From: Oceanicoccus sp.
Lineage (GTDB): Bacteria; Pseudomonadota; Gammaproteobacteria; Pseudomonadales; Dasaniaceae
Assembly: GCA_051277205.1 (NCBI GenBank)
Contig: JBNMPW010000001.1
Coordinates: forward strand, 1,405-65,404
Direction: 5' to 3'
Length of the DNA: 64,000 nt
Every line of letters starts with the position of its first letter. Positions within the stretch are counted from its first letter, which is position 1. Of this stretch, positions 1 to 64,000 are shown piece by piece. The notes below the pieces were generated by a model. It ran no database searches. It saw only the letters and a program-made list of their open reading frames with translations, and had not been told where the DNA came from. The position numbers were made by a program, and so were the translations under genes.

Positions 1-875
1 TCTTTAGCCTCAATCTCGGCAATCTCAGCAACGCTCAGAAAGGTAAAGTAACGCAGGAATTTATAGACATCGTCATCATTGGTGTTGAGCCAAAACTGAT
101 AGAAGGCATAGGGCGACGTTTTCGCCGGATCCAACCAGATGGTGCCGCTTTCGGTTTTACCAAACTTAGTGCCATCTGACTTAGTGACTAACGGCAGGGT
201 TAAGCCGTAAACTTGGCCACTATAACGGCGGCGAGTCAACTCGACGCCACCGGTGATATTGCCCCATTGATCGGAACCACCAATCTGTAAGGTACATTGA
301 TTGGCTTTATACAGCTCGGCAAAATCCAGCGACTGCAAAATCATGTAAGTAAATTCAGTGAAAGAGATCCCCTCACCTTCGCGCTCTATACGCTGCTTGA
401 CCGACTCTTTTTTGATCATTTGGTTTACAGGAAAATGCTTACCGATATCCCGCAGGAAGCTCAGCACATCCATGCCACCAATCCAATCGAGGTTATTCAC
501 CACTTCAGCCGAGTTTTCACCGGCGTCAAAATCAATAAAGCGACTGACCTGCCCTCTCAGTTTATTGACCCAGTCCGCCACGATATCGGGGGTATTGAGC
601 CTGCGCTCTTCCGCTTTAAAAGAGGGATCGCCGATCAAGCCAGTAGCACCACCCACTAAAGCTAACGGTTTATGTCCGGCCTGCTGAAAACGCCGTAAGG
701 TCAGCAACGGCACCAAGCTGCCAATATGCAAACTGTCTGCGGTGGGGTCAAAACCGCAATAGAGGGTCCGGCGGACACCCGTCAGATGCCGCTCCAACTC
801 TTCGTCAGCGGTGGTTTGAGCAATCAAGCCCCGCTCGCGTAAATCTGAAATTAATGCTTTTCCGTCAATCGACAT
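1..875 (-). CDS. tyrS: Tyrosine--tRNA ligase (3' part runs off the window)
   Basis: Hand translation from ATG at 875: [20 protein letters not shown]...[19 protein letters not shown] (HIGH-like motif) and DGTKFGKTE (KMSKS-like motif). Not in the ORF track because it is truncated. Confidence 0.96.
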
Positions 876-1145
876 AATGTCCGCTTACCTAGTAAATCAA
901 CCTTCTAATATGATTATTACTTATCAGCTTGCGGTAAATGCTGATTGCATAACAGCTCATTTTTCGCCAGTATTCTCCCGCAAAGAGCGCGCACAATACC
1001 GCAACCCTCTATAAATGCAAGCCGCAAAAATGGCAGCGCATTAGCATCATTATCAGACATTCAGATACAGAACTGGGGAAATCTGGGTTTTTTGTTATAC
1101 TTCCATCAATCAGACCACTTTACTAGAAACTCAATAAAGTTAAGC

Positions 1146-2498
1146 ATGCAAGCAACTAGAAACAAACCTCAGCCACCCTTACGCCAGTGGTTACAACACT
1201 TTTCGCGCCGGCACTTAGTCATTGCCACTGCAGCTGTGCTATTAATGTTATTTTCATTGGTGATGGCGCCTGGGCAAAGTGCTGAAGACGCTCGCGTAGC
1301 ATTACCTGTTGAACTAGTGCTGCAACCAAAGGACAACAGCCCAGCTACTGAAGCCATCCCCGAGCTAACCTGGGTCGACATCCAAGTCCGCAACGGCGAC
1401 AATCTGTCCAAAATATTTCAGCGCGCCTCCTTATCCGCCGCCGATGTCCACGACATTGTCAGCAACAGTAAAGACAGCAAGCGCTTACTGCGTTTATACC
1501 CTGGCGAAACACTTTCTTTTCAGGTCAACGCCGCAGGCAAACTACAGGGCCTGAAGCACACTCAAAACAAGTTCGAAAGCACCTTATTTGAACGCGACTC
1601 CATAGCGGAAGGCTTCAGCACCACCCATATTAAGCGCGAACCCGAAATTCGGCAGAATTATAACAGTGCCGTGATCAGCTCATCGCTGTTCATGGCAGCG
1701 CAAAATACGGGCTTGTCGCAAAACCTGATTATGGAACTATCGGACATCTTTGGCGGCGTTATCGACTTTGTTTACGACGTGCGCGGTGGCGACAGTTTTA
1801 GCCTGCTCTATGAAGAGCATTTTCTTGATGATGACAAAACCGGTAATGGTCCTATCCTCGCCGCACAGTTTACTAATCGCGGCGACACTTTTACCGCCTA
1901 TCGCTATGTCTACGCGGATGGCAGCTTCGGCTATTACAATGAGAAGGGCGTCAGTATGCGCAAGGCATTTCTGCGCGCACCGCTCGATTTCACCCGAATA
2001 AGCTCCGGCTTTAACTTAAAACGCCTGCACCCAGTCTTTAAAACTACCCGCGCCCATCGCGGCACCGATTACGCGGCATCGCGTGGCACCCCAGTTTATG
2101 CCGCCGGTGACGGTCGCGTCGCCAAGTCCGGTTACAGCAAAGCCAATGGCAATTACGTGTTCATCAATCACGGCTCCAACTACACCACCAAATATCTGCA
2201 TCTACATAAACGCAATGTACGCAGCGGCCAAAAGGTGAAACAGCGTCAGGTCATCGGCACCGTGGGCTCAACCGGTTATGCCACTGGCCCGCATCTGCAC
2301 TATGAATTTTTGGTTAACGGCGTGCACCGCAATCCGCGCACCATTCTTAAAAAACTACCAAAAGCGGAAAGCATTAACAGTAAAGACAAGCCCTTGTTTC
2401 TGGCACAAATTGGTGGTCTTCAAATGCAATTGGCCGCCTATAATGACCAACGCAAGCTGGCTAAAGCTGCTGACCTGATTGGCAGTTCTACCCTTTGA
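1146..2498 (+). CDS. Peptidoglycan DD-metalloendopeptidase, M23 family (OapA/LysM-like N-terminus, MepM-like)
   Basis: HxGxD (HRGTDY), YLHL and HLHYE zinc motifs; N-terminal TM segment; usual tyrS-M23-anmK order. Start moved to ATG 1146. Confidence 0.9.
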   Translation: MQATRNKPQPPLRQWLQHFSRRHLVIATAAVLLMLFSLVMAPGQSAEDARVALPVELVLQPKDNSPATEAIPELTWVDIQVRNGDNLSKIFQRASLSAADVHDIVSNSKDSKRLLRLYPGETLSFQVNAAGKLQGLKHTQNKFESTLFERDSIAEGFSTTHIKREPEIRQNYNSAVISSSLFMAAQNTGLSQNLIMELSDIFGGVIDFVYDVRGGDSFSLLYEEHFLDDDKTGNGPILAAQFTNRGDTFTAYRYVYADGSFGYYNEKGVSMRKAFLRAPLDFTRISSGFNLKRLHPVFKTTRAHRGTDYAASRGTPVYAAGDGRVAKSGYSKANGNYVFINHGSNYTTKYLHLHKRNVRSGQKVKQRQVIGTVGSTGYATGPHLHYEFLVNGVHRNPRTILKKLPKAESINSKDKPLFLAQIGGLQMQLAAYNDQRKLAKAADLIGSSTL

Positions 2499-3622
2499 TG
2501 AGCAACACCAAGCCTGCGCTGTATATTGGTCTCATGTCCGGTACCAGTCTAGATAGCATCGATGCGGCGCTGATTGCCATCAATGAAACCAGCTACGGCC
2601 CGCAATGTCAGTTAATTGCCCAGCACGAACACCCAATCCCGAGCGCCTTACGCCAGCAACTGTTGACCTTGTGCCAGCCTGGCAAAAATGAAATTGATGC
2701 CATGGGCAGCGCCGATCGCCAACTAGCACTAACTTTTGCCGATGCCTGCAATACCTTAATGGCAACCAGTGAATTCAGCAGCGACGACATTACCGCCATC
2801 GGTAGTCACGGCCAAACTATCCGACACCGGCCCGACCGCGAATACCCATTTACCTTACAGATAGGCGACCCCAGTACGATTGCTTATGCCACCGGTATCA
2901 CCACAGTCGCCGATTTTCGTCGTAAAGATATAGCCGCTGGCGGTCAAGGCGCACCACTGGCTCCCGCGTTTCATCAAGCAGCCTTTAGCAGCGCACAGCA
3001 TAACCGCGCCATTATCAATATTGGCGGCATGGCAAATATCTCTTGCTTGGCCAGAGATTGCGCTGCAATCGGCTTTGATACCGGCCCCGGCAATGTCTTA
3101 ATGAACTGTTGGATTGAGAAAAACAAGCAACAGCAATATGACCACGATGGTCAGTGGGCTGCCAGCGGCGAGGTCAACTCGACTCTACTGGCAGCGTTAT
3201 TAGCCCATCCCTATCTAGAAAAACCGGCACCCAAAAGCACCGGTAGAGAAGATTTTAATCTCAATTGGCTAGAGCACATTCTGACCACTTTCGACACTAC
3301 ACCCGAAGACGTGCAGGCGACACTGCTTGAATTTAGCGCACAAACAATTACTGATGGCGTTGAAAGACTACCCGTACAGGTCAATCAGGTATTTATCTGT
3401 GGCGGCGGCGCCTATAACAGCCAACTTATGGAACGCTTAGAAAGCTTGCTACACCCTCGCCAACTTGGTAGCACCAAACTATTAGGTATCGCACCTGAAT
3501 GGGTAGAAGCAGCCGCATTTGCCTGGCTTGCGCAACAAACACTGGCTCGCAAGCCAGGAAGTTTAGCGACGGTGACAGGTGCCTGTGAGGCAGTGGTACT
3601 GGGCGGGATTTACTATCCCTGA
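2498..3622 (+). CDS. anmK: Anhydro-N-acetylmuramic acid kinase
   Basis: IGLMSGTSLDSID, GSHGQT, GGQGAPLAP, FDTGPGN, PKSTGRE motifs; TGATG overlap with the upstream gene. Confidence 0.96.
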   Translation: MSNTKPALYIGLMSGTSLDSIDAALIAINETSYGPQCQLIAQHEHPIPSALRQQLLTLCQPGKNEIDAMGSADRQLALTFADACNTLMATSEFSSDDITAIGSHGQTIRHRPDREYPFTLQIGDPSTIAYATGITTVADFRRKDIAAGGQGAPLAPAFHQAAFSSAQHNRAIINIGGMANISCLARDCAAIGFDTGPGNVLMNCWIEKNKQQQYDHDGQWAASGEVNSTLLAALLAHPYLEKPAPKSTGREDFNLNWLEHILTTFDTTPEDVQATLLEFSAQTITDGVERLPVQVNQVFICGGGAYNSQLMERLESLLHPRQLGSTKLLGIAPEWVEAAAFAWLAQQTLARKPGSLATVTGACEAVVLGGIYYP

Positions 3623-3643
3623 GTCTCTTACTGGCGGGTGTGG

Positions 3644-4093
3644 TTAAAAATAAACGTAGTTCTGCTGTTCAAGCAAACGCCGCTCTTCATCCTTAAAGTA
3701 CGGGACAGTAACGACAAAAGGCAGCAACTCCATCTCATCAATCACCTCACCCCCCATCCAAGTTTTACAGACTTTTATATCGACCACGTTAAAGGCGCTC
3801 AAACGCGCCGCCAAGTCGGCCAGTGATTTATTATCTTTGTAATTTGGCGACAGCAAAGACCGAGCTTCGGGGCCGTGCAATAAAAACACCACTGGCATAT
3901 CGATACCCATCTTAAAGTCACCGCTATCCAACAGCACTTCGGCGCGCTGCAGCACTCGCAGTAATTCTTCATTGGTATTAACTTGGATTTGCGCCAAATA
4001 GCGCGGGGAAACTGGCTCAGCAAAAACCGGTTGCTGACTAGCAGCAGGCAAAGATGACAGCACAATCAACAGCAAACATAGGCGTTGCAACAT
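3644..4093 (-). CDS. DsrE-family protein with signal peptide
   Basis: VFLLHGPEA and IKVC motifs; hydrophobic N-terminus ending in AAS. Confidence 0.65.
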   Translation of the reverse strand: MLQRLCLLLIVLSSLPAASQQPVFAEPVSPRYLAQIQVNTNEELLRVLQRAEVLLDSGDFKMGIDMPVVFLLHGPEARSLLSPNYKDNKSLADLAARLSAFNVVDIKVCKTWMGGEVIDEMELLPFVVTVPYFKDEERRLLEQQNYVYF

Positions 4094-4113
4094 CAGTCAT
4101 CCTCCTTTAAAAA

Positions 4114-4467
4114 TCAAACAGAAAAAGAGGCCCCACAACCGCAAGTGGTTTCAGCATTGGGGTTACTAATAACAAAACGGGAACCTTCTAGGCCTTCGAG
4201 ATAATCGACTTCAGCGCCAACCAAATACTGATAACTCATTGGGTCAACCAACGCGGTGATACCGTCTTTCTCGACTAACGTATCGTCTTCAGCAGCAATC
4301 TCGTCAAAAGTAAAGCCATAAGAAAACCCTGAACAGCCACCACCGGTGACAAACACACGTAGCTTTAACTCATCATTAACCTCTTCTTCCACCAGATTCT
4401 TGACCTTAGCCACTGCCTTCTCAGTCAACACTAAAACTTCTGGGGTAAATTGCATTACAGCAGACAT
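4114..4467 (-). CDS. erpA: Fe-S cluster insertion protein ErpA
   Basis: [13 protein letters not shown] and [11 protein letters not shown]; GAGG SD before ATG 4467. Confidence 0.95.
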
Positions 4468-4532
4468 CACAACCTCTTCATCACTCGCACTTAATAGCAA
4501 CTGCTACAGCCAGCAAAATACTGACTTAACTT

Positions 4533-4557
4533 AATCCCGACTATTTTAGTCGATTAT
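4533..4557 (-). promoter_or_regulatory. IscR type-1 binding site upstream of erpA
   Basis: Minus strand ATAATCGACTAAAATAGTCGGGATT fits the type-1 consensus ATASYYGACTRWWWYAGTCRRSTAT; erpA is an IscR target in E. coli. Confidence 0.75.
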
Positions 4558-4958
4558 TACCCCCGCTGACCACCATCATTAATTACTTCTATATTGGTAA
4601 CTTTTGATACCGCTCCTGCGTAAATCAGGTTGCCGTTTAATTGAGCGCCTTTCACCATCTCAATCAGCTGGTAGTGCACATTACCTTGGACCTGCGCTTT
4701 CGCCGCTAGTTCAACGTGCTCACTGCAATGGACATCGCCTTTAATATCGCCATTTACAATGATTTTGGGTGCATGTACTTCGCCCTCAACTCGGCCGCCC
4801 TCAACGATTCTTACCGTGGCGCCCTTAGCCTCGGCTTTGGCGATGATATTGCCTCGCACCACGCCTTGAATTTCTAGGTCGCCGGTAAATTTAAGGTCGC
4901 CAATGAGCTCGGCATCTTTGGCGATGAGTGTTGTACTGTGTCCACCCGTAAAGGCCAT
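4557..4958 (-). CDS. Bactofilin (polymer-forming cytoskeletal protein)
   Basis: TLIAKDAELIGDLKFTGDLEIQGVVRGNI...VEGEV...GDV...GNV beta-helix repeats. Confidence 0.9.
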   Translation of the reverse strand: MAFTGGHSTTLIAKDAELIGDLKFTGDLEIQGVVRGNIIAKAEAKGATVRIVEGGRVEGEVHAPKIIVNGDIKGDVHCSEHVELAAKAQVQGNVHYQLIEMVKGAQLNGNLIYAGAVSKVTNIEVINDGGQRG

Positions 4959-5020
4959 TATGATTCTCCTGCTAGCGCTAGGCTAGATTGGTAAATTGAC
5001 TACTGAGCTAAACCATTACG

Positions 5021-5761
5021 CTAGAGTTTTTGCACAATCCAGCCATATTGTTTCTCGACGATGACGGCCTTTGGCGCTGTCGCCTTGGCGATGATTTCAA
5101 CCCGAACCGGACTAAAGCCCACTGGGATAACCAGCTCACCATCCACATACTGAAAATATTTAAAACGCAATTTAACACCCTTATCGTCGATCTGCTCAGA
5201 TAATATTTTCAACGGTAACTGCTCTTCAACGCCGTCTCGCTTACCGATGATATTGACCACCACTGAGCCCTTCAGCATCCCATGCTTTAAGGCCAGTTGC
5301 TGGAACACCAACTTAAACTGAAAGCGGTTTTCGGCTGAGCCGGGGTAGAGCTCCCAGCTACGAATACCCAAGCCACGCTCGCGCTCAGTCGGTGACATTA
5401 AACCCTTATAGAAATCAATTTCTTTGTTCAGCTGATTGATGGTTTGTTTGTGCTCACGTACCACCCCACGTATAGCTTCTGAGGCTTTGCGATCAATATC
5501 AGAGCCCACTTTAAAGTTTGTGAGCTGTTGACTGCTATTGGCATAAAGCGTATCCAACTCAGCTAACTGCTGCTTTGTTTGAGTCAGCTCGCGCAGCATT
5601 TGTCGGTTGTCAGTATGCAAACTGCGACCACCGACCCAATAGGCTGATAGCGCAATGGCGAGCAACAGCAATACACTACCGAGGATCAATTGTAGCCGCT
5701 GCCCCGGCCGCTCCTGCACCACCACTGAGCGATATTGTTTACTGCCGGTTACCTGTGACAT
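5021..5761 (-). CDS. Membrane-anchored coiled-coil protein (DUF6776-like)
   Basis: N-terminal TM, coiled coil, EIDFYKGLM and LRFKYFQ motifs; lies between argC and the bactofilin. Confidence 0.7.
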   Translation of the reverse strand: MSQVTGSKQYRSVVVQERPGQRLQLILGSVLLLLAIALSAYWVGGRSLHTDNRQMLRELTQTKQQLAELDTLYANSSQQLTNFKVGSDIDRKASEAIRGVVREHKQTINQLNKEIDFYKGLMSPTERERGLGIRSWELYPGSAENRFQFKLVFQQLALKHGMLKGSVVVNIIGKRDGVEEQLPLKILSEQIDDKGVKLRFKYFQYVDGELVIPVGFSPVRVEIIAKATAPKAVIVEKQYGWIVQKL

Positions 5762-5783
5762 AAATACCTACTGACATCATTAA

Positions 5784-6824
5784 TCATGGCATCATCGCCA
5801 CAATATTGAGACCGGCCGTTTCATCCAAGCCGAGCATGATGTTCATATTTTGAATCGCCTGACCCGACGCACCTTTTACCAGATTGTCGATCACCGACAG
5901 GATCACCAAGGTGTCACGATCTTGCGGACGATGCACGGCAATCCGGCAATTATTTGAACCCTTAACCGAACGCGTTTGAGGATGACTGCCCGCAGGCATC
6001 ACATCGACAAAAGGTTCATCTTCGTAACATTGCTCATACAGGCGCTGAATTTCATCCAGCGATACAGCACTATCGGTTAATTCGGCATAAAGCGTTGATT
6101 GAATGCCTCGAATAATCGGCAGCAAATGTGGCACAAACGTGACCGCCACGTCTTCTCCCGCCATCGCCGTTAAACCTTGCTCAATTTCAGGCAAGTGCCG
6201 ATGACCGGGCGCCGCATAAGCTTTAAAGCTGTCGCTCACCTCAGCGCACAAATTGTCTATTTTGGCCTGCCGACCAGCACCACTAACGCCAGAAGCAGAG
6301 TTAGAAATAATCCGACTGGTGTCGATAAGCTGATTTTGCAACAAAGGCATAAGGCCCAATTGCACCGAAGTCGGATAACAGCCCGGACAGGCCACAAGCT
6401 GCGCCTCCCGAATAGCCTCGCGGTTAAACTCTGGCAGCCCATAGACAGCTTCCGGTAATAACTCAGGACAAGCATGAGGTTCGCCGTACCACTCGGACCA
6501 CAGCTGATGATCCTGCAGCCGAAAGTCCGCCGACAGATCAATCACCCGAGTATCGAATTCGAGTAGCAGCGGCATCATATTCATCGCTACATTATGTGGC
6601 GTGGCAAAGAACACTACATCACATTGCGCCAACGCCTGCACATCAGGCTCAGAAAAACGGATATCCAAATGACCACGCAGGCTGGGGTAAAGCTCATCCA
6701 CCCGCACACCTTGTTCGGCTCTTGAGGTAATCACCGCCACTTTAGCCTGCGGATGATTCACCAACATCCGCAATAATTCGACACCGGTATAGCCGGTGCC
6801 GCCAACAATTCCTACTTTAATCAC
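5784..6824 (-). CDS. argC: N-acetyl-gamma-glutamyl-phosphate reductase
   Basis: [40 protein letters not shown]. Confidence 0.97.
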
Positions 6825-7045
6825 AACCTTACCCTGCTATCAATTCCTGAAAAATATTGCTGCACATACTTGCTACAACACCGATAATAAAGCTAACCAC
6901 GTTGCAGTACCAAAGTTACGTTATAATAAAGCAATCAAAAAGCAATCGTAAGCTCGATAGCGCTAGATTACCGGACCCGCTCACAATTCATGGCCAAACA
7001 TTCACCGCTAGTAACTAATGACTCAGCCACAATGACTAAGACTCT

Positions 7046-8800
7046 ATGACCAGACACTGGCTAAGTGACATTAGACATCGACTGGCGGACGCTAATTCGC
7101 TGCTACATTTATCCGCACTTGGGGTGGCCGCCGGATTTTTCTCAGCGCTGGTAATCTTGCTGTTTCGCTATGTTATCGAAACACCTGCCGCGTTCTGGAT
7201 GCCCGACGCCAACGCCGAAAACTTTGAATCGCTACCCCAATGGCTGCACTTTGCACTACCCGTTGGCGGCGCCGTCATCATCGGCTTATTTATGAAACGC
7301 ATGGACTTTCGCAACACCCGCACGGGTATTGTCCATGTATTGACCCGCTTACACTCCCATGATGGTCATATGCCTCTCAAAAATGCGCTAGTGCAGTTTT
7401 TTGGCGGCGCTTTTGCCATGGCAACCGGCCAATCGGGCGGCCGTGAAGGCCCAGCCATCCATTTAGGTGCAGCAGTAAACAGCTTGCTCGGGCAACGCCT
7501 ACTGTTGCCCAATAACAGCATCCGCATGCTGGTCGGCTGCGGCACGGCTGCGGCCATAGCCGCTTCCTTTAACACTCCCGTGGCCGGCGTTATTTTCGCC
7601 ATGGAAGTAATTATGATGGAATACACTGTCGCTGGTTTTATTCCGGTGATGCTGGCGACGATCACCGCTACCGGCATGGCTCGCGTGGTCTATGGCAATG
7701 AAGACATTTTTCATTTACCCGTGTTAACTATGAACTCACTTTGGGAGATCCCTTATATAGTACTGCTCGGTTTAGTCATTGGTTGCGCGGCGGCGCTCTT
7801 TATGGGCATCTTAAAAGCTTCGCTACGGCACTTAGATAAACCCGCCTTACCGCGCATGGCGATGGCTGGCATAATTACTGGCGGTTGCGCCTTACTGGCA
7901 CCGGAAGTCCTAGGTATTGGCTACGACAGCCTAGCGAGCAACTTCAACAACCAGCTCGGTTTAAATTTATTGCTAGCCTTAATTGCCGCCAAGATTATCG
8001 CCACCGCGGTCAGTGTTGGCCTCGGTATGCCCATTGGTTTAATCGGGCCGACGCTATTGATCGGGGCTAGTATCGGCGGTGTGCTTGGCATTTTGGGCAG
8101 TAGCGTGTTCCCCGAGCTTGCATCTAACCACAGCTTTTATGTGCTGCTGGGCATGGGTGCGATGATGGGCGCGGTGCTCAACGCGCCACTGGCCGCCTTG
8201 ATGGCGTTGCTAGAATTTAGCAACAACACCGCGATGATTTTCCCTGGCATGCTGGCCATCACCATCGCCACCCTCACCAATAGTGAAATATTCAAACAGC
8301 GCTCAGCCCATCAAACGGTGTTTCAGTATTTTAATATTCTGCTGCCCACCGACCCATTTACCCTGGCACTGCAACGCACCAGTGTGGCTAGCATCATGCA
8401 GCGCAGCCTGATTATCTGTCAGCAGCAGATTTCGCCTTCCGATGTCGAGCACTTGGCTAATGCCGGCCAACAATGGGTAGTAATTTGTGATGACAAAGGA
8501 AAACCGGCGTTGCTAGTTGACTATAAAACACTCGCCAGCGTCCTACAAAATGCCAAGCCCGATGACAGCAGCGGCCTATATGATTTACCGCAACTGGAAC
8601 TATCCGGCCAAGCAATTAGCGAGCTTGCGATTCAGGCCACCTTAAAACAGGCCTTTAATCAGATGAACAAATTACATGTCGACGCGCTGTTTGTATCTGG
8701 CTATATTTCTGGCTCCGCATCCATCAGCTTAGGCCCTGATAATGGGATCGTTACCCGAAACGATATCGAAGCCTATTACACCACTCCACTACAGCATTAA
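7046..8800 (+). CDS. ClC-family anion channel/transporter with degenerate CBS-like tail
   Basis: GREGP motif, AAAIAASFNTP, many TM helices. Confidence 0.9.
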   Translation: MTRHWLSDIRHRLADANSLLHLSALGVAAGFFSALVILLFRYVIETPAAFWMPDANAENFESLPQWLHFALPVGGAVIIGLFMKRMDFRNTRTGIVHVLTRLHSHDGHMPLKNALVQFFGGAFAMATGQSGGREGPAIHLGAAVNSLLGQRLLLPNNSIRMLVGCGTAAAIAASFNTPVAGVIFAMEVIMMEYTVAGFIPVMLATITATGMARVVYGNEDIFHLPVLTMNSLWEIPYIVLLGLVIGCAAALFMGILKASLRHLDKPALPRMAMAGIITGGCALLAPEVLGIGYDSLASNFNNQLGLNLLLALIAAKIIATAVSVGLGMPIGLIGPTLLIGASIGGVLGILGSSVFPELASNHSFYVLLGMGAMMGAVLNAPLAALMALLEFSNNTAMIFPGMLAITIATLTNSEIFKQRSAHQTVFQYFNILLPTDPFTLALQRTSVASIMQRSLIICQQQISPSDVEHLANAGQQWVVICDDKGKPALLVDYKTLASVLQNAKPDDSSGLYDLPQLELSGQAISELAIQATLKQAFNQMNKLHVDALFVSGYISGSASISLGPDNGIVTRNDIEAYYTTPLQH

Positions 8801-8850
8801 GAGCGACATTACGAACATCGTTAAAAACAACATAAAGAGGCAAGCACAAC

Positions 8851-9273
8851 ATGCTTTGGGTTAAAGCTTTTCACATTATTGCCATTGTTTGCTGGTTTGC
8901 CGGTATTTTTTATCTGCCACGGTTATTCGTCTATCACGCCATGACAGAGCACCAAGCCACTCGCGAGCACTTTAAAATCATGGAGCGCAAACTTTATCGT
9001 TTCACCTCTATATTTGCCGTATTAACCCTAATTTTCGGCAGCTGGCTACTCAGCAGTAATTGGGAGTACTACTGGCAATCGCTGTGGTTTCAACTCAAAT
9101 TGATTGGCGTCTTGGCGCTGCTGGCTTACCATTTAATATGTGGTCATTATGTCAAACAATTGCAGCAGGACAACAACCAACATGGCCATGTTTTTTTCCG
9201 ATGGTTTAATGAATTGCCGGTGTTTATATTATTTGCCGTGGTGATACTAGTGGTTGTTAAGCCCTTCGCTTAA
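8851..9273 (+). CDS. hemJ: Protoporphyrinogen oxidase HemJ (CopD superfamily)
   Basis: WVKAFHII, AGIFYLPRLFVYH, MERKLY, RWFNELP. Confidence 0.9.
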   Translation: MLWVKAFHIIAIVCWFAGIFYLPRLFVYHAMTEHQATREHFKIMERKLYRFTSIFAVLTLIFGSWLLSSNWEYYWQSLWFQLKLIGVLALLAYHLICGHYVKQLQQDNNQHGHVFFRWFNELPVFILFAVVILVVVKPFA

Positions 9274-9401
9274 GTGACTGTTAACAGCAGCCTGTAAACA
9301 AGCGTTTTTGAACGACAGCATTTACACAACATAGCCTGTAGCGGTGCTGCCGGGTTCCAGTTAAAATAGTCAGCCATCCACAGCCGTAACAAGATATCGA
9401 C

Positions 9402-10694
9402 ATGCCAACATCAGAACAACTGTTTGAAGACGCCAAACAATATATCCCGGGCGGTGTTAACTCACCGGTACGCGCTTTTCGTGCAGTCGGGGGCACGCCG
9501 GTATTTATTGAGCGTGCTGCCGGTGCTTATATGTACGACAGCGAAGACAAGCGTTACATCGACTACGTGCTGTCTTGGGGGCCAATGATCCTAGGCCATG
9601 CGCACCCATCCATCATGCAGGCCATTCAACAAAAACTGGTCCACGGGCTAAGCTTTGGCACTCCAACTGCCATAGAAACTGAATTGGCCCGGGAGCTGTG
9701 TAACATCATGCCCAACATGGATCTGGTGCGGATGGTTAACTCCGGTACCGAAGCAACGATGAGTGCTATTCGGTTGGCGCGCGGTTATACCGGCCGCGAC
9801 AAAATCATTAAATTTGAAGGCTGTTACCACGGTCATTCCGATTCACTGCTTATCAAAGCAGGCTCCGGCGCATTGACCATGGGCGTACCCAGCTCACCGG
9901 GCGTACCGGCAGCATTGGCAGATCACACTATTACCTTAAGCTACAACAATATCGACCAAGTGAAACAAGCCTTTGCCGAAATTGGAGAACAAGTAGCCTG
10001 CGTTATTGTTGAGCCAGTGGCTGGCAATATGAATTGTGTACCCCCTATTGCGGGCTTTCTTGAAACTATTCGCCAGCAATGTGATGACTACGGCAGCGTA
10101 TTTATTATTGATGAGGTGATGACTGGCTTTCGCTTAGGCCTTACCGGTGCCCAAGGTTATTACAATATTGAAGCCGACCTCACCGCCCTAGGTAAAGTTA
10201 TCGGCGGCGGCATGCCGGTCGGCGCCTTTGGTGGCAAGCGTGAAATCATGGAACAGATCGCGCCCTTGGGACCGGTCTATCAAGCCGGTACTTTATCCGG
10301 CAATCCGGTGGCAATGGCGGCCGGTTTAGCGCAAATGCATGAAATTCAACGTGACGGCTTTTATCCGCCGTTGTTTGAAAAAACCACTGCACTGGCCAAA
10401 GGCTTAGAAAAAATCGCCCACGATACTGGCATTCCATTCACTACCAATCATGTCGGCAGCATGTTCGGCGGTTTCTTTTTAGCGGATGAAAAAGATACAA
10501 CGCCCATCACCAATTACCAACAAGTGATGGCCTGCAATAATGATCGCTTTAATAAATTTTTCCACGGCATGTTAGACGCCGGCGTTTACTTAGCACCGGC
10601 CTCTTATGAAGCGGGCTTTATGTCAGCGGCACATACCGACAGCGACATTCAGTACACGTTGGAAGCGGCGAAAAAAGTTTTTTCTAGGCTCTAA
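9402..10694 (+). CDS. hemL: Glutamate-1-semialdehyde 2,1-aminomutase
   Basis: [43 protein letters not shown]. Confidence 0.97.
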
Positions 10695-10723
10695 ACCATA
10701 AGGCAACGTTCTGTAATTAATGA

Positions 10724-11785
<1,062 letters not shown>

Positions 11786-11994
11786 AAGCCAGCCGATTTC
11801 TCGCTTGACCTTAACGAAAACCAAATTCCATGCCCCGAGGCTGTCAGTCGGCATTACTAACACTTTGCTTATCACTTTGATTAAATAGGTACACAGTTGT
11901 GATGGCTGCCACAGTTCCAACAAGCTAAGTAACAATAGCGGTGATTGCACTGCTACACTTCCATTAAATCACCCTGAGTGCTCCGGGAATCATC

Positions 11995-12747
11995 ATGAAA
12001 AATATTTACATCGTAGCAATAAGTATAATGTTATCGGCAGGCGGCCTAAAGGCTGATACTGTAGGTTTCCAAGTTGGTGCCAATATCTGGCAACAATCTT
12101 TTAGCGGTAAGGTGCTAGCCGACAGTAATTCAACCAATACTATTGATATCGAAGATGACTTGGCCTATGACGATGAGCAAGCCAGCAATTTTTATGTTGC
12201 CTTAGAACACCCGATCCCGCTTTTACCCAACATCCGTCTAGCACAAACTGAGATCGATGTTAGCGAAGCCTCAACTTTTAACCGTAATATCGACTTTGAC
12301 GGTGAGATTTATAACGTCAATGAAGAAATCACTTCCAGCAGTGATCTAAGTCACACCGATGTCACGCTTTATTATGAGTTACTAGACAACTGGATATCGC
12401 TAGACGTGGGTATCACCGCGCGTATTTTTAGCGAAGGTTTCAATATCCAAAGCTTAACCACCTCTTCGGGTTTTGAATTGGATGAGACGTTACCCTTAGT
12501 CTATCTTGCAACAAAATTTGATTTACCCCTCAGCGGTCTCTATGTCGGTGCTCACGCAAACGTTATTAGCTATGACGGTAACAGCATTGTCGACTACAGC
12601 ATCAACCTCGGCTATGAAACAAAATTAGGCTTGGGCATTGAGGCGGGATTTCGCAGCCTGAAGCTAGATTACGAAGAAGACAGCGATGACGAAGCTGCCG
12701 ATATTACTATTGATGGCGGCTATGTTGGCTTGTTTTATCACTTTTAA
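11995..12747 (+). CDS. Outer membrane beta-barrel protein (TIGR04219-like)
   Basis: Signal peptide, ALEHPIPLLPNIRL, LYYELLDN, C-terminal YHF. Confidence 0.8.
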   Translation: MKNIYIVAISIMLSAGGLKADTVGFQVGANIWQQSFSGKVLADSNSTNTIDIEDDLAYDDEQASNFYVALEHPIPLLPNIRLAQTEIDVSEASTFNRNIDFDGEIYNVNEEITSSSDLSHTDVTLYYELLDNWISLDVGITARIFSEGFNIQSLTTSSGFELDETLPLVYLATKFDLPLSGLYVGAHANVISYDGNSIVDYSINLGYETKLGLGIEAGFRSLKLDYEEDSDDEAADITIDGGYVGLFYHF

Positions 12748-12967
12748 AAACCATCCTCGGCGCCATATCCGTCACCCCTGATATGTTTTATCGGCGAGAG
12801 CCCCTGCGTATCTAGCAACTTTAGACCTTAAAGCAATACTCAACTACTGAATTCCGGCTACCACCATGTCGGAATGACGACGCAACTGGATTCACACCAT
12901 CAAACTATAGCGGCTTTAACGTCCTGAGTTTATAATCGCACTACTTACAACGGATTATTACTCAGCA

Positions 12968-13630
12968 ATGCGCACTGTTTTATTTTTTAGACAATTACTC
13001 TTGTTATGTATGAGCTATGGCTATCTTACGCCAGCGTTGGCGGAGTGTGATTGCCTATGGCAGGGGTCATTCGCCCAATCCTATCGCCAGGCCGACTTTA
13101 TTGTTAGCGGCACAGTCATCAACAACAAAGGTAATTCAGCAGACTTTAACATTGAGCGAACTTTGCTCGACAAAGGCATTGGCAACAAAGAGTTTAATAG
13201 CATGATTCGGTTTTGGGCTGATACCGCCGAAAACATAAAGCAACAACTACAAGTGTGCCGCCCCGCCATCAGCGATTTTCCAATCGGCTCCGAATGGGTA
13301 CTGGCATTAAATAAAATCACCGACATTCCCGACCATGGTTTTAACCCCAACACTCCCAACGTCAGCTATGGCCGTATTAATGATTACGCACTATCAAAAT
13401 GTGGCGGTAATTGGTTGCGCGTTAATGAAGGGATGGTCAGCGGCAACTTAGTCAAAGGGCGGCGCTGGGAATGGCAGAACGACAGCATGAATCCGGTACT
13501 GATAGAATTGGTTGATGCCTATATAAAAGACATCATTCCAGAGGCGGCCTTAGTCGAAGCGGCTAAACCGTTAACCGAAGCAAAAATATTAATGGAAAAA
13601 ACCAAAGGCTATTTAGAGACCCAGCAATAA
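12968..13630 (+). CDS. Exported protein with N-terminal CxC motif (TIMP/NTR-like fold suspected)
   Basis: Signal peptide ALA/ECDCLWQGSF...ADFIVSGTV plus two further Cys. Confidence 0.55.
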   Translation: MRTVLFFRQLLLLCMSYGYLTPALAECDCLWQGSFAQSYRQADFIVSGTVINNKGNSADFNIERTLLDKGIGNKEFNSMIRFWADTAENIKQQLQVCRPAISDFPIGSEWVLALNKITDIPDHGFNPNTPNVSYGRINDYALSKCGGNWLRVNEGMVSGNLVKGRRWEWQNDSMNPVLIELVDAYIKDIIPEAALVEAAKPLTEAKILMEKTKGYLETQQ

Positions 13631-13638
13631 TCGAGCGG

Positions 13639-14102
13639 CTATCGTTGCATTTTCACAATCGGCACTTTAACGCCATTGCTAGTTACAAAATATCCAGTCG
13701 CGGTTTCTTCAAAACCCAATGAGGCGTAAAACGCTTTGGCACTGACGGTCGCCACTAAACACACCAGCCCTTGATGTTGCTGCCGAGCTAAACGCAAGCC
13801 CAATTCCGCCAAAGTATTACCGATACCCTTACCGGCACAATCTGGGCGGACAAATAAATTGCTAATCTCGCCAGGTTCAACCCCCATATAGGCAACTACC
13901 TCATCGTCCAGCTCGGCAACACATAATTGTTTATTCAACAAATGTGAATTATAGGTTACAGCCATGACTGACTGCGACAAGGGTCGATGATCTCCTGCGG
14001 ATAAAATTGACCACATAACTGACGCACCGAGCGACTAAAGATTTTTACAATCGCCTTTATATCTCTCGATGCGGCTAAATGGATACCCACTATCGGTGTC
14101 AT
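13639..14102 (-). pseudogene. Frameshifted GNAT acetyltransferase
   Basis: N-terminal half MTPIVGIHLAASRDIKAIVKIFSRSVRQLCGQFYPQEIID (14102-13956) is in one frame. The acetyl-CoA motif LFVRPDCAGKGIG and AFYASLGF are in another (ORF 14016-13639). Confidence 0.7.
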
Positions 14103-14113
14103 TCTCGTCAACT

Positions 14114-15295
14114 TTATTGCTGGCGATCTAGCCGCATAGCCGGCAAGAAAACCACTAACATGCAGCCAACCAGCGCTACTACTGCGACATTAATCAGCAT
14201 ATCGTAATTGCCTTCACCCACTAATAACGCCGCGACAAAGGGGCCTGAGGCCAGACCCATTTTAGAGGCAAAGCCACCCAGCGCGGCGGTTTGTCCGGTT
14301 TCATCAAAGGATGAACACATACCCAATAAATAAGAAATCACAAAGGCCCAAGTAATACCAACGCCGACATTGGCAATCCAATACATCGACGGCTGCTCGC
14401 TATAATGCAAAACAAAGGTACCGACCACGGTCAAGGTGGTAGCAACTAATATCGGCACCAACCGGCCGAACCGGGTTGAAAATATAATCACCATCACCGA
14501 ACCCGCTATCGCGATCCAAGCGGCGACACCCAGCGTTGAACTAATAAAACCCATTTCCAAAGCTGCGCTTTTACCCATACCAATAATATAAGCGTAGATA
14601 CCCATATTCGCCGCCTGAAATAAAAATGTCGCCAATAACGCCAGCGCCAATAATTTAATATTGAGTGGCCCGCTGGCCACCGCTTCTGGCGATTTTTTCT
14701 GCACAGGGTAATCTGCTAAAAATGGCAACATCAATAAAGTGACAAAACTAAAAGCTATCAACGAAAAAAATAAAACCGAGGTACCATACTCAGGCACCAA
14801 CCCTGGCAGATACATTAGGCCCACACCGCCCAATCCAAATTGTACTGTCAGCAAATAACCGAAAGTACGGTCAGCCTCTGTGGTACGCGAGATAACTGCA
14901 AAGCCGATGCCCACCAACAAACCACCGATAAAGCCATGAACAAACCGCGCGCCAATCATCAACTCCGCTGAACTGATATAAATCGAAAAAATATCCATCG
15001 CTATTAAACTCAGAAGCAACAGTACAGACACTCGCTTCCAAGGTATTTTTTTAATTAAAAAAACCGCCAGCAACGCACCAAAAGCCGCTCCATAAACATT
15101 GGCCGACCCGACAAAACCGGCTTGCTGGTTAGTAAAGCCCAAACCATCAATTAAGCCATCGACTAACGCAGGCATGATGTTGACATAAAATAAACCCGCC
15201 GTGGCCAAGAAAGACAGCAATACCCGTGCGACCTCACCATTTGGCGCCGCGGTAGGAAATCGCTTCGTTGTTGCGTTAATTACCGTATCAGTCAT
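14114..15295 (-). CDS. MFS transporter
   Basis: About 12 hydrophobic segments; STRFGR loop motif. Confidence 0.85.
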   Translation of the reverse strand: MTDTVINATTKRFPTAAPNGEVARVLLSFLATAGLFYVNIMPALVDGLIDGLGFTNQQAGFVGSANVYGAAFGALLAVFLIKKIPWKRVSVLLLLSLIAMDIFSIYISSAELMIGARFVHGFIGGLLVGIGFAVISRTTEADRTFGYLLTVQFGLGGVGLMYLPGLVPEYGTSVLFFSLIAFSFVTLLMLPFLADYPVQKKSPEAVASGPLNIKLLALALLATFLFQAANMGIYAYIIGMGKSAALEMGFISSTLGVAAWIAIAGSVMVIIFSTRFGRLVPILVATTLTVVGTFVLHYSEQPSMYWIANVGVGITWAFVISYLLGMCSSFDETGQTAALGGFASKMGLASGPFVAALLVGEGNYDMLINVAVVALVGCMLVVFLPAMRLDRQQ

Positions 15296-15307
15296 AGCCG
15301 TTATCTC

Positions 15308-17116
15308 TTATGCATTATTGTTATTTTCCAATTTAGCCTGCCGGCAAAAAGGACGAAGTTGATTAGACAGCTTTGCGGCATGCCTCCAAGTAAATTTACC
15401 TGCGTCACTAAAATAATAATAAACTGTTTTATTCGGTAGCATGACCACACTGATACCGCCGTAAGCGCTCATATAAGGTATCCACATATCATTAGCGCAG
15501 CCCAAAAAATCTTTTAAATTTTTTGCCCAGACACCATTGTTGTAACGCACATCATCGGCGCCGGCTATTAAACCGCGATCATCATCATTGCGCTGCAGCG
15601 CTGCATCTAACATCTGCGCATCAACCCGATGATATAAAAAGCTGCCGCTATCATTCATTGCCGCCGCCATTCTAGCGATATCGTCACGGTAGAAATTTAA
15701 GCCGTAACCAAAAAATGGCTGACGCCGGTCATCGTAGCTTCGGCTAGCATTGCTGTTTGCGGGACTTAATTGTAATGGCCGCCACAAGGATTGGTAGACA
15801 TAATCAAAGGCATCAACAGGGGCTTTTTCTAATTGCTCAATAAAACCACTGATCGCGGCGCCAAGAATATAAGTATCTGACGTATGGTAAACCCAGTCTA
15901 TTCCGGCTGGCGACTTGGACGGCATGCTTTGGCAGGCAAAGTTAATTTTATCCTCATGGCTTTCGACCAAAAAAAACTGTTGATCCATTACACTAGACCA
16001 CTCATCTAAGCGATCGTCGATCTGCTGATAAAATCCAGCCGCCATATCCACCGTGTTTTCAAATGATACTTTATCCCAACCTAATTCAGCTGAGCAGGCC
16101 GGCACATAATCCGCGATCTTTTTTCGACTAACACCTGGATGCTGTTTTTCTAAATACATTAAGCCCAAACCCGCAAACACGGTTTTAGCCAAGGAATATG
16201 ATGGCAGGTCCATGATGTCACAATAGGGATATGGCCCATGCCGAGTTTGGCAGCTGCTGACATAATTGACACCATCAATCACCAAACCATACAAGGTCAT
16301 ATCACTGGCGGGGATTATATCTCGGCCACCTAACGCACTTAAATCAACCGCTTCATAATCTACCGCCAACTCAGCGATGGGCTTAACCGGCAACCGCCTG
16401 CTGCGCTCTTGATGATACTCTGCAATCAACTGCTGCCGGTTTTCGATCACCGCTGGCACATAGCTGGCGAGGGATACGCCCGATAGATCGAACTTAAAAT
16501 ATTTACAGGTTTCGCTGCTAATCTGAGTCGCCACCTTGGACATTGAGCCGTCAGATCTGAACAAGAACGTTAGCACCCCATTGTGGGTGCAATTTGCATT
16601 GCGCTCACGCAAGGAGAACGGCAAGGAAGCGCGGCTATAACCCTGATCAGTCGCTTGCTGCCAGACCTTTCCAGGACCAACAATGGTCTCCCACAAAGGG
16701 TGCTGACCAGCCACAATCTGGCGCTGCAGGGGAATCAAATCAAAACCCGATTGCAGCAAACCGATGTCCAACGCCGGTAACTGGTTTAACGTTAATGCAG
16801 GCTTAGCGGCAAAATTATAGTCATCTTGGTAGTAACGAATGGTTGCCTGTTGCCCTGATGCCAGTATTAAACGGCCCTGAAAAGTATTGCTAGGAAGCTT
16901 TGCATCGGCCGGCATGGTAAACGCCGACATCGCAAAGGGGCGCTCTAGTGTTGTCGCAGGCTGGTCTGCTGACAATAAATAATCAGCGCTGATTAACGCC
17001 GCGACCCGCTCTTGTGCAAGCGACGGCTCCGCACCAACGATGGAGACCAGCAACGCCAACATCAGCAGTAACAGGGATGATCGATAACGGCTCTTTGAAA
17101 TATAGCCCATGGGCAT
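15308..17116 (-). CDS. Exported serine hydrolase (beta-lactamase-like fold) with unknown N-terminal domain
   Basis: Signal peptide; SYSLAKT (SxxK), WVYHT (YxN-equivalent), SAYGG. Confidence 0.7.
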   Translation of the reverse strand: MPMGYISKSRYRSSLLLLMLALLVSIVGAEPSLAQERVAALISADYLLSADQPATTLERPFAMSAFTMPADAKLPSNTFQGRLILASGQQATIRYYQDDYNFAAKPALTLNQLPALDIGLLQSGFDLIPLQRQIVAGQHPLWETIVGPGKVWQQATDQGYSRASLPFSLRERNANCTHNGVLTFLFRSDGSMSKVATQISSETCKYFKFDLSGVSLASYVPAVIENRQQLIAEYHQERSRRLPVKPIAELAVDYEAVDLSALGGRDIIPASDMTLYGLVIDGVNYVSSCQTRHGPYPYCDIMDLPSYSLAKTVFAGLGLMYLEKQHPGVSRKKIADYVPACSAELGWDKVSFENTVDMAAGFYQQIDDRLDEWSSVMDQQFFLVESHEDKINFACQSMPSKSPAGIDWVYHTSDTYILGAAISGFIEQLEKAPVDAFDYVYQSLWRPLQLSPANSNASRSYDDRRQPFFGYGLNFYRDDIARMAAAMNDSGSFLYHRVDAQMLDAALQRNDDDRGLIAGADDVRYNNGVWAKNLKDFLGCANDMWIPYMSAYGGISVVMLPNKTVYYYFSDAGKFTWRHAAKLSNQLRPFCRQAKLENNNNA

Positions 17117-17172
17117 GGTGAATCATCTAATTATTATGGTGGCACCAGCCTAACAGCTTCAGCAAGGCTGAG

Positions 17173-17204
17173 TAGAACCAGTTAATAACGCCACATGAGG
17201 CCAG
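17173..17204 (-). promoter_or_regulatory. Putative MocR-family operator, copy 4 (upstream of serine hydrolase-MFS-GNAT)
   Basis: CTGGCCTCA-N14-CTGGTTCTA; -10-like TAGGCT at 17152-17147. Confidence 0.75.
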
Positions 17205-17217
17205 ATAAGCCCATTGG

Positions 17218-18255
17218 CTAGTTTATATAAACGGGATAAAAATCGGTGTCTGGATCTGAGCCAGCTCGCACCAGCATACAACCGCGTTGTAGCTGCATAA
17301 TCACCGAAAACACCGTGCCGACATTACCAAAGCCCGCTGTCAATGAAGGGCTGTAATCACGACAGATCGAATTCTCGCCCTGAGTTTGGTCCAATAACAG
17401 CGCTACAATACCTGCCTCAGAACTATCTGCCGCCGAAAGTTTCCTAGCCGTTTGATAACGCTGATAGGTCGATGGAAATGCCTCCACCGTATTTAAGTCC
17501 GGATCAGCCAAAAAATGATTAGTATGCAAGATTAAACCATCGTCTAAGGGCAACTGATAATGGCCATCGCCCGCAAACTCGACACTGCTATATTCACCGG
17601 TGGCGCTAGCCACCAAGATATGACTGGCCTTACCCGGCGCGATACGCGTAATTAACGCCGTCACCGCAGCCATGCTCCGGCAATCGAGAATCGCCCGCAG
17701 CAAAATGTGTACCGGTAAACCTTGTAGGCGCTGCTCAACTTTAAGGATATTTAAGCAGACACCTATACCTGCGCTATTCATGCCGATTTTGCCGATAATA
17801 CCGGGCTCGGTCAGCATGCTAATACGATGGCCGTTGGCATGCTGAATCTTTATCTCAGTGACCAGCGGTTCAAGGCGCTGCGACCAATCCCAGTTCTGCG
17901 CCAGCAATGCTTCCGAGTGTTTATAGACTGCCGTACATTCAGGGATGCTTAGATTATTTAATATTTCTGAGCGACTATTAAGGGCATAAATATAATGAGC
18001 ATCAATGCCAGACCCAGCAGCAATGGCTTCAATCTCCTCTGCGTAAGCGGGATTGAAATCGTTGATGATTGCCCGATAATTATCGGCCATGGCGAATAAT
18101 TTGGTCTCGGGGAGATTAAACAATGCCAGATAGTATTCTAGCGTTAGCCCGATGCGCGACTTTAATTGGAGGCCGTGTTGGTAGCCAATTTCATAGGGGC
18201 TGCCGGTTAACTCCAGTTCTTTAAAGCGCATATTGGTCATAATCTCTCTTCTCAT
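17218..18255 (-). CDS. C45-family autoproteolytic Ntn hydrolase/acyltransferase
   Basis: NSRSEI...PECTAV (Cys nucleophile), AQNWDW, GKIGMNSAGIGV, HTNHF. Confidence 0.88.
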   Translation of the reverse strand: MRREIMTNMRFKELELTGSPYEIGYQHGLQLKSRIGLTLEYYLALFNLPETKLFAMADNYRAIINDFNPAYAEEIEAIAAGSGIDAHYIYALNSRSEILNNLSIPECTAVYKHSEALLAQNWDWSQRLEPLVTEIKIQHANGHRISMLTEPGIIGKIGMNSAGIGVCLNILKVEQRLQGLPVHILLRAILDCRSMAAVTALITRIAPGKASHILVASATGEYSSVEFAGDGHYQLPLDDGLILHTNHFLADPDLNTVEAFPSTYQRYQTARKLSAADSSEAGIVALLLDQTQGENSICRDYSPSLTAGFGNVGTVFSVIMQLQRGCMLVRAGSDPDTDFYPVYIN

Positions 18256-18291
18256 TATGGCTTAAGGTATGAGTCAGATTGCTACCCATAT

Positions 18292-18316
18292 AAAAAAGCC
18301 AGGCTATTGCCTAGCT
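18292..18316 (-). terminator. Intrinsic terminator after the sulfotransferase
   Basis: Minus strand AGCTAGGC-AATA-GCCTGGCT followed by a T tract. Confidence 0.6.
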
Positions 18317-18383
18317 GAAAACTACAAAGGGAGGGGATATAAATGTAGTTTGCCACCATCATATATCCGTATTACATTTAAAA

Positions 18384-18415
18384 TAGAGCCAGATTGTTGT
18401 TACTGACGAGTCCAA
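18384..18415 (-). promoter_or_regulatory. Putative MocR-family operator, copy 3 (upstream of C45 hydrolase)
   Basis: TTGGACTCG-N14-CTGGCTCTA; -10-like TATGAT at 18363-18358. Confidence 0.75.
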
Positions 18416-18419
18416 CTTA

Positions 18420-19973
18420 TCAATCTATTGCTATACCCGCCGCGGTTAAAATAGCCGCTATTGGCTGCATTTTTTTTTCATAACGCCGCCATTTACCCAC
18501 TGAGGAATTATAAATGGGCCGTCGTACTTGAGTCGCACTTGCAGTGGTTGAAGCCTGTTTGTTTTCATAAAATCGTAGACATTGGTCCTGCCAATCTAAG
18601 CCGCAGTAATTAACTAACTTTCTCGCCTCGCTCTCTGTGTTAGCCACTATATCTTCATAGTTAACCGTATGAATGACGCCAGGGATCACTGTATTCCAAT
18701 GATCCATTAACTGCTGATAGGCCACATAATAATGACCCAACTCATTTAAACTGTATGAAAAAGGGTAGGCATCTTTAAATAATTGCTTATAAACCGCATA
18801 GCAAGTATCCATGGGGTTACGCTGCAAATTAATAATTTTTGCATTGGGCAGAGCTAGATGTATCAAACCGGCGTAAAGATAATTAAACGGCAACTTATCA
18901 ACAAAATGGCCTTGTTCTTTATTTTTCAAACATTCTAAATAGGAAACACCAATATCATTAAAATTTAGCTGCTTAGTTTTTTCAATGAAATCAACTCTAT
19001 TAGTAGCAGTAAGCGAATTTTTAGCCACCTTCAACAAGCTTTCAGAAAAATAATTAATCTCACCAAAAGAGTGTACGTCATCATGGCTGGCCAGTATATT
19101 TTCTACCAATGTTGTCCCAGTTCGGGGCATCCCTATTATAAAAATAACCTCATGCCCGCCATCTTTCGATGCGATATTAAAACAACTCTTATCATAAGTG
19201 CTTATTATTTTATTTATTATCTCTAAGTCAGAATTTATATCATACTGCAAAGTTTTTCTTTTTAATGCCGTTGCTTTTGACAAGTAGCTGTACGACTTAT
19301 CATATGACTCAATGTCCTCACTCTCTTTAGCCGCTGAAAAAAGTAGGTTTATCCTATCCTGGATACCCACAGCCTTATCTTTTAGCAAGCAATCAATGTC
19401 ATCAATATTATTGTTATCCAGAGTCTTAACACTAATACTAGACCGAAGACTATAGGCATCGTAATCTCTTGGATTAATCCCAATAACGATACTTAGGTGT
19501 TTCTCGGCTTTCTCTATTTTCCCTAAGAACCTACACACTGCCGCCAAATTATAATGATAGCTATAATTTTTATCATTCTTCTCTATAGCGTGCATATAGC
19601 AGCTCTCAGCAGCAGCATAGAATCCAAAATCGCAGTAGGCATCGCCAATTCTTGCATAGATAAGATCTGACAAGTCTGGCTCATTAACCATCTCATCCAG
19701 CATTACCTTACCGTCAGTTACTTTACCAAGAGCCATTACACACAAGGCTTTTTGAACCTTATATTTTCTTTCTTCCTGATCTATCGATATAGCTTTATTA
19801 ACGGCATTAAATGCTGAAACAGCATCAATTTTAGTCAGCATACAGCTCGCTAAATACCAACCATCAGCACAGTCGGGATAACGTTGATTGAATAATTTAG
19901 CTTTATGCAAGCCCTGTTGTAACTGGCCTGTATTCAATGACCTAATCAACTCATTTAATAACTCTTTTTTCAT
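18420..19973 (-). CDS. TPR-containing sulfotransferase-family protein
   Basis: TPR helices, then IFIIGMPRTGTTLVE (PAPS loop), DKLP, RNPMD, TASATQVRRPIY. Confidence 0.9.
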   Translation of the reverse strand: MKKELLNELIRSLNTGQLQQGLHKAKLFNQRYPDCADGWYLASCMLTKIDAVSAFNAVNKAISIDQEERKYKVQKALCVMALGKVTDGKVMLDEMVNEPDLSDLIYARIGDAYCDFGFYAAAESCYMHAIEKNDKNYSYHYNLAAVCRFLGKIEKAEKHLSIVIGINPRDYDAYSLRSSISVKTLDNNNIDDIDCLLKDKAVGIQDRINLLFSAAKESEDIESYDKSYSYLSKATALKRKTLQYDINSDLEIINKIISTYDKSCFNIASKDGGHEVIFIIGMPRTGTTLVENILASHDDVHSFGEINYFSESLLKVAKNSLTATNRVDFIEKTKQLNFNDIGVSYLECLKNKEQGHFVDKLPFNYLYAGLIHLALPNAKIINLQRNPMDTCYAVYKQLFKDAYPFSYSLNELGHYYVAYQQLMDHWNTVIPGVIHTVNYEDIVANTESEARKLVNYCGLDWQDQCLRFYENKQASTTASATQVRRPIYNSSVGKWRRYEKKMQPIAAILTAAGIAID

Positions 19974-20023
19974 CCAGACACACTCTGAAAGACAATCATG
20001 AATAGTACAATTTCTTTAGTCAT

Positions 20024-20052
20024 AAAAAAACCGGGCATTGCCCGGTTTTTTT
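20024..20052. terminator. Bidirectional intrinsic terminator after the TonB receptor
   Basis: A7-CCGGGCA-T-TGCCCGG-T7. Confidence 0.85.
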
Positions 20053-20065
20053 GGATTAATGAAAT

Positions 20066-22525
20066 TTAAAACTCATACCCAACATTAACACCTATAGTTC
20101 TAGGTGTCGTTATATAGTCACGCTGGTTATTACCGTAATAATTTTCAAAAGTGCCGGTATCTGTTGACTGATATGCCTCGGGGTAGCTACCCGTTACACC
20201 CTTCTCATTAAACATATTTTTGGCGTAGAGAGAGACTGACCAACTATCCATTCTCAAAGTACTTGTCACACTCCAAATACTAAAACTGTCATGAGTCTCT
20301 TGCTGAGTACTACTATCATCTACGTTATTCAATGAATCTGATTGATAATAACCACTCAAGCGAGTTACCAGAGTCATATCCGTATTAATATCCATCGTAT
20401 GATTCAGACCCAATGTCGCAACATGCTCTGGTGTGCCCGGTAAACGCTGGCCATCTTCGGATAGCACCGCTCCATATTGTGGCTGTATCAAGTCGTCTGT
20501 CAACTCAGCCTTGGTATAAGAGTAACCCGTCGTTACAATCAGATTTTCGGTGATAAGTGCCTCTAACTCTAATTCAACACCTTGAGTTTGAGCCGACTCT
20601 CCGTTTTGGGCCATGAAAAAGCCCCAGTCAGCCGTGGCTGTATCTATTTGCGGATCCTGCCAATCAATAAAGTATATATCAGCGGCATAACGTAATCTTT
20701 CGGTTGAGCCCTTGATACCAATTTCATAGTTTTTCACGGTATCTTTGCCGTATGTTTGTACCGAGTCGATATTGCCTTCCTCAAAAAAACCTGCATCGAT
20801 AATGACGTTTGAGCCACCACGACGGAATCCTTCAGAATATGTGGCATAAAGCATTGCACGATCAGTCACATCCCAAGACACATTGAGTTTAAATTGAGTA
20901 TCGTCTTCTTGCTGACTCGCATACTCTTTAAACGGTACATAATCCGGTTGATCAAACTCAGGGTAAAATGCTGAATCATTGGTTAGTTCATTATCAAACC
21001 AGCGCATACCCGCAGTAACACGCAACTCATCAGACACATTGTAAGTGACCTCACCATATACGGCTAAATCGGTAAAATTTTCCTTTCGTTCGAGAGACAC
21101 ATCTTTATCGTCAGTTGCACCATCCCACCATTCATCTGCTGGTGTTACAGCACCGTACTCTTTTAAACCCAATAAATGACTAAAGTTGGTGGATGAACGA
21201 TCTTGATCCATATAATAAAGACCAGCTAACCAGTCCACTTTAGCATCGCCGTTTGAAACTAGGCGAAACTCTTGAACAACAGCTTCTTCATCATAACCAG
21301 CCTCAACAAACGCCACAGGCCTAGGGTTACCGGTATAGAGTATGTCGAACCAATTCGCGAAACCGCCTCTGTCCGTCACCCAGATACTGGTATTATCTCT
21401 AACGCCATTACCAGAGTGATCATAATAAGATGTATTAGAAGTTAATGTTGCAAAGCCAAGGTCAACCTCCACATCAAGAGTTGTCAACTCTACTTCACGC
21501 TCAGAAGGCTCCAACATAGTTGAGCCGTTATCGTACTCACCGTATTTAATACCGCCGGGTAAATCATTAGTCCAGTTATAGTCACCGCCGTTTGTTACTG
21601 CTCGCCTTGCACCGACTTCATCTTCTTGACGCTGGTAATTTACCTGGATAGAAAGGTCATCAGTAGGCTCAAACCTTAATGAAGCCCGAGCATACTCAAT
21701 CTCAACTGTATCGGCATCATCCTTGGATGTATAACATGAGCCATTATTAATAATTTCACTGTCTGACAAAGAGCTGTCATTGACACTTACACAATCACCG
21801 CTATCCGTTTTCACCACGGGTATACCGTCAGCTAACTGATATAGATTCTTGAAATCAATAATACCATCGTTATCCATTTTTCCTGCTGACACTCTAAATG
21901 CCAACCGATCACTGATTGGTAAATTTAATACCATATCAATATTTTTATTATCGCCATCGGAACCGTCACTTTGGCCGTAGCCTGCATTCACACTACCACT
22001 TACTGCATCCATAGTAGGCTTATTCATAATGTATCGAACGGTTCCACCAAGCGACCCTGAACCATAAAGAGTACCCTGAGGACCTCTTAGAACCTCTACT
22101 CGCTCCATGTCTTTTAACAAAAAGTTGGCAAATATCGGCGTGTTATCAACATAGGTCGATACCGGCGCAACTGTTTGCTGCGCAACATCTCCAGAAATAC
22201 CACCGTTAACATTGATACCTCGAATAACAAGACTATTAGCAAGACCGCTATTTCTATGGCCTCGATCGTTTAAGGTAACACCAGGGATAGTACGCATTAA
22301 TTCTGTGCTATCGACGATTGCCTGCTCGGCGATATCACTCCCTTGAATCGCCGAGATATTAAAAGGAATATCCTGTGTTGATTGTGAGCGAGCGGTTGCG
22401 GTCACCATAACCTCTTCCAGCGCCGCCGAAGCTGAGCTAATAAACGCCACCTGCCCAGCTAACAATGTAGCTGTGGCGATTGAGATCGCTAAGGTTTTTT
22501 GTTGAAATTTGTTTGAACTACTCAT
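20066..22525 (-). CDS. TonB-dependent receptor
   Basis: Signal peptide, TonB box LEEVMVTA, plug motif ERVEVLRGPQGTLYG, C-terminal PRTIGVNVGYEF. Confidence 0.95.
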   Translation of the reverse strand: MSSSNKFQQKTLAISIATATLLAGQVAFISSASAALEEVMVTATARSQSTQDIPFNISAIQGSDIAEQAIVDSTELMRTIPGVTLNDRGHRNSGLANSLVIRGINVNGGISGDVAQQTVAPVSTYVDNTPIFANFLLKDMERVEVLRGPQGTLYGSGSLGGTVRYIMNKPTMDAVSGSVNAGYGQSDGSDGDNKNIDMVLNLPISDRLAFRVSAGKMDNDGIIDFKNLYQLADGIPVVKTDSGDCVSVNDSSLSDSEIINNGSCYTSKDDADTVEIEYARASLRFEPTDDLSIQVNYQRQEDEVGARRAVTNGGDYNWTNDLPGGIKYGEYDNGSTMLEPSEREVELTTLDVEVDLGFATLTSNTSYYDHSGNGVRDNTSIWVTDRGGFANWFDILYTGNPRPVAFVEAGYDEEAVVQEFRLVSNGDAKVDWLAGLYYMDQDRSSTNFSHLLGLKEYGAVTPADEWWDGATDDKDVSLERKENFTDLAVYGEVTYNVSDELRVTAGMRWFDNELTNDSAFYPEFDQPDYVPFKEYASQQEDDTQFKLNVSWDVTDRAMLYATYSEGFRRGGSNVIIDAGFFEEGNIDSVQTYGKDTVKNYEIGIKGSTERLRYAADIYFIDWQDPQIDTATADWGFFMAQNGESAQTQGVELELEALITENLIVTTGYSYTKAELTDDLIQPQYGAVLSEDGQRLPGTPEHVATLGLNHTMDINTDMTLVTRLSGYYQSDSLNNVDDSSTQQETHDSFSIWSVTSTLRMDSWSVSLYAKNMFNEKGVTGSYPEAYQSTDTGTFENYYGNNQRDYITTPRTIGVNVGYEF

Positions 22526-22620
22526 GAATATCCCCTGATTAGTTTTTTACCGTTATTGTGTTATAAGTTTATTAGTATTTTTTTCTAGGCTTAACCATAG
22601 TCAAGCCTAGAAAATCTACG

Positions 22621-22652
22621 TAGTACCAGTTGGTAAGTTTCTATGAGTCCAG
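22621..22652 (-). promoter_or_regulatory. Putative MocR-family operator, copy 2 (upstream of TonB receptor)
   Basis: CTGGACTCA-N14-CTGGTACTA; -10-like TATGGT at 22599-22594. Confidence 0.78.
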
Positions 22653-22685
22653 TTTGCACTCCACAAAAAAGCTGGGCCTATTAAT

Positions 22686-23546
22686 CTACTTATTGCTTTC
22701 TCGCGCTGGCACAAGCAAATCACCCAATTTAGCTAATACCGCCGATTTATCGTGACCATCTATATAAGGCGGAAATTTCACTTTACTGTCTCTAAAACTT
22801 TTTAATGTTTGCCCTAAGCCATGTATCCCGCGCTCTCTAACGCGACGAACATGCTGCATATCAATTTCAATCGGTATCGTCTCTGCGCCAATACCAGCCT
22901 GATAAATAATGGTGCCATCGGGACCAACCACGATAGATTTACCCTGCCCTATATCACCAGCAACATTTATATTAAAGAAATAGCACTGGCCAACGACGGC
23001 ATTGGTACGGGCAATTGAAAGCTCGATATCACGATCAATGGTATTGGTCATAGTTGGGCACAGAATCACTTCAGCCCCCATCCACGCTAGCGTGCGAGTC
23101 ACTTCAGGAAACCATTGGTCGTAGCAAATAGATACGCCAAACCGGCCGACATCGGGTACATCGAAGATACAAAATTGATCGCCGGCCTCAATGCCTTTCT
23201 CATAGGGATAGAATGGGAACATCTTGCGGTAACGGCTTATCACTTCACCATCAGGGTTAATAACCGGTGTCGTATTATAGGTTTTGTCCGCTTCTGCTTC
23301 ATACATGGAACCGGGGATCAACCAAATATTATGTTTATCCGCCAACTGACAATAAAACTGCTCGGCCTTGCCCGGCATCGCCTCTGCGTTAGCAGGGTCA
23401 GAGCCAAAGCTGGCCAATTCGCCCAGTAATATCATATCGACCCAAGGAAAAACACGGACTGTTTTTGCTATTTCCTGCTCAATTTCCGCAAGATTATCTT
23501 TTGCAGAAACGTCTAATTGCAAACTTGCAATCGAGAAGTGACTCAT
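22686..23546 (-). CDS. Carbon-nitrogen hydrolase (nitrilase superfamily amidase)
   Basis: E-K-C triad: LGELA, YRKMFPF, SICYDQWFPE. Confidence 0.92.
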   Translation of the reverse strand: MSHFSIASLQLDVSAKDNLAEIEQEIAKTVRVFPWVDMILLGELASFGSDPANAEAMPGKAEQFYCQLADKHNIWLIPGSMYEAEADKTYNTTPVINPDGEVISRYRKMFPFYPYEKGIEAGDQFCIFDVPDVGRFGVSICYDQWFPEVTRTLAWMGAEVILCPTMTNTIDRDIELSIARTNAVVGQCYFFNINVAGDIGQGKSIVVGPDGTIIYQAGIGAETIPIEIDMQHVRRVRERGIHGLGQTLKSFRDSKVKFPPYIDGHDKSAVLAKLGDLLVPARESNK

Positions 23547-23649
23547 TAAATACCCCTTTAAATGTCACCAGCTAACCGTATTATTTTTTTCGGCTAGATA
23601 TATACAGTGATTATGGGTAGCTAATGTAATAAACGGGAAAGGGTACACA

Positions 23650-23681
23650 TAGAGCCAGTTATAACTTGGTGATGAGTCCAG
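23650..23681 (-). promoter_or_regulatory. Putative MocR-family operator, copy 1 (upstream of C-N hydrolase)
   Basis: CTGGACTCA-N14-CTGGCTCTA; -10-like TACATT at 23628-23623. Confidence 0.78.
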
Positions 23682-23690
23682 ATACTTTGC

Positions 23691-25526
23691 CTAGGTATTT
23701 TCTTCACTACTAGGCTCAGTCTTTTTTAACACCCCCTGGTCAATTAAACGCCCTTGCTCATCAAATAGTTTAAAAATCTCATCATCCATCACTACCTGGT
23801 AGATGCCGATATCAGCCCAGGCCCAACGACTCCATTGCCGACACCAGTGATCACCTTCGACCCACCACTTACCGGTATCGCAATCTTCATTGGCATAACC
23901 CGCCTTGCCAACCAAACTCCCATCAGCATAAAGTTCTATCGAGCAGGGTTCGCCATAGGCAACCGGAGTAAACATGGTAGTGTTGGCCAGCACTTTGGGA
24001 ATATCGCCAGCCAATAACTGCGTGCCTCGCGAATTAGCAAAACTTTCAATTTTATTGGTGGTGAGGTCGTGAATAAGATCACGCAGTTTATCGACGCCCT
24101 CGCGAATACGCTCAGCGGGGATACTGGTCACCCCCATTCTAAAATAATCATTCAGCACTTGTTCACAAGCATAATAATGCTCCATTGGCTCTAACAAAAT
24201 GCCTCGCTTAGCCGCCTCTTGCACCAAGTGCTTAACATTGATATCACTCGACACACGAATCCACAACGCGGTCCCACCTTGTGCCGGGGTAATTTCAACA
24301 TAGGGCAATAAATAATAATTAACCGCGCGGCGCAAAGCGATCCAACGCTGCTCAAAGGTTTCATAAAGATGTAATAAAAAAGTATCGTAATAACCCAGCG
24401 ATAAAAAGAAAGCGGCGCTGCGCTGATTATTAAGTGGCGGATGCCGCACCATCAATCCACTGAGTTTACGTGCCTCTGCAATCACCTCTGGGGCCGCCAC
24501 CATAAAGCCTAAACGTAAGCCCGGCGACAAAACTTTAGACAGACAAGACATATAGATCACCCGGTTTTCGTTATCAATACTACGCAAAGCTGGGTGCGGG
24601 TGACCTAAATAATTACTCTCAAACTCAAAGTCGTCTTCAACAACCAGAAAATCTTGTAACGATGCTTTTTTCAGCAGGGCCTCACGACGCGCCATCGACA
24701 TAGTGACACCGGTCGGCGTTTGATGACTGGGCGTCACAAAAACCAATTGGCAATCATCTAAATGCTCATCAATCAACATGCCCTCTTTATCGACAGGCTG
24801 ATGGATAAGATTGGCGCCGCGCCGATCCAACAACTGCCTAGTGGCTGGATAGCCCGGTTCTTCAACCGCTACGCTAATGCTGTCATCGACCAACAACTGC
24901 GACACAAGATATAGCGCATGCTGGGTTCCGACGGTGATTAAAATTTCATCCGGACCCGCTTGAATACCACGGCGGGGTAAAATCTTGGTGCGAATTTCTT
25001 CGATCAACATCGGGTCATCCGCGTCACCGGTTTCACCCGCCCACTGATTTATCTCCCTAACACCTAGCGCCAGACGGCTAGCCTCGCGCCACTCCTTAAC
25101 CGGATACAGCGAGGTATCAAATTGACCATCGATAAAGGGAAACGGATATTGCTGCCAATTGGGGGGCGCCGAAAATTCTTTTTGTGGCGACAAGGAGCCT
25201 TTAAAACGCTGCTGCCATTGTGAGGTGATGTTAACCGCCGTATCAGACTTACCCTCAAAGCCAACATGGCCAGCCATAATTTTTTCATTAACATAGATCC
25301 CGCTGCGCTCGCGGCTGACCAAATACTCTTCATCGATCAGCTGCTGATACACCAACACCACGGTATTGCGCGCCACAGTGAGTTGGTCAGCCAGCTTACG
25401 GGATGAGGGTAATTTCTTACCCGCGGGGAATGTGCCCAACATAATTGCCTCAACCAGCTTTTGTCGAATCTGACTCTGCAGATTCAACTCGCTATCGGGG
25501 TCGAGATAAATAAGTGTTTTTTCCAT
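23691..25526 (-). CDS. MocR/GabR-family PLP-dependent transcriptional regulator with extra C-terminal domain
   Basis: GntR wHTH (LPSSRKLADQLTVARNTV), aminotransferase-like domain (EEPGY, TPSHQTPTG, EDDFE, SKVLSPGLRLG), ~125 aa Trp-rich tail. Confidence 0.92.
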   Translation of the reverse strand: MEKTLIYLDPDSELNLQSQIRQKLVEAIMLGTFPAGKKLPSSRKLADQLTVARNTVVLVYQQLIDEEYLVSRERSGIYVNEKIMAGHVGFEGKSDTAVNITSQWQQRFKGSLSPQKEFSAPPNWQQYPFPFIDGQFDTSLYPVKEWREASRLALGVREINQWAGETGDADDPMLIEEIRTKILPRRGIQAGPDEILITVGTQHALYLVSQLLVDDSISVAVEEPGYPATRQLLDRRGANLIHQPVDKEGMLIDEHLDDCQLVFVTPSHQTPTGVTMSMARREALLKKASLQDFLVVEDDFEFESNYLGHPHPALRSIDNENRVIYMSCLSKVLSPGLRLGFMVAAPEVIAEARKLSGLMVRHPPLNNQRSAAFFLSLGYYDTFLLHLYETFEQRWIALRRAVNYYLLPYVEITPAQGGTALWIRVSSDINVKHLVQEAAKRGILLEPMEHYYACEQVLNDYFRMGVTSIPAERIREGVDKLRDLIHDLTTNKIESFANSRGTQLLAGDIPKVLANTTMFTPVAYGEPCSIELYADGSLVGKAGYANEDCDTGKWWVEGDHWCRQWSRWAWADIGIYQVVMDDEIFKLFDEQGRLIDQGVLKKTEPSSEENT

Positions 25527-25566
25527 CGGGTAGTACTATTTAAAGGCGCTTTAATACAGCCGTTGA

Positions 25567-26151
25567 TTATTGTTGTTTCACCAAGCTTACCAGCTCATCC
25601 AGCATCCGCAATGACAAACCCCAGATCCGCTGCTCGCGGAAAAAATAACAAGGCAAATCCAAGGTGATTTTTTTCATCTGCCATTGCATGCGCTGGCGAT
25701 TACCGTGATCGGCCAAATATGCCAGCGGCAGCCAGATCACTTCGGCCACTTCATAATTAGGCGCTAACTCTGGCAGTTTATCCGCCATAAAAACATAAGG
25801 CGTTACCACCATCGGCTTGCGCCAGCGCAGGCTGGCGACCAGATCCGACAAGCGCCCCAAATACTCGGTATGCTGATCGGTATCTAGGCCAATTTCTTCC
25901 AAGGTCTCTCTTCTGGCGGTATGTAGATTATTGCGATCAAACTTCTCGCCTTTACCACCGGGAAATGCCATATGGCCCGACCAGGGGTCACCCTCTCGTT
26001 CAGAGCGCTTAATCATCAATACTTCCAAACCATGTGGCTGCTCACGCAGTATTAAGACCACCGCCGAACGCCTCACCCAGCGTCGATACCATTTCTTTTT
26101 TGGTTTAAAATGCTGCAGCTTACGGCTGGCATGTAACAGGGATTTAACCAC
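25567..26151 (-). CDS. Nudix hydrolase, CoA pyrophosphatase type
   Basis: WSGHMAFPGG...TARRETLEEIGL, IWGLS. Confidence 0.85.
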   Translation of the reverse strand: MVKSLLHASRKLQHFKPKKKWYRRWVRRSAVVLILREQPHGLEVLMIKRSEREGDPWSGHMAFPGGKGEKFDRNNLHTARRETLEEIGLDTDQHTEYLGRLSDLVASLRWRKPMVVTPYVFMADKLPELAPNYEVAEVIWLPLAYLADHGNRQRMQWQMKKITLDLPCYFFREQRIWGLSLRMLDELVSLVKQQ

Positions 26152-26220
26152 TCAGAACTCCGCTTTGGTGTAAAATGCGCCGCTTTGATAATAGCGATAG
26201 CTAAAACTAAGACCAAGATA

Positions 26221-27687
26221 ATGACAGCGAACACGATTATACACTTCAAAGATGTTTGGGCGGCCTACCGCGTTGACCCCGTTTTGCAGGATCTCAATTG
26301 GCATTGGCAAGCGGGCCAGCACTGGGCGATTATCGGCGGTAACGGTGCTGGCAAAAGCGCCATTGCACAGTTGATCGTTGACCAGCTACGCCCGCAGCGG
26401 GGTAGCATAGACAGTAGCATCCACCCTGATCAATGCCTGCATCTGAGCTTTGAAATGCAACGCGAGTTAATCAACCATGACATTCGCTTTGATGACAGCG
26501 AGACCCGCGATGATGCCTTTGATGTCGGCACTACTGTGCGCCAAGTGGTGTTACAGAAACACCCGCAAGACCAACAATTTGCTGCGGTGGTAAAACAATG
26601 CCACATCGACCATATTCTCGACCGCGGCATTCGTTTTGTCTCCACCGGTGAAAGCCGCAAAACCTTGCTGGCTCGAGCATTACTCAACCCACCACGACTA
26701 TTAATTCTCGACAATCCCTTTGAAGGCCTCGATAAACAGGCGCAGGCGGAGATGTGGCAAATCATCGATCAGTTGCTTAGTTCATCGATAGAGGTATTGC
26801 TGCTGCTCAAGCAGGTCGATGAAATCCCGCCGGCCGTCAGTCATCTGCTATGGGTTGAACAGGGGAAAGTGCAGGCCTGCGGTGACAAGCAAACAGTACT
26901 GGTAAAAGCCCAACAAGCGCAGCAGACCATCCAGCTAGGCGAGCTACCCAGCCCTCGCCAACGGTCTTACCCGATCGACACTAGCCAGCCATTACTAGAA
27001 CTCAAACAGGTCAATGTCAGCTATAACGAACAAGCCATTCTGAAAGATATTAATTGGCGTTTTGACTGGGGCCAACATTGCTGTATTGCCGGTCCTAACG
27101 GCGCAGGTAAGTCGACACTGCTAAGCTTACTCAGTGGGGAAAACCACAAAGCTTATGGCCAAAATATCAGTCTATTTGGTCGCCGCCGTGGCAGTGGCGA
27201 AAGTATTTGGGAATTAAAACAACGCTTTGGTGTAGTCAGCACCCAGCTGCAGCTTAATCATATTGGTCGTACGCGGGTTGCCGAAGTAATCGCCTCAGGC
27301 CTGTATGACAGTGTCGGCCTGCATCAACAATGCAGCGGACAAGATAGAAAAATAGCATTAGATTGGTTAAAGTTGATGGGGCTAGAAGATATTGCTACTA
27401 AAATGTACAACCAGCTTTCCTTCGGCCAGCAGCGCTTAGCAATGCTTGCCAGAGCCATGGTTAAATCACCGCTTATACTTATACTCGATGAACCCTGTAT
27501 CGGTCTCGACCAACACCATCGCGATTTGATCTTAGCCCTGGTGGATAAAATTGCTGCACGTGGTAATTGTCATATCTTGTATGTCAGTCACACGGCGACG
27601 GAGATACCCGCCTGTATTAATCAAACGCTGAGCTTAACGCCGCACAAAGATGGCGGTTATACTGCGCTTATTGATAACACATCATAA
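26221..27687 (+). CDS. modF: Duplicated ABC ATPase, ModF-like
   Basis: Two Walker A motifs (GGNGAGKS, GPNGAGKS), STGESRK, GSGESIWELK, LSFGQQR. Confidence 0.8.
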   Translation: MTANTIIHFKDVWAAYRVDPVLQDLNWHWQAGQHWAIIGGNGAGKSAIAQLIVDQLRPQRGSIDSSIHPDQCLHLSFEMQRELINHDIRFDDSETRDDAFDVGTTVRQVVLQKHPQDQQFAAVVKQCHIDHILDRGIRFVSTGESRKTLLARALLNPPRLLILDNPFEGLDKQAQAEMWQIIDQLLSSSIEVLLLLKQVDEIPPAVSHLLWVEQGKVQACGDKQTVLVKAQQAQQTIQLGELPSPRQRSYPIDTSQPLLELKQVNVSYNEQAILKDINWRFDWGQHCCIAGPNGAGKSTLLSLLSGENHKAYGQNISLFGRRRGSGESIWELKQRFGVVSTQLQLNHIGRTRVAEVIASGLYDSVGLHQQCSGQDRKIALDWLKLMGLEDIATKMYNQLSFGQQRLAMLARAMVKSPLILILDEPCIGLDQHHRDLILALVDKIAARGNCHILYVSHTATEIPACINQTLSLTPHKDGGYTALIDNTS

Positions 27688-27691
27688 AACG

Positions 27692-29992
27692 CTAAAACAA
27701 ATTCTTAAACCAGCGCATTACGCCGGGCAAAGTCGCGCCACAGCTACTGCGCTCGGTGGGCGCTGTGCCTTGTAAAAAGGGAATATAGCGCGCCTCTTCA
27801 CATATTTCGCGACTCAATAAACCAGTCTGACTATCTACCCAATGATAGGCGATACCCGCGGGCACTGAGAAATCCAGCGGCTGATGACTAGCGCTGGCGA
27901 TAAACTCTCGCCATACTTTTAATGCGCCGCTACTACCAGTAAGACCAGCGCTGGTATTATCATCGCGCCCCAACCACACTACTGCTAAATAATCGCCCGC
28001 AAAACCAGCGAACCAAGAGTCGCGTAAATCATTAGTGGTACCGGTTTTACCCGCCACCAAAAAGTTATCATTCAAACGCTGGTAGGCGGATTTACCCGTG
28101 CCCTCTTGCATCACTTCTACCATCGCATAGTGCAACAAATGCATTAGCGGTTTTTCTACCACCACTTCTTGTTGCACTGGATACCGAGCTAATAAAGCAC
28201 CACCTTTATCGGCAATATCAACAATTGATCGCAGCGGGCTATAAACACCAGCCGAGGCAATGGTCTGGTACATCACCGCCACTTCAATCGGCGATAACTC
28301 TGCAGCACCTAATAACAGTGATGGTAAAGCGGGTAACCGTCGCTTCACCCCTAACAAACTCGTCATATCGAGCACATTGTTCAAACCCACTTCCATGCCT
28401 AAACGCGCCGTCGCCTGATTGTAAGAGTTGGCCAATGACCGGTGCAGTAAAACACGGCCATGATGCCTGCGATCAAAATTTCTCGGTTGCCACAAAGTAT
28501 CGTTAGGACCAGCCACTTCTACCGGGCCATCGCTAATCGGCGAAGCCAATGTATAGCGATGCGATTGCTTTAAGGCGGCCAGATAAACCGCCGGTTTAAT
28601 TAAGGAGCCGATTGGCCGCACCGCATCTAAAGCGCGATTAAAACCTGCATACCGTATGCGGCGACCACCGACCACCGCCACCACATCACCCGTATTCACA
28701 TCGGTGACTACCATCGCCGCCTCAATGCCTTTGTCTTGCTTATTCATTACCGACGCCAAACTTTGCTCCGCATGACGCTGGACAATGGGATCAAAGGCCG
28801 TATAAATATTCATGCCTTCGCTTTGTAAACTTTGCAGACTATAGTCACGGCGTAACTGCCGCCGCACCAAATCCAAGTAAGCAGGATAGACCGTCGCCAT
28901 AGCGCTGTCTTTCGCCAGGCTTAAGGATTGGCGCTGGAAACCTTGCTGCTGTGCAGGCGTTATCAATTGATGTTCCGCCATTAGCTGCAGTACTAAATTA
29001 CGCCGCTCCAACGCCCGCTTGGGGTTTCTCCAAGGATCATAATAGGAAGGTCCTTTTACCATTCCCACTAATAACGCCACTTGGCTGGCATCTAATTCTG
29101 CTAACGGCCGATTAAAATAATGCTGACTGGCCAGCGCAAAACCATGAATCGCCCGCGCCCCCTCTTGACCCAGATACACCTCATTGAGATAAGACTCCAG
29201 AATCTTATCTTTGCTGAAATGAAACTCCACTAACAGAGACATCACCGCTTCCAAACCTTTGCGCCACAGACTGCGGTCAGAACTGAGAAAAACATTTTTC
29301 ACTAGCTGTTGAGTGATGGTGCTGCCACCCTGCACGGTCTGGCCAGCTTTAATATTGGCCAACATGGCGCGGGCTATTGAGCGTGGCGATACGCCAAAAT
29401 GTTGATAGAAATCACGATCTTCTACCAATAATAGAATTTCCCGCAGGTTGCGCGGTACTTGTTCCAGCTTAACCAACAGCCGGTCTTCTTGATGGCGCGG
29501 GTAGATACTACCGATCGGTAACGGCTCCAGATAGACTTTATCCAAGGCCGCGCCGCCGACGGTCAGGATCGAGCTGATGCGATCATCTGCAATTTGTAGT
29601 TGAAAGCGCAGCGCTTTTATAGAGCCCCAACCGGCTTGAAAGCCGCGGCTATAGATATGGAAATTACCGTCTTGGCGCGACACATTACCGGGCTGACGCC
29701 AATCGCTGCCAAAGCGATAGCCAAGTCGATTAAGCTCATAGTGTAAATCATCCGCTGCCAAAGACTGACCGACAGACAGTGCTAAAGGACGGGCATAGAC
29801 CCTAGCGGGCAGCTGCCATTGGCGTTCGTTGAGTTTGTATTGCACATTGGCATCGAGGTAGATCAAAGCAACAAAAAACAACACACCTATAGCAATGAAC
29901 ATCTTTAGCCACGAGAACGGTTTGCCAGCCGGTTTTTTGGCTTTCGCTTTTGTTTTGCGCTTAGCGGGCGCTGATGGTTTCTTCGGGCTCAA
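27692..29992 (-). CDS. mrcB: Penicillin-binding protein 1B
   Basis: UB2H region, EDRDFYQHFG, GGSTITQQLVKN, SLIKP, SYN, KTGT. Confidence 0.93.
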   Translation of the reverse strand: MSPKKPSAPAKRKTKAKAKKPAGKPFSWLKMFIAIGVLFFVALIYLDANVQYKLNERQWQLPARVYARPLALSVGQSLAADDLHYELNRLGYRFGSDWRQPGNVSRQDGNFHIYSRGFQAGWGSIKALRFQLQIADDRISSILTVGGAALDKVYLEPLPIGSIYPRHQEDRLLVKLEQVPRNLREILLLVEDRDFYQHFGVSPRSIARAMLANIKAGQTVQGGSTITQQLVKNVFLSSDRSLWRKGLEAVMSLLVEFHFSKDKILESYLNEVYLGQEGARAIHGFALASQHYFNRPLAELDASQVALLVGMVKGPSYYDPWRNPKRALERRNLVLQLMAEHQLITPAQQQGFQRQSLSLAKDSAMATVYPAYLDLVRRQLRRDYSLQSLQSEGMNIYTAFDPIVQRHAEQSLASVMNKQDKGIEAAMVVTDVNTGDVVAVVGGRRIRYAGFNRALDAVRPIGSLIKPAVYLAALKQSHRYTLASPISDGPVEVAGPNDTLWQPRNFDRRHHGRVLLHRSLANSYNQATARLGMEVGLNNVLDMTSLLGVKRRLPALPSLLLGAAELSPIEVAVMYQTIASAGVYSPLRSIVDIADKGGALLARYPVQQEVVVEKPLMHLLHYAMVEVMQEGTGKSAYQRLNDNFLVAGKTGTTNDLRDSWFAGFAGDYLAVVWLGRDDNTSAGLTGSSGALKVWREFIASASHQPLDFSVPAGIAYHWVDSQTGLLSREICEEARYIPFLQGTAPTERSSCGATLPGVMRWFKNLF

Positions 29993-30142
29993 ACTTTCAC
30001 TTCTCTTTGGTTACTTTCTAAGCATTCGCTAATCACAGCGAACAAATAATAACATGATGGATTGTGTTAATTGCATTCATCCTCACAACCGCCATAATAC
30101 AGCGCATACAGTTCAGCAAATTTACTGAGATCAGAGTTCACT

Positions 30143-31135
30143 ATGAAAAAATATCAGCTTTATGGCATTGGCGCGGCTTTAGTAGATACAGAAATTGAAG
30201 TCAGCGATCAAGACTTACTCAACATCGGCGTTGAAAAAGGCCTAATGACCTTGGTTGATGAAGATCGCCAACAGCAACTTAATGAACAGTTACAAGGCCA
30301 TATGGTACATGCCAAACGCGCCAGCGGTGGTTCTGGCTGCAACAGTATTTATGCTGCCAGTTGTTTCGGCGCCAACACATTTTACTCCTGTAAGGTAGCC
30401 GATGATGACAACGGTCGGTTCTTCTTACATGATTTACAAACAGCGGGTGTCGACTGCAACAGCCAAGATCATGGCGATCAGGGCGTCACTGGTAAGTGCC
30501 TAGTATTAATCAGCCCCGATGCCGAACGCAGCATGAATACCCACCTAGGTATTAGTGAAGGCCTGTCGGTCGCGCAAGTTGATGAACAAGCGATCGCTAA
30601 CTCAGACTACCTATACCTCGAAGGTTATCTGGTCACCTCCGACACTGGTCGCGCCGCCGCTATTCACGCCCGCGAAATTGCTGAGCAACACAAAGTAAAA
30701 ACCGCCATCAGCTTATCCGACCCGGGCATGGTACAGTTTTTTAAAGAAGGCCTGCAGGCAATGATTGGTGATGGCGTTAACTTAGTATTCTGCAATGAAG
30801 CCGAAGCCAAAGGTTGGGCCGACACTGACGACCTGGACATCGCCGTAGAAACATTGAAAAAACATACCGAAACATTTGCCATCACCTTAGGCGAGAAAGG
30901 CGCATTATTATTTGATGGCAAGCAATTGATAGACGTCGACCCCTTCCCCGTCAAGGCAATCGATAGCAACGGTGCTGGCGATATGTTTGCCGGCGCCTTT
31001 CTATACGCCATCAGTCACGGCCATGATTTTGCCATAGCCGGTCGCTTGGCCAGTCTCGCCTCTTCACAGGTGGTCAGCCATTACGGTCCACGGTTAACAA
31101 GCAAGCAACATGCAGCGTTGCTGGCGACACTCTAG
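30143..31135 (+). CDS. PfkB-family kinase (adenosine/inosine kinase-like)
   Basis: GIGAALVD, SGGSGCN, FCNEAEA, DSNGAGDMFAG. Confidence 0.88.
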   Translation: MKKYQLYGIGAALVDTEIEVSDQDLLNIGVEKGLMTLVDEDRQQQLNEQLQGHMVHAKRASGGSGCNSIYAASCFGANTFYSCKVADDDNGRFFLHDLQTAGVDCNSQDHGDQGVTGKCLVLISPDAERSMNTHLGISEGLSVAQVDEQAIANSDYLYLEGYLVTSDTGRAAAIHAREIAEQHKVKTAISLSDPGMVQFFKEGLQAMIGDGVNLVFCNEAEAKGWADTDDLDIAVETLKKHTETFAITLGEKGALLFDGKQLIDVDPFPVKAIDSNGAGDMFAGAFLYAISHGHDFAIAGRLASLASSQVVSHYGPRLTSKQHAALLATL

Positions 31136-31281
31136 CGGCACTCAAAAAGGCGCAAGCACCGATAATGCTTGCGCCTTTTTGCATCATTCAAAGCTGTACT
31201 ATTACGCTAGTAATTAATGGTAATCATCGCCCGAAGGGTCTACATTTATTAATAAATCAACTTCCTCGGCCAACTCCTATA

Positions 31282-31767
31282 ATGACCACGCAACAACGGA
31301 TTCTACTGCTGCAATCAATGCCTTTTTTTGGCGCCATCAAAACCAGCAGCGTTAATCTTATCCTTGAACTATCAAAAACCTTGTCCATTAAATCGGGTGA
31401 TTATTTCTTCCACCAAGGTGACTTGGGCGACTCCCTGTTCGTCTTGGAAAAAGGTCAAGCCTCAATTTTTAAGACCTATGACGACAAAGAATATGTGTTG
31501 CGCACTGCCCTAGATGGCGACTGTTTTGGCGATTTGGCGCTGATTGATTTCACCCCACGCAGTGCGTCGGTAAGAGCGGAAGCTGACTGCAAAGCGCTGA
31601 AAATTCCATCGTCGACCTTGCATACACTCTATAAACAAGACAGCGAACAATTTCTTTTGATTCAAATGAATATTGCCAGGGAGGTGAGTCGTCGCTTACG
31701 AAAAGCCGACGACCGTTGGTTTCAATGTCAAATCACCGACAACGATAACGCTCAACAAAAAGAGTGA
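31282..31767 (+). CDS. Stand-alone cyclic-nucleotide-binding domain protein
   Basis: FHQGDLGDSLFVL...CFGDLALIDFTPRSASVRA; no HTH. Start moved to ATG 31282. Confidence 0.8.
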   Translation: MTTQQRILLLQSMPFFGAIKTSSVNLILELSKTLSIKSGDYFFHQGDLGDSLFVLEKGQASIFKTYDDKEYVLRTALDGDCFGDLALIDFTPRSASVRAEADCKALKIPSSTLHTLYKQDSEQFLLIQMNIAREVSRRLRKADDRWFQCQITDNDNAQQKE

Positions 31768-31794
31768 TTTAAGAAACCTTATTTCCTTTCATGC

Positions 31795-32049
31795 TTAGCC
31801 TACGGATTTTGCTAATACGGCACTCACTAATTTTGATTCGCTATCGACACCGGTCTTTAGTAACAGCGAATTGACTTGCAGACGAACCACATTTCTGGGC
31901 TGCTGTAATTCATCCGCTATATCATCCAAACTCAAACCTTGCAGCAGAGACCAGCACAACTGGGACTCCCGTTTATTTAAGTTAAAACCTTGCACCACCG
32001 TATCAGGTAGATAATGCTTTCCTGTACTGGCCTCATAAAATGAAGTCAT
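31795..32049 (-). CDS. Small LuxR-type HTH protein
   Basis: FNLNKRESQLCWSLLQGLSLDDIADEL...VRLQVNSLLLKTGVDSESKLV. Start uncertain. Confidence 0.65.
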   Translation of the reverse strand: MTSFYEASTGKHYLPDTVVQGFNLNKRESQLCWSLLQGLSLDDIADELQQPRNVVRLQVNSLLLKTGVDSESKLVSAVLAKSVG

Positions 32050-32278
32050 TGTTGCGCTCCGCGACCGCATTGCAAAAATGATATGCAGGCCTATCTCTGG
32101 GTAATCACCGGTTATTGTTATCCTCTCTATTTTAACGAGCATAGGACGTAAAGAGAGCAAATATAGCGGTACTAATACCGTAAGATAAGTGGCAAAGTTG
32201 GCACAGGAGTATAAGCTACTGAGCGCCATAAAGACGCCGTTAGCAGGCCGCAAAGGGCCGAGCTTAACAAGAGAAGAG

Positions 32279-33133
32279 CTAGGCAGTCACTTGCTCTTCT
32301 TGCAGGTCCTCACTCCATTGAAAAATATTTAGCTCTATAAAGATAAAGGCAACCAGCCATAGAAAAGCATCCCAGAAATCGAGAAACTCACCATCGAAGC
32401 CCCAGTAAACAGCCGCCACAAATAGCACGCTATAGAGCACCACCTTAATCCATTTACTGATAGTTCTAACTAAGCCCGTAAGACCACCACGTAACTGCAA
32501 GAATACATCCACTTCTAATATCACCACCACCAACAACCAGGCAGCAGCGTTAATCACATCAGCCCAGGCCAAACGCTGAGCATTAGCCATGGCTTCAGAG
32601 CTAGCAATTAACTCCACGCCATTGACGCGAAATAATTCAATACCATTGAAGGCTGTGCAATTCTCGACGGTTAACAAAGGATAATTATCCAATATAAATA
32701 TATAAGCAAAGCTGTTATCCACTAGATTACAGACATCGTCAATTTGCATGACTGAAACATCTAGCAGCAGTAATAGCTTATTGATATAGCCCCAAAAGGC
32801 ATAGATAATAAATACATAACATAATGAACGCACGATATGTAGCGACCATTTGATAGCGCCACGAATTTTTTCATCGGAGATAATATAGGTTTCTAATTCA
32901 AACAATAGTAGCAACAAAACCCAAGCACTGGTATCCACTGTCGCCGAGAAAGCCTCTACCACATCACCTAAGGCGACGCCGCCTTTGAAGATTGTTTCAC
33001 TGGCCCGATAATCATCCTGAAAGAACAAAACGATGTTATAAGCCAACAAACAATAAACCAAATACTTAAAAAACTGGAATATATAATAAGATTTAGAATG
33101 ATTATTACTAGTTACTACCACACCACTATCCAT
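32279..33133 (-). CDS. Polytopic membrane protein of unknown function with three internal repeats
   Basis: About 6 TM helices; three [D/N]x3Wx7E motifs. Confidence 0.7.
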   Translation of the reverse strand: MDSGVVVTSNNHSKSYYIFQFFKYLVYCLLAYNIVLFFQDDYRASETIFKGGVALGDVVEAFSATVDTSAWVLLLLLFELETYIISDEKIRGAIKWSLHIVRSLCYVFIIYAFWGYINKLLLLLDVSVMQIDDVCNLVDNSFAYIFILDNYPLLTVENCTAFNGIELFRVNGVELIASSEAMANAQRLAWADVINAAAWLLVVVILEVDVFLQLRGGLTGLVRTISKWIKVVLYSVLFVAAVYWGFDGEFLDFWDAFLWLVAFIFIELNIFQWSEDLQEEQVTA

Positions 33134-33194
33134 ACTGGATCACACCCCACGAATATTCTGACATACAAATAAAACGCACCAGAAACAAAGCCAT

Positions 33195-33226
33195 AAAAAA
33201 ATGCCCGGTTATTTCACCGGGCATTT
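33195..33226 (-). terminator. Intrinsic terminator after the aminotransferase
   Basis: AAATGCCCGGT/ACCGGGCATTT stem with a T tract on the minus strand. Confidence 0.8.
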
Positions 33227-33236
33227 AGTCTATCTG

Positions 33237-34625
33237 TTAATCGTCAAAGTTAACTGACGGTAACTCTTGCAGTGTTTGATCAAGACTAAGCTTGGCCTTT
33301 TCAATAAGCTCATCGATATGCTCGCGAGTCATTATCAGCGGCGGTGAAATAATCATAGTATCGCCTACTGCCCTCATCACCAAACCATTTTTAATACAGA
33401 AGTCACGACATAGGCCGCCAACTTTACCCTGCTGAGGGAAGAACTGTCGCTTTTCTTTATCTTGCACCAGCTCAATCGCTGCTAACAAACCAACACCTCT
33501 AGCCTCACCGACTAAAGGGTGATCTGCCAGTTCACGCCAGCGTTTTTGTAAATAGGGACCTGTGTCTTTATCAACTTTCTCGACAATTTTTTCATCACGT
33601 AATATTTTTAGGTTAGCAATCGCTACGGCAGCGGCTACTGGATGACCAGAATACGTATAACCATGGGCAAGCTCACCACATTTCTCAGCCAACAAATCAG
33701 CGACACGATCACTCACTATAACGCCACCAATAGGCTGATAACCGGAGGAGAGCCCTTTAGCAATAGGCATAAAGTCTGGCTTGATACCGAAGTAATCAGA
33801 ACCAAACCATTTGCCGGTACGACCAAAGCCACAAATCACCTCATCAGCAATCAACAAGATTCCATACTTATCGCAAATTCTTTGAATTTCTGGCCAGTAC
33901 GTTGCTGGCGGAATAATAACACCCCCAGCACCTTGTAAAGGCTCGCCGATAAAAGCGGCGACTCGGTCTACACCGGTTGCCCGTATTTGCTGCTCTAATT
34001 GCTGCGCCACTTTTAAACCAAACTCATCTGGCTCCATGTCGCCACCTTCGGCGTACCAATAAGGCTGGTCAATATGAACAATACCCGGAATAGGTAAGCT
34101 GCCTTGCTCATGCATAAACTTCATGCCACCAAGGCTAGCGCCAGCCATAGTCGACCCATGATAAGCATTGTTGCGGCTGATAATAACTGTTTTTTGTGGT
34201 TCGCCCTTTAAATCCCAATAGCGACGTACCATCCGCACCACCGTATCATTACTTTCTGAGCCAGAACCTGTAAAAAACACGCGATTCAAGTGATCAGGCG
34301 CCAACTCAGCTAATAACTCGGCTAACTCAATCGCCGGCGGCGTGGTGCACTGGAAAAAACTATTATAGTAAGGTAACTGCTGCATTTGTTTATACGCGGC
34401 ATCCGCTAATTCTTTGCGGCCATAGCCAATGTTAACGCACCATAAACCGGCCATACCATCGAGCAACTTATTACCCTCGGAATCCCAAATATAAACACCA
34501 TCGGCATGAGTAATTATTCGCGTGCCCGCCGCACTCAATTCTTTGCCGTCGCTAAACGGGTGGATATGAAATTTTCGATCAGCTTCTTGCAGTTCAGCGG
34601 TATTAAATTCAGTTGATGCGTTCAT
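33237..34625 (-). CDS. spuC: Class III omega-aminotransferase, putrescine:pyruvate type (SpuC-like)
   Basis: DGMAGLWCVNIGYGR, LPYYNSFF, GSGSESND, DEVICGFGRTG, IAKGLSSGY, HGYTYSGHP. Confidence 0.8.
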   Translation of the reverse strand: MNASTEFNTAELQEADRKFHIHPFSDGKELSAAGTRIITHADGVYIWDSEGNKLLDGMAGLWCVNIGYGRKELADAAYKQMQQLPYYNSFFQCTTPPAIELAELLAELAPDHLNRVFFTGSGSESNDTVVRMVRRYWDLKGEPQKTVIISRNNAYHGSTMAGASLGGMKFMHEQGSLPIPGIVHIDQPYWYAEGGDMEPDEFGLKVAQQLEQQIRATGVDRVAAFIGEPLQGAGGVIIPPATYWPEIQRICDKYGILLIADEVICGFGRTGKWFGSDYFGIKPDFMPIAKGLSSGYQPIGGVIVSDRVADLLAEKCGELAHGYTYSGHPVAAAVAIANLKILRDEKIVEKVDKDTGPYLQKRWRELADHPLVGEARGVGLLAAIELVQDKEKRQFFPQQGKVGGLCRDFCIKNGLVMRAVGDTMIISPPLIMTREHIDELIEKAKLSLDQTLQELPSVNFDD

Positions 34626-34655
34626 AGTATTTCTCTTTCAATTTTTTACTGTCAA

Positions 34656-34839
34656 TTAAACATTAAACGACTGATATTTCTGGTTTGGCTATCAAATTAT
34701 AGGGGGTCTATCAACCACATCCCCATGTTCTCCGGCCAATCATCCGTCACTTTCTGCAGAAGATTATCTCCGACACCCAACATTCAGACTCAGTAATCTG
34801 GCGATCTTCTAAGCCGGTTTTTAAGTCGCTATTAATCAC
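34656..34839 (-). pseudogene. Heavily deleted relic of gamma-glutamylpolyamine synthetase (SpuB/PauA-like)
   Basis: Collinear fragments DLKTGLEDRQITESECWVSEI, LQKVTDDWPE...LIDP and KYQSF-NV-stop resemble the N- and C-terminal SpuB segments as I recall them; directly upstream of spuC. Confidence 0.6.
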
Positions 34840-34923
34840 AACATGCCCTTTTGGCGTCATCTTTGGGGCATTAACTTCTACAGAGCAGTCAATATTTGTC
34901 AAAGCAGAGCTACAGTACTACCC

Positions 34924-34962
34924 GTGGTGATTATTTTCAACACTACGGTGATTATTAAACAC
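34924..34962. promoter_or_regulatory. Tandem PuuR/PauR-like operators
   Basis: Imperfect palindrome GTGGTGATTATTTTCAACAC followed by GGTGATTATTAAACAC, upstream of the spuB relic and spuC. Confidence 0.55.
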
Positions 34963-35096
34963 AATTGTTAGTTTCATGACTCAAGCTAACTTTTATACGA
35001 CACAACCATTAACTTCAACAGCACTCTATAGGGGATATGATTACTTTTTATTAATCAACACGTTAATCGGATATCCCGGCTATTCAGGATCCTCAT

Positions 35097-35493
35097 ATGA
35101 AAACAACTATGACAACTCTCCCAATAGCCTTACTCGCCGTTATAGTGGGTGGCTGCAGCGGTATAGATGACACCTCCGCCCAACCAACCATCTCACCCGG
35201 ACTACTGGCTATTCTAGGTCCAGCAGTGAAGCAGATAGAGAGCTACAGCCTAAACGGTTGGAACTATATCAACCCCCAAGCGCTAATTATTAACTCATCA
35301 CCGAACCGCGACTATCTGGTTACCTTGCGTAATCGCTGCCACGAATTATCGAACCAAAAGATTATCGGCACTACCGCCACCGGCACGGCGATGCACGCGA
35401 ATTTTGGTAACGCTGACTGGCACCGGCCAAACCCGTAACGGCTATACCGATCAAATCTATGCCTTGAGTAAGGCTTCTAATGATGACCAATAG
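35097..35493 (+). pseudogene. Frameshifted lipoprotein (DUF6491-like)
   Basis: Lipobox VGGC, LNGWNYIN...DYLVTLRNRC; the expected C-terminus (TDQIYAL) continues in the +1 frame from ~35407 to TAG 35493. Confidence 0.55.
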
Positions 35494-35512
35494 AAACCTA
35501 ATAAGTTGGCGC

Positions 35513-36079
35513 TTACTTACGTTTAGAGCTCCATTTTGGAGAGGTATTGGCACTGACAATCACTAGCGGCTGATCACCCACCGAGCGAAAGCGATGGGGG
35601 GTGGTACCCTGAAAATAATAACCCTGATTAGGGCTTAGCACTTGGGTTTGCTCGCCAACCGTCAACTCCAGCAAGCCCTGTATCACCACACCACCTTCAT
35701 CACCACTATGGCTGATGCGGTCTTCGCCGGTATCAGAACCCGGCTGCATCACCTCCCGCAATATTTCCAGAGCGCGGTCTTTTTGGCCCGCGCCCAGCAA
35801 AAAATAGTCGATGTCTTTTTGACCTAGGTTGGGTTGCTCATCTTCTCGATAAAAAGGTGAGTGCTCGACCTGACTTTCATCGGCAGAAAAAAATTCCGCC
35901 AACGACATAGGGATGCCATCGAGTAGTTTTTTCAATGAGCCCACCGAGGGGCTCACCCGATTTTGCTCTATCAGCGAAATAGTACTGTGGGTGACACCCA
36001 CTCGTTTGGCCAACTCTCGCTGGGAAAGCCCTTCCAGTTTACGAACGGCTTTTAATCTTTCGCCCACATCAAAGGTCAT
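35513..36079 (-). CDS. XRE-cupin transcriptional regulator (PuuR/PauR-like)
   Basis: [47 protein letters not shown] plus cupin (HSGDEGG, PHRFR). Confidence 0.85.
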
Positions 36080-36801
36080 AGTTGTCGATCCAATACTACT
36101 AATGATTCGGTTACGGCTATCGACTGCGGACTAATCTGAGCTTTATAGGCAAGCACTTCTACCCCCGCTTCCAGCGCTTGCCGCAATGTCTCGCCATAGG
36201 CCGCATCAATGGCATCTGCCGGTGCTACTCGGTCGATACCGCTATGTTGCACACAAAACAGCAATACGGCTCGATGCCCCTGCTCTGCCATAGCGATTAG
36301 CTCGCGCAAATGTTTGCGGCCACGCTCACTGACCGCGTCGGGAAATACCCCGAGGCCATCTTCGAGCAGCAGAGTAACGCTTTTTACTTCGATAAAACAC
36401 AGCGGCAAACCCTCGGCCTCTAACTGCAAATCAATACGGCTGCCCTCCTCGCCGTATTTCACTTCTCTGCGAATCGAGCCGCCAGCGACCTGATAAGCTT
36501 GCAACTCAGTAACCGCGCCATTACTAATCGCCTCTTCTACTAGAGCATTGGCTTTGGCCGAGTGGATACAGGCCATATCCCCCGCCAACGTTTGCACCAG
36601 CTCCCAAGTATGGGGATATTTGCGCTTGGGGTTTTCTGAAGTGGACAGCCAAACCGTCGCACCCGCCTCAGCACAGCCGGTCATGGCACCCGTATTAGGG
36701 CAGTGGACGGTCAGTGTGTCGCCGGAGGGCAACAGCACATCTGCTAAAAAGCGCTTATAGCGCTTTAGCAGATGTGCTTGTATCAAAGGGGGACACTGCA
36801 T
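36076..36801 (-). CDS. sfsA: DNA/RNA nuclease SfsA
   Basis: [42 protein letters not shown]. Confidence 0.95.
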
Positions 36802-36807
36802 GACCGA

Positions 36808-37371
36808 TTATGACTTAGTCTTCAAAAATACTTTGCGGTAGTACTGCAATTCTTCAATCGACTCGCGAACATCATCTAACGCCAAGTGTGCACCTTTTTT
36901 CTGAAAGCCATTTAGCAAGTCTGGCCGCCATCGGAGCATCAGCTCCTTCAAGGTACTGACATCGAGGTTCCGATAATGAAAGTACCTTTCTAATGCCGGC
37001 ATATATTTGACCAAAAAGCGTCGATCCTGGCCGATGCTATTGCCGCAAATGGGTGATGCGCCCTCTGGCACATGCTGACGCAAAAATTCGATGGTCTGTT
37101 GTTCGGCTTCAGCCGCGGTCATCGGGCTGTTGCGTACCCGCGTGGTGAGGCCAGAGTCACCGTGATGCGTGGTGTTCCACTCATCCATACCGGCCAATAC
37201 CTCATCACTCTGATGGATCGCCAGCACCGGGCCTTCGGCGATGGTATTGAGATCTGCATCGGTAACAATGGTGGCGATTTCGATGATGACATCGGTATCC
37301 GGTTCAAGCCCGGTCATTTCCAAATCGATCCAAATCAGATTGAGCTTACTTTTACTGGCGGCATCCGTCAT
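36808..37371 (-). CDS. orn: Oligoribonuclease
   Basis: [39 protein letters not shown]. Confidence 0.97.
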
Positions 37372-37486
37372 AAAGCTTCCATTAAACAAAGAACATGAAT
37401 TAAAACAGCAATGAATAGCAGGCAAGTGTAGCAAAATTGTCCCGATGTCTTAATAATAGCAGCACATTCATTCAAACCCGACCTGC

Positions 37487-38509
37487 ATGAGCAAACGCAA
37501 ACTAACGCGACGCCAAACTTGGCGCATCAAGAAAGTCCAAGACGAGCGTACTGAACGCGCCCAGAAACGGGAGGGCGCTGTCGACCAACAAATTACCGAA
37601 GGTGAACTAGGTGACGAGCAAGAAGGCCTAATCATCGCCCACTTTGGTAGCCAAGTAGATGTAGAGTGCCTGCAAGGCAAAGATGAAGGCATTATTGCGC
37701 GCTGTCATCTGCGCGCCAACCTCGACAATTTGGTCACCGGCGACCGCGTTATTTGGCGAGCGGGCAAACCAACCGGCGTCATCGTCGCTCGCCTACCACG
37801 ACAATCGGAGTTATCTCGCCCCGACCTTCACGGCCAGTTGCGACCGATCGCTGCCAATATAGATTATATTGTGCTGGTAATTGCACCACTGCCAGAACCA
37901 CATAGCAATTTAGTCGACCGCTATTTAGTTGCCGCCGAGTCAGTCGATATTGAGCCGCTAATTTTACTCAACAAAGTGGATTTATTGGATCAGCATAATC
38001 AACAAGAAATTGATCAACTATTAGAGATCTATCCGCAGATAAATTATCGGGTGCTACGTACCTCTACCGAAAGCCAACAGGGTATCGCCGAACTCAAAGC
38101 CATATTGAAAGACCGCACCAGTGTTTTTGTCGGTCAATCTGGCGTCGGTAAATCCTCATTGATTAATATGCTATTGCCCGGCGTCGACTTAAAAGTTGGT
38201 GCGCTATCCCAAGGTAAGGCCAAGGGCACTCACACCACCACCACCGCCAAGTTATTTCATTTTCCGGATGGCGGTGATCTGGTCGATTCACCGGGGATAC
38301 GCGAGTTTGGCCTTTGGCACATGGAGCGGCATCAAGTATTGGATGGTTTTAGCGAGTTTCGACCTTTTCTCGGCCACTGTAAATTCCGCGACTGCAAACA
38401 CCAGGTTGAACCCGGCTGCGAATTACTGGCGGCGGTAGAGCGTGGCGATATCAGCCGACGACGGTTAAACAGTTTTGAAAGTATCGCTAACTCGCTAGAA
38501 AATCTATAG
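37487..38509 (+). CDS. rsgA: Ribosome small subunit-dependent GTPase
   Basis: NKVD, GQSGVGKSS, GTHTTT, DSPGIRE, CKFRDCKHQVEPGC. Confidence 0.97.
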   Translation: MSKRKLTRRQTWRIKKVQDERTERAQKREGAVDQQITEGELGDEQEGLIIAHFGSQVDVECLQGKDEGIIARCHLRANLDNLVTGDRVIWRAGKPTGVIVARLPRQSELSRPDLHGQLRPIAANIDYIVLVIAPLPEPHSNLVDRYLVAAESVDIEPLILLNKVDLLDQHNQQEIDQLLEIYPQINYRVLRTSTESQQGIAELKAILKDRTSVFVGQSGVGKSSLINMLLPGVDLKVGALSQGKAKGTHTTTTAKLFHFPDGGDLVDSPGIREFGLWHMERHQVLDGFSEFRPFLGHCKFRDCKHQVEPGCELLAAVERGDISRRRLNSFESIANSLENL

Positions 38510-38812
38510 TAAAAAAATCTATCTGCACACTATTCCCGCAACGCCGATAACTTTAAACTCGACAGCAGGCCCTCAAAATAGCCGCAAGAACCTGCAGACA
38601 AACAAGCGGATATCACATAAAAAAAAACTACACAGCCCTCAATCGCTGCCTACAAAAACTGTCGACCGATTAATCTAGCTTCCAATCTACAGCTGATTTT
38701 GTAGTACAATCTGCCGCCTGCGGTGCAGATAAAATGCATCTATATCAGTGCATCTATATCAATGCATCTATACCCATTAACCTATACCAATGACTATCGC
38801 GGAATGATTGTT

Positions 38813-39646
38813 ATGACCCAAGCACTGCCACTGTTATTAGAAGCCGAACAATTTGCCACCGTGCTTGCCAGCCATCCAATGTCTGGCTCGTTGTTGATAC
38901 TCGACACCAGCAGCAACGAAAACTATCTAAAGCACCACTTGCCTGGTGCCATTCATATCGAACCAAAAGCCCTGCAATGTGGCACCCCACCGGTACCGGG
39001 TAAATTACCCAGCCAGCAGCAATTGACGGACATGTTCTCTGAGGCCGGCTTGACCGCCGATCAACAAGTGGTGGTATACGATGATGAGGGTGGCGGCTGG
39101 GCCGGACGACTGCTGTGGACCTTAGACGTATTGGGCCATCACAACACCGCCTATCTCAACGGCGGCATCCATGCATGGCTTAACGAGGGCTACCCGGTTG
39201 AAAGTGGTGGCGGACAAACAAGCCCCAGTGATTTTGTTGCCACTATTGATAATGGTCCCATTGCTGAAGCTGAACAGATTATTCCACTGTTAGGCACAGA
39301 CAATTTCGGTATTTGGGATGCTCGCTCTAATGCCGAATACGACGGTAGCAAAGTATTTGCCAAGCGCGGCGGCCATATCCCCGGCGCTGTTAATATTGAT
39401 TGGTTAGAATTGATTGACCGTGACAACAGCACTCGACTGGTCGATCTAGAAGGATTACAGCAACGCCTAAACAGCCTTGGACTAACTAAAGACAAGCACA
39501 TCATCACCCATTGCCAAACTCATCACCGCTCGGGGCTAACTTATTTGGCGATGAAAATTCTTGGTTATAGTCATATCAAAGCCTACCATGGCTCATGGTC
39601 AGAATGGGGCAACCGTGAAGACACCCCGATCGAAAAGTCATTCTAA
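38813..39646 (+). CDS. Tandem rhodanese/thiosulfate sulfurtransferase (RhdA-like)
   Basis: HLPGA, GHIPGA, active loop HCQTHHRSG, YHGSWSEW. Confidence 0.9.
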   Translation: MTQALPLLLEAEQFATVLASHPMSGSLLILDTSSNENYLKHHLPGAIHIEPKALQCGTPPVPGKLPSQQQLTDMFSEAGLTADQQVVVYDDEGGGWAGRLLWTLDVLGHHNTAYLNGGIHAWLNEGYPVESGGGQTSPSDFVATIDNGPIAEAEQIIPLLGTDNFGIWDARSNAEYDGSKVFAKRGGHIPGAVNIDWLELIDRDNSTRLVDLEGLQQRLNSLGLTKDKHIITHCQTHHRSGLTYLAMKILGYSHIKAYHGSWSEWGNREDTPIEKSF

Positions 39647-39655
39647 GAGAAATTT

Positions 39656-40513
39656 ATGAACACTGTATTTATTATTTTTCAATATCTGGTACCACAGCAT
39701 TTATTATCACGGCTTGCAGGCAAAGTGGCCGATTGTGAATGGCCGTGGCTGAAAAACTTATTTATAAATTGGTTTATCGATCGCTACCAAGTCAACATGG
39801 ACGAAGCAGCTGATCCAGAGCCTACCAACTACGCAAGCTTTAATGCTTTTTTTACTCGTCAATTAGAAGCAGGCGCACGCCCCATTGTTGCCGAAGGCAA
39901 CGCTATTGCCAGTCCCGCCGATGGCGCTATTAGCCAACTGGGTACTATCGAAAACGGACGCATCTTTCAAGCCAAAGGGCAGAACTACACATTGACAGAA
40001 TTATTAGGGGGTGACGAAGCCATCGCCGCACCTTTTCAAGACGGTAAATTCGCCACTGTCTACCTATCACCCAAAGATTATCATCGCGTGCATATGCCCA
40101 TCACCGGCACGTTAAAAACTATGATCTATGTGCCCGGCGATTTATTTTCTGTCAATACCGTCACCGCCGAAAATGTACCGCGATTGTTTGCTCGCAATGA
40201 GCGCGCGGTGTGTATTTTTGACACCGAAATCGGCCCCATGGCAGTAGTGTTAGTTGGCGCGATGATCGTAGCCGGTATCGAAACTGTTTGGGCCGGACAA
40301 GTGGCGCCGATTAAACGCAGCATCAACACCCAACACTATTTCGACCAGGAATTATCGATCAGCTTACAAAAAGGTGATGAAATGGGACGCTTCAAATTGG
40401 GCTCCACGGCTATCGTATTGTTTGGCAAAGGCGTTATGGAATGGAGTCAACAGCTAGACGCCGCCAGCCCAACCGTGATGGGTGAGTTACTGGGTCAGAT
40501 GACTACCGGCTAA
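39656..40513 (+). CDS. psd: Phosphatidylserine decarboxylase
   Basis: FNAFFTR, SPADG, YLSPKDYHRVHMP, RFKLGST cleavage site. Confidence 0.96.
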   Translation: MNTVFIIFQYLVPQHLLSRLAGKVADCEWPWLKNLFINWFIDRYQVNMDEAADPEPTNYASFNAFFTRQLEAGARPIVAEGNAIASPADGAISQLGTIENGRIFQAKGQNYTLTELLGGDEAIAAPFQDGKFATVYLSPKDYHRVHMPITGTLKTMIYVPGDLFSVNTVTAENVPRLFARNERAVCIFDTEIGPMAVVLVGAMIVAGIETVWAGQVAPIKRSINTQHYFDQELSISLQKGDEMGRFKLGSTAIVLFGKGVMEWSQQLDAASPTVMGELLGQMTTG

Positions 40514-40518
40514 AATAG

Positions 40519-41289
40519 ATGTTGGATCTACAGTGGTATCAATACGGCGCTATCGCTCTGATTTTCATCTGGAGCGGCCTGGTGCGTTCCGGCTTAGGTT
40601 TTGGTGGCGCCGTTTTTGCCCTACCGTTTTTATTAATATTAGTTAATGACCCGTTAATATGGTTACCTCTCATTTCGGTGCATCTGCTATTTTTTTCCGC
40701 TCTCACTGTCATCCAAAGCCACAAAAAAACCAACCAAGATAACAACAGCGAAAGCAGTATTGATTGGCGCTATTTACGCTACTGCCTCGGCATTATGATT
40801 ATTCCCAAGATGATCGGCGTGTTTGGCTTGGTCACACTACCAGTAGAAATTTTAAGTGGTATTATTTTTACTATCACCGCCGCTTATTCATTAACTTATG
40901 TCTTCAATAAACCTTTTAGCAGTAACAATAAATGGCTAGACATTGGTTTTCTGATGTTGGGTGGCTATATCAGTGGCACCTCATTAATTGGCGCTCCGTT
41001 AATCGTGGTGGTGCTAGCTAAGCATATCAACCGCCATCAACTGCGTGACAGTTTATTCGTACTGTGGTTTATTTTGGTGACGATTAAAATGGTCGCCTTT
41101 ATTTATATTGGCATTGATTTGCAATTGATACACCATCTCTGGTTATTACCAGCAGCGGGAATTGGTCATATGATTGGCTTAAAGCTCCACGATAGAATGC
41201 TACGTAGCGACCCAGTACTTTTTTATCGCGGGCTTGGCAGTATATTATTATTTATGAGCTTGATTGGTCTTGGGCGAATATTCAGTTAG
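40519..41289 (+). CDS. TauE/SafE-family (TSUP) transporter
   Basis: SGLVRSGLGFGG, GGYISGTSLIGAP, about 8 TM helices. Confidence 0.8.
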   Translation: MLDLQWYQYGAIALIFIWSGLVRSGLGFGGAVFALPFLLILVNDPLIWLPLISVHLLFFSALTVIQSHKKTNQDNNSESSIDWRYLRYCLGIMIIPKMIGVFGLVTLPVEILSGIIFTITAAYSLTYVFNKPFSSNNKWLDIGFLMLGGYISGTSLIGAPLIVVVLAKHINRHQLRDSLFVLWFILVTIKMVAFIYIGIDLQLIHHLWLLPAAGIGHMIGLKLHDRMLRSDPVLFYRGLGSILLFMSLIGLGRIFS

Positions 41290-41322
41290 CCGCGGTTTAC
41301 TGCAAGCGCATATTATCTAGAT

Positions 41323-41454
41323 TCAGTGTGGTTGCTTGAGGCTGATCCATCACAAAAGCCCATAGCCACCGAGGCAGCCGATAAAAGATAACGGGGCCAG
41401 CAAGATAAGAATAATTAGAGCAATTTTATTTTTTGTTATAAATTGATTATTCAT
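41323..41454 (-). pseudogene. NapE/TorE-like small membrane protein interrupted by TGA
   Basis: MNNQFITKNKIALIILILLAPLSFIGCLGGYGLL*WISLKQPH*; P-x7-GGYG-x3-W spacing as in NapE. Confidence 0.45.
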
Positions 41455-41468
41455 TACAGAGGTCATAT

Positions 41469-42428
41469 TTAAACCGTGAAGCTTGATAACAAACCTTTTA
41501 ACTGCAGAAGTTTAGTCGGAGAGCAAGACGCCATCACTGCAGCCAGAGTATCGTCTTTATTGACAGTAGCCGAAAGCTGCGTAAGTTGCAGCGCATACCA
41601 CAGCAACGCCAAATAACTGTAAATAACTCGCTGATGCGCTAAGCGTTGCAAATCTTGCTTATTAAAGGAGCGCCCAAGATACGCCACTAGCAATTGCTTG
41701 GCGGTGCTATCATCCAACTGCTGCCCTTCGCAGATAACCGCCAGATCAAAAAAAGGATCACCCATAGCGGCGTACTCCCAATCAATGGCATAGAGACTTT
41801 CATTCTTGATAATCAAGTTTTCTGTTAGCAAGTCATTGTGACACAAACATAAACGCGCATTATCTTGCGTACTGAATAATCGTTGGCTGGCAACGATATG
41901 ATGTTCTAGCTGATCGGTCAGTGCATGTAATTGCATAGCCATATCGCTGTGCATATCAATACCTTGCCAATATTTTTCTATTTTTTCTCTGACATCAAGC
42001 ATGGCTGTAATTGCGGGCAGTTGATGAATTTTTTGCAGCAACTGCGCCAGTTGCTGACCGCCCGCAACTGACTGAGATTTTTCAAGTGACCAATGCTCGC
42101 CATCAATATACTCTGTCAGCAGATAGCGCTGATGAGGGTCACTGTAATGACAATGGGGCGTAATACCCTCATCTGCCGCCAGTGACATCGCTTGTAATTC
42201 TGACTGACGGTTGATATCAAGGCTATGGCTGTGATTGGCATTAATCCGTAACACCCATTGGCTATGAGGACTTTGCACGCAATAACTTTGATTAGTAAGG
42301 CCATTGCCTAAAGGTTTGACCGTAGTCGGTTCACACTCTGACCATAACGGCCATTCAGCCAGCGCGGCGTCTAACTGAGGTGAATTAAATAACGCATTGT
42401 TTGACAAGGGGTTATCCAGTGCTGGCAC
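41469..42428 (-). CDS. Choline/aminoglycoside-kinase-fold phosphotransferase, probable thiamine kinase
   Basis: GLTNQSY, CHNDLLTENL, IDWEYAAMGDPFFDLA; last gene of the TPP-riboswitch operon. Confidence 0.8.
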   Translation of the reverse strand: MPALDNPLSNNALFNSPQLDAALAEWPLWSECEPTTVKPLGNGLTNQSYCVQSPHSQWVLRINANHSHSLDINRQSELQAMSLAADEGITPHCHYSDPHQRYLLTEYIDGEHWSLEKSQSVAGGQQLAQLLQKIHQLPAITAMLDVREKIEKYWQGIDMHSDMAMQLHALTDQLEHHIVASQRLFSTQDNARLCLCHNDLLTENLIIKNESLYAIDWEYAAMGDPFFDLAVICEGQQLDDSTAKQLLVAYLGRSFNKQDLQRLAHQRVIYSYLALLWYALQLTQLSATVNKDDTLAAVMASCSPTKLLQLKGLLSSFTV

Positions 42429-43058
42429 TTAGCCAGAAATTTGAGGCTGTTGGTGTTGATAAATAGTACGCCATTTATAATAACCAAAAAACACCAATAC
42501 GACATAAGTAACAAACAGCAACGCCGTTAGATATAATTCGCGGTCGATATACAAAAACACTGACACGCTATCAATAACAATCCAATAAAGCCAATTCTCC
42601 AGCACCTTTTTGGCTACCATATAGGTAGTGATAACCGCCCCCCAAGTGGTAAATGAATCTACATAAGGCAACGCCGCCGAGCTATTATGTTGCAGCAAAT
42701 ATCCCGACACAGCGGTCAAAACAGCCACCGTCAACAAAGCCAAACAATGCTGCTGTAAAGACCAGCGATGGATTAATATTTTTGCTGTTTGAGTATCTAC
42801 AGTCGATTGCTTCCGCCATTGCAACCAACCATAAACTGCCATTAACAAATAATAGATTTGCAATACCGACTCCATCAACAAGTCTACATCCCAAAAAATA
42901 AAGATATAAATTGCGGTACTCAGCAATGCCGCATACCAGCATTCAATGCGCTCCATCATGGCCAGCATGAGATAAGCCAACGCTAATATAACCGCCAACA
43001 ACTCCCAGCCTGACATTAACTGCCAAGCGCCGACAACATTTAACCCTAATTCATCCAT
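42429..43058 (-). CDS. PnuC-family vitamin transporter (PnuT, thiamine)
   Basis: LQIYYLLMAVYGWLQW, PYVDSFTT, KKVLENWLYWIVID; TPP-riboswitch context. Confidence 0.88.
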   Translation of the reverse strand: MDELGLNVVGAWQLMSGWELLAVILALAYLMLAMMERIECWYAALLSTAIYIFIFWDVDLLMESVLQIYYLLMAVYGWLQWRKQSTVDTQTAKILIHRWSLQQHCLALLTVAVLTAVSGYLLQHNSSAALPYVDSFTTWGAVITTYMVAKKVLENWLYWIVIDSVSVFLYIDRELYLTALLFVTYVVLVFFGYYKWRTIYQHQQPQISG

Positions 43059-43068
43059 AGACAACCTA

Positions 43069-43326
43069 TTATTCAGCCGGGCTTAAATCACTATCAATAA
43101 ACTTACAAACAAAAATGGCTCTGCCGAACTGTTCAAAAGATCGGCGCATTTCATCGCGCATCACATCCATCACCAAGTCATAATCACCAAAGATTTGGGT
43201 ACTCATGGTACTGGTAATCACACGCAAAGCAGGATACCTATTCACCCGATCAATAAAATCTTGGATCGCCGGGATATATTCATTCTTTAAGGGGTACATG
43301 CTTACTTCTACTGAAAGCTTCATCAT
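43069..43326 (-). CDS. YkoF/thiamine-binding protein family
   Basis: SVEVSMYPL...IQDFI...MSTQIFGDYD. Confidence 0.8.
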   Translation of the reverse strand: MMKLSVEVSMYPLKNEYIPAIQDFIDRVNRYPALRVITSTMSTQIFGDYDLVMDVMRDEMRRSFEQFGRAIFVCKFIDSDLSPAE

Positions 43327-43421
43327 TTAACTCCAAATAACTGGGGCGACATGCCTGGCAGAAATACCAGAGCGGCTATAGTCTTATCTAGCACCGCCCC
43401 GTTCCGCTGATTGATGGTTAT

Positions 43422-45572
43422 TTAAAAAGTATAGCTGGCAGAAATACCGGCCACACGTGGCGCAGCAAACTGATAATAGCTTTCTGGTGCATAGCCATTA
43501 GCGGGGTTATTACCAAACTGATTACTAAAATAGAAACCGCGCGTGTAATAATCTTTATCCGTTAAGTTCTTGGCCCACAAAGCTACATTCCAGTTATCGG
43601 CCTGGTAAGTTAACCGCGCATTAAATAACTCATAGCTATTAGACTTTTCATCATGGCTATTGGAGAAATAAAACGCATCTTTGCCTTCAGCTTCCAAACG
43701 TAATGTTAGGCGGCTCATTAAAGCAATTTCAGTACCCACAAAAAACTGATAACTAGGAGCATGGGCAACATCGCGACCATCTAAATCTACCGGTGTTAAA
43801 ACCGCCCCATTAAAATCATCTTTGGCATCGACATGAGATTCGCTGAGAAAGTCATCAAACTCTGCATTTAATAAACCTATCGCTGCAAAAAATCGCAGTG
43901 ACTCAGTCGCTTTAAAATTAATATCCAGTTCTAAACCCGTGGTATTACCACCGGCAGCATTGGCCAGAAAATCATCAAAAGAAAAATCATTAGGGTCAAA
44001 AATAGACTGTTTGGCTTGCACATCACTACGGTCTTGATAAAACAAAGCGACCTGTGCCTGTAAGCGATCATCCAACCAAGCACCTTTTAAACCTAACTCA
44101 TAGTTGAGCATGTATTCGGTATCAAACTCAAACACCGAGCGACTAATATCTGTGTTAGATGCCGCCGCCGAAATTATTTTACCATTCACACCACCGGCCT
44201 TATAGCCCCGCGAAATCAATCCATAGACCATGGCATTGTCGGCATAGTGATATTCTAAACTAACACTACCACCCCACAGATCTTCATCATTATTTGAGTT
44301 CACTGACAAGCTGTCACTGTATTCCGCTTGCCGGCTTTCTAGTCGCAGCCCGGTCACCAAGTCCAAACGGCTATTTATAGCAGTAGTCAGCTGGCCATAG
44401 AGGGCATAATTCTCGGTATCAAACTGACTCTCAAAACTATTATTTCTAACCAAGCTCTGCTCTTCATTACGCAAATAAACACCAGCCACCCAGCTACTAT
44501 TACCGGCAAAAATATTATGATCAGGTTTTGAAACGAAACGAATATCGGCACTGATATTATCTTGATCACGGGCATAATTATCCGTTGAGCTGTAGCCATC
44601 AGGGTGAAAGCCTTCATAAACCCAGTCTTCGTCATAACCGTATTCAGTTTCTGAATCAGCAGCACTGATCACGGTTTCAACGCTGAAGTTATTCGCACCA
44701 GAAAAGACCGTACGTAATGAAGCTGCAACCGACTCTTGTCGATCCCAACCGGGTTGATCCGACAATGTGGTGCGACTGTTATCTAAACTAAAAGCATCAT
44801 AACCATTATCAACATCTATATAGAGCAGGTTGAAATCCATCTGTAAATCGTCGCTGGCATCAAAGCGCAACTTAGCTTTCACCACAGACTCGTCTAGGTC
44901 GCTAGTATCATCACGCTGTAAAAAGTCATTATCGGTATAACCATCCGACTGTTGGTTCTGTGCCGCTAAGCGATATTTGAACCGCTCGCTCAGTGGTCCA
45001 CTAACCACCAGTGAAACAGTCTGGCTGTTATATTCCGCCAATTCCGCGCTGATTTTTGCCATTGGCGTATCGCTGGGTGCATTGCTGTTCATATTGATTA
45101 AACCCGCCAGTGCGTTGGCGCCATAATGCGTGCCTTGCGGGCCACGCAATATCTCTACCTGCGACATATCCAAGGTGCTAGCCGCTAATCCTAAACCAGT
45201 AAAATCAATCCCGTCGACGATTAGGCCGACCGATGGATTAACCGGATCAACGAACTGACTGCGCTCGCCGATACCACGAATTTGCAAAAAACGGCCACGA
45301 GAAGCACCTGCTGAAAAATTTACATTGGGCGCCATATTCAGTAGTTCATCGAGATTACCGGCACCGCGTGCCTCAATCGTCGATTGATCAAACACGCTAA
45401 CACTGGTGCCAATGTCAAGCGCGCTGGCATCACGAAACTGGCTGGTAACCACCATTTCTTCTAGGCCGGTGATGGCAACAGTTGTGTCCGCGTTTGCGAA
45501 TGACGCAACAACGACTGCTGCGCTCAAATATATAGAACTTGCGATATGTCTTGGGGTAAAAAAATATTTCAT
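43422..45572 (-). CDS. TonB-dependent receptor, probable thiamine uptake
   Basis: LEEMVVTS TonB box, QVEILRGPQGT, C-terminal SASYTF. Start at ATG 45572 downstream of the riboswitch. Confidence 0.92.
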   Translation of the reverse strand: MKYFFTPRHIASSIYLSAAVVVASFANADTTVAITGLEEMVVTSQFRDASALDIGTSVSVFDQSTIEARGAGNLDELLNMAPNVNFSAGASRGRFLQIRGIGERSQFVDPVNPSVGLIVDGIDFTGLGLAASTLDMSQVEILRGPQGTHYGANALAGLINMNSNAPSDTPMAKISAELAEYNSQTVSLVVSGPLSERFKYRLAAQNQQSDGYTDNDFLQRDDTSDLDESVVKAKLRFDASDDLQMDFNLLYIDVDNGYDAFSLDNSRTTLSDQPGWDRQESVAASLRTVFSGANNFSVETVISAADSETEYGYDEDWVYEGFHPDGYSSTDNYARDQDNISADIRFVSKPDHNIFAGNSSWVAGVYLRNEEQSLVRNNSFESQFDTENYALYGQLTTAINSRLDLVTGLRLESRQAEYSDSLSVNSNNDEDLWGGSVSLEYHYADNAMVYGLISRGYKAGGVNGKIISAAASNTDISRSVFEFDTEYMLNYELGLKGAWLDDRLQAQVALFYQDRSDVQAKQSIFDPNDFSFDDFLANAAGGNTTGLELDINFKATESLRFFAAIGLLNAEFDDFLSESHVDAKDDFNGAVLTPVDLDGRDVAHAPSYQFFVGTEIALMSRLTLRLEAEGKDAFYFSNSHDEKSNSYELFNARLTYQADNWNVALWAKNLTDKDYYTRGFYFSNQFGNNPANGYAPESYYQFAAPRVAGISASYTF

Positions 45573-45640
45573 TGGTTCTCTCTCGTAAAATAAAATGAAA
45601 GAGACCCGGTGTGCGACGAGAAGAGGAGTATTGAATGTCA

Positions 45641-45736
45641 CCTATTCCTACGCCGGTATTAACCGGATCAGGTTCAAGGGTTTGCGCTAAACGATAAAAT
45701 CGTTTGCAACATCTCAGGCCGGAGCCACCCCTTAGG
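45641..45736 (-). ncRNA. TPP riboswitch
   Basis: CCTAAGGGGTG...CTGAGA...ACCCTTGAACCTGATCCGGTTAATACCGGCGTAGGAATAGG. Downstream CTTCTCGT can pair with ACGAGAGAG at the ribosome-binding site. Confidence 0.96.
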
Positions 45737-45852
45737 TTTGCGGGCGCAATTGTAACAGGAAAGATTGTCGCCGCCAGTGGAATTTTATCTGATGTCTAGA
45801 TTTGGTGTAGGTATAGTTGCAGGCTTCGTCCGTCAGGCCAAAGGCTTAGTGC

Positions 45853-46263
45853 TTAACCGGCACTGATAGGCGGGTGAAAAATAAGCTGGACAACATTGCC
45901 ATCGGGGTCGAGGCAATAAAAACTGCGAGCACCGTCGCGGTGGGTTTTCGGCGTATTTTTTATCCGCACACCGTTTTCTTTCAAAAATTGATACCATACA
46001 TCTACTTGGTCTATAGCATCAATAATAAAACCAATATGATCAAGCCGCTGCACAGCTGCCGGGCGTTCGCCACCGGTATAACGATGCAACGCCACATTAT
46101 CATTACCGGAGCTTAGGTAGATATTGTCTGCATCCGGCTCCCACTCAATCTCCATACCCATTAATTTGGTATAGAAAATAACTGTCTCTTCAAAGCTTTC
46201 TACAAACAAAGCGACATGGCGCATACCGGCTGTCGGCGCGGGACGTTTAGCATCAATAGTCAT
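45853..46263 (-). CDS. VOC/glyoxalase-family protein
   Basis: MRHVAL, LDHIGF, SFYCLDPDGN. Confidence 0.88.
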   Translation of the reverse strand: MTIDAKRPAPTAGMRHVALFVESFEETVIFYTKLMGMEIEWEPDADNIYLSSGNDNVALHRYTGGERPAAVQRLDHIGFIIDAIDQVDVWYQFLKENGVRIKNTPKTHRDGARSFYCLDPDGNVVQLIFHPPISAG

Positions 46264-46298
46264 AGTTAACCCTCGTTATAGCAATGAGATTCAAGATT

Positions 46299-46724
46299 TT
46301 ACTCTGCCAGTTCTTTAATTTCATGGCTATGACTGACATCAACACCAGCTGCCTCCATCATAATCGAAGCTGAACAATACTTTTCAGCGGATAAACTCAC
46401 CGCCCGCTTTACCTGCGATTCTTTCAAGCCGCGGCCAGTGACGATGAAATGCAGGTGTATTTTGGTAAATACGGCGGGCACTGCATCCGCTCGCTCAGCC
46501 TCTAATTCAGCGACGCAGCCACTGACATCCTGACGGGATTTCTTCAGCATTGTCATTACATCAAAGGAAGCACAACCGCCCATCCCCATCAGTAACATCT
46601 CCATTGGTCTTGGGCCGAGGTCACGGCCACCAAGGTCTTCTGGCCCATCCATCACCATTCGATGGCCAGTTCCAGACTCGGCTACAAAACTGACGCCATC
46701 AACCCAATTTATCGTTGCTTTCAT
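46299..46724 (-). CDS. OsmC-family protein (YhfA-like)
   Basis: GPRPMEMLLMGMGGC, LSAEKYCSAS; divergent from crp. Confidence 0.9.
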   Translation of the reverse strand: MKATINWVDGVSFVAESGTGHRMVMDGPEDLGGRDLGPRPMEMLLMGMGGCASFDVMTMLKKSRQDVSGCVAELEAERADAVPAVFTKIHLHFIVTGRGLKESQVKRAVSLSAEKYCSASIMMEAAGVDVSHSHEIKELAE

Positions 46725-46900
46725 TAATAAAAAATTCCAATCTATGCCGGCTAGGCTCAAATATGCAAGCTTAGCACAACCATACCATTGACCAAATATT
46801 TACAATCGTGGTAATCGCCTAGCGCAACTGGCATTTACGAGCCATACTGAAAGGCAGAATTTAATAACGATCAGATTTTAGTTTTTATGAGGACCGTACC

Positions 46901-47536
46901 TTGGTTAGTTTAGCGTTAAGCCCACATATCGAAAATGTCGAAGAGTTTCTCACCCACTGTCATCGTCGCCGCTACCCTGCTAAAAGCACGCTGATTTATG
47001 CCGGTGACACCAGTGACTCTCTTTATTACATCTTAGAAGGCTCGGTCACCGTAATGATCGAAGATAATGACGGCAAAGAGATTATTGTCGCCTATCTGAA
47101 TAAGGGCGATTTCTTTGGTGAAATGGGCTTATTCGAAGGCCAACAAGAACGTAGCGCTTGGGTAAAAGCCAAAACAGCCTGTGAAGTAGGTGAAATTAGC
47201 TACGCAAAATTCCACGAGCTCAGCAAAACAAACCCCGAGTTCCTACTCGCCGTTGGCACCCAAATGGCCAAGAGCTTGCGCGCCACTACCCGTAAAGTTG
47301 GCGATCTGGCCTTCCTTGACGTAACTGGCCGAGTCGCCCGTACCTTGCTCGACTTGTGCAAGCAACCGGACGCCATGACCCATCCCGATGGCATGCAAAT
47401 CAAAATCACCCGTCAAGAGATCGGCCGCATTGTTGGTTGCTCACGAGAAATGGTTGGACGAGTATTAAAAACCTTGGAAGAACAAGGTTTGGTAGAAGCC
47501 AAGGGTAAAACCATGGTGGTATTTGGCACTCGTTAA
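46901..47536 (+). CDS. crp: cAMP receptor protein CRP/Vfr
   Basis: FGEMGLF...[35 protein letters not shown]. Confidence 0.96.
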
Positions 47537-47838
47537 TGCGGGCAAGTCCATGCCACTTCCCAGAAACAGGCTGAAGGTTATTGCCCCGCAACTGGCGGCC
47601 CTCCGGGATACCCCCTTTTTTATTCTTATGCCTACTGAAAACTTTTATCGTCGCATGAGATGTCGAGATCAATGTGGCGGTTACTGTTGCGTAATATCAA
47701 GGGCAAGGGCGAGAACGGGTTAGAGACAGCGCAGCCCTTTAAGGCTCTGGATTAAACGACGAAAGTCGGGACGACCATTGAGCAATAGTGGCCCCCGCAC
47801 TCATCGTTAACTGCACAAAATTTGCTTATCGTTGTAGT

Positions 47839-48636
47839 TTAACTAAAAAATAATTCCGCTAATTTTTCACCAGGTTGCTCAGCGCGCATAAAGGCCTCGC
47901 CCACTAAAAAGGCATTGACCCCATGCTCGCGCATCAACGCAACATCAGCTGGCGTATGGATGCTACTTTCCGTGACTACCAAGCGGTCATCGGGAACATG
48001 CGGCAGCAAATCAAAGGTCGAATTCAAACTGGTTTTAAACGTGTGTAAATTGCGGTTATTGATACCGACTAAGGTATTGCCCAAGGGCAAAGAGCGGTCG
48101 AGCTCGTCGCGATCGTGCACCTCCACCAATACATCCAAGCCCAACTCCAAGGCGACAGCATTTAGCTCCGCCATTTGTGTATCTTCAAGACAGGCCACAA
48201 TTAGCAAAATACAATCAGCACCGATAGCCCGCGCTTCAAACAGCTGATAGGGGTCAACAATAAAGTCTTTGCGGATAACTGGCAGATCACAGGCATTGCG
48301 CGCCAACTGTAAAAACGCTTCGCTACCCTGAAAAAAATCCTTATCGGTTAATACCGACAAACATGCAGCGCCACCGGCTTGATAACTTTTGGCAATCGCA
48401 GCGGGATCAAAGGGATCACGAATCACACCTTTACTCGGGCTGGCTTTTTTCGCCTCAGCAATAACTGCCGACTGCCCCGCCGCCACTTTCGCCTGCATAC
48501 TGGCAACAAAACCACGACAAGCGCTCTGTTGAGCAATGGCCTGTTCTAAAGCCGCGATTGAAGTCTGCGGTAAACGTTCAGCAATCTCTTCATGCTTGCG
48601 GTCGACAATCTTCTTTAAAATAGTTGGCGTGTTCAC
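47839..48636 (-). CDS. trpC: Indole-3-glycerol phosphate synthase
   Basis: [28 protein letters not shown]. Confidence 0.97.
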
Positions 48637-48689
48637 GTTATTTTCCTGTTACGTTCTTCAGTGTCGTTTTCGATAATTTTTTTCAACTT

Positions 48690-49712
48690 CTAGTCTTTAA
48701 GAGACTGACTGAAACTGACCAAGGCATTGAGCTTTTCCAAGCCTGCGCCAGATGCCAATATGGCTTGCGCCTGACTAACTCCCTGCTCAAGATTGGTCGC
48801 CAGATTCGCCGCATAAATCGCCGCACCCGCATTCAACGCTACAATATCCGCTGCTGGACCCGGCTCACCGCCAAGCAATTTTTGAATCAAGGACAAACTC
48901 TCACCAGCTCCAGCTACTTTTAATTGCGCCAAGGGACTGCGCACAATGCCAAATTTCTCAGGTGTAATTTCATACTCCGTAATGGCGCCAAATTTCAATT
49001 CGGCTACATAGGTAGTATCAGCACAACTAATCTCATCGAGACCATCGGCAGAATGCACCACCAATACATGGTTGCTGCCCAAATCTTTTAATACTTCAGC
49101 AATCGGACGAACCCAATCCCGGCTATACACCCCCAACAATTGATTGGGCGCGCCAGCCGGATTTGTTATCGGCCCCAATAAGTTAAACACCGTGCGAGTG
49201 GCCAACTCTTTACGCGGCCCAATTGCATGTTTCATCGCGCGGTGATGATTGAGCGCAAACATAAAACCCACCCCTACTTCATTTACGCAGCGCGCTACTT
49301 CATCGGCTGATAAATCTAGGCGCACACCGGCAACTTCCAACAAATCAGCGGCGCCACTGCTTGAACTCACCGACCGATTGCCATGCTTAGCCACTTGGCC
49401 ACCGGCAGCAGCCACCACAAAAGCACTGGCAGTAGAAATATTAAAAGTGCTGATACCATCACCGCCGGTACCAACGATATCCACGATATTATCGCCATCG
49501 ACTTTAACGCCGGTAGCTAACTCGCGCATCACACTCGCGGCGCCGGTAATTTCATCGACCGTTTCACCTTTCATTCGCAATGCCACTAAAAAACCCGCGA
49601 TTTGTGCATCGCTGCATTCACCCGTCATTATCTGACCCATAACCGCAATCATTTGCTCGGTATCAAGTGAGCGACCTTCGATAACTTCAGCAATTGCTGA
49701 TTGAATATTCAT
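48690..49712 (-). CDS. trpD: Anthranilate phosphoribosyltransferase
   Basis: DIVGTGGDG, FNIST, KHGNRSVSS, DGLDE. Confidence 0.97.
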   Translation of the reverse strand: MNIQSAIAEVIEGRSLDTEQMIAVMGQIMTGECSDAQIAGFLVALRMKGETVDEITGAASVMRELATGVKVDGDNIVDIVGTGGDGISTFNISTASAFVVAAAGGQVAKHGNRSVSSSSGAADLLEVAGVRLDLSADEVARCVNEVGVGFMFALNHHRAMKHAIGPRKELATRTVFNLLGPITNPAGAPNQLLGVYSRDWVRPIAEVLKDLGSNHVLVVHSADGLDEISCADTTYVAELKFGAITEYEITPEKFGIVRSPLAQLKVAGAGESLSLIQKLLGGEPGPAADIVALNAGAAIYAANLATNLEQGVSQAQAILASGAGLEKLNALVSFSQSLKD

Positions 49713-49724
49713 TGCTTGTTCCGC

Positions 49725-50303
49725 CTAACTGTCTAAAAAGTTTTTTAATAAATCATGCCCATGCTCACTCAAAATCGACTCAGGATGAAATTGCACGCCT
49801 TCTACCGCTAAGGTTTTATGGCGCACGCCCATAATCTCATCAACCTCTCCGTCTTCGGTTACGGTCCATGCAATGATCTCTAAACAATCCGGCAAGGATT
49901 CTTTTTCAATCACTAAAGAATGATAACGAGTGGCCTCAAAGGGATTACCCAAGCCACTGAATACACCTTCATTGCGGTGATGAATAGGGGAGGTTTTACC
50001 GTGCATAACTCGCCTTGCCCGCACTATCTTGCCACCAAACACCTGCCCAATACTTTGGTGCCCAAGGCAAACCCCTAACAAAGGGATCTGACCAGAAAAC
50101 CTTTTGATGACCGCCATCGAAACCCCCGCTTCTTTGGGGGTACGGGGGCCGGGAGAAATAACTATTCTCTCAGGCTTTAAGGCTGCGATATCAGCGACAG
50201 TCATTTCATCATTGCGGACAACCTTAACGTCAGCCCCCAACTCACAGAAGTACTGCACCACGTTGTAGGTAAAGGAGTCATAATTGTCGATCATCAGCAG
50301 CAT
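49725..50303 (-). CDS. trpG: Glutamine amidotransferase TrpG/PabA (native copy)
   Basis: [32 protein letters not shown]; heads trpGDC. Confidence 0.92.
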
Positions 50304-50461
50304 GGTTTACCAGGATATGGGTTACTGGGCTCTTTATTTAACCGCTATAAAGCTGGTTAGCGGAAAAAGTCGTGAACGGCGATTGTACGCAAGCCGCAAA
50401 TAGAATACATCCCACATCGTTACGATATGGTGAGTGTTTGTCATCAATTTCTAACAAGCTA

Positions 50462-50498
50462 TTGACCTTCACTCGATCTGTGATAGTGTACTAGTACA
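50462..50498 (+). promoter_or_regulatory. sigma70 promoter overlapped by a TrpR-type operator
   Basis: TTGACC (50462-67), TGnTAGTGT (50481-89), perfect palindrome TGTACTAGTACA (50487-98) ending on the A of the trpR ATG. Confidence 0.75.
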
Positions 50499-50770
50499 TG
50501 AATACAAAAAGCAACTCCTATAACCCCGAATTGACCGAGTATAAACGCGAACTAATACAGCACCTACTGGCGGCGGCTGATGCCGACAGCCTGGAGCGAC
50601 GACTCGGTGAATTGCTAACGCCTTCTGAATTCACGGAGGTCAGCAAGCGCCTGCAAATCTTTAAACTGCTGGAGGCTGGTGTACCACAGCGACAAATCGC
50701 TGAGCAATTGGGCGTCGGTATTGCTACCGTGACCCGAGGCTCAAGAGCACTTAAAGAACATTCGTCCTGA
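50498..50770 (+). CDS. trpR: Trp repressor family protein
   Basis: LLTPSEFTEVSKRLQI...PQRQIAEQLGVGIATVTRGSRALK. Confidence 0.9.
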   Translation: MNTKSNSYNPELTEYKRELIQHLLAAADADSLERRLGELLTPSEFTEVSKRLQIFKLLEAGVPQRQIAEQLGVGIATVTRGSRALKEHSS

Positions 50771-50788
50771 AATAACGAAGCAAAGATT

Positions 50789-52177
50789 ATGACTAAACGA
50801 CCCGCCCCCATTGTACTGCCAAGAAAGCCGCACTACGTCACCATTAGCGATGACGTCAATTTTTTTGGTCTGTTCAAAAAAATTGAGCGCCGCAATAAAC
50901 ACTGCTTTTACCTAGAGTCGCTCGGTGAAGATAGCCATATGGCCCGCCATTCAATTATCGGTTTTGACCCAGAACTATTGTTATACGCTAACGGAAATTC
51001 TCTGACTATCGAAAACCGAGACGGCAGCAGCGACGAGTATAAAAGCGACAACCCCTACCAACTGCTGCGCGAAATCATACCGCAAAATATTCTTTCGCGA
51101 AAATATGCCGGCGGGCTAACCGGCTACCTCGGTTACGATGCGATGAATTATTTTGAGCCCACCCTGCAAGTTCAAGATAGCGAACTGTTCGACACCTTCC
51201 GTTTCGGGCTTTTCAAGGACGGGCTAATTCTCGACAAAATGACCGGCGAGCTGATCTATTTTTACTACAACGATAGTCGCCTTGATCAGATTAAAGTGCT
51301 GTTAGAAGAAGACGATGTCGTCAATGGCGAACTGAAGATAACTCCCATGGGTCAGACGATGAGCCGGGAAGATCATCGAGCAGCGGTATTAAAAGTCAAA
51401 CAGGATATTATCGACGGCAAAATATTTCAGACCGAAGTTGGCTTCAAAAAACGCTACAAGCTTGAAGGCGATACCATTAATATCTATGAGCAAATGCGAG
51501 AAGTAAATCCTTCCCCGCAAATGTACTATGTCAAGTTCGATCAGCAAAAATTGATTGGCGCCAGCCCCGAATTATTGTTTCGACTACGCCAAGGTGAAAT
51601 GGAAACCTTCCCATTAGCCGGCACCGCCAAGCGAGGAGCAGATGCCAAAGAAGATACCGCTTTGGCCCGCGAGCTATTGAACGACCCCAAAGAAATTGCC
51701 GAGCACAATATGATTGTCGATCTGCACCGCAATGACATTGGCCGCGTAGCGCAGTTTGGCACAGTAAAAGTACGCAACCTGATGGATATCAAACGCTTCA
51801 GTCACGTGCAGCATATCTCCAGCGAGATCGTCGGCATTATCGCCGAAGGCGAAGATATGTTTTCATCCCTGGCCAGTAATTTTCCCGCTGGCACATTAAC
51901 TGGCGCGCCAAAAATTGAATCAATGAAAGTTATCAACGACCTAGAAAGCGATGGCCGCGGTCCCTATGGTGGCGCAGTAGGTCACTTCTCATTCAACGGC
52001 GACTGTACCTTTGCTATCCCTATCCGCACGGTATTTGCTAGCGGCGAAGAGGCTTATGTACAAACCTGTGGCGGCAACGTTTATGACTCGAACCCAGAAG
52101 ACGAATACGAAGAGATCGTCCGCAAGTTCGCTGGCACCAAAAAGGTGCTGGATAAATTTATCGTCGCTGACGCTTAG
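50789..52177 (+). CDS. trpE: Anthranilate synthase component I (atypical, probably xenologous)
   Basis: YLES, NPSP, GASPE, PLAGT, KEIAEHNMIVDLHRND, FPAGTLTGAPK; follows trpR. Confidence 0.88.
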   Translation: MTKRPAPIVLPRKPHYVTISDDVNFFGLFKKIERRNKHCFYLESLGEDSHMARHSIIGFDPELLLYANGNSLTIENRDGSSDEYKSDNPYQLLREIIPQNILSRKYAGGLTGYLGYDAMNYFEPTLQVQDSELFDTFRFGLFKDGLILDKMTGELIYFYYNDSRLDQIKVLLEEDDVVNGELKITPMGQTMSREDHRAAVLKVKQDIIDGKIFQTEVGFKKRYKLEGDTINIYEQMREVNPSPQMYYVKFDQQKLIGASPELLFRLRQGEMETFPLAGTAKRGADAKEDTALARELLNDPKEIAEHNMIVDLHRNDIGRVAQFGTVKVRNLMDIKRFSHVQHISSEIVGIIAEGEDMFSSLASNFPAGTLTGAPKIESMKVINDLESDGRGPYGGAVGHFSFNGDCTFAIPIRTVFASGEEAYVQTCGGNVYDSNPEDEYEEIVRKFAGTKKVLDKFIVADA

Positions 52178-52185
52178 GAGCCATA

Positions 52186-52845
52186 ATGAATATTTATATT
52201 ATCGATAATTACGACTCCTTCACCTATAACCTGTACCAGTTTATTGGCGAGATACTGACCGCCAGCCAAAACCAAGGCGTCATTGATAACTTCTCAATAA
52301 CCGTTAAACGCAATGACGAAGTCACGCTAGAGGATATCCGCAAAGCCAAGCCTGATCGCATCATTATTTCACCGGGGCCAGGGTCACCAGAAGATGCAAA
52401 CTATTTTGGTGTCTGTGCTGAGGTGATTCGTGAGTTAGGAAAAACCATACCGCTACTGGGCGTTTGTCTAGGCATGCAAGGCATCGCCCATGTCTTTGGT
52501 GGCAAGGTGGTTAAAGCTTCACTGCCGATGCATGGTAAAATCAGCCCCATCAGCCACACCGGCGAGGGTATGTTTAACGATATACCCGGTCAATTAGAAG
52601 TGATGCGCTACCACTCATTGATGGCTGAACCCGCGAGCTTTCCCGACTGCCTGACGCTAACCGCCGTGGTGGGCGACTTTCCCGTAACAGATTTTACTGA
52701 TCTGGAAAAAATTCGGGCAGGTGGTGAGTTTGAGATCATGGGTATCCAGCACCGAGACTACCCAATCTATGGCATTCAGTTTCATCCGGAATCTTTTGCC
52801 ACAGAGGGTGGAAAGGAGTTAATCTGTAATTTTTTGTTTTTGTAA
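52186..52845 (+). CDS. trpG: Anthranilate synthase component II (second copy)
   Basis: [34 protein letters not shown]; AGGAG SD. Confidence 0.88.
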   Translation: MNIYIIDNYDSFTYNLYQFIGEILTASQNQGVIDNFSITVKRNDEVTLEDIRKAKPDRIIISPGPGSPEDANYFGVCAEVIRELGKTIPLLGVCLGMQGIAHVFGGKVVKASLPMHGKISPISHTGEGMFNDIPGQLEVMRYHSLMAEPASFPDCLTLTAVVGDFPVTDFTDLEKIRAGGEFEIMGIQHRDYPIYGIQFHPESFATEGGKELICNFLFL

Positions 52846-52849
52846 AAAA

Positions 52850-52928
52850 GTGTTATTTATCGCATCAAGTAGCTGTCATCTGTGCTTGCGTTAAATGGGT
52901 GTAGCTCCCCAATACTTATAAATAACAC
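52850..52928. repeat. Imperfect 79-bp inverted repeat
   Basis: GTGTTATTTAT (52850-60) and ATAAATAACAC (52918-28), with weaker inner pairing. Confidence 0.45.
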
Positions 52929-53225
52929 CGACTTCCTCCGATATAATTAAGCGTGGGTGCTACCTGACTCGAGAAAGACTTAAATTTCATTTAGCTATAG
53001 CGTGCTTAAAAAATGAGCAGGCCGGTATTTAAACTACTGTGATTAATTTCTATACTCTGGATAAGTAAACTAGTCCGAAACTTATTTTTTATGGGTCCAT
53101 TTCATCCTATCAATACGTATAACTCCAGTAGCCCTAACTTTATGTATACCCGTATTGCCTTAGCCCGACAGATAAGTGTCGGCGGCATTTTTGGAAGGCC
53201 TTGTTAAATATTATAGGTGAACCCC

Positions 53226-53504
53226 ATGAGTAAAATTCTGGCAGTATTACCTGAAGACTTGTCATCGGCTGATATCTCTCGCGTTATTGAAATGGCATGG
53301 GAAGATAGGACACCCTTCGAGGCAATAGAAACACTTTATACAATCAATGAGTCGATGGTGATTCAGCTGATGCGTCATCACTTAAAGTCGCGATCATTTA
53401 AGGTCTGGCGTGAGCGTGTCACCGGCAGAAAAACAAAGCATATGACGCGACGCTCTTCTGAGGTTTCACGCGGTTATTGCCCGACACAATACAAACAACG
53501 TTAA
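53226..53504 (+). CDS. TIGR03643-family small protein
   Basis: SRVIEMAWEDRTPFEAI...SFKVWRERVTGRKTKH. Confidence 0.85.
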   Translation: MSKILAVLPEDLSSADISRVIEMAWEDRTPFEAIETLYTINESMVIQLMRHHLKSRSFKVWRERVTGRKTKHMTRRSSEVSRGYCPTQYKQR

Positions 53505-53516
53505 TGGCCTATAAAA

Positions 53517-53666
53517 ATGGCTCATAAAAAACTCCATTTGCCGATTAAAATATGTATTTGTTGTGGCTTATCATTTAACTGGCGCAAGCGTTGGGAGAAA
53601 AACTGGGATTCAGTCAAGTATTGTTCACAGCGATGTCGCCGATCTAAACATAGCCAACAGGTATGA
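53517..53666 (+). CDS. DUF2256-family small Cys-rich protein (49 aa; not in ORF track)
   Basis: [49 protein letters not shown]; ATGA overlap with the photolyase gene. Confidence 0.85.
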
Positions 53667-55237
53667 AGGTGAATAAATCCTATAAAACGTTACGCCTTAT
53701 TTTAGGCGACCAACTCAATGCAGGTCATCATTGGTATCAGCAAAAAGATGACTCAATTTTATATCTTATCGCGGAGCTTAAACAAGAAGCGACTTATACA
53801 AAGCATCACATTCAAAAGCTCTGTGCTTTTTTTAGCGCTATGCAGCAGTTTGCGCAAGCTTTGCAGAAAACTGGTCATAAGGTTCTACATCTTAGTTTAG
53901 ATAACACGGTTGAGTTTTTAGATTTATCTGCCTTAATCCAACATCTTTGCGAAACACATAAGATTGAGTCATTTGAGTATCAACGACCTGATGAATATCG
54001 TCTGCTCGAGCAAATGCGAACACTAAAACTGCATGCTACTGACACCACATTGATTCCAATAAATGAACACGATACTGAACATTTTTTAGTAAACTTTGAA
54101 GATCTAGGACAATATTTTACTAAAGACAAACATCATAAAATGGAGTTTTTCTATCGAAAAATGCGGCAACGCTTTGATGTACTAATGGAAGAAGGCAAGC
54201 CTTTAGGCGATCAGTGGAATTACGATGGCGACAATAGAAATAAGCTCAAGCCTCAAGATATAGCTCAGATCCCTCAACCCTTAATGTTCCGTCGTGATGT
54301 CAGCGCTATTATAAAGCGTATTAATCGACATAAAATTAAACATTTTGGAGAAGCAACGCAGCATTTATTATGGCCAACTAACCGTAAGGAGTCATTGCAA
54401 TTACTTACCTTTTTTTGCGAACAGTGCTTAACAAACTTTGGTCACTTTCAAGATGCTATGACTGCCAACAGTCCACACCAATGGAGTTTATATCATTCGC
54501 GCTTGTCCTTTGCTTTAAACAGTAAAATGTTACATCCGTTGCAAGTCATCAATGAGGCAACAAGCTACTTTGAGCGTTCAAAAGGAGGCGTTAGTTTAGC
54601 CCAGATAGAAGGTTTTATTCGACAGATACTCGGCTGGAGAGAATATATTCGCGGGGTATATTGGGTCAATATGCCAGCTTACAAAAACATGAACTACTTT
54701 GACAACCAACAAACATTACCTGCCTATTTTTGGACCGGCGACACCAAGATGAACTGCATGAAACAATCGATCAAACAGTCATTGAGCTATGCCTATGCCC
54801 ATCATATACAGCGTTTAATGGTGACGGGGAACTTTTGTTTGTTAACGGGCATTCATCCCGATGAAGTAGATGAATGGTACTTAGGTATATACATTGATGC
54901 GCTTGAATGGGTAGAAATGCCAAATACTCGTGGTATGAGTCAATTTGCTGATGGTGGGATAGTCGCCACAAAACCTTATAGCGCTGGCGGTAATTACATT
55001 AATAAAATGAGTGATTACTGTAAAACATGCCACTACCAGATAAAAGAAAAAACGAGCGAAAATTCTTGTCCGTTTAACAGCTTATATTGGGGCTTCATGG
55101 TTCGTCAGAGATCACATTTTGAAAAAAACCCTCGTATTGGTATGGTATATCATCAATGGGATAAAAAAGAACCGTCAGCGCAATTAGCAGTACTTGATAG
55201 AGCTGCGTGGTGTATTGAACATATTGAAGAATTGTAA
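53663..55237 (+). CDS. FeS-BCP cryptochrome/(6-4) photolyase (PhrB/CryB type)
   Basis: [37 protein letters not shown], and 4Fe-4S cysteines MNC / MSDYCKTC / CPF. Confidence 0.92.
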
Positions 55238-55480
55238 TCAGTTGACGCTTTATCTCAACCACGAATCAGCAAGATAGTTACCACTTCAAATTATCTATTT
55301 ATACTACTACTTATTTCTACATAAAGGAAAAATCAATAAACAGACATTCATGATTTACTGTAAAAATATAGGGAGCGTTAAGGCTGCGGAGGGAATAAAA
55401 ACAAGCCGTGATTTTCACTTTTTTAATGGGTTAAGCTTTAAACCTTATGTTCGACTTTTTTTGTGCTGAGATTTACGAGC

Positions 55481-56347
55481 TTAGAGCAATCGCTGCATCT
55501 GTTCGTCCAAAGAGATAGGCTCCCGGCCCGTCGCAGCTAGGTAGTCTGACGCGACATCGAAAACATTGTTCTCGATACATTGAAAACAACCTGCCAGCAT
55601 ATTAATGAGGTCTTCACCACGATTGGCGATAAACGGTATCCCGCGTAGCCGTTGCAGGTTTGCCTCGAAACTGATTGGCTGGTATTGAATCTGCATACCA
55701 AATGTTCGGTTAACGGCCTCCACTAGTTCGCTTTGTTTGTAGCATGGGCCGATTATATTCAAAACCTGTTGGCTACAGTTGTCGTTTAGGGCGAGTGCAG
55801 CATAGGCATGAGCTGCCTCAAGGATCGACATGTAGCCGCAACGGCCCTCATGTCCGCTATTCTGATATTTACCTGATTCAGCCGCAGCTCGGATCTGCGC
55901 AACATCAAGGTCGAGGTATAAGCCGTTTCTAGCTATAACCCATTGCAGACCGCTGTCTTTTATACACGTTTCAGTTTGTGCGTTAATGTTAGCAAAATCA
56001 GCATAGAGCGTGCCGCTTTCTAATCCATTGCTAATCACGCTGGTATAAATCAGTTTACGAACCTTGGCGTTAACGGCTGCTGCAATGACATTTTTATGCA
56101 TTTGCAGACGATCACCACCACTGGCGACAGGTGCCGATATCATAATCAGTGTATCGAGGCCCTGAAGCGCTTCTGCAAGCTGCGCAGGCGATTGATAGTC
56201 GGCACATCGCGTTTCTATATTTGCTATACGCAGCTTTGTAGGATCACGCACAATAGCGACCACATTCTCGGGGCCGGCTGTGGCCACAAGTTCAGAGAGT
56301 ATGGCGTGTCCCAATCGTCCTGAAGCTGCACTTATTGCTATTTTCAT
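55481..56347 (-). CDS. NmrA-like NAD(P)H-binding oxidoreductase
   Basis: IAISAASGRLG, VRDP, ADY, IYTS, RNGLY. Confidence 0.82.
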   Translation of the reverse strand: MKIAISAASGRLGHAILSELVATAGPENVVAIVRDPTKLRIANIETRCADYQSPAQLAEALQGLDTLIMISAPVASGGDRLQMHKNVIAAAVNAKVRKLIYTSVISNGLESGTLYADFANINAQTETCIKDSGLQWVIARNGLYLDLDVAQIRAAAESGKYQNSGHEGRCGYMSILEAAHAYAALALNDNCSQQVLNIIGPCYKQSELVEAVNRTFGMQIQYQPISFEANLQRLRGIPFIANRGEDLINMLAGCFQCIENNVFDVASDYLAATGREPISLDEQMQRLL

Positions 56348-56487
56348 TAACGTCAATTCCTGTTTTGGCCGACACTATAGGTTTGGTGGCGACGCGTTTG
56401 ATATTTGTGCTTAGTCGCATGTATTTCTAATATCACCATTCATCACCGGCACCTTTTATAACTCAAGTTTGCGGCCAGTCGAATTAC

Positions 56488-57180
56488 TTACAGCAACTCC
56501 ATAAAACTGCCGATCACCGCATCCGGTGCCGCCAATTCAATCGCTTCACCATGATTGTAACCGTAATTTACCGCAACAACAGGCATGGCTGCAGCACGGG
56601 CCGCCGCCACATCATGGCGAGAATCACCGATCATTAAGCATTGCTCTGGACGAAGCCCCATTTGCTGGCAGCATTGCAATAGCATTTGCGGGTGCGGTTT
56701 TTTATTGGCGACACAATCACCCCCTAGCAATACCGAAAAATAATCGGCAATCGCCATCTGCTTTAGTAATGGAGGGACAAAATCCAGCGGCTTGTTGGTG
56801 ACCACCGCCATCGGCATCGCTTGTTGCCGCCATTGGCGAAGGGCCGATTCAACTCCGGCATAAAGACGCGTTTGCTGACCGTTGACTCGCTGATAACAAA
56901 CCAAGAACTGTGTCAGCGCCTGTTGAAGTTCATCGTCGCTCAAGCTGGCCTCAGCCACTGACTTGCTGAAAGCCAACGCTCGCTGCACCAGCATGGCGGA
57001 ACCATTACCGACCCACTGCCTCACCATCACCTCACCCACGGTTGCTAACTGCCGCTGGGCTAACATCGCATCGGTGGCTGCCGCTAAATCCGGCACGCTG
57101 TCCAGCAAGGTGCCGTCGAGATCAAACAACAGCGCAGCGGGCGGTTGGTCGGCGGGAAAGAGATCTAAAAATGCAGGCAT
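56488..57180 (-). CDS. gph: Phosphoglycolate phosphatase
   Basis: FDLDGTLLDSVPDL, VTNKP, KPHP, IGDSRHD; downstream of rpe. Confidence 0.93.
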   Translation of the reverse strand: MPAFLDLFPADQPPAALLFDLDGTLLDSVPDLAAATDAMLAQRQLATVGEVMVRQWVGNGSAMLVQRALAFSKSVAEASLSDDELQQALTQFLVCYQRVNGQQTRLYAGVESALRQWRQQAMPMAVVTNKPLDFVPPLLKQMAIADYFSVLLGGDCVANKKPHPQMLLQCCQQMGLRPEQCLMIGDSRHDVAAARAAAMPVVAVNYGYNHGEAIELAAPDAVIGSFMELL

Positions 57181-57221
57181 TGAATAATCTATAACGGCGT
57201 TGGCAGCTAGCCTTTGACCAA

Positions 57222-57896
57222 TTATCCTTTGACCAATGCCAGCTGTTCACGCATTGCTGCAATAGCATCGCCGTAATCAGGTTTGTTATAAATGGCGGAA
57301 CCTGCAACAAAAGTATCGGCACCTGCTTCGGCGATTTCACGAATGTTGTCTACAGTGACACCGCCATCAACTTCGAGACGAATATCATAACCACTGGCAT
57401 CGATCAGCTGACGCACTTCGCGCAGCTTGTCTAATGTGGCAGGGATAAATTTCTGACCGCCGAAGCCTGGATTAACCGACATCAGCAGAATCATATCCAA
57501 CTTATCCATTACATATTTCAAGGGCTCAACACCCATCGCTGGATTTAATACCAAACCGGCTTTACAGCCGGCTTCGCGAATCATCGACAAAGAGCGATCA
57601 ACATGGGTACTGGCATCGGGATGAAAGGTAATATAACTGGCACCGGCGGCGGCAAAATCAGCAATCAACCCATCTACTGGGCTGACCATCAAATGCACAT
57701 CTATCGGTGCGGTAACACCGTGGTTACGTAGCGCTTTACAGACCATAGGGCCAATTGTTAGGTTGGGCACATAGTGATTATCCATGACATCAAAATGCAC
57801 CACGTCAGCGCCGGCGGCCAATACCGCATCCACCTCTTCACCAAGGCGGGCAAAGTCTGCCGATAATATAGAGGGTGCAATAATGTAGTCGCTCAT
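57222..57896 (-). CDS. rpe: Ribulose-phosphate 3-epimerase
   Basis: [37 protein letters not shown]. Confidence 0.97.
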
Positions 57897-58039
57897 AAGT
57901 GGTTCCTGGTTATTAAGCCTGTTGGACAAGCGCTGTATTCTACTGACTAATGTAGAAACAAAAATGCTGCCAAAGTAGTATCATAAAAAAGTGCCGCTAT
58001 TCTACTGAAAAGGCGCCGCCAAATCAGTAACTGCCAGCG

Positions 58040-58885
58040 ATGTTTTATATGAAAGCAATAACTAAAAAATTTCGACAACTGATGCTCACCAGTATAATCG
58101 TTCTATTGCCCAGCAGTTTGCTGGCGCAAGAGAAAGAACAAGCACCGGATGCAGAACCCGCAGCCGCTCCCACGGCTATCGCCAACAAACCAGCCCTCAG
58201 CATGCAAGACAAGCAAGTACCGGAGTATCAACAAGCTTGGTTAACGGTCGGTCAACAGCAACATTTAGCCTTCTATCTGGCAGAAACCAGCGGCAACACT
58301 TTCGGCGGCTTAGTATTAATACCCGACATGAACCACCACCCCGCCACCAGCGTTAGCATCAATAGCCTGCGCAATAATCTGTCCGACAACCATTGGCATA
58401 CGTTAGCGGTGAATATGGCCTATGTCGACAAAGACACCGCGATGGAGGTCATTACCGCTGCTATTAACTACCTCAACCAACAAGGCGTTTTTAATATCGC
58501 TTTACTCGGTGAGGGTTTGGGTGCCACCCAAGTCATGCACTATATGGCCGCCCGGGCCGAACCCGCCGACCAACAAGTCAGTCAAATTCGCGCCATGGTG
58601 ATGATAAACGGCAACAACCAGCTCAGCGCCGGCGACACTAAAAGCCTTGCTATGCTGGAGAAAATTAAGCTGCCAATTCTAGACGCTTATACTTCTAGCG
58701 ACTACCAACAGCAGCAGCAAGCGAAGGATCGCAAGCAAGCCGCCAAGCGCTATATGAACCGTTTTTATCAACAATTAAAATTGCCGCCGCCGGCCTTTCA
58801 AACTGTCCAAGCTGATCGCACTAGCAAGCGTATTCGCGGTTGGCTGGACAAAAATGCCGCCGGCTTTATGGTCGACGGCCGTTAA
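58040..58885 (+). CDS. Exported alpha/beta-hydrolase-like protein (DUF3530-like)
   Basis: Signal peptide, ALLGEGLGA (nucleophile-elbow-like, no Ser), LPILD, KRIRGWL. Confidence 0.65.
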   Translation: MFYMKAITKKFRQLMLTSIIVLLPSSLLAQEKEQAPDAEPAAAPTAIANKPALSMQDKQVPEYQQAWLTVGQQQHLAFYLAETSGNTFGGLVLIPDMNHHPATSVSINSLRNNLSDNHWHTLAVNMAYVDKDTAMEVITAAINYLNQQGVFNIALLGEGLGATQVMHYMAARAEPADQQVSQIRAMVMINGNNQLSAGDTKSLAMLEKIKLPILDAYTSSDYQQQQQAKDRKQAAKRYMNRFYQQLKLPPPAFQTVQADRTSKRIRGWLDKNAAGFMVDGR

Positions 58886-58897
58886 TGACCAGCACCT

Positions 58898-60615
<1,718 letters not shown>

Positions 60616-60783
60616 AAGGGCGGCCTCCTAAGGCGACGCTAAAAATGTATAGATTATATCTAGAAAACGAACTATAGCTGAACATTGGACGAGACGCGGG
60701 CATTCCGGCACAGAATGCTTTATTATCCTCCTTCTTAAATCTGGGCAAAGCTCAGTCAGTATAATAATGTAACCGACTCCCCC

Positions 60784-63381
60784 TTGATGGCTTATACCAC
60801 GGACAAAATCACATCCATGGCAGTACAGATTGCACGCAAAGCGCCTAGCTGCCGCGCCCTGGTCAGCGCTATTGCCATCAGCTGTTCACTGCCCATCACC
60901 ATGGTCATGAGTGCAACGGCGGCCGAGCTTACCGGTAATAACCAGCAATGGGTGTGCCAACCGAGTAACAGCGAATGGCAGTGCCAATCTGAGCCAAGCA
61001 ACAGCAGTCAGCCCGCCATAAAAAGCATTGGTAGTGGCGCAAAGTCAAGCACCATTGCAAGCTCAGCCCAAACAACGCCCGCAACCGCTAGCGCCCAGTG
61101 GGACTGGGTCAGCAAAGCTCAATTAAGCGACCCTAGCATCTGTAAAACCGGTTGCGACGGCGCCTATGTCGAACCCACCATTGACTGGGACGACAGCCAA
61201 GGTGACCCCGCCAACGCCGCACTCACCGCCGATGCCGATAGCAGTGAGATGATCGGACAAACCGTTAAACTCGAGGGTGATGTGGTACTCACGCAAGGCA
61301 ATCGCAGTATTCGCGCTGACAGCGTCGAGCTAGATCGCAGCAGCAATGATTTGCGGGTTAGTGGCAATGTCGAAATCCGTGAGCCCGATTTATTGATTCG
61401 CGGCGATAATGCGCAGATCAACACCGAAACTCGGTTAGGCTCAGTCGACAATAGTCAGGTGTTAAATCACAGCACGGGGTTTCGCGCCAACGCTAAATAC
61501 TTAGCCCGCGAAAGCCTCAATACACTCGATTTAGAGAGAAGCAGCGTCACCCAATGCACCCCAGACGATGAAGTGTGGCAACTTCATGCTGACAGTATCC
61601 ACCTCGATTATGACGGAGGTTGGGGCAAGGCAAAACATGCCCGCCTTGAAATATACGATGTGCCGGTCTTTTACAGCCCATCGCTGACCTTTCCGATTGA
61701 TGACCGGCGTCTAAGCGGCTTCCTCTGGCCGACTATTTCTTCCGGCAGTGACAGCGGTTTTGAACTGAGCGCCCCCTACTACTTTAATTTGGCGCCCAAC
61801 TACGACCTGACGCTCGCACCCCGTTATATTGAAAAACGCGGCACCCTGTTAGAAGCAGAGGCCCGGCAACTGGGTCAATATGGCCAATGGGTGTTTGGCG
61901 GTGCTATTCTGGGGCAAGACGACATGTACCAAGAAAACCCTGCGCCTGACGTTATCGACGACGTACCACCGCGGGAAAAACGCTGGTTAGGCACTATCAA
62001 GCAGCAGGGGCAAGTATTGGGTTTCAATACACGTATTGATTTCAACAAGGTTAGCGATAATGATTTTTTTCGCGACCTGTCCACCGATAGCCTAGAGCTA
62101 AAGCGCACCACCCACCTCAACCAGCAAGCCACCATCAGCCGAGCCAACAGTAACTGGTCAATGTCACTGACAGCGCAAGATCACCAGACCATTGATGAAC
62201 TGATCGCCCAGCAATACCAGCTGATGCCTCAGTTTGAAGTGCAATACAGCAGCAGTGCCGCAAACTTTCAGCCCGATTGGCAACTGCAAGCGCAAATTAC
62301 TGATTTTCAGCATGACCAATCGATCGACAACGGCGGCCTGTTTGAAACCGGCCAACGCAACTTTGCCGAAGCAGGCGTCAGCTACCCCATGCGCTGGGCA
62401 CCCGGTTTTATTATCCCCAGCGCCAAAGTCCGCAACGTCAGCTATGAGCTCGATGAAAGCTTAGCCGGCAACAGTGACAATCCTTCCGCCACCGTACCCT
62501 TGGCGACACTCGATATGGGCCTTATCTTTGAGCGCGACGCTAATTTCAGCGACAGTAAATACCTGCAAACACTGGAGCCTCGACTGTATTATTTTTACAG
62601 CGACTTTGAGGCACAAGACAGCAACCCTGATTTTGATAGCAAAGAACTCGATTTCAGTTATAGCCAGCTATTTCGGGATACTCGGTTCTCCGGTCACGAC
62701 CGCCTAGACGATGCTAATCAAGTGTCGCTAGGTGTTACCAGCCGCTTTATCAACAATGCAGAAGGTCGTGAAGTCCTCACCCTCAGCATCGGCCAAACCT
62801 TTTATTTGGATGACCGCAAAGTACAGCTCAATAGGCTCATCCCCGACGATGAACTGTCCAACTCCAATATCGCCAGCGAGATCCAATACCAGCCCAGCGA
62901 CAATTTATGGATCAGTAACAATCTACTGTGGGACTCTCGCCGCGACAAGTTAGAAGAAGGCGGTATTAGTTTTCACTACCAAAGCAGCGCCAATAGCCTA
63001 TACAATCTCGGCTACCGTTACCGACGTAATGGCGGAACTTCCTTTGCCGGATTGCAGTCAGATCTAGCACAGGTCGATGCGTCAGTGGTTTATCCGCTGA
63101 ATGAGCGCTGGAGCTTATTTAGCCGCTACCTGTATGATACCGAAAATCACCGCGGCCTCGAAGAAATGGCGGGGCTGCAATATGAAGACTGCTGCTGGGT
63201 GCTACGAGTGCTTTATCAGCAAGGTATTGAAGACGAATTTGTCGACAACAACAACGATATTACAGCAGACCAACACTACGCATTTATCGTAGAGTTTCAA
63301 TTAAAGGGTTTAGGCAGCCTCGGCAACAAAGCCAGAAGCCTGCTTGAAGAAAGTATTTTGGGGTATGAAGATCTTGATTAA
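60784..63381 (+). CDS. lptD: LPS-assembly protein LptD
   Basis: TQCTP, VPVFYSP, RLSGFLWP, PYYFNLAPNYD, QTLEPRLYY, YEDCCW. Exact start uncertain. Confidence 0.95.
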   Translation: MMAYTTDKITSMAVQIARKAPSCRALVSAIAISCSLPITMVMSATAAELTGNNQQWVCQPSNSEWQCQSEPSNSSQPAIKSIGSGAKSSTIASSAQTTPATASAQWDWVSKAQLSDPSICKTGCDGAYVEPTIDWDDSQGDPANAALTADADSSEMIGQTVKLEGDVVLTQGNRSIRADSVELDRSSNDLRVSGNVEIREPDLLIRGDNAQINTETRLGSVDNSQVLNHSTGFRANAKYLARESLNTLDLERSSVTQCTPDDEVWQLHADSIHLDYDGGWGKAKHARLEIYDVPVFYSPSLTFPIDDRRLSGFLWPTISSGSDSGFELSAPYYFNLAPNYDLTLAPRYIEKRGTLLEAEARQLGQYGQWVFGGAILGQDDMYQENPAPDVIDDVPPREKRWLGTIKQQGQVLGFNTRIDFNKVSDNDFFRDLSTDSLELKRTTHLNQQATISRANSNWSMSLTAQDHQTIDELIAQQYQLMPQFEVQYSSSAANFQPDWQLQAQITDFQHDQSIDNGGLFETGQRNFAEAGVSYPMRWAPGFIIPSAKVRNVSYELDESLAGNSDNPSATVPLATLDMGLIFERDANFSDSKYLQTLEPRLYYFYSDFEAQDSNPDFDSKELDFSYSQLFRDTRFSGHDRLDDANQVSLGVTSRFINNAEGREVLTLSIGQTFYLDDRKVQLNRLIPDDELSNSNIASEIQYQPSDNLWISNNLLWDSRRDKLEEGGISFHYQSSANSLYNLGYRYRRNGGTSFAGLQSDLAQVDASVVYPLNERWSLFSRYLYDTENHRGLEEMAGLQYEDCCWVLRVLYQQGIEDEFVDNNNDITADQHYAFIVEFQLKGLGSLGNKARSLLEESILGYEDLD

Positions 63382-64000
63382 GTTTACAGCGTTTAAAACC
63401 ATCATCACCTGCAGTTTATTGCTGGCTGTTGTCAGCCCTGCCCATGCCGAACAAGCACAACTCTTAGACCAAGTGATCGCTATTGTTGATGACGATGTGG
63501 TCTTGGCCAGCGAGCTAAGAGAGCGGGAGCAGCAAGTTAAAGCCACCTTTGCCAAAAATGGTAAGGAGGAGCCACCCGAAGCAGAAATGCGACAGGAGTT
63601 GCTGGACCAACTGGTACTCGAAAACCTGCAATTACAAATGGCCTACCGGGCAGGTGTACGGATTAGCGATGCACAATTAACGGAGTCGTTGACGCGCATA
63701 GCGCAACAAAACCGCATGACGCTAGATCAATTCAAACAGGCGCTCGAGCTGGATGGTATGTCCTATAACGCCACCCGCGAACAGATCCGCAAAGAAATGG
63801 TCTTACAGCGCGTACAGCAAGGTAATGTTAATCGCTCGGTACAAATCACCGATCAAGAAATCAAAAACCTGCTGTCATCTGAAGAAGGCCAGTCGCTCAC
63901 CGCTCCAGAGTTTCGTTTACTGCACACCTTGGTGAGTATTCCCAGTGGTGCTGATGAAACCACTATCGAGCAAGCTCGCCTGTTCGCTGACAGATTATTT
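63365..64000 (+). CDS. surA: Periplasmic chaperone SurA (partial)
   Basis: Hand translation: signal peptide, then LLDQVIAIVDDDVVLASEL...LDQLVLENLQLQMA; overlaps the end of lptD. Confidence 0.92.
   Translation, partial: MKILIKFTAFKTIITCSLLLAVVSPAHAEQAQLLDQVIAIVDDDVVLASELREREQQVKATFAKNGKEEPPEAEMRQELLDQLVLENLQLQMAYRAGVRISDAQLTESLTRIAQQNRMTLDQFKQALELDGMSYNATREQIRKEMVLQRVQQGNVNRSVQITDQEIKNLLSSEEGQSLTAPEFRLLHTLVSIPSGADETTIEQARLFADRLF

Follow-up and report, generated by a model that had tools for sequence, protein, structure and literature searches.

A conserved, operator-linked set of genes controlled by a MocR regulator probably imports GABA oligoamides (nylon-4-like chains) and degrades them to GABA. 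In the Oceanicoccus sp. window, the whole 64,000-nucleotide stretch of DNA analyzed here, the set appears as eight open reading frames (ORFs) that all lie on the minus strand and span 13639..25526; gene families were assigned by Pfam and NCBIfam profiles (Table 1). A preliminary description of this DNA had reported eight co-oriented genes between backbone-like flanks, with a broken GNAT among them, and all of this was borne out. Its eight-gene unit exists as ORFs, but the members are unequal. The GNAT, split by a frameshift that leaves a 5' frame of 48 codons, was rejected as a cluster member since it occurs in 0 of 63 distinct hydrolase-anchored loci; it is a passenger pseudogene, and the contigs of four out of four runs carry no indel at the frameshift. 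The C45 protein is accessory and not core, being present in three of five close relatives and in none of the 63 loci. Its family assignment is clear (NF040521, 230.7 vs 85 bits), and its Cys107 aligns with the Cys of 2X1D, the nucleophile position of C45 Ntn hydrolases.

Table 1. Features of the locus in the Oceanicoccus sp. window.
Feature	Coordinates	Strand	Remarks
MocR/GabR-family regulator	23691..25526	-	611 aa; GntR HTH + Aminotran_1_2; no operator of its own
Operator 1 (CTGGACTCAT-N13-CTGGCTCTAT)	23649..23681	-	-10 box TACATT 20 nt downstream
Nitrilase-superfamily amidase, CN_hydrolase	22686..23546	-	E43/K108/C141; no signal peptide; core gene
Operator 2 (CTGGACTCAT-N13-CTGGTACTAC)	22620..22652	-	-10 box TATGGT
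TonB-dependent receptor	20066..22525	-	819 aa; core gene
Intrinsic-terminator-like hairpin, A7/T7 tails	20024..20052	-	3' of receptor gene; read from sequence
TPR-sulfotransferase (TPR + Sulfotransfer_3)	18420..19973	-	GMPRTGTT and RNPMDT intact; no operator; core gene
Operator 3 (TTGGACTCGT-N13-CTGGCTCTAT)	18383..18415	-	-10 box TATGAT
C45 Ntn cysteine hydrolase/acyltransferase	17218..18255	-	Cys107; no signal peptide; accessory member
Operator 4 (CTGGCCTCAT-N13-CTGGTTCTAC)	17172..17204	-	-10 box TAGGCT
Nyl4A-family serine amidohydrolase, catalytic domain only	15308..17116	-	S308/K311/Y410; predicted Sec signal peptide
MFS transporter (MFS_1)	14114..15295	-	393 aa; core gene
Frameshifted GNAT pseudogene	13639..14102	-	5' frame 14102-13956; 3' frame end 13639; passenger

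The nature of the substrate is suggested by the 602-aa hydrolase, which on sequence and modeled fold is a member of the Nyl4A polyamide-4 hydrolase family. Neither Pfam nor NCBIfam gives a match for it, and a PDB sequence search was also empty. Membership was judged through a landmark-matched proxy and not through deposited Nyl4A sequences, none of which was found by name among the best 120 matches of each of two homologue searches. The proxy, L060:9074-11599, is an 841-aa metagenome protein that matches 11 of 11 published Nyl4Apx residue landmarks and weighs 89,292 Da against 89,006 Da for Nyl4Apx (PMC13269358). The window hydrolase shares 41% identity with this protein over 539 aa (E 3e-140), beyond the >30% identity and E<1e-10 taken to define Nyl4A homology in the catalytic domain; >30% identity is also the published homologue threshold, and Nyl4Apx and Nyl4Apa share 48% (PMC13269358). 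The catalytic residues of the Ser-x-x-Lys plus Tyr triad, S308, K311, and Y410, align with S554, K557, and Y655 of the long form, and the triad is invariant in the 113 rows of the family alignment. An alignment-based AlphaFold model (pLDDT 94.9; the single-sequence version, at 31.8, was unusable) combines a beta-lactamase fold with an extra beta-rich part, and a whole-model search matched it to 8RLJ, 2DCF, and 7U1B (Z 28.9, 27.3, and 24.4), which are the three structures that PMC13269358 names from the PDB.

In these respects the window hydrolase resembles Nyl4Apx of Pseudoxanthomonas sp. TN-N1 and Nyl4Apa of Pseudoalteromonas sp. Y-5, which likewise combine a beta-rich part with a beta-lactamase-fold catalytic domain, Ser-x-x-Lys, a Tyr about 101 residues further on, and an export signal (PMC13269358). 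It differs from them in lacking the substrate-binding and Ig domains and in falling into a separate subclade. Its residue 63 aligns with residue 310 of the proxy, whose NF012200 domain ends at D261, so that by alignment it is a catalytic-only relative and the orthologue of neither characterized enzyme. Because it lies outside the long-form clade that contains the proxy in a quick tree, its specificity may differ from that of Nyl4A. The N-terminal stretch, read by eye, resembles a Sec signal peptide, and the enzyme is likely periplasmic. Of the exported SxxK amidase in the preliminary description, the SxxK motif and the predicted export signal stand, but the proposed likeness to NylB gives way to kinship with Nyl4A. 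The identification with NylB was rejected: structural identity is 13-14%, and no sequence match to NylB was found at E<=10 (protein) or E<=1 (profile). In the NylB/NylC/NylD/NylE pathway, nylon-6 oligomers are hydrolyzed and the products then undergo omega-transamination and aldehyde oxidation; the window locus shares with it the fold match to NylB (Z about 27) and the logic of oligomer hydrolysis. Since the SxxK enzyme belongs to a family with characterized members, a GABA oligoamide is a more likely substrate than a small N-acyl amine. According to PMC13269358, which mentions no neighboring genes, regulator, or natural substrate of Nyl4A, Nyl4Apa cleaves neither Ahx dimer nor nylon 6.

The gene set recurs well beyond Oceanicoccus. 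Among 18 distinct long-flank loci, the nitrilase and the MFS gene are each present in 16, the receptor and the sulfotransferase in 15, and the MocR gene in 12; eight contain gabT/gabD and none xsc/tauA, the remaining 10 being without gabT/gabD within the flank. The gabT/gabD genes in clusters score above the TIGR00700/TIGR01780 cut-offs. From the omega-amino compounds listed earlier as substrates, GABA is therefore retained, and beta-alanine, taurine, and polyamines are not. One metagenome locus, L060, holds MocR, the nitrilase (58%), receptor, sulfotransferase, MFS, gabD, an operator, and both a long and a short hydrolase, which are adjacent there and in L064. Clustering of unassigned neighbors yielded no further family in more than six loci (APC permease). 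The GABA reading gives the sulfotransferase no role, and no paper was found on TPR-sulfotransferases beside TonB receptors. Literature searches also turned up no characterized pathway with this gene set, in agreement with the earlier claim. A siderophore-degradation reading found no support among the search matches listed.

The genes are tied together by an operator with the consensus CTGGmCyyAt-N13-CTGGyNCTAy, which tracks the MocR gene across genomes. The four window operators, one before each of four promoters as first proposed, are the best four sites of the 2.94-Mb genome (29-32 bits, the next scoring 20.2), and in leave-one-out scoring only 3-4 genome positions reach the score of the operator left out. 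Other high-scoring sites inspected in this genome fall within unrelated ORFs or at their ends, and none precedes gabD. The operator stands before the nitrilase gene in 15 of 19 loci with MocR and in 0 of 7 without it (control 1/600), before gabD or gabT in six orthologous loci (L035, L045, L085, L104, L111, and L112), and before the sulfotransferase in 0 of 36 and MocR in 0 of 14 loci. In one genome of five (G613), operator and nitrilase are present and a hydrolase match is absent. A -10 box follows 53 of 78 operator sites at 19-21 nt (shuffles: mean 4.3, at most 12), a spacing like that of activator sites. The regulator is accordingly predicted to be an activator. Together with co-conservation, this geometry supports the proposed MocR activation and the earlier scheme of outer-membrane capture, exported hydrolysis, and import, with the freed omega-amino acid as likely inducer.

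The regulator retains the PLP lysine (Lys331, in a CLSK motif) and, as in a GabR-like system, has operators before gabT/gabD in those six loci. It falls below the cut-off for GabR sensu stricto (NF052285, 221 vs 600 bits) and passes only the broad NF052282 (341 vs 320 bits), which a taurine-context MocR protein passes too. Its C-terminal domain of about 120 aa belongs to no known family and gave no meaningful Pfam match in six orthologues. In a quick tree, 27 long-form rows make up its clade (SH-aLRT 99), sister to TauR-context proteins. GabR of B. subtilis, the proteobacterial GabR/GabR2/OapR, and TauR resemble it in the GntR HTH, the PLP domain with its Lys, and the direct repeats, the last resembling a TauR box, and gabT/gabD are targets in several orthologous loci; the window regulator differs in being about 120 residues longer at the C-terminus and in controlling hydrolases and a TonB receptor, a kind of regulon that does not appear in the available part of PMC5320631. 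The first operator box, CTGGACTCAT, is close to the TauR consensus CTGGACYTAA of PMC5320631; in other genomes this box is found ahead of taurine-type genes, and the pattern also stands before PRK07678-type aminotransferases and a SafD-like gene. The nearest outside MocR proteins adjoin tauA and xsc, and the cluster includes a sulfotransferase, all of which would fit a regulon of TauR type acting on taurine conjugates (N-acyl-taurines, bile salts). Such a regulon is highly improbable: of the genes expected in it (xsc, tauABC, tpa), xsc and tauA occur in 0 of 63 loci, the Oceanicoccus genome has no xsc orthologue (best 28%), no xsc was found in five relatives at E<=1e-100 in a search run without a positive control, and the taurine-context sites pair with a short, 488-aa MocR.

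The GABA-oligoamide reading would proceed in seven steps. The first would be cleavage of the polymer to GABA 2-4-mers by a long Nyl4A that is secreted and carries binding domains; these are the products that Nyl4Apx and Nyl4Apa give from synthetic PA4 (PMC13269358). The TonB receptor would take the oligomers into the periplasm, where the short Nyl4A, by its family and signal peptide, may trim them. The MFS carrier would then move dimer or GABA inward, and the nitrilase-fold amidase, likely a cytoplasmic GABA-amide/dimer hydrolase, would split the last amide with C45 as an accessory. GABA is the likely inducer by analogy with GabR: its PLP aldimine on the regulator would switch on the four promoters through direct repeats that abut the -35 region, the sites and geometry being observed. 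Finally, a GABA transaminase and GabD would convert GABA to succinate; in many species the cluster itself includes these genes, which Oceanicoccus has at other places in its genome. This genome lacks a close GabT, and the GABA:pyruvate-type transaminase of its relatives has no close orthologue there (best 42%); none of the five close relatives has a 2-oxoglutarate GabT at E<=1e-60, and three of four tested carry a pyruvate-type orthologue (71-72%), which is absent from G031. Because a long Nyl4A was not found in the 84%-complete Oceanicoccus genome, the cell may live on oligomers freed by others. Polysaccharide utilization loci and cyanophycin or PHB depolymerase systems have the same layout of parts, namely a secreted depolymerase with a binding domain, an outer-membrane receptor, periplasmic trimming, an inner-membrane carrier, and a product-induced regulator; in the window locus, glycoside hydrolases and known families of depolymerase are absent, and the monomer is likely GABA.

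Two other substrates were weighed against a GABA oligoamide. The target is rather unlikely to be a small GABA conjugate, such as an N-acyl-GABA, a GABA dipeptide, or a GABA-sugar ester like GABA-trehalose, with PA4 cleavage as a side activity. The ATP-grasp protein Rv1722, annotated as a biotin carboxylase, does make GABA-trehalose and no polymer (bioRxiv 10.64898/2026.04.15.718621), and the nitrilase subfamily is common to operons with a 'biotin carboxylase' ligase; esterases occur among beta-lactamase-fold enzymes, and one remote operator, in G499, precedes an ArgE/DapE deacylase. However, three relatives (G006, G017, and G018) have between them four operator matches outside the core cluster, and all four precede a long Nyl4A-type gene (840-855 aa), at a distance of up to about 260 nt. 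Such operator-led long forms carry an Ig domain and an N-terminal region called CBM-like in PMC13269358, fitting for a substrate that is polymeric or insoluble. The pairing of long with short hydrolases and the 2-4-mers released by Nyl4A also speak against a small conjugate. A chain of a GABA look-alike handled by the same transaminase and dehydrogenase (5-aminovalerate, 2,4-diaminobutyrate as in gamma-poly-DAB, glutamate as in gamma-PGA, or hydroxamate siderophore units) is improbable. GabT/GabD serve 5-aminovalerate too in pseudomonads, gamma-PGA and gamma-poly-DAB have the nylon-4 backbone, and in G370 a nitrilase orthologue (47%) adjoins gabD-gabT and a gene read by eye as glutaryl-CoA dehydrogenase. 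Yet among the clustered neighbors no glutarate, amine oxidase, or ectoine-type genes were recognized as recurring, gabT/gabD would be needless for glutamate, and a sister operon yields GABA from glutamate or, by annotation, arginine.

That sister operon shares the nitrilase subfamily and is of the type glutamate decarboxylase/ATP-grasp ligase/C45/gabT. In it, relatives of the Rv2531c-type glutamate decarboxylase (E 3.5e-249) and a 'biotin carboxylase' ATP-grasp (NF005096), of which Rv1722 is presumably a member, flank the nitrilase. The decarboxylase type is described in PMC13506015. The window locus differs from the Rv2531c/Rv1722 systems in having neither gene, and neither was found in the Oceanicoccus genome. 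That a dedicated regulon is conserved in distantly related bacteria implies a natural substrate that predates the plastic, and the common nitrilase draws attention to an operon capable of making it, possibly a GABA-oligomer producer. We tentatively suggest, while considering it doubtful, that bacteria make natural nylon-4: a widespread operon (Rv2531c-type decarboxylase or arginine-to-GABA route, PRK06524 ATP-grasp ligase, C45, nitrilase) would build and remobilize a GABA oligo- or polyamide as a cyanophycin-like carbon and nitrogen store, and the window locus would be a scavenging regulon evolved to eat it. No natural GABA oligoamide was found in the literature, nor were the scavenging locus or the GABA-making operon found in print; what is new is the regulon and the link of both loci through the nitrilase. 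If true, natural nylon-4 would explain the ready biodegradation of synthetic PA4 in sea and soil. PA4 is one of few polyamides that degrade in seawater, and only two extracellular enzymes have been described. The locus offers candidates for each missing step (receptor, periplasmic trimmer, carrier, dimer hydrolase, sensor, and operator), several candidate loci are in cultured strains, and the regulator with its operator would give a biosensor for PA4 breakdown products. The window C45 shares 24% identity over 125 aa with the C45 of the producer operon, and its derivation from the latter was rejected.

The eight open reading frames of the cluster are all on the minus strand, bordered on one side by a Nudix gene and on the other by two convergent genes that follow hemB. 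They lie on contig C1 of a genome of 2.94 Mb that is 84% complete. Pfam and NCBIfam agree with the families named in the preliminary description for all proteins except the 602-aa hydrolase, which has no match in either. The GNAT gene, described there as broken, does contain a frameshift; contigs from four runs, possibly of one campaign and including one that spans the whole stretch, show no indel relative to the window, so the break exists in the population. The window sequence is found mostly in ice, sediment, and seawater metagenome runs, and at least half of its words are present in 7 of the 24 runs listed, one of which is possibly its own source.

Full-length MocR orthologues (57-82% identity) occur in 5 of 40 relatives, and in all five the MocR gene is followed by nitrilase and receptor genes with operators present. 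Among 14 loci from genome collections, the same core is found in six (L033-L036, L042, and L045, some possibly the same genomes as these relatives), six are Advenella-type loci with a shorter MocR amid taurine genes (one, L037, annotated with tauA and xsc), and two are unrelated. A metagenome search anchored on the hydrolase gave 63 distinct groups from the best 80 of 516 matches. The 18 of these loci whose sequence reaches 7.5 kb or more upstream and 4.5 kb or more downstream of the hydrolase carry nitrilase (16), MFS (16), receptor (15), sulfotransferase (15), MocR (12), and gabT or gabD (8) genes; C45, GNAT, xsc, tauA, and puuA/B are found in none of the 18. Neither C45 nor GNAT belongs to the conserved core. 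The hydrolase was detected in 4 of 400 genomes drawn from the class, two close (42-43%) with the whole cluster and two distant (31-32%) without the whole cluster.

The cluster is linked to gabT and gabD: GabT and GabD from L035 and L045 exceed the TIGR00700 and TIGR01780 cut-offs, and the cluster of one relative (G006) is flanked by gabD, alanine dehydrogenase, and a PRK06105 transaminase, which has plant POP2 and bacterial 4-aminobutyrate transaminases among its PDB neighbours. The window's own genome, at 84% completeness, carries ald-gabD on contig C76 and other class-III transaminases; a close GABA transaminase and a long hydrolase were not found in it.

The four promoters said to share one operator do so, through a 33-bp direct repeat before the nitrilase, receptor, C45, and hydrolase genes, and these are the four top sites of the genome, leave-one-out tests included. 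Its first box is similar to the CTGGACYTAA consensus of TauR (PMC5320631). TAnnnT begins 19-21 nt past the repeat in 53 of 78 distinct sites from the window and related loci, versus a mean of 4.3 and a maximum of 12 in the shuffled control, which places the second box against the -35 region, the arrangement expected of an activator; the regulator would then activate the cluster promoters, with GABA as the putative inducer. The operator precedes the nitrilase gene in 15 of 19 loci with a visible MocR gene versus 0 of 7 without one (some possibly cut short), with a control of 1 in 600. It precedes the MocR gene in 0 of 14 cases and the sulfotransferase gene in 0 of 36. Downstream of the receptor gene lies a terminator-like hairpin.

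In the five relatives, the pattern has 15 matches and the reversed-pattern control 0. Eleven belong to the core cluster, and each of the remaining four is immediately upstream of an unlinked hydrolase gene of 840-855 aa. The long form of G498 lies inside the cluster behind its own operator, the pattern was not found at the long-form genes of G031, G512, G469, and G551, the remote operator of G499 precedes an ArgE/DapE deacylase gene rather than a hydrolase gene, and a hydrolase search in G613 gave no match. Across 301 genomes of the order there are 67 matches, of which those 36 in the 30 loci returned that have an open reading frame behind them were assessed: 20 precede cluster genes (two in the window's genome), six precede taurine-type genes, and in ten the gene behind has no match in the reference set. 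The box alone therefore does not identify the amine, whereas the neighbouring genes do, and with no tauA or xsc in the 18 long-flank loci a taurine conjugate is a highly improbable substrate despite these six sites. Seven loci (L192-L194, L196, L197, L199, and L207) have the same repeat and -10 spacing before PRK07678-type aminotransferase genes, which in L207 adjoin the gene for a 488-aa MocR, and the repeat also stands before a SafD-like gene in one genome; these are probably TauR regulons of genomes in the order.

Homologues of the window hydrolase come in three sizes, short (~580 aa), middle (~720 aa), and long (~840 aa, with choice-of-anchor D). According to PMC13269358, Nyl4Apx has 841 aa, with a 24-aa signal, CBM-like, choice-of-anchor D, and catalytic domains, the triad S554/K557/Y655, and the structural neighbours 7U1B, 8RLJ, and 2DCF; Nyl4Apx and Nyl4Apa convert polyamide-4 (nylon-4) to GABA 2-4-mers, and Nyl4Apa has neither beta-lactamase nor nylon-6 activity. 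A metagenome protein of 841 aa from locus L060, of the long form, has 11 of 11 landmarks printed for Nyl4Apx and matches the mature-start and C-terminal primers of that paper at 17 of 20 and 16 of 18 nt. The N-terminal primer does not agree with its first residues, which makes it a close orthologue and not Nyl4Apx itself. Its locus contains the same cluster with gabD and a second, short hydrolase. With its triad in register, the window hydrolase shares 41% identity with this proxy over 539 aa. An alignment-based model and a profile search both lead to the structural neighbours named for Nyl4Apx. In a quick tree of 46 catalytic domains it falls among the short forms, outside a 21-row clade (SH-aLRT 99) that contains all long forms. 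It is a member of the Nyl4A family and not an orthologue of Nyl4Apx. We infer the compartment and task of each cluster protein as well as the substrate, which is probably a GABA oligoamide; a chain of GABA look-alike units is quite improbable.

The nitrilase (E<=1e-60) occurs in 6 of 399 other class genomes scored, twice in the hydrolase-containing cluster, once near gabD-gabT, and three times adjoining C45, a PRK06524 ATP-grasp protein, and a ~960-aa decarboxylase, two of these also with gabT. On plasmid records with the nitrilase, the ligase lies within 10 kb in 8 of 9. Annotated operons of this type have Roseobacter and Chondrinema among their hosts; in Shinella the place of the decarboxylase is taken by an arginine-catabolic gene set that is annotated as a route to GABA, and in Rhizobium the decarboxylase, ligase, and C45 occur but this nitrilase does not. 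Neither ligase nor decarboxylase was found in the hydrolase-anchored cluster loci or in the window's genome (84% complete). Rv1722 of M. tuberculosis is presumably a PRK06524 member. This ATP-grasp 'biotin carboxylase' makes GABA-trehalose by activating GABA (bioRxiv 10.64898/2026.04.15.718621). The ~960-aa decarboxylase has a match in Rv2531c (E 3.5e-249), a demonstrated glutamate decarboxylase whose neighbouring genes are not mentioned in the accessible part of PMC13506015. That a single nitrilase subfamily occurs in a GABA-conjugating operon as well as in a Nyl4A uptake regulon suggests that the two share a GABA amide, oligomeric or otherwise. A small conjugate, of which GABA-trehalose is an example, is an unlikely substrate for a cluster with a Nyl4A-family hydrolase, for which a GABA oligoamide is preferred; that bacteria make natural nylon-4 is rather doubtful. 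The decarboxylase-ligase operon of Roseobacter ponti adjoins the general-stress genes for NepR, a sigma factor, and Dps, and that of Shinella a universal stress protein gene, which would fit a stress-linked store. The 120 PRK06524 ligases P0235-P0354 have a conserved tail, GAFKIL in 72, and Lys is present in all 15 commonest endings.

The Nyl4A enzyme family and MocR sensing are already known. New here are the clade of MocR regulators and its operator, the operators far from the cluster at genes for long hydrolases, the presence in the cluster of a Nyl4Apx proxy matched by its landmarks, and the nitrilase link to the decarboxylase-ligase operon. Literature searches on the locus, the regulon, and a natural GABA polymer found only PMC13269358 relevant, and papers of the Nyl4A group from 2022-2024 may describe neighbouring genes; the accessible part of the 2026 nylon review PMC13215870 does not mention Nyl4.

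Locations of features in the window and at related loci
Feature	Location	Strand	Remark
Left flank: TIGR04219 outer-membrane barrel and 220-aa Cys-containing protein without family	window 11995-13630	+	same left flank kept in relative G010
TPR-sulfotransferase	window 18420-19973	-	
Regulator C-terminal extension, ~120 aa	window 23691-24059	-	motif Y-G-x-P-C...G-x-W-W
Class-III transaminase, putrescine aminotransferase-like	window 33237-34625	-	by eye; ~8 kb from cluster
XRE/cupin regulator, PuuR-like	window 35513-36079	-	by eye; ~8 kb from cluster
Second C45 gene, window's genome	C54:13079-14098		35% to window C45; no operator match in genome scan
Second divergent system, relative G017	L030:17885-L031:11469		
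Two more TonB receptors beside cluster, relative G031	L029:10998-17757		aspartyl beta-hydroxylase-family gene between
Nyl4Apx proxy	L060:9074-11599		
Roseobacter ponti decarboxylase-ligase operon	L161:3488-6847		

All full-length orthologues have the regulator extension, which is missing from the relatives in taurine contexts; a Pfam search gave no match for it, and it may serve as another sensing domain. The divergent system of G017 encodes a MocR (41%), nitrilase, receptor, MFS, and one long and one short hydrolase, and the window operator was not matched there at 14 bits. The TPR-sulfotransferase gene usually lies directly after the receptor gene in the cluster; the window's genome has paralogues on contigs C80 and C106, the former also after a TonB receptor gene, and the protein may be a general receptor partner rather than a pathway enzyme.
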